In this document: piece after piece, positions 1 through 64,000 of the stretch
Layout: every line of letters begins with the position of its first letter
How positions within the stretch are numbered: the first letter of the stretch is position 1
Assembly: GCA_964016885.1 (NCBI GenBank)
Contig: OZ024740.1
Location: 229,152,001 to 229,216,000, forward strand
Direction of reading: 5' to 3'
DNA from: Eledone cirrhosa
Taxonomy: Eukaryota
Length of the DNA stretch: 64,000 bases
Notes under the pieces: model-generated
Seen by the model: only the letters and a program-made list of their open reading frames with translations
Database searches by the model: none
What the model was told of the DNA's origin: nothing
Position numbers and translations under genes: made by a program

Positions 1-1050
1 CATAGTCACACACATATACACACATATTCACACATATACACACATATACACACATATACAAACATAGTCACACATATTTACACATAGTCACACACATATA
101 CATACATATACACACATAGTCACACACATATTCACGCATAGTCACACATATACACACATATACACACATAGTCACACACATAGTCACGCACATATTCACA
201 CAGTCACACACATATACATACATATACACACATATTCACACATAGTCACACACATACACACATATACACACATAGTCACACACATAGTCACACACATAGT
301 CACACACATATTCACACATAGTCACACACATATACATACATATACGTACATATTCACATATATACACACATATACACACATAGTCACACACATAATCACA
401 CACATAGTCACACACAGTATTCACACATAGTCACATAAATATACATACATATACACACATATACACACATAGTCACACACATGATCACACACATAGTCAC
501 ACACATATTCACACATAGTCACATAAATATACATACATATACACACATAGTCACACACATATTCACGCATAGTCACACATATACACACATATACACACAT
601 AGTCACACGCATAATCACACACATAGTCACACACATATTCACACATAGTCACACACATATACATACATATACACAGATATTCACACATAGTCACACATAT
701 ACACACATATACACACATAGTCACACACATAGTCACACACATAGTCACACACATAGTCACACACATAGTCACACACAGTCACACACATATACATACATAT
801 ATACACATATTCACACATAGTCACACACATATACAAACATAATCACACACATATACACACATATTTACACACATATACACACACCTAGTCACACACATAT
901 ACACATATACACACATAGTCACACACATATACATACATATTCACACATATTTACACACATAGTCACACACATAGTCACACATAGTCACACACATATACAC
1001 ACATATACACACAAAGTCACATACATATACACACATATACACACATAAGC
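1..1050. repeat. CA-rich minisatellite (catagtcacaca-type ~12 bp units)
   Basis: Degenerate tandem catagtcacaca/catatacacaca units; source of the spurious CDYV/MCVT ORFs. Confidence 0.9.
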
Positions 1051-1089
1051 ACCTATATTCAAACACATATTTACCGACATTCACACATA

Positions 1090-1332
1090 TACACACATTT
1101 ACACATATATGTCTGCATATTCACACACATTTACACATATATGTCTGCATATTCACACACATTTACACATATATGTCTGCATATTCACCCACATTTACAC
1201 ATATATGTCTGCATATTCACACACATTTACACATATATGTCTGCATATTCACACACATTTACACATATATGTCTGCATATTCACACACATTTACACATAT
1301 ATGTCTGCATATTCACACACATTTACACATAT
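1090..1332. repeat. 32-bp minisatellite, ~7 copies
   Basis: gtctgc recurs at 1111, 1143, 1175 ... 1303. Confidence 0.9.
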
Positions 1333-1549
1333 ATAGGTACGTATAATCACAAACACATTCACACACACATTTCCACATATATGCCCGCACATATATACAT
1401 AACGCACACATCTAGATAAACACACATACACCGACAGCTAGGTACACACGTATTGTATCATATTTCTCTAGTTCGTCCAGCACAATCTAACCCAGGACTC
1501 TCTGAGCAAAAAACAGCAGCTAAATATATCTGAAATCTTTACTCCTTTA

Positions 1550-1931
1550 CCGTATTTCTCGGCGCCGAAGTCGTTTCGTCCTCGAGGACGCACCCTAATT
1601 TTACAACCAAAAATTAAAAAAAAAAAAAAAAAATTGTTTCTACTTTTGGCAAAAGGCCAGCAATTAGCAATTACCCAGTACATTACTGGTACTTTATTTT
1701 ATCGACCCCGTAAGGATGAAAGGCGAAGTTAACCTCGGAGCGATTTGAACTCAGATCGTAAAGGGACGTAACTATGCTGGAAAGCATGTCCGACCCTCTA
1801 CCGATACTGCCAATTCACCGCCCTGAAAAAAAAAAAAAAATAATAAACAACCTTCGGCCTCCAGGACGCAGGGTAGATTTCTGAGACTTATTTAAGGGGA
1901 AAAGTAACGTCTTCGACGCCGGGAAATAACG
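1550..1931. mobile_element. Tc1/mariner (Tc2-like) MITE interrupted by a SINE
   Basis: TA|ccgtatttctcggcgccgaag ... cttcgacgccgggaaataacg|TA terminal inverted repeats; same family as 17668-17835. Confidence 0.8.
1633..1822 (-). mobile_element. tRNA-derived SINE, family A
   Basis: Minus strand has A-box tggcagtatcgg and B-box gagttcaaatc; body matches the other copies; sits in the MITE A-tract. Confidence 0.9.
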
Positions 1932-2354
1932 TAATTTTTTTTAACAATTCGTAAGCGAGTTTAATTGAAAAAAAAAAAAAAAAATTTAGATTGAGAAGAA
2001 AGAATGGAATGTAAAATAGGAAAATATAAAGGATAACAAAAAAAGAACGGGAAATGGGAGGGAATGGCAAGGACTCTAGTGTCATAGAAGAATGGCGAGG
2101 GTGAGGGTGATTGGGCTCTGGGACTAGGACGCTGAGCCCCACGGACAAGTCTGCAAAAGCATTTCCGCGGACATGGCCAGCGACACCCGCTGCAACAGCC
2201 TCGCGGGGCTTCTTCTTCAGACGGGCCGCCGACGTTCCGATTTTGTTACTTGTTTCCCTTAATAGGCTGCGGCCTTGATTTAATCGACACCAGCACTTAT
2301 TTGTTGATGCCAGGTATTTATTTTATCATAAACACAGACATTACCACGAATGGA

Positions 2355-2900
2355 CACACATACACGCAAATGCACGCACACACACACACACACACACGTA
2401 CACACACACACATACACACACAGACAAACACATACACACACACACGTACGCGTACAGACATACATATATACGGTTCGAAGACCGATGAGTCAACAAATCA
2501 AGGAAGTACTCGATGCATCTCCGTTGGGACTATACAGACAGACCTACACACGCACACATTCATACATAGATACATACATACACACACACATTCATACATA
2601 CACACATACATACATACATACATACATACATACATACATACATACATACATACACACATACATACATACATACATACATTCATACATACACACATACATA
2701 CATACATACATACATACATACATACATACATACATACATACATGCATGCATACATACATACATACATACATACATGCATGCATACATACATACATACATA
2801 CATACATACATACATACATACATACATAATACATACATACGTACATACATACATACATATATACATACATACATACATACATACATACATACATACATGT
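2355..2900. repeat. (CA)n/(CATA)n microsatellite block
   Basis: Direct inspection. Confidence 0.95.
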
Positions 2901-2924
2901 GCACACAGATTTACGCACATATGG

Positions 2925-3227
2925 GAGTGAAACTGTATAATAGGAATAGTTGTGGTGAGCGGGAGGGAAGACTGCGATGGTATGGACATGTGATGCGTAT
3001 GGAGGATGACCGCTGGGTATAAAGTGCCAAAAAATCCCAGTAGAAGGAAGACGCAGTAGAGGAAGACCACGAAAAACATGGACGGAGGTGGTGAGAGCGG
3101 ACCTCAGATTGTTGAAGCTCACAGAGGAGATGACGAAGGACCGTGACGAATGGAGAGATGCTGTGCTGAATAGGACCCACCCCACCCTTGCAAGCAGGGA
3201 AAAGCGGGCGTAAAAATGATGATGATA

Positions 3228-3268
<41 letters not shown>
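2925..3268 (+). mobile_element. 5'-truncated RTE-clade LINE 3' end with (GAT)n tail
   Basis: Translates REGRLRWYGHVMRMEDDRWV ... GRRSRGRPRKTWTEVVRADL ... DRDEWR; stop and frameshift; trinucleotide tail. Confidence 0.85.
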
Positions 3269-3269
<1 letters not shown>

Positions 3270-4007
3270 CATACATATTCACAGACATTCATACCTATAT
3301 GTGCTCACATTTCTACACATTCATTTATACTCACACATTTAAAATTATGTCATATTACACACGCGTATGCACAGACACTAACACACACATGCACACACTT
3401 TCACATATATATGCAAACACTTTCACGCACATATTCACATAGATATATATATATACACATATTCAAACATATCTGCACACACATATATTCACACATATAT
3501 GCACACACATTTACACACGTATGGTTTTATAATATGTCACATGATTTGGGTTGGGTGAATATAACGTCTGTAGTAGAAAATGCAGGCTTAGTAATTTTCT
3601 TAGTGTAGTCAGAACTAGAAGTATCAAAGGCTAGGTTTATCAGCTTGCTAAATTGTAAACTGGAATTATATTATTTGGGAGAATTAGATGCATAATTGGA
3701 AGGGGTACACATTGAAAGGCTGGATTCTAATCCAATCCAGGGACTTCACATTTCTTTTGAAGGAATCCCTCCCTGGATGATACCCACGGCTTTCTGTTTG
3801 GTTTTCGTCATATCTCCAATGTAGCCTTACTCACCACGTCTAGCCACTTGTAGGTTGGGGCGGCTATTTAACCCGTTGACTCTGACAAGTTCATCTGCCC
3901 ATTTTAAAGCTCTTTTTGTTTGTGCTGGTGGGGGTTCCAATTAGCTTCACCCCCCACCCCCTCCACCAAACGAAGGTCAGCCTCTTTAGTCAACAACAAC
4001 TAGAACA

Positions 4008-6210
4008 TAAAGCAGGTTGTACTGGGTTACATGGTACCAGTATCAGGCAGAAGCCTGACATGACTATACCAGGATTTGGTGGGAAGAGCTAGTTTAGTCA
4101 CTGACCACTTGACAATAAAGCAGGTTGAACTGGGTTACATGGTACCAGTATCAGGCAGAAGCCTGACATGATTATACCAGGATTTGGTGGGAAGAGCTAG
4201 TTTAGTCACTGACCACTTGACAATAAAGCAGGTTGAACTGGGTTACATGGTACCAGTATCAGGCAGAAGCCTGACATGACTATACCAGGATTTGGTGGGA
4301 AGAGCTAGTTTAGTCACTGACCACTTGACAATAAAGCAGGTTGTACTGGGTTACATGGTACCAGTATCAGGCAGAAGCCTGATATGACTATACCAGGGTT
4401 TGGTGGGAAAAGCTAGTTTAGTCACTGACCACTTGACAACAAAGCAGGTTGTACTGGGTTACATGGTACCAGTATCAGGCAGAAGCCTGACATGACTGTA
4501 CCAGGGTTTGGTGGGAAAAGCTAGTTTAGTCACTGACCACTTGACAATAAAGCAGGTTGTACTGGGTTACATGGTACCAGTATCAGGCAGAAGCCTGACA
4601 TGACTATACCAGGATTTGGTGGGAAGAGCTAGTTTAGTCACTGACCACTTGACAATAAAGCAGGTTGAACTGGGTTACATGGTACCAGTATCAGGCAGAA
4701 GCCTGACATGACTGTACCAGGGTTTGGTGGGAAGAGCTAGTTTAGTCACTGACCACTTGACAATAAAGCAGGTTGAACTGGGTTACATGGTACCAGTATC
4801 AGGCAGAAGCCTGACATGACTGTACCAGGGTTTGGTGGGAAAAGCTAGTTTAGTCACTGACCACTTGACAATAAAGCAGGTTGTACTGGGTTACATGGTA
4901 CCAGTATCAGGCAGAAGCCTGACATGACTATACCAGGGTTTGGTGGGAAAAGCTAGTTTAGTCACTGACCACTTGACAATAAAGCAGGTTGTACTGGGTT
5001 ACATGGTACCAGTATCAGGCAGAAGCCAATAAAGCAGGTTGTACTGGGTTACATGGTACCAGTATCAGGCAGAAGCCTGACATGACTGTACCAGGGTTTG
5101 GTGGGAAAAGCTAGTTTAGTCACTGACCACTTGACAATAAAGCAGGTTGTACTGGGTTACATGGTACCAGTATCAGGCAGAAGCCTGACATGACTATACC
5201 AGGGTTTGGTGGGAAGAGCTAGTTTAGTCACTGACCACTTGACAATAAAGCAGGTTGTACTGGGTTACATGGTACCAGTATCAGGCAGAAGCCTGACATG
5301 ACTATACCAGGATTTGGTGGGAAGAGCTAGTTTAGTCACTGACCACTTGACAATAAAGCAGGTTGAACTGGATTACATGGTACCAGTATCAGGCAGAAGC
5401 CTGACATGACTGTACCAGGGTTTGGTGGGAAGAGCTAGTTTAGTCACTGACCACTTGACAATAAAGCAGGTTGAACTGGGTTACATGGTACCAGTATCAG
5501 GCAGAAGCCTGACATGACTGTACCAGGGTTTGGTGGGAAAAGCTAGTTTAGTCACTGACCACTTGACAATAAAGCAGGTTGTACTGGGTTACATGGTACC
5601 AGTATCAGGCAGAAGCCTGACATGACTATACCAGGGTTTGGTGGGAAAAGCTAGTTTAGTCACTGACCACTTGACAATAAAGCAGGTTGTACTGGGTTAC
5701 ATGGTACCAGTATCAGGCAGAAGCCTGACATGACTATACCAGGGTTTGGTGGGAAGAGCTAGTTTAGTCACTGACCACTTGACAATAAAGCAGGTTGTAC
5801 TGGGTTACATGGTACCAGTATCAGGCAGAAGCCTGACATGACTATACCAGGGTTTGGTGGGAAAAGCTAGTTTAGTCACTGACCACTTGACAATAAAGCA
5901 GGTTGTACTGGGTTACATGGTACCAGTATCAGGCAGAAGCCTGACATGACTATACCAGGGTTTGGTGGGAAGAGCTAGTTTAGTCACTGACCACTTGACA
6001 ATAAAGCAGGTTGTACTGGGTTACATGGTACCAGTATCAGGCAGAAGCCTGACATGACTATACCAGGGTTTGGTGGGAAAAGCTAGTTTAGTCACTGACC
6101 ACTTGACAATAAAGCAGGTTGTACTGGGTTACATGGTACCAGTATCAGGCAGAAGCCTGACATGACTATACCAGGGTTTGGTGGGAAGAGCTAGTTTAGT
6201 CACTGACCAC
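4008..6210. repeat. 108-bp tandem satellite, ~20 near-identical copies
   Basis: gcaggttg recurs at 4012, 4120, 4228 ...; one ~50 bp short unit near 4980-5030. Confidence 0.95.
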
Positions 6211-6783
6211 TCGGCAATGAAGGAGCTAGCTCAGGGCGCTAAATACCCAGGTAGTGACCCAGTTCGTGGTTCATTGCTACTCAGCAAATCACCAACGTTA
6301 AAAATCTATTTCGTGTTGATCCCCGTAGTTGAATGTTTGTCTTGTGGTCTTATATTCGGCACGAGTCAATTGATTATAATTCGTTAACAAACTGTCAAGT
6401 TTAGATCCTATCAAAACAACATCCCACCATCTGTGCTATGATCTGCCCAAACGTACCTCTCTGTTCAGACTTGTCCACGCTGTTAAACCTCTCCCTATCT
6501 CCCTGAAGAAATTAGATTTGATGTTAACGCATTGATGATATGTGGTTCGCTAGAGGCGTTGGAAACATGGGAGAATATGAATCAAGCCCCCCCCCCCCTT
6601 CTCCCCCTCTCTTTATTTCTTCCCCCCCCCCTCTCTCTCTCTATATATATATATATATGCATAAAATTAGAGTTTTATTTCTCGCTCTAGCACAACTGAT
6701 ACATAAATGTGAGTATGCATACGTAGACACACACACACACACACACACACATACATACATACATACATACATACATACATACA

Positions 6784-6835
<52 letters not shown>

Positions 6836-7146
6836 ATACAAATAGTGAAAGCAATGAAATTAAACAAAATACGAGTAATTCATAGTAAAACTCATTATTT
6901 TATGATCGTTTGGGGGTTAGTTCTCCGCATGTTCATTCTATTAGAATATATTACAAATTATCAAAGTAAGAAAATATACATACGTAGGTATATTTTCTTA
7001 CTTTGATAATTTGTAATATATTTTACATAGATCACAAATAGAATGAACATGCGGAGAACTACCTCCCAGAAACGACCGTAAAATAATGAGTTTTACTATG
7101 AATTACCCATATTTTGTTTAATTTCATTGTTTTAACTATTTGTAGT
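6836..7146. repeat. Foldback inverted repeat between (TA)n tracts
   Basis: Arms are reverse complements centred near tacgta (~6983). Confidence 0.85.
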
Positions 7147-7303
7147 ATATATATATATATATATATATATTATTTTGACTATGCTTCCAATGAATTATAT
7201 CGTTGAAATTTTGTATTTTAAACTTTGCTTCACGACATCTACATACGGATTACATTGAGTTCTTCATACGGCTTGAACCCTACCATTGATTGGTGGATTT
7301 ATC

Positions 7304-7341
<38 letters not shown>

Positions 7342-7415
7342 CTCATTTACACAGACGAGAAAACTATATATTCTCGGCTGTTTTCAAGTCCAGCAGTCGC
7401 AGAGCAGTGGGAGGG

Positions 7416-7459
7416 ATCGTCCTGACGATGGCCAGTCAAGCCTGAAATGCATAGACGGT
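7416..7459 (+). ncRNA. Minimal type I hammerhead ribozyme
   Basis: atcgtc CTGACGA t-ggc-cagtcaa-gcc-t GAAA tgca TA gacggt; in a (TA)n-flanked element at ~7339-7610. Confidence 0.75.
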
Positions 7460-7988
7460 TGTCCCCCTTGCTTCTGCTAGACAACACCAGAGGGCGTTAG
7501 CCCCCGGTGTTCGCATAGCTACGGCTTCCTAAAATCGCATTTCTTTCGAAATACGAAATTTCTATACATATTGTATAAAGCTATGCTTGAAGCGAAATCC
7601 TATTTCTTTTATATATATATATATATATTTGTATTTTAACTCCTAGAATTAACGATTAACTGATTAATTTAATTAGACAATTCTATTGATTGATGAATTG
7701 TTTATGTTTGTTTGATAACTTCTGGTTGAGTGCTTAATTCGGTTTGTCTAAGGGAATTCCATTCCTTTGTCCCAAATTTCGAATTCACCGCCAAAACGGG
7801 GGTTACCTCCCTTTGAGAAAACCACGTGTCTATAGCGAAATTTACTGCTAGAAAACACACCTGCTGAGGCTATAGAACGCAAGACTTGTTGACGAAATAA
7901 ATCCTTTGTTCTGTCGTCAAAGGTCATTAACTTGCAGACTCCTGCAAGCGGAATTAGTCGATCTCGGATTTACAGAAACCTAGCATGG

Positions 7989-8279
7989 ATGTTGTATGTT
8001 ATATGTGATGTATCTCGTATGCTATACGATATGCGTTATGTGTTGCATTCGATCTCTGCGTGATGGTCCAGGTCAGTCATAATTTTTCCCTGAATTATGT
8101 CTTTTTCGTTAATATGGCAATGCGGGTGGACTGCCGGTCGCTATATTTGCCATAGCAACGAAAAAGACTGAACTCAGGGAAAGATTATGACTGACCTGGA
8201 CCATCACGCGGAGATCGAATGCAACACATAACGCATATCGTATAGCATACGAGATACATCACATATAACATACAACATA
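7989..8279. repeat. Foldback inverted repeat (~130 bp arms) ending in (TA)n
   Basis: gttgtatgttatatgtgatgtatctcg... versus ...cgagatacatcacatataacatacaac. Confidence 0.85.
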
Positions 8280-8379
8280 TATATATATATATACATATAC
8301 ATATGTACGTATGGGCTTCATAGACATATCCACTAAGCAACCCCTACGGATATACCTACTTGAATATTGATTTCTTCGG

Positions 8380-9466
8380 ACGCCTTGAGACCTTTCTAGG
8401 AACGCCTCACTCTTTAGTTTCCGGGTGGGACTGGAACGGTATCTTAGATGCACGCTGGGACTGTGTGGGATTAACAGATAAGGGATGAGTGTGTAAAAGC
8501 CTCGCTACCCTACTCAAACGCTTCCAACTGTCTGACAGGTATCGACTGGATTTCCCAAATGTGCCATTGTAGACATGGACAAACCATCCAGATCGGGCCA
8601 TCCAGATCGTATTTATATAGGGTATTCTGTAGGGAAATTGATAAGTCTAGTATAAGTTGTCCACAATTCAAAGTAGTCGATTACACAGATCATAAATACG
8701 TTATCTGTGTGGTCAATTTAGATAGGCTTCATAGACAGGGAGCCGGGTACTGGAAGCTGGACGTGTCATTCTCGGCGCACAAAGACTACAAAGACTACAA
8801 GATTAGTAAATTAAGTGAGCATTGACGTGAGCAATAGTCAACAACAAATGGTGGTTCGCCTTAAAAAGGACTATTAGAGCAGAATTGATAAGGTTTAATA
8901 AGGCTGTAATGATAGAGAAAACTAAAGTAGGGATCTAGTTAGAAAACTAGAAGAGGCCCTTACTAAAGGCATCACAGCCAACGTGCTCGTGGCGAGATTG
9001 GCCCTGGACAAATTTTTCAATGCTAAACACGAAGGCTGCGTTGTCAGAGCTAAGGCGCATGACCTTAGACACGAGGCGACGAAAGCCATTCAATGGTCCC
9101 GTGTGACAGAAGCGAGATATGGCAACAAAGCCACAATCCGGTCATTGGCGGACCACGACGGGCGCATGGTACTTGATCCTAAGCAGATGTGTGATGTTTT
9201 TCAGTGACACTTCACTCAAATGTTCGGGGAGTGATAGCGGGTCGGATCGTAGGATGGATTTGAGAGCCTACCTCGATGGCTTTCCGCGGCTCTCGGAGGG
9301 GAGACGGAGTATGCGAAAAACCGATAACAGCAGAGGAAATATTGGCCGCAATGGCTAGCTGCACGAGGGGCATATGGTCTTAGATCGTCTGTGAGTCGAG
9401 GGGCGGGAGTGCTGCTGACAAAGGGTCCAAACAAGGGGGACCATATCGACAGTTTCAGGCCCATAA
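8380..9466 (+). mobile_element. Decayed L1/Tx1-type LINE ORF2 fragment (APE endonuclease to RT start)
   Basis: DWNGILD, SRSYLYRV, YTDHK, GAGYWKLD, GCVVRAK and KGDHIDSFRPIT motifs with stops and frameshifts. Confidence 0.75.
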
Positions 9467-9588
9467 CAAGCTAGGAAATTTTGATAACGAAACACTACGC
9501 GTGTTTTTATTACACCATGCTGCCTCGGCAAAGGAAACAGTATGTATTATATCTGGTTCAATTTCTCATAGCTCTTGAAGAACTAAAC

Positions 9589-9668
9589 TCCCCAGAAGAG
9601 TGTGGCGGATTCTTCAATTATTGGTGGTTCCAATAATCATTCTTCCCCATATGAAACCATGGTAGGGA
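9589..9668 (+). ncRNA. Degenerate hammerhead (U4 to A core change)
   Basis: tccc CAGAAGA gtgtgg...ccatat GAAA ccatgg TA ggga. Confidence 0.45.
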
Positions 9669-10129
9669 ATCTATATATAAGCAAGGTTAGATAGAATACT
9701 TCTATTGTCTATCTTGTTTGTACTCTCATAATTATTTTTTTCTCACTTAACTTTTATATATAATATTACTTCTCAGAGATTTCTCTCATTGAGATGTTTA
9801 AGTATTAGAGACTAATTAACCTTTAATTAATATTTATATATAACACAATATCAGTACATTTCTCTGTGTCTCTCCTGCCTATCACCCTGCCTTACCTTCC
9901 TCGTCTCTGAGTCCATTAGTACAAATTAGACGGGAGAGAATGGGGAGATGGACAGAACGTGAGATACACACATATACACATACACATACACACAAACACA
10001 CACATGCACACACACAAACACACACAAACACACTTATATGTATGTATATATATACACACACACATACACACAGACATGCACACACACACACATGCACACA
10101 CAGATACACACACACTTATATGCATGTAT

Positions 10130-10210
<81 letters not shown>

Positions 10211-10577
10211 CACATATGTGTGTGAATGCATGCGTATAAATGAAATTAAGAGAAACTTTCTTACATTTAAATTCGTTTATCTGGATTGTGTCACATTAGA
10301 AATTGGGGCATTATTGCTCGAGAACATTTTGTCATGTAGTAAAGTACAAATGACCCGATGAATAGAAGAATATATATATGAGTGTGAGTCTGTGATTATA
10401 TATATATTACACACACACACATATATATATATATATACATTAGAAAGTGAGGTTTTTTTTACAAAATGAAAAATAACCGAGGTGCCCTACACGAGTGAAA
10501 GTATAAAGAAAAAGAGATGAAATCGAAAATGCAACTGGAGTCTTATTTTTTTTAAAAATATATATATTTATTTGGTT

Positions 10578-10615
10578 CCTTTACCGGTTTCGCAGTTCTT
10601 CTGCTTTTCAAAAGG
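10578..10615 (-). ncRNA. Hammerhead with U3-A8 variant core (mirror copy)
   Basis: Reverse complement of 10692-10729. Confidence 0.7.
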
Positions 10616-10691
10616 TGAGTTGAGATGGAGGGTCTGTGGTTTTTCTCACATCAGGATGTGAGAAAAACCACAGACCCTCCATCTCAACTCA

Positions 10692-10729
10692 CCTTTTGAA
10701 AAGCAGAAGAACTGCGAAACCGGTAAAGG
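10692..10729 (+). ncRNA. Hammerhead with U3-A8 variant core
   Basis: cctt TTGAAAA gcag-aagaa-ctgc GAAA ccgg TA aagg. Confidence 0.72.
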
Positions 10730-10831
10730 AACCAAATAAATATATATATTTAAAAAAAAAATAAGACTCCAGTTGCATTTTCGATTTCATCTCTTTTTCT
10801 TTATATATACATATATACATATTACACACGC

Positions 10832-10881
<50 letters not shown>

Positions 10882-10935
10882 AAATCCAGGACCCGGCCGT
10901 TTGTACTATACATATATACTATATATGGACTATAT

Positions 10936-11028
10936 CCCCTGAGGAGACCACCTAGATTCCCACCGCCCGAATACCGGCGCTTTAGTTCAGATATTAGTGT
11001 CGAAATGACCGGGGCTCAGCTGTCGGGG
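10936..11028 (+). ncRNA. Type I hammerhead with long loop 2 and decayed stem III
   Basis: ccc CTGAGGA gac...gtc GAAA tgaccggggctcagctg TC ggg; in element 10878-11122, related to 12146-12565 and 63770-63962. Confidence 0.6.
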
Positions 11029-11118
11029 GTCCTGAATTTTTTCATATTACCCACTCTACTACCCCAAGTATCGAATACTCTGGTTGGTAATGGTCTAACT
11101 GGTTTTTATTGACTCCAT

Positions 11119-11157
<39 letters not shown>

Positions 11158-11399
11158 GTTCAAGAGTAACCAATCTTAAAGCGAGAGATGGAGATAGTAG
11201 AGGAGATATGAGAGGAAAGATTGGTGAGTTAGTTAGAAGCCAAAGCGTAAAGGCATGTGCTCAATGTGCAATATGCAGTAGAAAGCAGCTAGGTGGCTGG
11301 GTTCATGCAGAGGTTAGGTGCGCAGATATATATATATTATATATATATATTATATATATATAGATATATGTGTGTGTGTGATGAATCCTCCTCGCATCC

Positions 11400-12123
11400 C
11401 TTCCCCATCAACAAGGGTGTTTAGCAGAGCTGCGTGCTGGCGCCGACCCTCTTTGGGATATTCTTGTCCCTGCTCCTGTCACATCCAATGGCAGCATCTA
11501 CCTGCATACGAGATCAGACGGAAAACTCTTTAAACTATCATAGCTGCGCTCAGAGACTAAGGTGAGGAGGGTGCTCATCAGGGAGATGCTTTTTTGCTGA
11601 TTACGTGACCCTTGTGGCTCACTCTGAGGAAGCTCTCCTAAGACTGAATTCCCAGTATGTATTCCCTGCTGAGCCAGCGCTGTCTTCGTTGGCTAGGACA
11701 TATTCGGTGTATGGAGGATGGGAGGTTGCCAAAAGACATCCTGGACGGACAGATAGTGAGTGGGTCGTCCATCACTCCGTTTCAGGGCCGCATGCAAGAG
11801 AGATATGGAAGCCTGCAACCTCCATTTTACCAGTTGGGAGAGACAGGCTGGAGACCGCGATGTCTGGCGTCAGACTGTCCGTAATGGCATCGCAGATACA
11901 GATGCGAAATCAGGTCAACTTGCAGCAGAAAAGAAGGACAAAAAAGCGCATCGCAGACATACCAACAACCCAGGAGCCTGCATGGATCTGCACCAAAGAC
12001 TGTCACTTGCGCATCGCTCTGCACTCTCACAGCAGACGATACCAGAGACTAGCCATAACCGCAGGTGCATTAAGCCTGGTTTTCCGAGACTGAGCGGCCA
12101 ATGATGATGATGATGGTGATGAT
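11400..12123 (+). mobile_element. RTE/BovB-like LINE fragment with internal deletion and (TGA)n tail
   Basis: CVLAPTLFGIF, TRSDGKLF and IREML, then a jump (~11648) to QRCLRWLGHIRCMEDGRLPKDIL ... CTKDCHLRIALHSH. Confidence 0.85.
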
Positions 12124-12145
12124 ATATATATATAAATATATATAT

Positions 12146-12269
12146 AGGAACGAGTAGGACCCCGGCGGCTGAGCTCAAGCCGTTTCGACGGCTAATTCTG
12201 GACTAAAAAAAAAAAATTGAGTACTTTGGTGCGTTATGGTCCATCTGGTTCCTTACCACATTTCCTTCG

Positions 12270-12359
<90 letters not shown>

Positions 12360-12562
12360 CGAAGGAAATGTGGTAAGGAACCAGGTGGACCATAACGCAC
12401 CAAAGTACTCAATACTTGGGGTAGTAGAGTGGGTAATAGGAACCAGTAAGACCCCGACGGCTGAGCTCAAGCCGTTTCGACGGCTAATTCTGGACTCGGC
12501 TAATTCAGTCCAGAATTAGCCGTCGAAACGGCTTGAGCTCAGCCGTCGGGGTCTTACTGGTT

Positions 12563-12565
<3 letters not shown>
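12146..12565. mobile_element. Nested inverted fragments of an HHR-family element around (TA)n
   Basis: 3' end ...ccacatttccttcgtta flanks the (TA)n on both sides inverted; foldback 12436-12565 carries the HHR 3' half GAAAcggct..agccgTCgggg. Confidence 0.75.
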
Positions 12566-12597
<32 letters not shown>

Positions 12598-12601
<4 letters not shown>

Positions 12602-12737
12602 AAAACCACAGACCGTCCATCTCAACTCTACTTTTGAAAAGCAGAAGAACTGCGAAACCTTTTTTTCTTTATACTTTCACTCGTGTAGGACACCTCGGTT
12701 ATTTTTCATTCTGTAAAAAAAGACCTCATTTTCTAAT
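12598..12737 (+). mobile_element. Internally deleted copy of the U3-A8 HHR element
   Basis: ttgaaaagcagaagaactgcgaaacc, then deletion; 3' part matches 10440-10510 reverse complement. Confidence 0.75.
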
Positions 12738-12738
12738 A

Positions 12739-12844
<106 letters not shown>

Positions 12845-13639
12845 CGTGTATGTTATATTGGCTAACTTCAACAGTGAAGACGTTTAGTGTCCTTACAACT
12901 ATGAGAAATAGACATTACGACACGACACAATTGATAATATAATCTGTGATACGTTATGTATAAAGAAAAAAAAGGATACGATGTTCGACCTGCTAGAGAT
13001 TTGATAATGTAATTTACGTCTGGAAAAAGATAAGATTGGTTGTTTACGACTACAATGCTGTTGATAGTAGTTGAGTTCGATCAGGACTGAGTATTATTCA
13101 CACACACCACCACCACCACCACCTACCTCGAACACCATGACCACCACACCGACCACCACCTCGACCACCACAAACACCACCACCTCGACCACCACCACGA
13201 ACACGACCACCACCACTGCCACAACCATTACTCCCACCACTGTCAGTCCCTCATCTGTCGCTATATATATATTGTGGGACAAAAATGTCGCCCAGCGCCA
13301 AACTTCTTCCTAAAGAAATGGTGGTGGTGGTGGGGGGGGGGGGGGGGGGGGGAGGTCGATCATCTTTGGTACTGGGCGTGGTGATGTTTTTTCTGGGAGG
13401 AGCATTTTTGGATCCAGTTGGTTCTGCTAGTTTCTCTCTCCTTCTTTCTCTCTCTCTCTCTCTCTCTCCCTTTCTTTCTCTCTCCCCCTTCCTCTATCGC
13501 TATCACTCCCCACCCTCTATCGCTCTATCTTTCACTCCCTCTCCTCTCTCCCTTATCTTCTCTCTCTCCACCTTCTCTATCTCCCTTTCTCTCCTCCTCA
13601 TTTGCAGGAAACCCTGGACATACTCAAATGTTCCAAATC

Positions 13640-14503
13640 GTAAGAATCTAAGACATTATCATTTTTGGTATGCTGATGAATTGATCAACAAAAACTGATA
13701 ATTGCAGGAGCTGGTGCAATAATTGTTTCTACTTTAGGCACAAGGCCAGCAATTACCCAGTGCATTACTGGTACTTTATTTTATCGACCCCGTAAGGATG
13801 AAAGACAAAGTCAACCTCGGCGGGATTTGAACTCAAATCGTAAAGGGACGTAACTATGCTGGAAAGCATGGTGTCCGACCCTCTACCGATACTGCCAATC
13901 CACCAGGAGCTGGTGCAATAATGCGTTAGCTTCAGCATTCGGTTGTCAAAAGAAGAAAGGTAGGTATAAAAACCAAACTCGCTATCTTCAATTCAGTGTT
14001 CATGTCTACCCCTACCTATGGTCATAAATCTTTGGTAATAACAGAATACGATCGCCAATAGGGCTCCGAATAATAACAGAATACGGTCGCCGAAATGGGG
14101 TTCCTCCGAAGAGTCTTTGGAATGGCGTTATTGGATAGGGTGCGTAGCTTGATCAGGGATTCGCTCCGGGTAGAGCTGCTGCTTCTCCGAATCAAGAGAT
14201 CACAACTCAGATACTACGGATATGTGTTTAGAACGTCTAAAGAGAGAATCACTGAACAAGTTTAACGGACAAAGACAACCGACAGGAGACCAGGGGCTAG
14301 AACACGAGCAAGATGGTTAGATAGCATCCCTGAGCTCGGCTGGTTTCGCTTGGGGATCCAACCGAATTAATTGGAGGTGGTTGTTTCTGATGGGACCCTG
14401 TGGATGGCGTGCTTGAGGATTCTACTTCCACGAGCCTCCCAAGAAGAAGAAGAAGAAGAAGAAGAAGAAGAAGAAGAAGAAGAAGAAGAAGAAGAAGAAG
14501 AAG
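13640..14503 (+). mobile_element. RTE-clade LINE fragment with (GAA)n tail
   Basis: YADE (YADD-like), KTKLAIFNSVF..PTYG, AEMGFLRRV, RSQLRYYG and RTRARWLD motifs. Confidence 0.8.
13724..13903 (-). mobile_element. SINE family A with 19-bp TSD
   Basis: TSD caggagctggtgcaataat at 13705-13723 and 13904-13922. Confidence 0.95.
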
Positions 14504-14799
14504 ATTTAATATTCTCGACAGGTGAGCATCTAGCTCATTTGAAATTTCTTCATGGTGAAAACTGGTTAACGATGATTAACAGCAGGATGCTAGGAAAATG
14601 AAATATGGGGACAAAACGATGGAATAATCCAAGTATTAAAAAGTATACTAGAAACAAATTATAACCGAACGTCCACACAAATATAGGCCAATGCAGAACA
14701 TTCTGCAAAGAGTTTAGGCGAAGAATTGGCAGTATCAGCAGAGCGTTGGACACCTTACTTTGGGGCATAGAATTATGTCCCTTTGGGGAATAGAATTAT

Positions 14800-14945
14800 G
14801 TCTCTTTACGTTCTGATTTCAAATCCCACTGAGGTTACCTTTTATCGGGGTCGATAAAATAAAACACCAGAAACGCATTCGGGGTCGATTTAATCGTCTT
14901 TCCCTCCCCAAAGCATTGTTGGCCATGTGCCTAAATCAGAAACAA
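14800..14945 (+). mobile_element. Diverged SINE family A-related fragment
   Basis: caaatcccactgagg...gggtcgataaaataaaacaccag...gtgcctaaatcagaaac. Confidence 0.65.
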
Positions 14946-15430
14946 TCACTAATACCAGCAGAAAAACCACCCGAAGGGTGGTTTTTCTGCTAGCAAGTGT
15001 AGTGTACATATTGATATTATGAGCAAATATTGCATGTAGATATGATACATCAAATAAAATCGTAATTAACAATATGCACAGAAATTAAACGAAGTCTGTG
15101 TCACACTCTCTTCTGTAATCAGTAAAGTAACCCATGATACATTAAAAAAACAGCATATATGATAAACTAAAATGTTATGAAAATGAAAAAGGAGAAAATT
15201 AGCGACGGAAATATAAACCTTATATAACGATGCAAATATATGAATGTTTATATAAGCGATGTGTTGAGTGTTATGATATAACGGACGCTAACCAGAAGTG
15301 TTGACATTTGAACATTTTAAAGAAGGGAATGTTAAAATAAGTAATACTTTGTATATAAGAATATTTATGTTTATACAAGAGCTACGAAATTTAGTAGCTA
15401 AATTATATAATATTCATTAATTATTTATTT

Positions 15431-15590
15431 GGATTGGCAGTGTCGGTAGAGGGTCGGACGTCATGCTTTGACGCATAGAGTTACGGCCCTTTCTATTCTG
15501 AGTTCAAATCCGCCGAGGTCAACTTTGCCTTTCGTCCTTACGGGGTCGATAAACTAAAGTACCAGTAATGGTAAAAGTAGAAACAATTAT
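15431..15590 (+). mobile_element. SINE family A
   Basis: A/B boxes and conserved body. Confidence 0.9.
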
Positions 15591-16439
15591 TTATTCAAAG
15601 TAATTCAACTTATTTTACTAACGGGTTAAAAAAATATAAAACGGAAGCTGTCCTGCACTCCTCCCTTTATATTATAGACGGTTTTTTTTGGGGGGGGGGT
15701 TTTCCCTTAAATGTAAAGACGATAATACGCATGTCTCACTAATGTTTAATCGTAGCAAGTTAGAGGAAACTATGTCATCTGTGAATCAAAACGACTTAGA
15801 GTTACTAACACTTCTTTCTGTCCTTATGGAGAGGGTTTTACTTTTTCAATCCAACGTAGCTACATAGATGTATTTTCTGCAACAATTCGATTCCGGTCAT
15901 CGATCTTCTTGTTTCATTGATTAGTAATTCGTTAAAGAACAGTACTGGGTTTTAAATCAATCAAAGATTATTTTTGTAAATTGTAAATGAATTTCTGTTG
16001 ATTTCGATGATGAGTGTTTTTGTTGTCCGATCAACTGAACTGTTTATACACTAAATGAACGTATATGTGGCTGAATATTTCACAGCTACGTGTACCCTTA
16101 AGGTAATTTTGAGGGAAATCGGTAGAATTAAAAGTACAATCTATCCGACAGTCTCTCAATTCGGTTTCTGTCACTCACGAGGCATGGGTCGATCTGATGT
16201 TATAGTAAAACAAAACATTTGATCTCGATACCCCGCGGTGAGGTCGAACTCGGAACCTCTTGATTTTAAAGAGAGCTTTCTTAACCATATAACTATGTCT
16301 GTGTCGTACTAAAGCATGATTAACAATCGTCTCGGAACACTTACTGTTGAATATAAGAAAGGTCGATCACTGATATGGTGCATACACTGCACTTTAGATA
16401 TTTAGTCGGAATACTTTAACGTACACAGTTCAGTAAGTT

Positions 16440-16612
16440 GGATTGGCAGTATCGGTAGAGAGTCGGACACCATGCTTTGAAGCATAGAGTTACGTCCCTT
16501 TATGATCTGAGTTCAAATCCCGCCGAGGTTAACTTTGCCTCTCATCCTTACGGGGTCGATAAAATAATGTACTGGGTAATTGCAGGCCTTGTGCCTAAAA
16601 TAGAAACAATTA
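16440..16612 (+). mobile_element. SINE family A
   Basis: A/B boxes and conserved body. Confidence 0.9.
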
Positions 16613-16857
16613 TAGTCATGTTACTGTCACAACTCACTTCCTTCACTACCAGTCACTGAAACAACACTAAACGGTACTCCTAGACTTATAAAACAAACTG
16701 AATAAATCTTTAGTTTTATTGTCAAGGTTTCATAAATGATTTCATCTCGTTTAACTGTGGCAACTTTTACTTAGGAAATATATTTACCTCCATTCACTTT
16801 TGTAGAGTTATTTGAGTTTATACCTCTACCATAGAGATATATACTTGGACCTGTAAA

Positions 16858-17100
16858 GGGCAGAGTCGTTAGAACCTCCGATAGAATGCCTTGCGGTATT
16901 CGTTCCAGCTTTCTGCTCTCTGAGATCAAATCCCTCCGAGGTCAACTTTGCTTTTCATCCTTTCGAGATCGATAAAAACAGTGCCAGTCTTGTACTGGGG
17001 GTCGATTCTACCTCTATATCAATTTCTCAGTTCCGTTCTCTCACTCTCTCTCTCCCTCTCTGGAAGACATCAGCTGTGTTCAGACCTAGGGATGCACTAA
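16858..17100 (+). mobile_element. SINE A-related subfamily with internal (CT)n and a different tail
   Basis: Tail gctgtgttcagacc also present, reversed, at ~29370-29390. Confidence 0.65.
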
Positions 17101-17269
17101 GAAACGCCCTGTGCCAATATGGCACCCCTACGACTCCATCAGGAGTTGTGGGTTCAAACATGTACCCGTAACTCTTGATTGAGTCGTAGGGGCGTCATAG
17201 TGATATACGGCGTGTCTTGGGCACCTGAGTGTCACTGAGAGGAAGAGAGAAAGAGATATAGAGAAAGCA

Positions 17270-17410
17270 TCAATCCCAGTACGTGACTGGTATTTTACTT
17301 TGTCGACCTTCAAAGGATGAGAGACAAGGTTGACCTCGGCAGGATTTGAACTCAGAGCGTAGAGAGCCGAAACGACTACGGCAAAGTATTCTATCTGACG
17401 TTCTGGTGAT
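17270..17410 (-). mobile_element. Diverged SINE A-related copy
   Basis: gacctcggcaggatttgaactcag core. Confidence 0.7.
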
Positions 17411-17579
17411 TCAGCCTATATAGCAACCGACTAAGGAAAAGTTATAAAATACTGTTTTTAACATAATTATTTTACTTTAAATAGCAATAAAAGCGAAAAA
17501 AAAGAGCAAACAGCAACAACAACAACAACAACAACAACAACACATTTCATTTCACCCACTTACGCATAGCTAATTATGA

Positions 17580-18866
17580 ACCGATACCTGTACTAGGTCT
17601 AAAAACAATTAGTCAATATGAACAACTAATGAGGAACAGATACCTGTACTAGGACCAAATATAATTACTGTATTTCCCGGCGCCGAAGACGCTTCGTCCT
17701 CGAGGACGCACCCTAATTTTGACAACCAAAAATTTGAAAAAAAATAATAAACAACCTTCGACCTCCAGGACGCATGGAAGATTTTAAAGACTTATTTTAG
17801 GAAAAAAGTAGCGTCTTCGACGCTGGGAAACACAGTAGTCAGTATGAACACCTTACGAGGAACGGACACCTGTATAGGTCTAAATACAATTAGTCAATAT
17901 GAACAACTAACGAGGAACGGACACCTGTATAGGTCTAAATACAATTAGTCAATATGAACAACTAACGAGGAACGGACACCTGTATAGGTCTAAATACAAT
18001 TAGTCAATATGAACAACTAACGAGGAACGGACACCTGTATAGGTCTAAATACAATTAGTCAATATGAACACCTAACGAGGAACGGACACCTGTATAGGTC
18101 TAAATACAATTAGTCAATATGAACAACTAACGAGGAACGGACACCTGTATAGGTCTAAATACAATTAGTCAATATGAACAACTAATGAGGAACGGACACC
18201 TGTATAGGTCTAAATACAATTAGTCAATATGAACACCTAACGAGGAAGTGGCACATGTATAGGTCTAAATACAATTAGTCAATATGAACAACTAATGAGG
18301 AAGAGGCACATGTATAGGTCTAAATACAATTAGTCAATATGAACACCTAACGAGGAAGTGGCACATGTATAGGTCTAAATACAATTAGTCAATATGAACA
18401 CCTAACGAGGAAGAGGCACATGTATAGGTCTAAATACAATTAGTCAATATGAACAACTAATGAGGAACGGACACCTGTATAGGTCTAAATACAATTAGTC
18501 AATATGAACACCTAACGAGGAAGTGGCACATGTATAGGTCTAAATACAATTAGTCAATATGAACACCTAACGAGGAAGAGGCACATGTATAGGTCTAAAT
18601 ACAATTAGTCAATATGAACAACTAATGAGGAACGGACACCTGTATAGGTCTAAATACAATTAGTCAATATGAACAACTAATGAGGAACGGACACCTGTAT
18701 AGGTCTAAATACAATTAGTCAATATGAACAACTAATGAGGAACAGGTACCTGTACTAGGTCTAAATACAATTGTTCAATTTGAACAACTAATGAGGAACA
18801 GGTACCTGTAGTAGGACCAAAACAGATACCTGTAGTAGGACCAAATACAATTAATCAATATGAACA
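17580..18866. repeat. 55-bp tandem satellite, ~19 copies
   Basis: gagg recurs at 17857, 17912, 17967 ...; two internal variants (acggacacc and agtggcaca/agaggcaca). Confidence 0.95.
17668..17835. mobile_element. Intact 168-bp Tc2-like MITE with TA TSD
   Basis: TA|ctgtatttcccggcgccgaagacgc ... gcgtcttcgacgctgggaaacacag|TA, inserted at the TA of a satellite unit. Confidence 0.88.
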
Positions 18867-19064
18867 CATTAATCAATGAGACTCACACTAATCATTAAGT
18901 CCAAAACAAATTAACATTTTAATTAACAAAACAGGCTTACTTTAATTTTATCTCAACATCAGATTAATTTTTTGTTTACAATTAAAAAACAGGAAATGTA
19001 CAAATCTAGAATCGGAACACAGGGAGCAGGAGTCTATTATCGTAAAGCAAATCTACAGCCGTAG

Positions 19065-19342
19065 TATTTTATTTAACAACATCGAAAGGTTGAAAGGCAA
19101 AGTTGACCTCGGTGGGATTTGAACTCAGAGACAAGTGAACCGGAGCGATTAACGTACAGTATTCTAACAGATGTTCTAACGATTCTGCTAAATAGACCGT
19201 CTTAGTATTTTAATTAATGACATCGAAAGGTTGAAATACAAAGCTAACCTCGGCGGGATTTGAACTCAGAACGCAGTGAGCTGGATTATATACCGAATTA
19301 TTCTTTAATCCGACGCCCTAATGACTATGCCAATTCGTCACC
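19065..19342 (-). mobile_element. Two tandem diverged SINE A-related heads
   Basis: acctcgg..ggatttgaactcag occurs twice. Confidence 0.7.
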
Positions 19343-19578
19343 TTCAAGTCAATCATAGTTATAATTGACACTAGTTCATGCAAACGTCTGTGTCAAATTA
19401 AAAAAAAATACTAATACTTACGCCATTACCAAACAAATTTACAGTAATGTCAGTACTCGGAACATGCTTATACGTAATCCTTCTCTATTTATTTTAGTAA
19501 TAGCTTTATTGATTTAAGCCCTATAACGGTCTGTTGGCAAAACATGTCATTATATATATGTTTACACACACACACACG

Positions 19579-19625
<47 letters not shown>

Positions 19626-19775
19626 GTATATATACATATGTGTGTGTGTAAATATATGTATATATATATATACAAACGAATTTATGTCTATTGTAATTAT
19701 ATTTGAATAATCATATTATATAAGTAGGTCTCTCACTCGCAGATACATACACACACGCACTCACACACACATGCA

Positions 19776-19878
<103 letters not shown>

Positions 19879-20389
19879 TTCATTTATTGTAGATATAACT
19901 AGAGATTATATAAATTTAATGAGACTATAAACCTTGCTGGGAATACATACATGAACGTGAAAAAACAAATCCTGTTATTCTTTTCGTAAACAGAAATCAC
20001 GAGATCGCCTTTACATGTTTCACGGATAATTGGCCGATCTTTAGAAGTCAAGTACCCTTTCGTCTACGAAGTGCATTTATTGTCAAACATTATTTACTTC
20101 AAACATAAAAAAACAGAAGTTCACAAAACGGCTTGTCTAATTAACATAAAGTGCACTCGCCGGTGGCGTAATTTATTAAGTAATAAATGTTTATGTTCAA
20201 CAATCTCTATATTAGAAAATCTATCATATAGATAAACTTTGCTGTGAAAACGTAAAAAACATGAAAAATATTCTATTATCTTCTTCGTACACTGTAAAAC
20301 ATGAGATTGCTTTTATGTTTTACGGCTATTTGGCCAATCATTAGGATGTTTTTCTCAGTTATTTACATTACATAATAACCTACGCTTGA

Positions 20390-20515
20390 GGATCTGCGTG
20401 GCTTAGTGGTTAGCTTGTTCTGTTTAAGATCGTAAGATCGTGAGTTCGATTCTTGCCCGCACCAGGCGGCACGTTGAGCCCTTGTGCATGGCGCTTTAGT
20501 TCATGTTGCTCCAGT
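20390..20515 (+). mobile_element. tRNA-derived SINE head (related to 48860-49142)
   Basis: tggcttagtggttag A-box, gagttcgattc B-box, gttgctccagt. Confidence 0.65.
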
Positions 20516-21114
20516 GGTCTGAGGACTTATCCCTTTCCACTGTATTAACAATATCGAAAGCTCTAGTAACAGAACAAAATGATGTGTTGCAGAGGTTCTC
20601 TCCTCTCATTTCCCCACACCAGGCATAGGCCTGCGCTTTCCTGGCGCTGCAGTATTTATTCTGGGTCTCTGCAGTCTGCGTTTACATCCTACCGAGGTCA
20701 CATTTGTCTTCCATCCTTTCGGGATCGATGAAATCAAGTCCCAGTCCACGGCGGAGCATTGCTGGGATTGATAGAACGACAGATAAAATGACTTACAGAA
20801 TGTCTTCCGGCTCATTTCGTTCTGAGTTAAAACCTCACTGTTGTCTACATGGCTGGTAAACTTAATCCACAAATCGATCAAACACTGTCACCTCTCCCTT
20901 AATCGGCCATGTCTCTGGTTAGGGATATCTTACTTTGGCCTACATGACTGGTAAACTTAATCCTCCAGTCGATTAAACACCTCACTTGTCCCTTGATGGA
21001 CCATGTCTCTGGTTTAGAGATATCTCTTTCCCTTCAGTCTTAAAAGTCTTAAGAAGAGTCATGAGCACTGTACTTCTTGTCTGAACAGTAAACAAAAAGA
21101 CACAATAATAATAA

Positions 21115-21530
21115 CGATTTCTACTTTAGGCATAAGGCCAGTAATTTAGGAATATGAGGTAAGCTGATTATATCGACCCAGTTCTTTACTGGTACTTTAT
21201 TTTATCGACTCCCGGAAGGATGAAAGGCAAAGCTGACCTCGGCGGATTTGAACGTAAAGAGCCGGAACAATTATTGCTAAACATTTGTCCAATGCTTTAA
21301 CGATTCTGCGAATCCATGGCCTTCATCATAATATCAATATAGTAATAATAATAATTATTTCTACTTTTGGCACAAGGCCAGCAATTATCCCAGTGCATTA
21401 CTGGTACTTTATATAGTAAAAATAATATAGTAATAATAATAATGGTTTCTGATTTAGGCACAAAGCCTAATTCGATCTCAGTGCATTACTGGTACTTTAT
21501 TTTATCGACCCCGTAAGGAAGAAAGGCAGA
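21115..21530 (-). mobile_element. Cluster of SINE A copies and 3' fragments
   Basis: Repeated tttctacttt.ggca.aaggccag...actggtactttat. Confidence 0.8.
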
Positions 21531-21828
21531 CCCACTTGACTCACTTCTGTTTATCTTATCTCCACTTTCCTCACTGATTAATTATAAAATCATACTTTGC
21601 CCGGCTGGTTGACGCCTTATTCCTGTGAATATTAAATATTTTAGGTTACGTAAAAACTGGCTTGCTAATTGCATAGAGGAAATATTGACATAGAAATCCT
21701 AAAAAGGGTCATGGCATGGGTAACGATTCTCCCTCCTTAAACAAACAGCAAAAAAAAAAAATAATAATAATAATAAACTCTCAATTATGACGCATGGTCC
21801 TATCAAACAGAATTGAAGAACCATTACA

Positions 21829-22400
21829 ATTCATGGTTCCTCACTCTGTCAGGTGTCCAACTCTGATCCGGTAGCTGTGAGTAGAGATGGCTCGAAAAGC
21901 CACCCAAATTCGTGGGTCTTCACTCTTTTAGGTGGCTAACGCTGATCCGATAGCTGTGGGTAGGGAGAGGGCTGGAAGAGGGCTGGAAGAGATATATCCC
22001 AACTCGTGGGTCCTTACTCTTCGAAGTGGCCAACTCTGATCCGATAGCTGTGGGTAGGGAGATGGCTGGAAGAGCCATCCCAACCTGTGGGTCCTTACTC
22101 TTTCATGTGGCCAACTCTGATCCGATAGCTGTGGGTAGGGAGATGGCTGGAAGAGACATCCCAGCCTGTGGGTCCTTACTCTTTCATGTGGCTAACTCTG
22201 ATCCGATAGCTGTGGGTAGGGAGATGGCTGGAAGAGACATACCAGCCTGTGGGTCCTCACTCTTGCAAGTGGCCAACTCTGATACGATAGCAATGGGTAG
22301 GGAGGTGGCTGGAAGAGATCTCCCAATTCATGGGTTCTCACTCTTTCAGGTGGCCACCTTTGATCCGATAGCAGTGAGAAGGGAGATGGTTCGTGGAATA
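21829..22400. repeat. 81-bp GC-richer minisatellite, ~7 copies
   Basis: gtggccaactctgatccgatagc recurs at 22026, 22107, 22188 ... Confidence 0.9.
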
Positions 22401-22646
22401 TGAAGAATTTAACTCAGCGAAATAGAGGAATAGAATAGCAAGTCTAGTAATTAGAATCAGGAAAAAAATGAAGCAAGTCAATCTCTTTTCCATTACCAGT
22501 CAAATTCACTTTTGTGATTTGTTTAATATAAACGATACACCCATCATAAAGATCTTCCAATACATGGTGGCTACGAAAAGATTCAACAACAGAAACATTT
22601 AACTGCTTTATAGCTGTCCGTGTGTTTCACCTTTTTCTTATTATTG

Positions 22647-23495
<849 letters not shown>

Positions 23496-23498
23496 GTA

Positions 23499-23533
<35 letters not shown>

Positions 23534-23809
23534 ATCGATCGACTTTCGTCAAATCGGACCGAGGAAACAATGTTTCCATTGGTCTTTCCAGTTGCTAGTA
23601 CTATCTATCGGTCGCAACTCCAGGTAGAAGGAGCAACGTGAAATAAAATGTCTTGCTCAAGGACATAACGCATATATATATATATATATATATATGATTC
23701 CAGTTCCTCGGAGGACTAACACCACACCCAGGAGCTGGATATCGATGAATTGACAGAGTGGAACACATTTCAACAAAATGTTTACCTGTTCTTTCTACAT
23801 TAATTCGTA

Positions 23810-23862
23810 CTGCCTGATGAGGTCGCAGCCAATAATAGCTGTCACTGAAATATATATAGCAG
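23810..23862 (+). ncRNA. Minimal type I hammerhead
   Basis: ctgc CTGATGA ggtc-gcagc-caataata-gctgt-cact GAAA tatata TA gcag; in element 23697-24008 between (TA)n tracts. Confidence 0.75.
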
Positions 23863-24599
23863 AGAATTTATAATAAACGAAGCAAAATTTAACATGTTTG
23901 ACTTACTTATTTTACATTACTCCGGAGTAAACAAACCAGCCTGCGTACCTCGTCGAGTGCTCCAACCTGCATATTGAGGTGTCGGTAAACAACCAACACA
24001 TACTAAAAATATATATATATATATATATATTCCTCCCTCTCTTTTTGCCGTCCTCTCTCCCATTCTCTCTCTCTCCCTCTCTGTTATTTTTGTTTCTTAA
24101 TTATAAGTAGTATTAAATACCTTACCCAATCTGTCATGGCTTACCAGCTCTATACGGACATTTAAATTGATTAAATAAATAAGTGTGCGTATTGGATTCT
24201 GGTACTACTCAATGCATTGGATCAACTTTACACACTCAGTTGTTCATAAAAGTTCCTAAAAAACAAAATAGTATTTTATCCATTAAACAGTTAAGGGAGG
24301 GCCCCAGAAAATGTGAGACCCACTGTATAGACTATTCCTCAGTGGCTAATCCAGCATTATATACACGTAGTTAATATAAAGAATGATGTGTTCATGCGCG
24401 GAGATGCTATAAAAGAGCTTATAAAATATGGGGAAGACCTTTAAATTAGGAAAAAAGTTGCCATCGGCCACTGTGAGGAATCAAACCTCAAATACCGGGT
24501 AGGCGCTTTAAACCTTTAAACTAAGAGACCGTGACATCTCTCACCGTCTTCAATTAGAGAGCTGAATCACACCTTTCAGGTCTCTACAAACATCGTAGT

Positions 24600-25320
<721 letters not shown>

Positions 25321-25335
25321 AAATATATATATATA

Positions 25336-25390
<55 letters not shown>

Positions 25391-25684
25391 CGCGCACATG
25401 CGAGTCTAGGGTCTAACACACATACTGGGTTAAACATGTTCTATTTCTCTATTTCTTTTTATATTATTTCTTCTATTCTTCCTAATACCACACCCTGGAG
25501 GAATGTTGGGAATGTGTCAACAGTCTACCTAGATCAGTAAAGCTAGACGTTGTGAAATAACACACGTCTCGTATGTGAACACGTATCAACATGAAGTGAT
25601 ATCTTCTTAACTAGTCAAGGATCACAGCGCAATGATTACTGCAAGCGTGCTGTTGACGTACATATAACCACCACATAGATATAT

Positions 25685-25718
<34 letters not shown>

Positions 25719-25909
25719 ATAAAATGGATACATATATAAGCACCACATAGATATATAACATATATATATATATATATACATATATAAGCACCACCTATAT
25801 ATATAATATATATATATAGGTAAGTTATTCCGGGTTGAATCGGAGTAAGTAACCACAGTAAGTAAGGTACTCAATACATAGCAGAGTATAACAGTTTTAA
25901 TATAGATGA

Positions 25910-25958
25910 GATTCTACAGGACTAGAACTGTTTCATTCTTGAGAAATCATCAGGAATC
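25910..25958 (-). ncRNA. Type I hammerhead with a true stem III
   Basis: Minus strand: gattc CTGATGA t-ttc-tcaa-gaa-t GAAA cag-ttctagtc-ctg TA gaatc; element 25818-25983 in (TA)n. Confidence 0.75.
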
Positions 25959-26394
25959 AGAGAATCTCATCTATATTAAAACTATATATATATATTAGGT
26001 TCTTAACCCCGCTATCAGGCTAAATAATTTCTTTAATTTCTTTAGTCAAAATACGGCGATAGCTTATATTTCTAATTTCAAACTCGCTCGCTGTTTCGAA
26101 AATATTCTTACATATATATATATATATATATATATATAACCACTCCATATGTATGTAACATATACACACACATATATATATATAACCACCACATAGATAT
26201 ATAATATATACATATATATATATAACTACGATACATCTCACTTAGTTCTTGCAATGACCAGTTCAGCAGGCCAAATTTTGGCGTTAGAATTGGCACAGCA
26301 TAAGTATTGTGGGCAATGTATTTGTTCTACGCTGACAGTTCTGATGACCATATTTTCTTTACTCTTCTGAGGTATTCAGTTCTGGTTCTCTCCT

Positions 26395-26426
<32 letters not shown>

Positions 26427-26479
26427 TGTATGTATGTATGTATGTATGTATGTATGTATGTATGTATGTATGTATGTAT

Positions 26480-27072
26480 AGTAGTTGGTGCTACTGGTAA
26501 CATGTATCCCAGTACAACCTGTCTCATGGTCGTTGACGATTAAACTGGCAACCCCACCAAGGTTTCTTGGTGAGGAGGGTGACTTTGGACATCCTGCAGG
26601 ACTAAAAACAAAACCTGCCAAAGAGCAAAAGAGCTCTTATAGTCAATGGCCAATCAAAATCATCGGGAGAGATGACCCCTTAGCCTTTGTCAAAGCAGAA
26701 TTCTAGGAGAAGGAAAAGTCTGATATAACACCTGCAACCCTGATGGTATCCAATGATGTTGACTTGTTCTTCTTTTTGGTAAATATCATCTTGGTTAAGA
26801 TAGTGGGACTGGCTTTGTGCAGTGCCTTTGTTCACTATAAAAGCTTCACGGCACAGGCATTGCTTTATATCTGGAGATCTCTCTGCACTTGTCGTCACAT
26901 GGTACCATGGCCCCAGCACTATGTGTCAATAATTGTCGCAAGTGTAGTGTTTGTACCAGAGTTTTCAAGTCGCTGGCTGGACTAAAAAGTCACACTCGTT
27001 CAGCGCATCGGTAGGGGTTCTCCTACATGGATATAAAGTAGTGGCCGTACTCGAAAACGAGTTGGCAGCCAC
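26480..27072 (+). mobile_element. Non-coding (TATG)n-flanked retroposon, longest copy
   Basis: Flanked by (TATG)n on both sides; 3' stem-loop gtggccgtactcgaaaacgagttggcagccac; orientation inferred. Confidence 0.75.
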
Positions 27073-27175
27073 TATGTGTGTATGTATGTAAGTATGTATG
27101 TATTCATGTATGTATGTATGTATGTATGTATGTATGTATGTATGTATGTATGTATGTATGTATGTATGTATGTAT

Positions 27176-27473
27176 AGTAGTTGGTGCTACTGGTAACTTG
27201 TATCCCAGTACAACCTGTCTCATGGTCGGGTCGTTGACGACTAAACTGGCAACCCCACCAAGGTTTCTTGGTGAGGAGGGTGACTTTGGACATCCCGCAG
27301 GACTAAAAACAAAACCTGCCAAAGAGCAAAAGAGCTCTTATTGTCAATGGCCATCCAAAATCACCGGGAGAGATGACCCCTTTGCCTTTGTCAAGGCAGA
27401 ATTCAGCGCATCGGTAGGGTTCCCCTACATGGATATAAAGTAGTAGCCGTACTCGAAAGCGAGTTGGCAGCCA
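27176..27473 (+). mobile_element. Same family, internally deleted
   Basis: gcagaattc joined directly to agcgcatcgg (ttc microhomology). Confidence 0.75.
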
Positions 27474-27590
27474 CTATGTATGTATGTATGTATGTATGTA
27501 TGTATGTATGTATGTATGTATGTATGTATGTATGTATGTATGTATGTATGTGTGTATGTATGTATGTATGTATGTATGTATGTATGTATG

Positions 27591-27953
27591 AAGGAAAACT
27601 CTGATATAACACCTGCAACCCTGATGGTATCCAATGATTTTGGCTTGTTCTTCTGTTTGGTAAATATCATCTTGGTTAAGAGAGTGGGACTGGCTTTGTG
27701 CAGTGCCTTTGCTCACTATAAAAGCTTCACGGCACAGGCATTGCTTTATATCTGGAGATCTCTCTGCCCTTGTCATCACATGGTACCATGGGCCCAGCAC
27801 TATGTGTCAATAATTGTCACAAGTGTAGTGTTTGTACCAGAGTTTTCAAGTCGTGGGCTGGACTAAAAAGTCACACTCGTCAGCGCATCGGTAGAGGTTC
27901 TCCTACATGGATATAAAGTAGTGGCCGTACTCGAAAACGAGTTGGCAGCCACC
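27591..27953 (+). mobile_element. Same family, 5'-truncated
   Basis: Matches 26710-27072. Confidence 0.75.
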
Positions 27954-28078
27954 ATGTATGTATGTATATATACATATGTGTGTAGGTTCATGAAATACGA
28001 TAGAATTGTGGGCAAAAATACACACATACGCACACACATACACACACACACATGCACACACACACAAGCACATATACA

Positions 28079-28135
<57 letters not shown>

Positions 28136-28254
28136 ACACACACACACACACACATGTGCGTGTGTGAGATTCGTATCAGTACACAGTTGAGTACAAGATC
28201 TTTTCCATCAAGTGTTTATCAGTGTTCTATTGCCTAACACAGCCGCCACTCCCA

Positions 28255-28955
28255 CACCAACACCAACACCCCTATCCCGCTCCCACTACGACGACGACGA
28301 CCACCACCACCCCCAACACTAGCATCATCACCTCCACATTCACCATCACCACAACGACAACCACCACCACCACCACCACCACCACCACCACCACCACCAC
28401 CACCGCAACCACCACCAACACTACCACCATCAACATAACCACAACCACCACCACCAGCAGCAGCAGCACCACAACCACCACCACCAGTAGCACCACAACC
28501 ATAACTACCACCACCACCGACACTAGCATCATCACCTCCACATTCACAATCACCCCCCCACCACCACCACCACAACCACCAGCAGCACCACCACCATCAC
28601 CATAACCACCACTAGCACCACCACCATCAACACAACCACCACCACCACCACCACCAGCATCATCACCTCCACATTCACCACCATCACCACAACCACCACC
28701 ACCACCAGAATCATCACCACCACATTCACCACCACCACCACAACCACCACCACCACCACCACCACAACCACCACCAGCACCACCACCATCACCACAACCA
28801 CCACCAGCACCACCATCAACGCCACCACCACCACCACCACCACCACCACCACCACCACCAGCATCATCACCTCCACATTCACCATCATCACAACCACAAC
28901 CATCACCAGCACTACCACCATCAACACAAACACAACCATCACCAACACCAGCATC
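28255..28955. repeat. (ACC)n-rich degenerate trinucleotide tract
   Basis: Direct inspection. Confidence 0.9.
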
Positions 28956-29078
28956 ATCGATAAAATAAAGTACCAGTAATACACTGGATAATTGCTGGCC
29001 TTGTGCCAAAAGTAGAAACAATTATTTCCTTTACTCTCACACTAAACTACAGTTATTTAATATACTCAATAAAATAAT

Positions 29079-29261
29079 TGTTTCTACTTTTGACACAAGG
29101 CCAGCAATTATCTCAGTACATTACTGGTACTTTATTTTATCGACCCCGTAAGGATGAAAGGCAAAGTCAACCTCGGCGGGATTTGAACTCAGACCGTAAA
29201 GGGACGTAACTATGCTGCAAAGCATGGCGTCCGACCCTCTACCGATACTGCCAATCCACCG
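29079..29261 (-). mobile_element. SINE family A with 14-bp TSD
   Basis: TSD ctcaataaaataat at 29065-29078 and 29262-29275. Confidence 0.95.
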
Positions 29262-29334
29262 CTCAATAAAATAATACTATCTATTGCATGCATACATGGT
29301 TCCGTAACTCCTGTTGTGCCATACGACGTTCCTA

Positions 29335-29648
29335 GCCAATTTTAAGCCAGGCATCTAGTTTTCTGTCTCCGGGTCTGAACACAGCAACTTTCTTCCAGAG
29401 AAAGATAAAAATGAGAGAGGGAAAGCGAGAGAGGGAAAGCGAGAGAGAGAGAGAGAGAGGGGGGAGGGGGGGAGAAAGAGATATAGAGGAAGAATCGACC
29501 TCAGTACTAGACTGATACATTTTTACTGACCTCGAATGGATGAAAGGCATAGTTGACCTCGGCGGGATTTGAACTCAGGGAGTAGACAGACGGACTAATA
29601 CCATAAAGCATTCTATTCGACGTTCTAACGACTTTGCTAATCCACCAT
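29335..29648 (-). mobile_element. SINE A-related subfamily with internal (CT)n
   Basis: Counterpart of 16858-17100. Confidence 0.7.
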
Positions 29649-29899
29649 CTAAGTATTATTTAATTGTCAATAAAATAAAGTACCAGTAATGTACTGGGTA
29701 ATTGCTGGCCTTGTGCCTAAAGTAGAAACAATTATTTAATTGTTATTCTAATGGAGAAAATATTTACTTAGATGTTGGTTTATTAAACAATTGTGTGTAA
29801 ATCAGCTCAGGTTTTCTCAAAACAAACAACGATCTTTAGCCATAAATATACATGTTGACTTTCTACTGTATCATAGTATTGTTATACAAATATCAAACA

Positions 29900-29938
<39 letters not shown>

Positions 29939-30058
29939 GGGGGGGGGGTACGGAGAGAGAGACAGTGAGAGAAAAGGAGTGAGAGAATGAGAGAAAGATT
30001 GGTTAGCGATTTATAAATAAATAAATAAACACACACATATATGCGTGTGTGTGCATGT

Positions 30059-30105
<47 letters not shown>

Positions 30106-30106
30106 A

Positions 30107-30138
<32 letters not shown>

Positions 30139-30250
30139 TGAGAGAGAGTCAGAAAAGAGGAAATGTACTTTTCCTTCTTTTATCATTGCGCATGCATAAC
30201 CAGAAACTTTGAGATTTCACACTGAAAGAATTCCATTAATATATTATATA

Positions 30251-30402
<152 letters not shown>

Positions 30403-30608
30403 CGTGTGTGTGTGTGTATGTGTGCGTGTGTGTGTGTGTGCGTGCGTGCGTGTGTGTGTGTGCGTGTGCATATATACGTATGGATGTATTCGTGAGTGAA
30501 TAATTATAATATTATAATAATATTATCAATATTCGGTTGGTTTGCAAACAAACAGCTTCGTATCATCATGTGTGATTTTTCGATGGCTGACATCATCCTT
30601 TTGTTTCA

Positions 30609-30659
30609 GCTTTCCTGATGATTAAAAAAAAAATGAAACAGTTATAGTCCTATAGAAGC
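30609..30659 (+). ncRNA. Degenerate hammerhead (family of 25910/42986)
   Basis: gctttc CTGATGA ttaaaaaaaaaat GAAA cagttatagtccta TA gaagc; stem II lost. Confidence 0.45.
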
Positions 30660-30676
30660 TATTTCTATGTTAAACA

Positions 30677-30736
<60 letters not shown>

Positions 30737-30891
30737 CTGTGGATGAATTTATATCCTGATTCTCTTTTGAGATGAGTTTGAATTATTTTTCCGAAATCTT
30801 ACGTTAACTACTTTTCCCATCTTGACGTTATAGTCGCATATATGTTATAGAATACTGTTAGCTTCTCGCTAAAACAATCTCTATACCTCTC

Positions 30892-30939
<48 letters not shown>

Positions 30940-31561
30940 CACACATATATATATTACACATACAGAATGAGGAAAATGCGAAGTTGTAGATATTAAAGTG
31001 TCTTTTATTAATTGAGCTGTTATACATATTTCATATAATTATGTGAGAATGTGTGTATTTATGGATAATGCGTGTGTGTGTGTGTCTGTGTATATGTGTC
31101 TGTAAAGATATATATAGAGATAGATAGATAGAGAAAGAGAGAGAGTGTGAGTGAAAGAGAGAGAGAGAGCGAGCGGTTTGTGAGTGAAAGAAAGAGAGAG
31201 AGAGAGCGGTTTGTCTGTGTGTTTACATACAGAATAGCTGGACACTCACAGTAAAGTGTCCAGTGAAAAACTCGGTACATCTACATATGTACACGTGTGT
31301 GTATTCATATGCATACTAGTATTTCAGTATACATATGTGGATGTACATTTTTAATTTAATTGTTTAAGCGTCAGTCATACAAAAGTGAGTTACAAACGAA
31401 ACGAAATTTAATTTCGTTTCGTTATTTGTTTTTATCGTCTCCGCTGAACCGGTACGTACTCACGCTCTATGCAAATTAGTCTGCCCACTACTAATTTTCA
31501 TAGAAAAAGCATATAACGATATGTGCTTTTACGATTCTCTAGAAAGGCCGGAAGATAGGTA

Positions 31562-31606
31562 AATATTGCTGATGAGATGTAACAACATCGAAACTAGTCC
31601 AATATT
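31562..31606 (+). ncRNA. Canonical minimal type I hammerhead (GUC site)
   Basis: aatattg CTGATGA gatgt-aaca-acatc GAAA ctag TC caatatt; 7-bp stem I, 5-bp stem II, palindromic loop 3. Confidence 0.9.
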
Positions 31607-32027
31607 CCTTGTCTGGCTTTCTGGAGAATAGAGGAAAGGTGTTTCCTCGAAAACCAGTATGACTCTAAAAACCGGTTTGTCTGTGTGTTTACATACAGAA
31701 TAGCTGGACACTCACAGTAAAGTGTCCAGTGAAAAACTCGGTACATCTACATATGTACACGTGTGTGTATTCATATGCATACTAGTATTTCAGTATACAT
31801 ATGTGGATGTACATTTTTAATTTAATTGTTTAAGCGTCAGTCATACAAAAGTGAGTTACAAACGAAACGAAATTTAATTTCGTTTCGTTATTTGTTTTTA
31901 TCGTCTCCGCTGAACCGGTACGTACTCACGCTCTATGCAAATTAGTCTGCCCACTACTAATTTTCATAGAAAAAGCATATAACGATATGTGCTTTTACGA
32001 TTCTCTAGAAAGGCCGGAAGATAGGTA

Positions 32028-32072
32028 AATATTGCTGATGAGATGTAACAACATCGAAACTAGTCCAATATT
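32028..32072 (+). ncRNA. Canonical minimal type I hammerhead (second copy)
   Basis: Identical to 31562-31606. Confidence 0.9.
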
Positions 32073-32360
32073 CCTTGTCTGGCTTTCTGGAGAATAGAGG
32101 AAAGGTGTTTCCTCGAAAACCAGTATGACTCTAAAAACCGGTTTGTCTGTGTGTTTACATACAGAATAGCTGGACACTCACAGTAAAGTGTCCAGTGAAA
32201 AACTCGGTACATCTACATATGTACACGTGTGTGTATTCATATGCATACTAGTATTTCAGTATACATATGTGGATGTACATTTTTAATTTAATTGTTTAAG
32301 CGTCAGTCATACAAAAGTGAGTTACAAACGAAACGAAATTTAATTTCGTTTCGTTATTTG

Positions 32361-32454
<94 letters not shown>

Positions 32455-32458
<4 letters not shown>

Positions 32459-32760
32459 CGTTTCTGAATTTGTTTAGCAAGATTCTTTATCTGAAAACGT
32501 GTGTTGAAACCGATATTGTTATACTTTGGGAGAGTCCTGTTGCCAATAAGAAACACACGCACCAGTTGCTTTCACTTCAATTTATTATAAATTAAATTAT
32601 AAATTTAAAAATTTATAAAATTTCGGTTGGTTGGTTGGTTCCACACCGGATGGTTGTTCATATATTATCAAAGTTCTTTCGTCACACATTCTGTGACCTC
32701 TTTAGTGACTGGGGATTCTTTTTCTTTGTATTGTGCCTCTCCTTTGTTCTGTCCGTGACA
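32455..32760 (-). mobile_element. PLE pLTR-related fragment with a core-mutated HHR (32667-32709)
   Basis: 3' end resembles 24710-24790; minus strand gtca CTAAAGA g-gtcaca-gaatg-tgtgac GAAA gaac TT tgat. Confidence 0.65.
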
Positions 32761-32896
32761 ATAAATACTTAACTCTCAATAGGTCTCAGTCACACACCTT
32801 TCCTATCAACGAACTGGCGGTAAATATCTATCAATTATTTGATGAAATAAAAGGGACAGATAAGACCCCGAAAAACTTTGTCGGAATAAACAAAAA

Positions 32897-33081
32897 TAAT
32901 TGTTTCTACTTTTGGCACAAGGCCAGCAATTACCCCAGTGTATTACTGGTACTTTATCTTATCGACCCTGTAACGATGAAAGGCAAAGTTAACCTCGGCG
33001 GGATTTGAACTCAGACCACAAAGGGCCGTAACTCTTTGCTGCAAAGCATGGCGTCCGACCCTCTACCGATACTGCCAATCC
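32897..33081 (-). mobile_element. SINE family A
   Basis: Full body; short aaaataat TSD. Confidence 0.92.
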
Positions 33082-33838
33082 AAAAATAATAACAGTTGAA
33101 AACTTTACTAAGAGCATGGGTGCTGAACTTTTGGTATGCACACCCAAGGTCGCTTATGAAAACATTTTATTGGCAAGCGGCAGATATATTTTTTGTTGGT
33201 GGTTTTATAAAATAGAAATCTACAAATTCCTCCTTCATAAAATACTTAAAAAGGATGACAAAAAGAAAAAATACGGATTATACGATGTTCATTATTAGAA
33301 GGGGACCATATGGTCAAGGCGATTATATTTATATTAGAGTTTACTGGTATTACTTTTCATTAAAATTTTGTCAACAAAGACTTATTTAAGATCGTCTTTA
33401 AATATTTTAAAAGCAGTGAATTTGTGAAGCCGTTTCTTGAAGCAACCGTCACTAATTACACTTCATATATATACTGTATATATTAATACATGGAGTTAGT
33501 TGAAATGTCAATGAACTATTAGTTTAATTGCCATTGTGACCAATGTATGTATTCTTCATTATCATTTAATCATGTAAGACCTGCAAACATTAAGACAAGG
33601 AGATATATGCTATGGTTTCAAAGACTATGAAACAAATAGTTGCTTGAAAGCTCAACTAATAACATGTATTAAAATATACGGGTTTACATATCGAGGACTC
33701 ATTCGATCCTAATCATCGAGCAAACTGGCATCACACATTTAATACCACCTTAATGCACGAAATTGTATGCCAGCAAAGTGGCTGGCCAGGTAAAGATGCA
33801 GCTGGCTGTTCGTCTTTTGTGACTGTATTTCTCCTGAT

Positions 33839-33904
<66 letters not shown>

Positions 33905-33966
33905 CGCTACATGCGATCATTTCTTGATAAACTGGCATATATCTAAGTGAGTATGTATGCATGTGA

Positions 33967-34011
<45 letters not shown>

Positions 34012-34018
34012 CATGTGA

Positions 34019-34096
<78 letters not shown>

Positions 34097-34257
34097 GTAT
34101 GTATAGTCACACACCCGTACGTACATTAATGAGGATACATACATACATTCATACATATATACATACATACATATACATATATACATTCATACATACATAC
34201 ATACATACATACATACATACAAACATACATTCATACATACATACATTCATACATACA

Positions 34258-34291
<34 letters not shown>

Positions 34292-34705
34292 CATACATAC
34301 ATACATACATTCATACATACATACATTCATACATACATACATACATACATACATACATACACATACGTATAGCCATTCACTAAGTCACCTCTCTTACAAT
34401 TCCAATACAAAACAAATACCATGAATTCGATGAGCGTATAAATTATTGATCTCGATCGATCGGATGCGTTGATCACCATGCCTGGCTAACTACTAACTGC
34501 ACATTCCTTTTGAAACAACCATTAATTACTTAGACACAGGGATTGTGTGTGGGAATCGAACTGTGTTAGGGAGAACACTATCGATAAGTAATTTTCAACA
34601 TATAATATAAAACTTCTGATTTATATTTTATGTTTATATATATTTACTTATTCATTTCTCTTTATGTATGCATATATATATATATATATGTGTGTCTGTG
34701 TGTGC

Positions 34706-34773
<68 letters not shown>

Positions 34774-35067
34774 ATATATATATTTTTTTATAATGTTTTT
34801 GTTATATACTTTTTGTTTTCCTGATTTGCGTTCAAAATCGGTGTTTATAATATCAATCAATTTTTCGTTTCAGAAGTTCGATTTCTAAAACTTCTCTAAA
34901 GCAGGGTGATTTTAATGTTGTTATTCTGATATATATACACATGCATACACTTTCTCACATAATTATTCATATGTATATATATATATATACGTATACATAT
35001 ACATTCCCATGCAATTATATATATATATATATAGACATATACATACGCATTCTCACATAATTATCCA

Positions 35068-35149
<82 letters not shown>

Positions 35150-35168
35150 CACATTTCCACGAAATTAT

Positions 35169-35226
<58 letters not shown>

Positions 35227-35326
35227 ATTATGGATATGGATTATATAACACATATATACAGTCATGCACACAACCATATAAACGTGTTGAATTATGTTTA
35301 CATGGATGTCTTATATATATGTATAC

Positions 35327-35375
<49 letters not shown>

Positions 35376-35409
35376 TACATACATATATCTATATAGATAT
35401 AGATATATG

Positions 35410-35469
<60 letters not shown>

Positions 35470-35655
35470 GATATAGATATATGTATGTATATATATATAT
35501 ATATACATACATATATCTATATCTATATATATATGAAAATATATATGTATATATATATATATAAATAAATAAATATATCTCTCTCTCTCTCTATATATAT
35601 ATATATACATATATATATATACATATATCTATATCTATATATATATATAAAAATA

Positions 35656-35699
<44 letters not shown>

Positions 35700-35726
35700 T
35701 ATATATGTATATTGACTTATGTTTCG

Positions 35727-35786
<60 letters not shown>

Positions 35787-36172
35787 GATATAGATATATG
35801 TATGTATATATATATATATATATACATACATATATCTATATCTATATATATATGAAAATATATATGTATATATATATATATAAATAAATAAATATATATC
35901 TCTCTCTCTCTATATATATATATATACATATATATATATACATATATCTATATCTATATATATATATAAAAATATATATGTATATATATATATATATATA
36001 GATATAGATAGGTAAATATACACGGGTGTGTATGATTGTGTATAGAAGATTATATTAATAAGAGGAATTCCAACTTTGTCTGATTTACTCGTTTTATTTA
36101 CAATCCTTTAAAATATATATAATGGTATTATAATGAAATAGTATGATAGAATATTAAATTCTAAGTGTTAAT

Positions 36173-36211
36173 TGAACAAGTACTTTCATGCTTTCGCAAT
36201 CTTCAGGTTCA
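36173..36211 (-). ncRNA. Minimal hammerhead (mirror copy)
   Basis: Reverse complement of 36299-36337. Confidence 0.75.
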
Positions 36212-36298
36212 TGATATGTGGTGACAGTCGAGTTTGCAATTTTCAACTGTGGAAAATTCACAGTTGAAAATTGCAAACTCGACTGTCACCACATATCA

Positions 36299-36337
36299 TG
36301 AACCTGAAGATTGCGAAAGCATGAAAGTACTTGTTCA
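36299..36337 (+). ncRNA. Minimal type I hammerhead
   Basis: tgaac CTGAAGA t-tgc-gaaa-gca-t GAAA gtac TT gttca. Confidence 0.78.
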
Positions 36338-36451
36338 ATTAACACTTAGAATTTAATATTCTATCATACTATTTCATTATAATACCATTATATATATTTT
36401 AAAGGATTGTAAATAAAACGAGTAAATCAGACAAAGTTGGAATTCCTCTTA

Positions 36452-36489
<38 letters not shown>

Positions 36490-36674
36490 CATATATATCA
36501 TCGTCAGCAGCAGTATTATCATCATTTTAAGGTGCGCCTTCCCTGGTAGTAAGGTTAGGACCAAGTCATTACTGACTCCATTGATAGGCTGGTGGTGGGG
36601 GCGTGGAGGGGAGGGGAGCGGATCTGCATCTCGCTTACGTACCATTTCACGTTCTAACTAGTCTACAGGAGTTG

Positions 36675-36753
<79 letters not shown>

Positions 36754-36841
36754 AGATAAGTTTATCCCGGGTTCAATCAGGGGTAACCACAGTACGTAAG
36801 GTACTCAATACAAAGCAGAGTGTAAATAATATTTAATATAG

Positions 36842-36890
36842 GGTTTCCTGATGATTTTCTCCGAATGAAACAGTTCTAGTCCTGTAGAAG

Positions 36891-36892
<2 letters not shown>
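36842..36892 (+). ncRNA. Type I hammerhead (family of 25910/42986)
   Basis: ggtttc CTGATGA ttttctccgaat GAAA cag-ttctagtc-ctg TA gaagcc; element 36753-36893 in (TA)n with an inverted 3' piece. Confidence 0.7.
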
Positions 36893-36985
<93 letters not shown>

Positions 36986-37004
36986 TGTGTGTGTGTCTGT
37001 CTGT

Positions 37005-37037
<33 letters not shown>

Positions 37038-37309
37038 CTGTCTGTTGTGTGTGTGGGTGTGTGTGTGTCTGTCTGTTGTGTGTGTGTGTATGTGTGTGAG
37101 TGTATGTGTGTGTGTGTGTATGCAAAAGTAATGTTTTTTAGGTGACAAGAAGACACATAGGACATTAAATGTAAGCAGTAACATTCCTGCATGAGAACGG
37201 CACAAGATATGCTGCTACGAATTAGTTCATTGAACCTGTAGTTTAATGAAAGAATTTTAGATCGAAATATTAAGAACTACTGAACCATTTAACGTTTAAT
37301 GTTTCCATT

Positions 37310-37640
37310 TGCTCCAATCGTTGCAAGAACTCAAATGTGGCAAGGCCGCTGGGGAAAATGAAATCTCTTCCGAGATGTTAAAATCCTTAAATAGAGAAAG
37401 AATTCTCTGGATGACTCGTGTGTGATTGGTGGCCTGGATTTCTGGAAAGGCATCTAAGCAATGGCAATGAGGAGATATAATCCCAGTTTTCAAAAAGGGA
37501 GACAAGAGAGATTGTTCCAATTATATAAGGATCTCCGAGTTAAGCCTTCCCGGTAAAGTCTATGCTAAGTGTCTAGCAAAGAAGTGCTGGAAAATTGTTC
37601 GAGTCCATGGTAACTAATGAGCAGAGCGGCTTCAGTCTCC
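37310..37640 (+). mobile_element. RTE-type RT N-terminal fragment
   Basis: LKCGKAAGENEISSEMLK ... IIPVFKKGDKRDCSNYIRISELSLPGKVYAK ... EQSGF. Confidence 0.8.
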
Positions 37641-38056
37641 AACTGATCTGATTGGATCCTCAAGCGTGACCAGCCAAGCTCATGGATGTTATCCCACCAT
37701 CTTGCTCGGGGTCTACACCTGGGTCTCCTGCCGGTTGGTTTTTCTCTGTAAAATCAGGGAGTTTTTCCTGAGATATTCTAACCATTTGTCCATGTATCCA
37801 TGTGTATATATCTATATCTATCTATCTCTCTATATATATATACACTTCAATGAATATGAGAAGGCCAGATTCCAATAACTACCTTATTGTTGCATTATAC
37901 GCATTTCTGTGGCCGATCGATTTACCTCATCAGATGGTATTTTGCAGATTTAATTAAGTAATTCTTACAGGGGCACAGCAAAAATATAAACAAAGAAGAA
38001 ATGATACGTGCCTCCCAATCTAGCCCTGTTATCACTAGATGCATGAAACTAATTCC

Positions 38057-38123
<67 letters not shown>

Positions 38124-38128
<5 letters not shown>

Positions 38129-38565
38129 GGAATTAGCTCAATGCATAGCTGTATACATCTAAATCTAAAGAAATTTCGGTATGTTCATCCATAAACATAC
38201 CGTATTTCTTTAGAAATACGAAATTTCAATACATATCTCTCTACAACTATGCATGAAGCTAATTCCTAATTCTCTTCTATTATAAGTTGAACCAACTTAT
38301 GCAGCTTCATATGCAAATGAGATAGATCACCTCATTTACACAGACGAGAAAACCATATATTCTCGCCTGTTTTCAAGCCAAGGAGTTGCAAGTCTGGGAG
38401 GGATCGTCCTGATGAGGACAAGTTACGTTCGAAATTCATTGACGATTGTCCCCTTTGCTTCTGCTGGACACCACCAGAGGGCGATAGACCCGGTGTTTTG
38501 CATAACTCCGGCTTTCTAAATGTTTATCCATAAACATACCGTATTTCTTTAGAAATACGAAATTT

Positions 38566-38570
<5 letters not shown>
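38124..38570 (+). mobile_element. HHR element, 339-bp period 1.x-mer between (TA)n tracts
   Basis: atccataaacataccgtatttc at 38187 and 38526; homologous to 7339-7610. Confidence 0.7.
38403..38446 (+). ncRNA. Minimal type I hammerhead
   Basis: atcgtc CTGATGA ggac-aagttac-gttc GAAA ttca TT gacgat. Confidence 0.75.
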
Positions 38571-38613
<43 letters not shown>

Positions 38614-38808
38614 CACTGGAATACTTCCTTTATTTTCGTCAGAAAAAGCGGTATTAATCTCGAAATATCAGGACAAATGAATAAGTTAAGGTAAAAAAAA
38701 AAACAAGCACTGTTTCTTATTTATTCTCCGTCCAAACCCGCATTGCCGTGACTTTCAAACTTAGAATTTCTTTATACCATATACAATGCTTCAAGTAAAC
38801 TACAAATT

Positions 38809-38840
<32 letters not shown>

Positions 38841-38842
<2 letters not shown>

Positions 38843-39035
38843 CTGCTACTGGACAAGACCTGTTTCATTCGTATGAAACCCTCAGGATTTCGGGAAATTT
38901 CTGATGATTTCATAGGAATGAAACAGTTCTAATCCTTATAAAGTCTTTTCTACAAGAAATAAAATATGCCTATACTCTACCAATGCAATGAGTACCCTTT
39001 TTAATTGTTGTACCGCCTGACACAAGTCGGGAATC
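38841..39035. mobile_element. Decayed head-to-head pair of the 25910-family HHR element
   Basis: Plus ctgatgatttcataggaatgaaacag (38901) and inverted ctgtttcattcgtatgaaaccctcag (38860). Confidence 0.6.
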
Positions 39036-39063
39036 TTTCTCTCTCTCTCTATATATATATATA

Positions 39064-39700
39064 CTAGCGGCCTCCCACTTCACCCTGGTCTGTACTGTGC
39101 TCTAATCTATTTATAATTTACCTATTAGCATCTATCGCAATGTCCATGTTTCGTAAAATAAAAGATATTAGAAGGTATTTAAATATTGCATAACAGAATC
39201 TTTAAAAAATATCTAGAATATCTAAATACAGAAAGTAATAAAGAAAATATTAGAAAAATATATGCTACGAAAATCATAAAACATTTACAGATATTTAGTG
39301 TATACAATATTTTTAACATTTTTCTTCGTAGTTTGTGGGGTCTTTTACTCTGGCACAACCTACACACAATTGACGATGTGAGAAACAGCCCTCTTCTAGA
39401 TGGAGACTGACAAGCTGCAGTGTTTAACCTTGGGACTTGTTAATGGTCGTTGCGTAACCGACTCTCACTGGGAATTGCAAACGTTTGAAACGGAAGGGAC
39501 CATCTTTTGGTATTAGTGGAATTCTGGGTATAAATATGATGTCCCCCATACTACATCCAGTGAGGTGTTAGGATTTGATAATGTGAGGCTATGGTTCAAT
39601 CACAACCATACGTGTTCCATTACGCGATTATGGCCGATTCAGGTTTCTGAGAAGCATGATGATTGTGCCCTTCTTCAGTTCAAAGTTGTGTAACCAAAAA
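39064..39700 (-). mobile_element. Helitron 3' remnant (Pif1-like helicase C-terminus)
   Basis: Minus strand: [54 protein letters not shown]; ends in a GC-rich stretch plus CTAG|T at 39064-39067. Confidence 0.88.
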
Positions 39701-39859
39701 CGAACAGTCAGAGCAAAGGCGGGCAGCGCCCAGCCTAGGGAAGCCGAAGGACAGCAAGAACGAACGGTTGGTCGCTGATTCTACATTCAAACTTCTCCCT
39801 CCTAAAACAAGGAAATAAAAGAAATTATTACTTTTGGTTGGTCTGTGCAATTAATAATC

Positions 39860-39978
39860 AACAGTTATATAATTATATAACTAACAGTGATATAATTATA
39901 TAACCAACAGTGATATAATTATATAACTAACAGTGATATAATTATATAACTAACAGTGATATAATTATATAACCAACA
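39860..39978. repeat. 23-bp minisatellite, ~5 copies
   Basis: aacagtgatataattatataac(t/c). Confidence 0.85.
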
Positions 39979-40080
39979 AATGATGTCTGAAGTAGGGATT
40001 ATGGGGGATGTCTTAGTTCTAATATACATATTTAGTTCATGATTGGCTTTTGTTTTCTGGGTATATTATTTAAGTATAGG

Positions 40081-40263
40081 GCGGTGGATTGGCAGTATGA
40101 GTAAAGGGTCGGACACCATGCTTTCCAGCATAGTTACGTCCCTTTATGATCTGAGTTCAAATCCCGCCGAGGTTGACTTTGCCTTTCATCCTTACGAGGT
40201 CGATAAAATAAAGTACCAGTAATGCACTGGGTAATTGCTGGCCTTGTGCCTAAAGTAGAAACA
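40081..40263 (+). mobile_element. SINE family A with 16-bp TSD
   Basis: TSD attatttaagtatagg at 40065-40080 and 40264-40279. Confidence 0.95.
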
Positions 40264-40404
40264 ATTATTTAAGTATAGGACATTCAATGATTGCTTTGCA
40301 TTTGTTCTGGGTGTGTCTGCGTTTGGATTTGTGTGTTTGACGGTCCTACTTGCTTTTTTGCTCTCTCTCTCTCTCTCGCTCACACGCACACACGCACACA
40401 CACA

Positions 40405-40502
<98 letters not shown>

Positions 40503-40593
40503 GTGTATATATATGTAATGTATGTATGTATATTTAGGGTAGTTATGATGGTGAGGAGGAGACTGATTGAAACAATAACGTTCTTATTTATGT

Positions 40594-40672
<79 letters not shown>

Positions 40673-40673
40673 C

Positions 40674-40864
40674 GATATTAATAAATGGAAACTATATTTA
40701 TAAAACCATATTTATTTCATTATACATATTTCAGGGATACCACATTAAATATATTGCATTTTATCTGATGAAGGCATACATACCATAATTTAATGTGGTA
40801 TCCCTGAAATATGTATAATGAAATAAATATGGTTTTATAAATATAGTTTCCATTTATTAATATC
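40674..40864. mobile_element. Foldback element in (TA)n with an HHR-like core (40757-40820)
   Basis: ~75 bp arms; CTGATGA agg...cct GAAA tatg TA; stem I poor. Confidence 0.6.
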
Positions 40865-40972
40865 TTATATCTACTCCAAAAACTTGTCGAGTGCTTTATA
40901 TCAGTTATAAAAATATTTGCTTGTTGTATCCCAACAATTTTAAATAGAACTTTTGCATATATATATATATAT

Positions 40973-41052
<80 letters not shown>

Positions 41053-41192
41053 TCGCTAGGTGGTGGTATTAGGTTACCCATGGCCTGGGTTAATACTGGC
41101 CGAAACCTATCCAAATTATCAACGGAATGGTGGTGTAGATTCTATTAAAAAAAAAAATATATCTATCTATATATATGTATATATATATATAT

Positions 41193-41208
41193 ATTGACTT
41201 ATGTTTCG

Positions 41209-41260
<52 letters not shown>

Positions 41261-41367
41261 AACGATAGTTATAGCTCTGATTTATCTGAATTATTGAGCC
41301 CTCTGCCACTCATGTCGAATTTGTTTATCGTAAACTCGTGAGCTGATTTTCCGATACTCGATTATTC

Positions 41368-41419
<52 letters not shown>

Positions 41420-41431
41420 CGACTTGTTTCG

Positions 41432-41491
<60 letters not shown>

Positions 41492-41520
41492 TATATATAT
41501 GTATATCGACTTATGTTTCG

Positions 41521-41603
<83 letters not shown>

Positions 41604-41617
41604 TGACTTATGTTTCG

Positions 41618-41666
<49 letters not shown>

Positions 41667-41680
41667 TGACTTATGTTTCG

Positions 41681-41743
<63 letters not shown>

Positions 41744-41757
41744 TGACTTATGTTTCG

Positions 41758-41763
<6 letters not shown>
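41193..41763 (+). repeat. Six copies of attgacttatgtttcgtcacta separated by (TA)n
   Basis: Also at 35711-35732; inverted copy at 41822-41843 is the terminus of an HHR element. Confidence 0.9.
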
Positions 41764-41827
<64 letters not shown>

Positions 41828-41868
41828 CGAAACATAAGTCAATTGTATGAACTCATAATCCTTTATTT

Positions 41869-41924
41869 ACTGCTATATATATTTCGATGATAGCCATTGA
41901 GTGGCTATGACCTCATCAGGCAGT
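41869..41924 (-). ncRNA. Minimal type I hammerhead (family of 23810)
   Basis: Minus strand: actgc CTGATGA ggtc-atagcca-ctcaa-tggctat-catc GAAA tatata TA gcagt. Confidence 0.8.
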
Positions 41925-42013
41925 TAGTCAGTTCTTAGATATGCCAGCTCTGTGTTTATAGTGTTGATTGTATCAGAGCTTTGGGACATATCCGTCTCTC
42001 TCCTCTCTCTCTC

Positions 42014-42370
<357 letters not shown>

Positions 42371-42985
42371 ATATCATATATATCATATATATATATATAT
42401 ATAAATATCATATGTGTATGTATATATATATATAAATATATTTATATATGTGTGTGTGTTTTTATGTGTGTATATGTGTATGTGTATGTGTGTTTATGGT
42501 TGCGCGCGAGTGTGTGAGTGAGTGTGTTTTTTTGTGAATGTGTCTGTTGATTTTTGGCATATAGTTGATTAGTTTAAGAGAAGTTCGAAGATAATTGTAA
42601 GATATGCACTCAGTATTTTGAATCTGTCTACAGAATTCTCTAAACCTTTGTCACTTAGTAGAACCTTAATGAATTTAGCTTTTAAAGAATCTCCCTTTCC
42701 TTTAATTCTATCTACCATGACTGACCCCCCACTGATCTTTTTGACATCTGTTAGCTTAAGAGAAACTTAATGACAAGGAATGGTATGCCATCCGGAACCT
42801 GTTTATAGAATTCTGTCTGCCTTTGTTACTAAAAACAAAAATTAATAAAAATAAACTATAGCTTTGTAGAATTAGCTTTTAATGAATTCCGTTTCTATCA
42901 ACCAATGACCTACACCCATTCCACTCCCCACCCTCTCCTACCACTTGTAGAGACCTATAAATACCATATTTATTTTTTGATACCC

Positions 42986-43036
42986 AGATTCCTGATGATT
43001 TCTAAAGAATGAAACAGTTCTAGTCCTGTAGAATCT
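42986..43036 (+). ncRNA. Type I hammerhead with a true stem III
   Basis: agattc CTGATGA t-ttc-taaa-gaa-t GAAA cag-ttctagtc-ctg TA gaatct. Confidence 0.78.
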
Positions 43037-43310
43037 CATTTATATTAAAAATATTTATATATATATATATGATATTTTTTATTTGTTTGATCCGAATTAC
43101 TTGATGGTTTTTGGGGGCTATGCGAATGATTGTTTAACCATCGTCTCAGTGTGTTTGGCCTTTAACGTTTGTTATAGCTCTGGTTCATCTGAATCATTGA
43201 GCACTTGCCTCACATCTCGGAGGTTGTTTTTCGTTATTTCGTGGGCCGAAATGCGATTCTCGATAATTTATGTCTGTTTATATATTTATATATATATATT
43301 TATATATATA

Positions 43311-43345
<35 letters not shown>

Positions 43346-43424
43346 GTAAACGGAATAGAAAATGCTGACAAATTGTTCACATTTCTAATGCTTTTCAAAA
43401 ATAATTTTGAGATAGAGCGTCCGT

Positions 43425-43514
<90 letters not shown>

Positions 43515-43617
43515 TCAACCAAGTATTTCCTCCATATGCCCCCGCCGCGTTTCTCTTGTCTTACGTGAGTGTGTCTACGTATTACTGTCTGTGTGTATGT
43601 AGTATATGAGTATGTAT

Positions 43618-43714
<97 letters not shown>

Positions 43715-44175
43715 TGTGCACATATTCACAACTTTCACAATGAAACAAATGAATCTGTTGAAATATTGGTTTATTTGCAAGTTTGGGCATGTTAACTAAC
43801 GTATACATACATACATACATACATACATACATACATACAGAGAGAGAGAGAGAGGGGGGAGGGGGAGAGAGAGGGAGGTAGAGAGAGGGGGTATGGTCAC
43901 ACATACACACACATGCATATGCATACGCGCACACTTAGTATTTACATATATATATATATAATATACATTGTATTTTAGTGTATATATATATATATATATA
44001 TATAGGTAGGTGTGTGTGTGTGTGTGTGTGTATGTGTCAACAGAAAGAAATAACAAAGGATAAATGGACACTCCCCTCTCCTCAGTCGACCTCGGGAGAT
44101 CACTTCCATATATGTATATATATATATATATATACGTTGACACATACTCACACGCACACACACACAAATAATATA

Positions 44176-44207
<32 letters not shown>

Positions 44208-44208
44208 C

Positions 44209-44347
<139 letters not shown>

Positions 44348-44447
44348 CATATATACATATACATATACATATATACATATATATATACATATATACATAT
44401 ATATACATATATACATATATACATATATATATATATACACACATATA

Positions 44448-44515
<68 letters not shown>

Positions 44516-44754
44516 CATATATATATACACATATATATATACATATATATATATATTTATATACACATATATATATACACACACATATATATACATATAT
44601 ACATACACACACACACACATACTTTCATATAATCATATATACATATATAAAGCTATAAAATATGTACTCAAATCTATGTGTGTATATACGGATGTGTATG
44701 TCTGTATGCACTATTTCAAACAATCGTGTTTGTACCCGGCCTGCCCTCTCGGCA

Positions 44755-47700
44755 CACATCACACCACGCCATACACACCACACCACACACTACACACCAC
44801 ACCACGCCACACACCACACACAACACACCACTCACATCACACGACACACTACACACCACACACATCACACGACACACTACACACCACGCCATACACTACA
44901 CACCACGCCATACCACGCCACACACTACACATCACACAACACACTGCACACCACGCCACACACTCACTACACACCACACCACACACTACACACCACACCA
45001 CGCCACACACTACACACCACGCCACACACTCCACACCACACCACACACTACACACGACGCCACACACTACACATCACACCACACATTCCACATCACGCCA
45101 CACACAACACACCACGCCACACACTACACACCACACCAGACCACGCCACACACTACACACCACACCACGCCACACACTCCACACACTACACATCACACCA
45201 CACACTCCACATCACGCCACACACTACACACCACGCAACACACTACATACCACGCCACACACTACATACCACGCCACACCAAACCACACACTACACACCA
45301 CGCCACACACTACACACCACGCCACACACTATACGCCACGCCACACACACTACACACCACGCCACACACTACACATCACACCATACACTACAAACAACGC
45401 CACACACTACACACCACGCCACACACTACACACCACGCCACACACTACACATCACACCACACACTACACACACCACACACTACACATCACGCCACACACT
45501 ACACACCACGCCACACACTACACATCACACCACACACTACACACACCACACACTACACACCACGCCACACACTACACACCACGCCACACACTACACATCA
45601 CACCACACACTACACACCACGCCACACACTACACACCACATCACGCCACACACTACACATCACGCCACACACTACACACCACGCCACACACTACACGCCA
45701 CGCCACACACTACACACACCACACACTACACATCACGCCACACACTACACACCACGCCACACACTACACATCACATCACACACTACACACCACGCCACAC
45801 ACTACACACCACGCCACACACTACACATCACACCACACACTACACACACTATACATTACACCACACACTACACACCACGCCACACACTACACATCACGCC
45901 ACACTACACACCACGCCACACACTACACACACTACACATCACGCCACACACTACACACCACGCCACACACTACACATCACGCCACACTACACACCACGCC
46001 ACACACTACACGCCACGCCACACACTACACACACCACACACTACACATCACGCCACACACTACACAGCACGCCACACACTACACATCACACACACACTAC
46101 ACACCACGCCACACACTACACATCACGCCACACTACACACCACACCACATACTACACACACCACACACTACACATCACGCCACACACTACACACCACGCC
46201 ACACACTACACATCACGCCACACACTACACACACTACACATTACACCACACACTACACACCACGCCACACACTACACACCACGCCACACACTACACATCA
46301 CGCCACACTACACACCACACCACATACTACACACACCACACACTACACATCACGCCACACACTACACACCACGCCACACACTACACATCACGCCACACAC
46401 TACACACATCACACCACACACATCACACGACACACTACACACCACACACATCACACGACACACTACACACCACGCCATACACTACACACCACGCCATACC
46501 ACGCCACACACTACACATCACACAACACACTGCACACCACGCCACACACTCACTACACACCACACCACACACTACACACCACACCACGCCACACACTACA
46601 CACCACGCCACACACTACACACCACACCACACACTACACACCACGCCACACACTACACATCACACCACACATTCCACATCACGCCACACACAACACACCA
46701 CGCCACACACTACACACCACACCAGACCACGCCACACACTACACACCACACCACGCCACACACTCCACACACTACACATCACACCACACACTCCACATCA
46801 CGCCACACACTACACACCACGCAACACACTACATACCACGCCACACACTACATACCACGCCACACCAAACCACACACTACACACCACGCCACACACTACA
46901 CACCACGCCACACACTATACGCCACGCCACACACACTACACACCACGCCACACACTACACATCACACCATACACTACAAACAACGCCACACACTACACAC
47001 CACGCCACACACTACACACCACGCCACACACTACACATCACACCACACACTACACACACCACACACTACACATCACGCCACACACTACACACCACGCCAC
47101 ACACTACACATCACACCACACACTACACACACCACACACTACACACCACGCCACACACTACGCACCACGCCACACACTACACATCACACCACACACTACA
47201 CACCACGCCACACACTACACACCACATCACGCCACACACTACACATCACGCCACACACTACACACCACGCCACACACTACACGCCACGCCACACACTACA
47301 CACACCACACACTACACATCACGCCACACACTACACACCACGCCACACACTACACATCACACCACACACTACACACCACGCCACACACTACACACCACGC
47401 CACACACTACACATCACACCACACACTACACACACTATACATTACACCACACACTACACACCACGCCACACACTACACATCACGCCACACTACACACCAC
47501 GCCACACACTACACACACTATACATTACACCACACACTACACACCACGCCACACACTACACATCACGCCACACTACACACCACGCCACACACTACACGCC
47601 ACGCCACACACTACACACACCACACACTACACATCACGCCACACACTACACAGCACGCCACACACTACACATCACACACACACTACACACCACGCCACAC

Positions 47701-48790
47701 ACTACACATCACGCCACACTACACACCACACCACATACTACACACACCACACACTACACATCACGCCACACACTACACACCACGCCACACACTACACATC
47801 ACGCCACACACTACACACACTACACATTACACCACACACTACACACCACGCCACACACTACACATCACGCCACACACTACACACCACGCCACACACTACA
47901 CATCACGCCACACTACACACCACACCACATACTACACACACCACACACTACACATCACGCCACACACTACACACCATGCCACACACTACACATCACGCCA
48001 CACACTACACACCACGCCACACACTACTATCACGCCACACACTACACACCACGCCACACACTACACATCACGCCACACACTACACACACTACACATTACA
48101 ACACACACTACACACCACGCCACACACTACACATCACGCCACACACTACACACCACGCCACACACTACACATCACACACACACTACACAGCACGCCACAC
48201 ACTACACATCACACACACACTACACACCACGCCACACACTACACATCACGCCACACTACACACCACACCACATACTACACACACCACACACTACACATCA
48301 CGCCACACACTACACACCACGCCACACACTACACATCACGCCACACACTACACACCACGCCACACGCTACACATCACGCCACACACTACACACACTACAC
48401 ATTACACCACACACTACACACCACGCCACACACTACACATCACGCCACACACTACACACCACGCCACACACTACACATCACACACACACTACACACCACG
48501 CCACACACTACACATCACGCCACACACTACACACACTACACATTACACCACACACTACACACCACGCCACACACTACACATCACGCCACACACTACACAC
48601 CACGCCACACACTACACGCCACGCCACACACTACACATCACGCCATACACTACACACCACGCCACACACTACACATCACACACACACTACACACCACGCC
48701 ACACACTACACATCACGCCACACACTACACACCACGCCACACACTACACGCCACGCCACACACTACACGCCACGCCACACACTACACACC
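44755..48790. repeat. CA-rich 19-bp-unit satellite with a 1586-bp higher-order duplication
   Basis: cacgccacacactacacac units; rare variant ccaga at 45136 and 46722. Confidence 0.9.
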
Positions 48791-48859
48791 ATCGTATCCA
48801 ACATGCCACATCACCACACACCACACCAGACACATCATAGCAGTAAACATCACACACTA

Positions 48860-49142
48860 AAAGTCTAAAGTCTGTCTTAAGCCAGAAGGATCATTTGGGC
48901 AGTGCTTATCCCGGTTTCATGGCGAGAAGCGACTGAGAGTACAAGACTTCCCCCTGGACAGGACGCCAGTCCATCGCAGGGTTAAACCTCCAGCTATTGC
49001 TGGTACTCATTTTCAGCTGAGTATACAGGAGCAACGTGAATTGAAGTGTTTTGCTCAAGAACGCAACCCACAGCCCAGGAATCGAACCCACGACATTAGG
49101 ATCGTAACCCAACACCTTTACCACTAGGCCATGTGCCTCCAC
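48860..49142 (-). mobile_element. tRNA-derived SINE with a Meta/V-like central domain and 15-bp TSD
   Basis: Minus strand tggcctagtgg and ggttcgattcc boxes; ccctgcgatggactggcgtcctgtccagggg..gtcgcttc..gaaaccgggataagc; TSD aaacatcacacacta at 48845 and 49143. Confidence 0.88.
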
Positions 49143-50098
49143 AAACATCACACACTACACACAACAAATCACACCACACATTATACCACACCACATCAAA
49201 CATTACACACCATACTACATACGCCACACCACACAACACGCTACATAAATACATCCCACCATACGCTACACACCACACACCGCACAACATGCCACACATC
49301 CCACACACACTACACATTACTCAACAGGCCGCAACACATCCCACCATACGTTACACACCACACCACACACACACCACACACCAAACAACATGCCACACCG
49401 CATACCATACACCACACACACACACATTACACATTACTCAACAAGCCGCAACACATCCCACCATACGTTACACACCATACACACACAGCACACACCACAC
49501 TACACATTACTCAACAAGCCGCAACACATCCCACCATACGTTATACACCACACACACACACCACACACCACACAACATATCACACCGCATCCCACACACC
49601 ACACACACACACTACACATTACTCAACAAGCCGCAACACATCCCACCATACGTTACACACCACACACACACACCACACACCACACAACATGCCACACCAC
49701 ACACACACACCACACACACACTACACGTTACTCAACAAGCCGCAACACATCCCACCATACGTTACACACCACACCACACACACACACCACACACCACACA
49801 ACATGCCACACCGCATCCCACACACCACACACACACTACACATTACTCAACAAGCCGCAACACATCCCACCATACGTTACACACCACACCACACACACAC
49901 ACCACACACCACACAACATGCCACACACCACACACACACTACACATTACTCAACAAGCCGCAACACATCCCACCATACGTTACACACCACACACACACAC
50001 CACACACCACACAACATGCCACACCGCATCCCACACACCACACACACACTACACATTACTCAACAAGCCGCAACACATCCCACCATACGTTACACACG
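49143..50098. repeat. CA-rich minisatellite (cacattactcaacaagccgcaacacatcccaccatacgtta core)
   Basis: Several copies with variable CA spacers. Confidence 0.88.
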
Positions 50099-50099
50099 A

Positions 50100-50703
50100 C
50101 ATATACTCTCAGTCCCGCCCTCAGTCATTCATACTTTGTATTATGTATAAATACTAAACATCTATTACTTTTGCCTACCTACTATTCTGTTCTATATGTA
50201 TGTTATCTCTTTCTCTTAATTTCGAGTATATTTTTGACCGGCCACCTTCCTGGTGGCAAGGTTGTAAAAGAAAAGAAATTGTCATCCCTTGAATCGCAAG
50301 AATGTTTTGCAAATTTTGAAGGTGCCAGCTATCGCAGCCATTTGTAGACCATGAATTAGGGAGCTGCGCTCTTTGTCCGCAAATCCAAGTTCAGTCATAG
50401 TTTGGTCCAAGCGGGTTGGTATATAACCCGTTGCTCCAATAATGATGGGTATGAAGCTAAAGGTGTATCTTGGATACTGGATTTGTAAATTCCTCATCAA
50501 TGGTCCGTAGATGTCCTCTTTCTCCTGTATTTTTCTGACAACGTTTACATCAAGTGGGCAGCTGATCTCCACAACAGAACACGTTTTCAATGTGTGGTCC
50601 CAAACAACAATATCAGGCCGGTTGTGCTTTAATTTGGTGGCAGTTTTTATTTTCAGGTTCCACCAGTATTCCTTAGTGCCATCTGTCTCAATATATTCTT
50701 CCT
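50100..50703 (-). mobile_element. 5'-truncated R4/Dong-type non-LTR element: restriction-like endonuclease plus 3' UTR
   Basis: WWNLKIKTATKLKHNRPDIVV..VEISCPLD..KIQEKEDIY..IPIIIGATG; open to stop at 50282; junction at (CATA)n; 3' boundary approximate. Confidence 0.85.
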
Positions 50704-51140
50704 GTATGTATGAATGTATGTATGTATGTATGTATGTATGTATGTATGTATGTATGTATGTATGTATGTATGTATGTATGTATGTATGTATGTATGTATG
50801 AATGTTCTTCTGGTTTTATAATTTCACAAAGTTTTCCCAATAGAGAGAGAGTCGGTTTCTAACATAGACACAAAACTCTCTCATTGGAATTTACACAACA
50901 TCAACTAGGTAGATATGTATGCATGCATGTGCAGATATGGATGTTATTGTATGTGGATGTTTTGACTTGTATGTGTGCATGTGTATAAGCTTTGCATCTG
51001 TACATGTGTATATGCAGTTATTAGATGCAACATTTTTGGAATGTTTTATATATTTTTACTGTTCCATTAATGGATTGTACTTGTAATTGTATGTATGTAT
51101 GTATGTATGTATGTATGTATGTATGTATGTATGTATGTAT

Positions 51141-51728
51141 GTGCTACTGGTAACATGTAACCCAGTACAACCTGTCGCATGGTCCGGTCGTCGGCGACTA
51201 AACCGTCAACTCCACCAAGTATACTCGGTGAGGAGGGTGATTTTGGACACCCTGCAGAACAAAAAACAAAACCTGACAAATGGCGGAAGAACTCATGAGT
51301 CCAAAAATGTATAAATATATATATACATATGTATATATGTGTATATATATGTATATACATGTATGCATGTGTATGTATATGCGCGGGGACATAGAAATAA
51401 TCGGGCTGGATACCCGATCGCGCGGTTAAACCACAGGGAGTGAAGGACCCTAGCCTTTGTCAGGGCATTCTTCTAGGAGAAAGCAACTCAGGAAACTGGG
51501 ATAACTCCGACATAAAACCTGCGGCTCAGTAGTTACCGATGATGTTGATCTTTTCTTCTTTTCGGGTTATAGCTACTGTCGTTCAGAGAGTGGGATTGGC
51601 TCAGTGCACAGTCTTTCTTCACTTTAAAAAATCTTCACGTACAGGCATTGCACGATAGAATTAATTAATAATTATTAATAATGGTATATCGTGCAATGGC
51701 CATACTCGAGAACGAGGGGGCAGCCATC
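51141..51728 (+). mobile_element. Diverged relative of the (TATG)n-flanked retroposon
   Basis: gtgctactggtaacatgtaacccagtacaacctg 5' part; ctagcctttgtcagggc..ctaggaga; 3' atggccatactcgagaacgagggggcagccat. Confidence 0.7.
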
Positions 51729-51805
51729 ATGTATGTATGTATGTATGTATGAATGTATGTATGTATGTATGTATGTATGTATGTATGTATGTATGTATGT
51801 ATGTA

Positions 51806-51844
<39 letters not shown>

Positions 51845-52112
51845 GTATGTATGTGTGCGTATGTATGTATGCATGTGTGTGTATGTATCTATGTATGTAT
51901 GTATTTATGTATGTATATCTGTTAGTATGTATTTATCTATGTATGTTAGTATTATGTATGTATATATGTTAGTATGTACATATGTATGTATGTTAGTATG
52001 CACGTATGTATATATGTATTTATGTATGTCAGTATGTACCTATGTATGTATGTATGTATGTATTCGTAAAACCAAAAATAAACTCCTGACGATATAACGG
52101 TTTAGCTCGAAT

Positions 52113-52172
<60 letters not shown>

Positions 52173-52344
52173 TGTACTTCTGAAAAATGGCGGTGATACA
52201 CAAATGATGACATGTGAAGACCTGACCAGTTGTAAACTTATAGTCACAAGTCTGTACACCAGGCGGCTTGAGCTTACTTTGCTTCACTCGAGCAAGAATA
52301 AGAAATAAACAAAATGTAAAAAAAAATACACGAGAGATCGAGTG

Positions 52345-54590
52345 AAACTCAATTTGGGAACCCTCCTGGACAGAAACACGCCTGGGCGTCTGGGCGTCCG
52401 AAGCGTAGATCTGCACTTCTGACAAAAGAACTCAAATTTATCTGAAACACGTTTGGCGGGAGAAGATCAATTAACAGAAATATCATCAGGCTTCTCTCGT
52501 TTTGGGGTAGGTAAACCCATAGTTGAACTGAGAGAGGGCAGTGTTGGCTTTGAAATTAGAATAACCCTGCTTGATCATATGGAATGTCCTACTGGTGTAA
52601 CCGATCTCATTATGAAGCTTCGTAATCCTCTGACACATGGCCGTTTTGTAACACTCTTATCTCTCTGTGCGCCAACCCTACAGGCTAGTGAGGTGGTCCT
52701 TGATTCTTTCTATGAGTCTCTTCGTGCAGTCATTGCATCCACACCTGCTGACGATAAATTATTACGTCTCGGTGATTTTAATGCTCGTGTGGATAGTGAT
52801 CACGAGACGTGGAGTGCACTCGGTTCATTCGGTATTGGTAAAATGAACACCAGTGGCCTGAGGTTGCCTGAACTCTGCTCAGAACTTAACGTAACCATCA
52901 GCAACACTTTTTTCCGCCAGAAGCTCAAATATAAAGCTACCTGGTATCATCCAAGATCCAAGCATGGACACATGATTGATTTCATCATCACTCGTAAACG
53001 AGACCTAAGTAATGTGTGTACAGCGCGTGTGTTGCGTAGTGCAGAATGTGATACTGATCACAAATTAGTGCGAGGAGAGTTCAAGTTACCTTCAATGGTC
53101 AACTATCTGGGGATATCCCAATTGACAACGAGGTAAAGCAAGGTGATATTCCTGCTCCTACGCTTTTCTCCATCTTCTTTACTGCCTTGATCACACATAC
53201 TTTCCATGATTGTGACAAAGACATTCTCTTGCGGTTCAGAACTACCGGAAAGGTTTTCAACTTGAGAAGGTTTAATGCCAAAACAAGAACTTTTCAAGCT
53301 TTGATCAGAGACCTTATTTACGCCGACGACGCTGAATTCCTAGCACACACAGAAGCTGACGTGCAGCACATTATGGACCATTTCTTATCCTCCTGTACAA
53401 CATTTTGGCTTACGGTCAGCCTTAAAAAGACCAAAGTAATGTTTTCCCTGCTCCTGGAGAACCATATACTAAACCAAATATCATGGTTGATAGAACCAGG
53501 TTGGGAGTAGTAGATAAATTTGTCTACTTGGGTAGAACACTGTTAAATGATAGCACCTTGGATCCTGAAATACATCTGCGTATCCAGAAGGCCTCTGTTG
53601 CCCTCAGAAAATAGGAAAAGAGAGATTGAGCTAATCGCAATATTACCAACAATATCAATGTGTGTGTATAGGTCATGTGTTCTGTCTGCTCTTTTATACT
53701 CCTCCGAAACTTGGATGTTATTCCGTAAACATATCAAATTACTTGAACGTTTTCAGCAGAAATGTCTAAGGCGCATAATCAATATCAAGTGGCAAGACAG
53801 AACTCCTGACATAGATTTCCTTGTCAAAGCGGGATGTCCAAGCATTAAGTCTCAAGTAACATCTTCTCAAATGCACTGTACAGGACACATCGTCCGTATG
53901 AAAGAAAGCAGGATCCCCAAAGCAACTATTTTACGGTGAGCTCCATCTTGGAAAAAGGCCTCAACACAAACAGAAAATGAGGTACAAGGACAGCATCAAG
54001 AACAACCTCAAAGAGATGGTATTTCATATAGACAACTAGGAGGAGATAACTCTAAATAGGGCTGAGTGGAGAAAGCGCATAAAGGGCAGTTGCAAACCTT
54101 CTGAAGAATGTCGCCTAGAACATAAGCAACTGAAGCGTCATATCCGGAAGGGTTATACTCATAGTCGTGATGAAGAAATCAGTAGTTGGACATGCAAATT
54201 CTGTCAACGTGTACTCCTCTCAAAAGCTGGTTACGTTAATCACCTGAAGCCACATGAAAGAACAAACACCCTCAATAAACACCTTGTGAAACAACGTGCG
54301 TGATATGCAACAAAGTGTGTACAACTGGTTCCGGACTAGAAAAACACATGGTAGTGCCTAACGATTGTATCCCATAAAATGACCTCACCAATCCTGTAGA
54401 AATCACAACTCTCTTCTGTCACCTGTGTCGTAAACTATTCACATCTGCAGCTGATCTAAAACGTTATCTACGAAGTCATAAACGTGGAGGGGATGACAAT
54501 GAAGAACCAATAATAGACGGTAATCGTCTGTGTATGTATGTATGTATGTATGTATGTATGTATGTATGTATGTATGTATGTATGTATGTA
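52345..54590 (+). mobile_element. Decayed RTE/BovB-like LINE (APE, partial RT, three C2H2 fingers, (TATG)n tail)
   Basis: LGDFNARV, TWYHPRSKHGHMIDFII and DTDH; deletion ~53090; KQGDIPAPTLFSIFF, LIYADDA, KFVYLG, LLYSSETW; C-terminal CxxC motifs. Confidence 0.9.
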
Positions 54591-54646
54591 TGTGTATACG
54601 TGTGTACAATTGTTTGTATATATATATGTGTATGTTGGTATGTATT

Positions 54647-54696
<50 letters not shown>

Positions 54697-54754
54697 TATA
54701 CATACATATACATAATATATACACACAGACACACACATATATATATATATATAT

Positions 54755-54860
54755 AAATACAAGTTAATATAAATTAATATATGATAAACACAAAAGTGTT
54801 TGTATTGCAATACAAACACTTTTGTGTTTATCATATATTAATTTATATTAACTTGTATTT
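54755..54860. repeat. Perfect 106-bp palindrome next to (TA)n
   Basis: Centre at 54807/54808 (ttg|caa). Confidence 0.88.
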
Positions 54861-54934
54861 CTCTGCTCAGAAATGCTTCTTTCTTTGAGCTAATTAATTG
54901 TAAAGGACTGTTTGAGTTTATAACTCTGAATGTA

Positions 54935-55009
<75 letters not shown>

Positions 55010-55013
<4 letters not shown>

Positions 55014-55087
55014 CCCACTCTACTACCCTAAGTATTGAGTACTTTGGTGCGTTATGGTCCACCTGGTTCCTTACCACATTTCCTTCG

Positions 55088-55090
<3 letters not shown>
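55010..55090 (+). mobile_element. 80-bp 3' end of the 12146/63770 family inside (TA)n
   Basis: ttacccactctactacc...ccacatttccttcgtta. Confidence 0.8.
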
Positions 55091-55154
<64 letters not shown>

Positions 55155-55499
55155 GCCTATTTGTTTCTACGTCGTTATGTGTTGGTATTCCAGCAATTGG
55201 ATTACGAATTGTAATTAAGACACAGTAGAAAGTAAAATACGATTTATTGACGTTAGTGGTATGTATTTATCACACTGGTTAGTTAATTCTCGAATGACTT
55301 TCTGTCGGCTCTATTAACTAATTGACCTCAAAAACTCGTATCCGTTCGTTTGGTTGCTAACAGGAGGCGAAGAGGTCTCTCTTCTAATGGTCAATATCGC
55401 CCGTTTCATTGAAATACGATGCGTTTGATGTTCGGTCACTAATGAAGCCACTATCAATCTTAATGCTGGCTAGCTTTATCGATTTGTCTGTGTTAGATG

Positions 55500-55689
55500 T
55501 GAGCCTGCATGTCTGTCTATGTGAGTGTGTGTTTGTAAAGAGTGGGCGTGTGTGGTTATATGTATGAGAGTGTATGTGAGTGTGTGTTTGTGTACGTGTG
55601 TGTATGTGAGAGTGTATACGTGTGTGAGTGTGTATGTGTGTGTGTGCCTGTATGTGTGTGTGTGTGTGTCTGTATGGTATGTGTGTGCC

Positions 55690-55720
<31 letters not shown>

Positions 55721-55827
55721 CTGTATGACTGTATGAGTGTATGTGTATGTGAGTGTGTGTTTGTGTATGTGTGTGTATGTGAGAGTGTATACGTGTGTGA
55801 GTGTGTATTGCGTGTGTTTGTGAGAGC

Positions 55828-55859
<32 letters not shown>

Positions 55860-55959
55860 CTGTATGAGAGTATGAGTGTATGTGTATGTGAGTGTGTGTT
55901 TGTGTAGGTGTGTGTATGTGAGAGTGTGTGAGTGTGTATGTGCGTGTGTTTGTGAGAGC

Positions 55960-55993
<34 letters not shown>

Positions 55994-57263
55994 CTGTATG
56001 AGAGTATGAGTGTATGTGCGTGTGTTTGTGTGTGCCTGTATGTGTGTGTGTGTGTGCTGTATGAGAGTATGAGTGTATGTGTATGTGAGTGTGTGTTTGT
56101 GTACGTGTGTGTATGTGAGAGTGTATTCGTGTGTGAGTGTGTATGTGTGTATGTTTGTATGTGTGTGTGTGTTTGTGAGAGTGTATGTGTGTGTGTGCCT
56201 GTATGACTGTATGAGTGTATGTGTATGTGAGTGTGTGTTTGTGTAGGTGTGTGTATGTGAGAGTGTATTCGTATGTGTGTTTGTGAGAGTGGACGTGTGT
56301 GTGCTTGTATGGGAGGGAGAATGAGAGTGTGTTTGTGTACGTGTGTATGCGTGTGTGTTTACGATAGTGTACGTGTGTGTACATGTATGGGAGTATGAGC
56401 GTGTGTGTGTATGTATGTGAGAGTGCGTGGTTTTGTACGTGCGTGCCTGTATGTCTGTCTGTGTGTGTGTATGTGTATGTTTGTGTGTATGTGAGAATCT
56501 GTGCTTTTGTACGTGTGTGTCTGTCCGTGCATGTGTGTGTATGTAGAGGTGCGCCTGTATATCTGTGTATGTGTCTGTATGTGTGTGTATGAGTGAGTGT
56601 CTGTCAGCGTATGTGCATGTGTGTGTGCATGTGTGTGTATATGTATCTATGCATTTGTATGTGAATGTGTGTAGAGGTATGTTTGTGAGAGTGCACAAGT
56701 GTGTGTCTCTATGTGTGTATAAGTGCGTGTATGTGTGTGTATATTTTGTGCACGTATGTGTATGCGTGTGTCTGTCTATGTTTGAGCGTAATTATGTGTG
56801 TATATGAATATGTGTAGAGGTATGTATGTCTGCGTATGTGCTTGTGTGTGTGTGTGTTTGTGTTTACATACGTGAATATCTATGGGCGTAATCATCTGTA
56901 TTAATCCGTGTGTGAGTGTGTGTGTGAGTATGTGTGTGTGTGTACGTTTCAACGTGATTATGTGTTTCTTTTCAAATGTGTGTAGAGATATCTCCCTGTG
57001 TGTGTGTGTGTGTACGTATATTTGTCCGTGATTATGTGTCGGTGGATTGGCAGTATCGGTAGAGGGTCGGACGCCATGCTTTCCAGCATAGAGTTACGGC
57101 CCTTGCCATTCTGAGTTCAAATCCCGCCGAAGTTAACTTTGCCTTTCATCCTTACGGGGTCGATAAAATAAAGTACCAGTAATGTACTGGGGTAATTGCT
57201 GGCCTTGTGCCAATAGTAGAAACAATTATGTGTGTATGGGAATATGTGTAAAGACGTGTCTGG

Positions 57264-57302
<39 letters not shown>

Positions 57303-57915
57303 TGTGTGTGTGTGTGTATACGTATATTTGTGCGTGATTATGTGTGTACGGGAATGCACTATTTTGTGTAAAGGTGTGTTTGCGTATGTGTGTTTACTGT
57401 GAATACACACATGGCGTGCGCATGTGCGTGTGTGTGTTTGTGTATGTGTGTGCGGGTATATGTATGTGTGTATATATTTGTTTGTGGTTATGTGTGTGTG
57501 AATGCATCAGCATGTGTAGAGATAATTATGTATGTCTGTGTGTTTGTGACTACACATTATGTGTTTATGTGAATATATTAGTCTGTTGATGTGTGTCTAT
57601 GTTAGCGTGTAAAAAATATGTGTATATATGTGTTTGATTATGTATCTGTGTATGTGTATATATGTATATAAGTATTTATGTTTGTATGTGTATCTGTCTG
57701 TGAGTGTTTGTATGCATGTAGGAGTGTATGTAGGTATGTATTTATGTGTTTTTGTATATATGTATGTATGTATGTATGTATGTAAGTATGTATGTATGTA
57801 AGTATGTATGTATGTAAGTATGTATGTATATATGTATGTATGTAAGTATATATGTATGTATGTATGTAAGTATGTATGTAAGTATGTATGTATGTAAGTA
57901 TGTATGTATGTGTGT
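55500..57915. repeat. Degenerate (TG)n/(TATG)n low-complexity block
   Basis: Direct inspection. Confidence 0.9.
57040..57224 (+). mobile_element. SINE family A with 9-bp TSD
   Basis: TSD attatgtgt at 57031 and 57225. Confidence 0.93.
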
Positions 57916-57923
57916 ATGTCTTA

Positions 57924-58355
57924 AGAGTCAATGGCCATCCAAAATCACCGGGAGAGATGACCCCTTAGCCTTTGTCAAGGCAGAATTCTAGGAGAAGGAA
58001 AACTCTGATATAACACCTGCAACCCTGATGGTATCCAATGATGTTGACTTGTTCTTTTTGGTAAATATCATCTTGGTTAAGAGAGTGGGACTGGCTTTGT
58101 GCAGTGCCTTTGCTCACTATAAAAGCTTCACGGCACAGGCATTGCTTTATATCTGGAGATCTCTCTGCACTTGTCGTCACATGGTACCATGGGCCCAGCA
58201 CTATGAGTCAATAATTGTCACAAGTGTAGTGTTTGTACCAGAGTTTTCAAGTCGCTGGCTGGACTAAAAAGTCACACTCGTTTAGCGCATCGGTAGGAGT
58301 TCTCCTACATGGATATAAAGTAGTGGCCGTACTCGAAAACGAGTTGGCAGCCACC
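57924..58355 (+). mobile_element. 5'-truncated (TATG)n-flanked retroposon
   Basis: Close match to 26640-27072. Confidence 0.8.
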
Positions 58356-58365
58356 ATGTATGTAC

Positions 58366-58396
<31 letters not shown>

Positions 58397-58488
58397 TGTA
58401 TGTATGTATGTATGTATGTATGTATGTATGTATGTATGTATGTATGTGTGTATTACGTACATACCTATGTATGAATGTACAAATATTT

Positions 58489-58519
<31 letters not shown>

Positions 58520-58598
58520 CACACATACATACACGATATATATGTATGTATTCGTGTATGTATGTATGTATATATATATATATATATATGTATGCTTG

Positions 58599-58685
<87 letters not shown>

Positions 58686-59052
58686 TTATATGTGTGTGTG
58701 TGTGTATATATGTATGTATGTATTTATGTATATATGTATGTACGTATGTCTATGTTCCTAATTAACTGATCTTTAATTGCTGATTGCAGAATATTTAGAT
58801 ATGTTTGGTATTGGTTTAATTGTTGTTGTTGTGCTCATTAATTACACTAATTGGTGTTATGGTTGTTAATGTTGTTGCTTTTAAAAAAAAATTAATAATC
58901 GTAGTGTGATTGACTTCAACAAATTATTGAAATACATATATACAGGGTGGCCCGAAAGTACACCAATCTCTGAAGTTCTGTAACTATCAATGGCGGGGAA
59001 TGTCAGGTTTTGTCTAAGACACAACAACTAAAATAAAGACTGAAGTAGAAGG

Positions 59053-59247
59053 AGAAGAAGAAGAAGAAGAAGAAGAAGAAGAAGAAGAAGAAGAAGAAGA
59101 AGAAGAAGAAGAAGAAGAAGAAGAAGAAGAAGAAGAAGAAGAAGACGACGACGACGACTACGACGACGACGAAGAAGAAGAAGAAGAAGAAGAAGAAGAA
59201 GAAGAAGAAGAAGAAGAAGAAGAAGAAGAAGAAGAAGAAGAAGAAGA
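59053..59247. repeat. (GAA)n/(GAC)n microsatellite
   Basis: Direct inspection. Confidence 0.95.
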
Positions 59248-60057
59248 AAATTCTAAATGAGATTATTTGATGTAGAGTTAGCAATTGAAGTTCAAAGAAG
59301 ATTACATAAGATTCCATGAAACCTACTTCATTTCTCAAATTATTTTAAAGTAAGACTAGTAAAATACTGTTACATAGAATTGAGTAAAGTATGGCTTTGA
59401 TGAAAGAATCGTGTTTAAGACAAGGAGTTGTTATAAAACACTGAATTACAGAATTGATTAAACAGTGGTTTTTATTGTTGTTGTTGTTGTTGTTGTTGTT
59501 GTTATTGTTGTTATTTTTATTGCTGTTCTTGTTATTGATGTTGTTTTTATTTTTGTTGTTGTTGTTTTTGTTTTTGTAATTGTTTAGCCACGTGTCAGTC
59601 ATAATTGAGTAGACATATGATCAAAAGCATTCCAGTCTTGATAATCCTATCTTTCTTATCAGTTATCATATATATATATTATCAATGTAGGTGTAGATAT
59701 TGGTTTGAAGGCGGTGCAGTAATCCACATTTTGGGGTTCGCAAAGTTGTTACTGGTGACCCGAGAGCTTGTTCAGTAGACGCACATTTCAAAAGCTTGGG
59801 GTTCCAGAGAAAATTCTTTTAAATAAAATAAATCCTTTTCAGGGTCGGATTAAAGCGCCTTGGACAAGAAAACATATAGCAGCCCCTAGCACCTGCTTGC
59901 AAGAAACTTAATAAAACTGATAATACATGAATGTAGGCTTACACGTTAAACAGTGGTGAGATTCCAGCATCAACTCATGCTGGACTCTAAAGCAGAGGTG
60001 ACACCCACCAAGAAAAATAAATTTATTCAATAACAATTATTATATTCTAAGTGTATG

Positions 60058-60360
60058 CAGCATGGCCGAACGGTTAAAGAGTTCGACTCACAATCATTAG
60101 GTCCTGGGTTCGATCCTACTGCCTGACATTTTGGACAAGTGTTATTTACCATAACTCAAGGTCGACACATGCCTTGGGAGTGAAATTGGGTTAGATGATA
60201 ACTTTAGAAACCCATCGGACGGACTGTATTTGTAGTTCACACTGTGTCACAGGGAATCTCCCTGAGAATTAATTTCAGGGTACATGTGTCGAATGCTCAA
60301 CGACGTACCCGTTAATTTCACAAGCCAGCCATTGGAACATTTATCGTCTAAAACGACGGA
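60058..60360 (+). mobile_element. tRNA-derived SINE, third family
   Basis: tggccgaacggtta A-box, gggttcgatcc B-box; related fragments at ~16025-16295 on minus. Confidence 0.7.
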
Positions 60361-61337
60361 AAAGATTTAAATTTTGACAAAAATGTCATGTTTCATAGTA
60401 GCTGATGACAACTTATTTTTCCATTTTTGCGGGTCTTCACCCTATTTCATAAGCTATTTTATAGCCTCTCTGCGCATGAGCATACCACTATTTATTTTAA
60501 TATATATTTTAATGTATATTTAAAACGGATGGGACCTTCTTGACTATGAGAACTGGGGTTCAGTCTCACAGAGCCTATATCTAAATTTGGAAGTGATATG
60601 GTTGGAAACCAGAGCTGTAGGGTGGGACATAAGGAAAATTTGGTTGTTATTTCTTGCAGTTGAAGTGAGTAATTAGAGGTTTCCTTGTTGGCTCGTTGAC
60701 AAATTGGAGCAAACGGTGAGATAACTAAGTCAGGTAGGATATACATAACAAGTTATTTATGATACACTGTCACTTAATAAGGGTGGAGTTGATGGCTGAC
60801 GAATTACTATACAGGGTGCGGTCAGAAAATTTAAATACGGCCGGTGGTGGCGATGGTGGTGGTGGTGCTGGTGGAGTAGTGGTGGTGGTCGGGGGTCGTA
60901 GTAGCAGTGGTAGGGGGAGGAGGTTGTGGTAGGGGTTCTGATAGTGGATGTAGTGGTGGTGCTGGTCGTGGGGAGAGAAGTGATAGTGGATGTGGTGGTG
61001 ATAGTTGTAGCGATAGTAATATTCAGAGTGACGGTAAAAGTGGATGTTGGCGTGGTGGTGATGGTAGTACTGGGGGGGGGGGGGTGACTGTGGTGATAAC
61101 GGATGTAGTGGTGGTGGTGGAAGTGGCGGTAGAGGTAGTGGTGGTGGTGGAAGTAGCGGTGGAGGTAGTGGTGGTGGTGGTAGTGCGGTGCAGGTGGTTT
61201 TGATGGTAGGGTGGAATGGAATGACGTTTATATATAGCATGGTATCTTGTTTGATGAGATATAAAAAAAAAAGATTTGTTAGTTATAGGAAAGGGTGGTG
61301 TCTAATGTTGTTGTGGTGTTTTTGTTCAGCCCTAGGT

Positions 61338-62242
61338 CAATCCTTAAGGAGTAAACATATAATCCTGTGCAGATACCTGATGCTCAAAAACTCAGCAATG
61401 TCCAATAGTGCTAAGTTTAATATTCTAATCGCAGACTTGGTACGAGTGATGAAGAACGTGTCCCGCATGTGCGACCCAACAGAAATGGAAAGACACATCC
61501 AACACTTCATCAACCGCATGCAGTTCTCTGGCTACAACCAAAGAGACAGAATCAGAGTATACAAAGGAGCCACGGAGAAGTATACGACCCTCATAGAACT
61601 GGACATGAAAGGAATTTGCCCATTATACAGGAGCAAATCATGGAATAGCTTATATAGGACTAAACATAAGATAGGGAAAGCCACCTCATGGTACGACAAC
61701 CAGAGATACCAGAGTGTCATGTTCGTGGACGCTACCTCTGGAGGGAAATTAGCTAACCTGTGTATAAAGGCCCTGAGAAAGACCCACTTAAAGATTAAAG
61801 TGGTAGAAAAGCCAAGAACTACCATAAAATCCCTGATCAGCAAAACATACTCTTTTAAGAAAACCCACTGTGCTAATAGGAAATGTGTTATATGTAAAGT
61901 AAACCCCCGGATAAACTGTAAAACTAGAAATGTAATCTATAGCATAAGATGTACAGAGGGTACTTGCAGAAACATGACAACAACATACATAGGCGAGACA
62001 GCTTGAAGCATAGGAGAAAGGATAGACCAACCCTGGGGGGAATTAAAATGACGAAAAAACGGTTCAGTACTATACGAACACGCCAGCCAACAACATGACG
62101 GTAACATAGTCAAATTAGAAATTAAAATAATATCTAAACATACACATGACCCAGCAGGTAGGCAAATCAGAGAAGCAAGCGAAATAGAGCTTAGAAGGTC
62201 AAAGCTAAACAGACAAAATGAATGGAATAACAACAACACTTA
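61338..62242 (+). mobile_element. Penelope-like element ORF 3' part: RT thumb, Cys linker, C-terminal GIY-YIG endonuclease
   Basis: SAMSNSAKFNIL..RMQFSGY..MFVDAT..CANRKCVIC..VIYSIRC..YIGETA*SIGER..LYEH..H..RQIREA..LNRQNEW; two in-frame stops. Confidence 0.85.
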
Positions 62243-62712
62243 AACAAACAATACTGACTTAAGAGAAATATAAATAAATAAATAATTAAATAAGTTTATA
62301 CACAAGCACAATAACAACAAACACATATAAACACACACTAGTAAACTAAGATAGAATACAATAACCAAAACACAATCACCCAAACGCGAACACACACACC
62401 AAACACTATACACACACGCAAACGCATGCACAGAGAAGACAAAAATAAAGAAATAATAAACAGATAAAATAAAAATGGCGTAGAAATACAATACAAGAGA
62501 TGTGCAACGAAAGAACTTTGTTAATCTATATATATGTGTTTATATCTGTATTTTTGACCGTTGGCCAGTCAATGATAAACATTGAGGACCAAATGAATTA
62601 ACTGTGGAGATATAAAAGATACAGAAGCGAAAACCAACCAAACAGTGAGTGTGTTCTGTTATTATTTCTGGCAATATTATTACAACAATACGACCCTCTT
62701 CAAGTATAACAA
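62243..62712 (+). mobile_element. PLE 3' pseudo-LTR ending at a short (TA)n, HHR 5' half deleted
   Basis: Homologous to 24760-25240 on minus; retains gatgtgcaacGAAAgaacTTtg. Confidence 0.75.
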
Positions 62713-62727
62713 TATATATATATTTTC

Positions 62728-62838
62728 GTATTCTGATGAGTTGGTCAGAAGTAAATTATGTAATGGAGATCGAGTGACGCAACTTCAAGCGATTAACGCC
62801 CTCTAGACTCACCTGATCAATGAAACAATTGTCAATAC
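62728..62838 (+). ncRNA. Type I hammerhead with 9-bp stem II and a ~64-nt loop 2
   Basis: gtatt CTGATGA gttggtcag...ctgatcaat GAAA caattg TC aatac. Confidence 0.75.
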
Positions 62839-63067
62839 CTGAAATAAAGCCCCTTGTTGTACAGCCAACCATGTTACTCTTCATTCTTTCACTATTATTA
62901 CACCAAGTATAACCTGCATAGGAATTACCGCGAACTCGCTGCCTAACTATGGAAACCTCTTGTTGAGTCAAACAAAGCCGTACGTTAAACTATCCACGAC
63001 GCAGAGTACTCACAACCTCTAATTGGATTACCTATAACGATAACTTGTTACCCCATATATATATATA

Positions 63068-63594
63068 TTTTGAATTTATTTTGAAAGATTGTTTGAATTT
63101 TGCTTGCTCCGCTCATCTCAATTTTATAGTTCTGGTATGTCAAATTAATACCATTGAACAACAACTGTATCATAGACACCCTATATATTTCCGAGGGTAC
63201 TTAGTACCTGTGGGGATATCGATCTCATTTTATATATATTCTGCCATGTGTAGAGAAAAAATCCGTTGCTATTTTTAGTAGTGTGGCAAACAACACATCT
63301 ATGCTACTCCCGCTTCTACTAACGACCAGTTCACGTGTAGGTTACGTTTACGGCCCCATTCGATCCTGCACTACCTGGCCGAAGGCAATATATTTGCCGG
63401 CTGTGGGACTATATGTCCTATGTAAGGGAAAATGCTTTCTGAAGAGCCGAACTTTCCATTGGAAGTCCCTTGGATTTCCAATCTTTTGTGAAGCGAAACC
63501 GTCGGTAAAAGCAATATGGATAGGTAAATATTTAAATTATATTTTTTGAATTTATTTTGAAAGATTGTTTGAATTTTGCTTATTCCGCTCATCT

Positions 63595-63597
<3 letters not shown>
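63068..63597 (+). mobile_element. Retrozyme/pLTR-like 1.1-mer (476-bp period) between (TA)n tracts
   Basis: ~55 bp direct repeat at both ends (gctcatctcaa at 63111 and 63587); HHR inside. Confidence 0.7.
63433..63513 (+). ncRNA. Type I hammerhead with branched loop 2
   Basis: tgcttt CTGAAGA gc...gc GAAA ccg-t-cgg TA aaagca. Confidence 0.72.
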
Positions 63598-63631
<34 letters not shown>

Positions 63632-63706
63632 TAAAAAAACATGAGAAGAAAGAAGAATACTGCGTGGTTGCACATAGGTTACATATGATAAAAATAGTCC
63701 TTCGTC

Positions 63707-63769
<63 letters not shown>

Positions 63770-63773
<4 letters not shown>

Positions 63774-63960
63774 AACAAGTAAGACCCCGACGGCTGAGCT
63801 CAAGCCGTTTCGACGGCTAATTCAGTCCAGAATTAGCCGTCGAAACGGCTTGAGCTCAGCCGTCGGGGTCTTACTTGTTCCTATTACCCACTCTACTACC
63901 CTAAGTATTGAGTACTTTGGTGCGTTATGGTCCACCTGGTTCCTTACCACATTTCCTTCG

Positions 63961-63962
<2 letters not shown>
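63770..63962 (+). mobile_element. Foldback plus 3' end of the 12146 HHR family inside (TA)n
   Basis: Inverted repeat 63770-63883 with the HHR 3' half, then ...ttccttcgtta(TA)n. Confidence 0.8.
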
Positions 63963-63992
<30 letters not shown>

Positions 63993-64000
63993 GCAGGCAT

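Follow-up and report, generated by a model that had tools for sequence, protein, structure and literature searches.

The stretch of the Eledone cirrhosa genome analyzed here, 64,000 nt long and referred to below as the window, contains a 466-bp unit that is repeated in tandem and carries predicted hammerhead ribozymes. Two questions are raised by such a locus: to which class of elements does the repeat belong, and how did it come to be written into the DNA as a multimer? The tandem array was delimited by TRF at 31207-32367, with a period of 466, 2.5 copies (2.49 units) and a 100% match, and the period-466 self-match runs through it for 695 nt without a break; the GC content is 36%, and stop-to-stop frames reach at most 60 aa on either strand. 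The first-pass annotation, which had described about 2.5 identical 466-bp units without a credible ORF, is borne out by these values, and the three hairpins that it named sit at the expected places. The end of the array has to be moved from 32365 to 32367, because the last AT is common to the array and to (TA)n; the (TA)n in which the array was said to end does adjoin it but is, as will be seen, a target and not a part of the element. The features of the insertion are collected in the table, with units numbered so that position 1 is the base after the predicted hammerhead cut.

Features of the 466-bp tandem insertion (positions in the window)
Feature	Position	Strand	Remarks
Whole insertion	31207..32367	+	single-armed; unit positions 74-466, 1-466, 1-302
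5'-junction duplication, 33 bp	31174..31206	+	first 8 nt of the element, then a copy of the GA-rich flank
Type I hammerhead 1	31551..31622	+	core 31569-31599; predicted cut after C31599
Type I hammerhead 2	32017..32088	+	predicted cut after C32065
Predicted monomer	31600..32065	+	delimited by the two predicted cuts; non-coding, strongly folded
Hairpin named in the first-pass annotation	31704..31729; also at 31238, 32170	+	other subfamilies differ in both partners of the inner pairs
Stem-loop just upstream of the hammerhead	31934..31968; also 31468-31502	+	common to the sister family
Penelope-type tail	32294..32367	+	unit 229/234-302, ~70-75 nt; distal family-wide 3' end at 32367
13-bp hairpin within the tail	32327..32355; also 31395-31423, 31861-31889	+	
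(TA)n microsatellite	32365-32456	.	insertion target, outside the element

The folding energy of the predicted monomer is -158.3 kcal/mol, a value equaled by 0 of 100 shuffles (z -9.12), and when 15 whole units are compared, both partners differ in 5 of 144 predicted pairs. The arms of the stem-loop upstream of each hammerhead resemble the ATGCAAAT octamer, and this stem-loop is a candidate internal promoter; at one locus (L191) it is mutated in every unit. Two very abundant short repeats lie to the right of the array (32441-32755 and 32885-33085); the second has many copies in the window, and a copy of the first is adjoined by the 466-bp insertion L046. Other tandem arrays, with units of 108, 55, 81 and 19 bp, occur at 4007-6222, 17836-18815, 21827-22393 and 44760-48826. 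Matches of the region to Rfam microRNA and snoRNA models were rejected, being far under the gathering scores and mostly over microsatellites.

Hammerheads with GUC sites ending at 31599 and 32065 had been predicted, and the CUGAUGA...GAAACUAGUC motif indeed terminates at both positions. Both are matched by the Rfam model Hammerhead_HH9 (RF02275) with E 2.3e-7 and 38.9 bits, under the gathering threshold of 52 bits, so the ribozyme resembles this class in its working without being filed under it. The first hammerhead has a stem I of 7 bp with an extension, a stem II of 5 bp with an AACA loop and a 2-bp stem III within a palindrome. There are only two hammerheads in the window array because the third, partial unit stops at position 302. 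When 14 distinct variants from the 466-bp family and from a 67-75% identical sister family are compared, the catalytic core and the palindromic ACUAGU are invariant except at one variable core position, and covariation is seen in stems I and II. Six of 16 pairs change on both sides; the observed pairing, the cell count and the covariation score are each reached by 0 of 500 shuffles and two pair-type counts by 72 and 464 of 500, and since the variants fall into two related groups, this covariation is to be read as support and not as a probability. A dimeric hammerhead fold, suggested earlier on account of the two CUAG loops, is possible given the invariant palindrome, which co-folds at -6.2 kcal/mol, although a dimer is not thereby demonstrated. 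Across the family, GUC is the minority state at the cut site: GUU is present in 95 of 104 sampled units, and a GUC-specific pattern finds 1,731 matches against 7,803 for the core pattern, the two patterns being slightly different. Cleavage at GUU is slower than at GUC. GUU does appear in the list of cleavable triplets given in PMC3138052.

An exact 31-nt core pattern has 7,803 matches in the 3.0-Gb assembly (3,986 forward and 3,817 reverse), and the reversed-pattern control has none genome-wide; a DNA search of the genome returned 324 matches from 39 of 335 candidates scored. Together with the covarying hammerhead stems, these copies agree with the earlier view of a young, dispersed non-LTR retrozyme-type element, and the alternative of a single-locus sequence or an assembly duplication is answered by their dispersal over both strands and by the unit-level variants that the assembly resolves. 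The number 7,803 is an undercount of the family, since the pattern misses copies such as L103:6437-6656, a miniature two-armed insertion without a hammerhead (61-228 on the minus strand, 249-302 on the plus strand) which has one end of each of the kinds described below. The repeat was also found in public runs of three studies. In run X4, which has another organism code and study, a single 495-nt contig covers 31436-31931 with ~98% identity, amounting to one unit, with a gap of 1 nt, and 30 nt more, and the abundant neighboring repeat is uncovered. Such a contig fits a closed loop in a 31-mer assembly graph, but a tandem would look alike, and we therefore do not count it as evidence of a circle.

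The architecture of the insertions was read in two samples. The position-ordered sample consists of the first 100 of the 7,803 core matches, which lie on C1 between 0 and 47 Mb and represent 25 places with 26 insertions (one edge-cut copy was excluded); it requires an intact core and is unbiased in identity. The top-identity sample consists of 32 stretches around the best matches, with a bias toward young copies that resemble the one in the window. In the position-ordered sample, 21 of the 26 insertions are two-armed and 5 are single-armed. In a two-armed insertion, the left array is on the minus strand and the right array on the plus strand, and the two meet by their 5' ends; the outer ends of the insertion are found at unit position 227-233 or 299-303, mostly within (TA)n. 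Nineteen of the 21 have one end of each kind and two have one odd end (L182 and the second insertion of L173). The top-identity sample comprises 22 insertions with one end of each kind, one with an odd end (L031), one truncated where a contig stops (L048) and eight with a single arm, among them L037 with odd ends. Thus, all 41 canonical two-armed loci of the two samples follow the one-of-each rule (p ~5e-13 if the ends were independent), and none of the 41 has two ends of the same kind. In 7 of the 41 the second arm, read by eye from the flanks, is only 8-15 nt long and still ends exactly at the other site. Dispersed copies, for which the first-pass annotation had proposed to look, are indeed seen, but in place of the variable start points named there, the 3' ends are fixed at two unit positions. 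Non-canonical ends are present at L037:4513-5337, L182 and L173:7711-8272; the last of these sits in (CAT)n, and the right end of L192 lies in (ATT)n/(GTT)n and not in (TA)n.

Since most outer ends are in (TA)n, and at fixed unit positions, (TA)n is the insertion target and not the tail of the element. The retrozyme criterion of a target duplication longer than 4 bp can be read at L045, the one clear non-microsatellite site, where the duplication is 10-11 bp; at nearly all other sites it is unreadable because the sites are microsatellites. The inner junctions are scattered. Thirteen of 21 are flush with an overlap of 0-3 nt, which in 7 of these 13 is 3 nt (p 4e-6), and the remaining 8 carry inserts of 2-18 nt, a combination that points to microhomology-type end joining. 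In neither sample do two loci have an inner junction in common, nor is any locus three-armed. The two arms reach 15 and 31 units, the latter in L179/180. By these standards the window copy is an atypical, minority case: a single arm, primed at 302, with its 5' end joined to the flank. It has neither a second arm nor a target-site duplication; the proximal family-wide 3' end (32293-32298) is unused, and reverse transcription presumably started at 32367. The 33-bp duplication at its 5' junction is probably a repair scar. The tail sequence itself is almost invariant between subfamilies.

Are the two arms of an insertion copies of the same RNA? In 16 loci, the arms of one locus differ by a median of 0.44% against 3.1% between loci, and the partner arm is closer than any arm of another locus in 11 of the 16, the weakest cases being L185 and L181. 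In L191, all 18 full units are identical over both arms and have variants absent from the other sampled loci, in L032 all 14 full units are identical across both arms, and C334T is present in 19 of 19 units of L048. Inner 5' ends are spread uniformly round the unit (n=75, Rayleigh p 0.70), a single one lying no more than 8 nt from the cut site; 71 of 82 arms exceed the length that a cut linear monomer could template; and in 342 of 343 units the 10 nt of the head-to-tail joint are as expected or differ by one substituted base. From the overlong arms, the evenly spread 5' ends and the exact joints it follows that the cut linear monomer was not the template, which leaves a circle or a long uncut multimer. 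Because loci differ by fixed variants while their long arms are uniform, amplification from one unit is needed, and linear copying should be unable to lengthen an array; a circular template is favored on these grounds. The earlier proposal that the multimer reflects rolling reverse transcription of a circle thus gains from the identical long arms, but other routes to a multimer exist.

Traces of such routes may be seen in the data. In L035, a marked unit is present in both arms in different register, whereas in L060 and L061 repeating variants are limited to one arm, which points to later expansion of the arms at the DNA level. Mixed arrays would be expected from such expansion after insertion or from the copying of mixed multimers. 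The lengths of the two arms are uncorrelated within either sample (rho -0.03, n=15, in the position-ordered one); a pooled rho of 0.40 (p 0.019) was rejected because it mixes two differently chosen samples.

What machinery could have made such insertions? The genome contains many elements with RT and GIY-YIG, of several families (150 of 10,596 GIY-YIG candidates were scored), which by their motifs are presumably Poseidon-like and Neptune-like Penelope-like elements (PLEs); one family has many uninterrupted frames of 900-905 aa. In 8 of 8 two-armed loci that show both ends, out of 13 stretches, this autonomous RT+GIY-YIG family carries a ~40-nt tail at one end only, and it also forms partial tandems of 3-kb units (L231/L232). 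Its tailed arm is on the left in all 8 two-armed loci (L229-L237), possibly by chance, compared with 20 of 41 for the retrozyme. The HH9 model (58 of ~177,000 genome candidates were scored) brought up mainly a 316-bp repeat family, which was read at 30 loci that overlap in part. The one-of-each rule is obeyed in 10 of 10 of its two-armed places that show canonical ends; L128, whose ends are odd, and the tangled L140 do not enter this count. The footprint is shared by the retrozyme, the autonomous PLE and the 316-bp family, and the 466-bp unit is therefore a non-LTR retrozyme behaving as a non-autonomous PLE. The 316-bp family (L113-L142) is otherwise unrelated, with a hammerhead-like core variant, UUGAUAA for CUGAUGA, and fixed ends ~26 nt apart; on C2 (e.g., G000:C2:207686000-207723000) it forms a long array with a repeated 184-bp insert.

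Against the Penelope assignment stands the fact that an autonomous PLE with a homologous terminal repeat was not found in the loci examined. Homology of the 466-bp unit to an autonomous PLE terminal repeat was absent from 50 GIY-YIG loci and, for one PLE family, from 30 loci; 25 loci had no PLE frame beside hammerheads of the sister family; beyond inserted copies of the 466-bp family and its sister, GIY-YIG loci, long-ORF loci and one PLE family had no homology to the unit; and the 64-kb window has no PLE protein match. Weak matches behind two PLE ORFs (E 0.14-0.32) were rejected as partners. A relaxed hammerhead pattern gave 249 matches, and the 100 of these that were listed resemble sister-family variants. 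In Xenopus, too, 33 of 57 retrozyme families are without a database match (bioRxiv 10.64898/2026.07.22.740005). The sister family (L103:8078-10000; also L104, L087, L060, L035, L051, L127 and L188) has a unit of ~480-510 bp with an internal (TA)n and a GUA triplet, and is two-armed too; in L051 the 466-bp family is inserted into this internal (TA)n. Other traces of hammerheads occur in the window. A head-to-head pair of minimal hammerheads at 36206 (-) and 36304 (+), identical to one that follows the ORF in an RT+GIY-YIG family (L096, L100, L108), is likely a short two-armed PLE remnant. A minimal-hammerhead-like motif at 30615, 36848, 38901 and 42992 (+) and at 25953 (-) is also present near PLE ORFs in L095, L098, L102 and L109, and hammerhead-like cores of other families lie at 38409 (+), which has the best stems, 23814 (+), 41919 (-) and 37933 (-).

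The family has much in common with the metazoan non-LTR retrozymes of coral, mussel and axolotl (PMC7229834; Li et al., bioRxiv 10.64898/2026.07.22.740005): non-coding tandem units, a type I hammerhead with a short palindromic stem III, a GC content below 50%, copies in the thousands, and PLEs in the same genome; where those retrozymes have a visible target duplication it is long, and so is the one that can be read here, at L045. The unit of 466 bp is just above the 150-450 bp, or 170-400 nt, of the first report and inside the 51-972 bp of the second; inverted two-armed insertions, fixed internal 3' ends and tails are undescribed in the main texts of both. The plant LTR retrozyme, which has a type III hammerhead, two LTRs and a 4-bp duplication, was rejected as a class in view of the type I topology, the tandem units and the absence of an LTR pair. 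With endonuclease-bearing PLEs (Poseidon, Neptune, Naiad), whose insertions often have a head-to-head inverted 5'-truncated copy, a 30-40-bp tail at one end and a preference for (TA)n (PMC8557442, PMC3846280), the family shares these three features as well as a target duplication where one can be read (8-10 bp in PLEs, 10-11 bp at L045), a hammerhead upstream of the 3' end and two internal starts of reverse transcription (PMC8557442, PMC3846280, PMC11167929). In contrast to PLEs, it has no ORF, both of its arms are tandem, its hammerhead is full-length and not minimal, and its tail of 70-75 nt exceeds the published 30-40 nt, which also counts against the assignment. Non-autonomous Chlamys elements such as MRC1 are likewise protein-free PLE passengers with multicopy head-to-tail insertions; they generally share 3' sequence with an autonomous family, their clade is reported to be without canonical hammerheads, and two-armed arrays are undescribed in the account given in PMC8557442.

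A further parallel is offered by the twin priming of L1. In L1 twin priming, two DNA ends prime on one RNA, one on the poly(A) tail and the other at a variable internal site, and the inverted 5' segment is joined by microhomology. The 466-bp family resembles this in its two ends on one RNA, its inverted segment and its microhomology join; unlike in L1, its start sites are both fixed and internal, with 70-75 nt between them, and each of the products may be a multimer.

We consider twin priming by a PLE very likely and, within it, a circular template probable. Taken together, the reading in which a PLE protein cuts (TA)n and reverse transcription is primed from both DNA ends on a single, probably circular, RNA is the one to which we lean on balance. 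The arrays would be transcribed, cut by the hammerhead and ligated into circles of ~466 nt. A PLE protein, predicted to be a dimer, would bind the tail region and cut both strands of AT-rich DNA, a step that we infer from the footprint and from published in vitro work, in which the purified anole PLE, a predicted dimer, cut and extended both strands at AT-rich DNA and started at two internal RNA sites bounding the tail (PMC11167929). One DNA end would start at unit position ~228-233 and the other at ~302, as in the genomic pattern, and each reverse transcriptase may circle the template from 0 to more than 10 turns. The two arms, which in the genome meet by their 5' ends at scattered points, would then be joined by microhomology-type end joining. 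A circular template for reverse transcription beyond one unit has been proposed before, and pairs of hammerheads on opposite strands are reported in schistosomes (PMC4209133, PMC7761336). Somewhat less probable, but quite possible, is a dimeric PLE protein on a single circular ribozyme RNA, with two starts 70 nt apart, one for each (TA)n end. If this were true, two enzymes would chase each other round the circle and their products would be joined head-to-head, one reaction would explain the tandem arrays of retrozymes, the Penelope tail and the inverted structure, and a small circular RNA cargo would be written into DNA as two multimers.

The most serious alternative, though we think it rather unlikely, retains PLE twin priming at the two fixed sites but takes as the template a long uncut read-through transcript of the parent array, with unequal exchange in a small number of master loci as the source of the uniform long arrays, and with circles, if made, as a by-product. 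The prevalence of GUU speaks for it and against the circle, as does the anole PLE, which in vitro took uncut RNA and for which the hammerhead was dispensable (PMC11167929); 8 of 9 Xenopus retrozyme dimers did not cleave (bioRxiv 10.64898/2026.07.22.740005), which also weighs against the circle. An uncut template would further accommodate the mixed arrays, including the out-of-register marked units of L035, the one-arm higher-order repeats of L060, L061, L050 and L179/180, and the partial tandems of the autonomous element. However, a linear copy cannot lengthen an array, and loci that differ by 3.1% with uniform long arms (L191, L193, L048) would demand repeated single-unit bottlenecks followed by amplification. 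Neither a shared inner junction nor a three-armed locus is present in the two samples, and the hammerhead has been kept, as its covariation indicates.

Alternatively, the inverted arm could be a fold-back product, made by self-priming on the antisense RNA or cDNA. Self-priming was proposed for head-to-head junctions of rotifer PLEs (PMC3846280), the arms do share a haplotype, and L197 has a palindromic center (208/208). This scenario is largely refuted and must be considered improbable, as at nearly all loci the inner ends of the two arms are at unrelated unit positions, the two outer ends have separate fixed sites and separate junctions with the target, the arm lengths are uncorrelated in the position-ordered set, and second arms of 8-15 nt terminate at the other site all the same. 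Still less credible is a LINE-type RT that copies cut linear monomers and builds the tandem by jumping between templates. Template jumps are established for R2-type RTs and a few internal jumps are seen here (L031, L034, L042), but the 3' ends are internal (228-233, 302) and not at the cut site, where the 5' ends do not pile up either, the joints are exact in all but one unit, the arrays show no mixing of subfamilies although these differ by up to 10%, and the footprint is the same as that of the genome's own PLEs. Ordinary satellite DNA or an assembly duplication with an incidental hammerhead, for which the identical window units and some long arrays with the look of satellites expanded as DNA (31 units in L179/180) could be cited, is the least probable reading and is refuted for the family by the core copies dispersed on both strands with no match of the reversed control, the fixed ends, target preference and a target duplication, the unit-level variants resolved by the assembly, the occurrence in public runs of three studies, and the hammerhead covariation, which on three of five measures was reached by 0 of 500 shuffles.

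The class of the element is known; the two-armed architecture and the evidence for a common template of the two arms are new. No description of two-armed retrozyme arrays, of a strict one-of-each rule or of same-template arms was found in the literature searched, the supplements of which could hold examples. That retrozymes are non-autonomous PLEs has been argued from co-occurrence and phylogeny (bioRxiv 10.64898/2026.07.22.740005), and the mobilization of animal retrozymes by PLEs has so far rested on co-occurrence and sequence kinship, while the formation of the inverted one-tailed insertions of Penelope has been called open (PMC8557442, PMC3846280, PMC11167929). In the present case, the complete Penelope footprint is found, under a strict one-of-each rule, in a ribozyme repeat that encodes no protein, and the two arms of the repeat go back to one template, so that an undescribed insertion architecture ties a retrozyme to the Penelope machinery. 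This architecture makes the mechanism of integration directly testable in an existing purified PLE system with two fixed start sites and two DNA ends, in which circular RNA can be compared with linear RNA.
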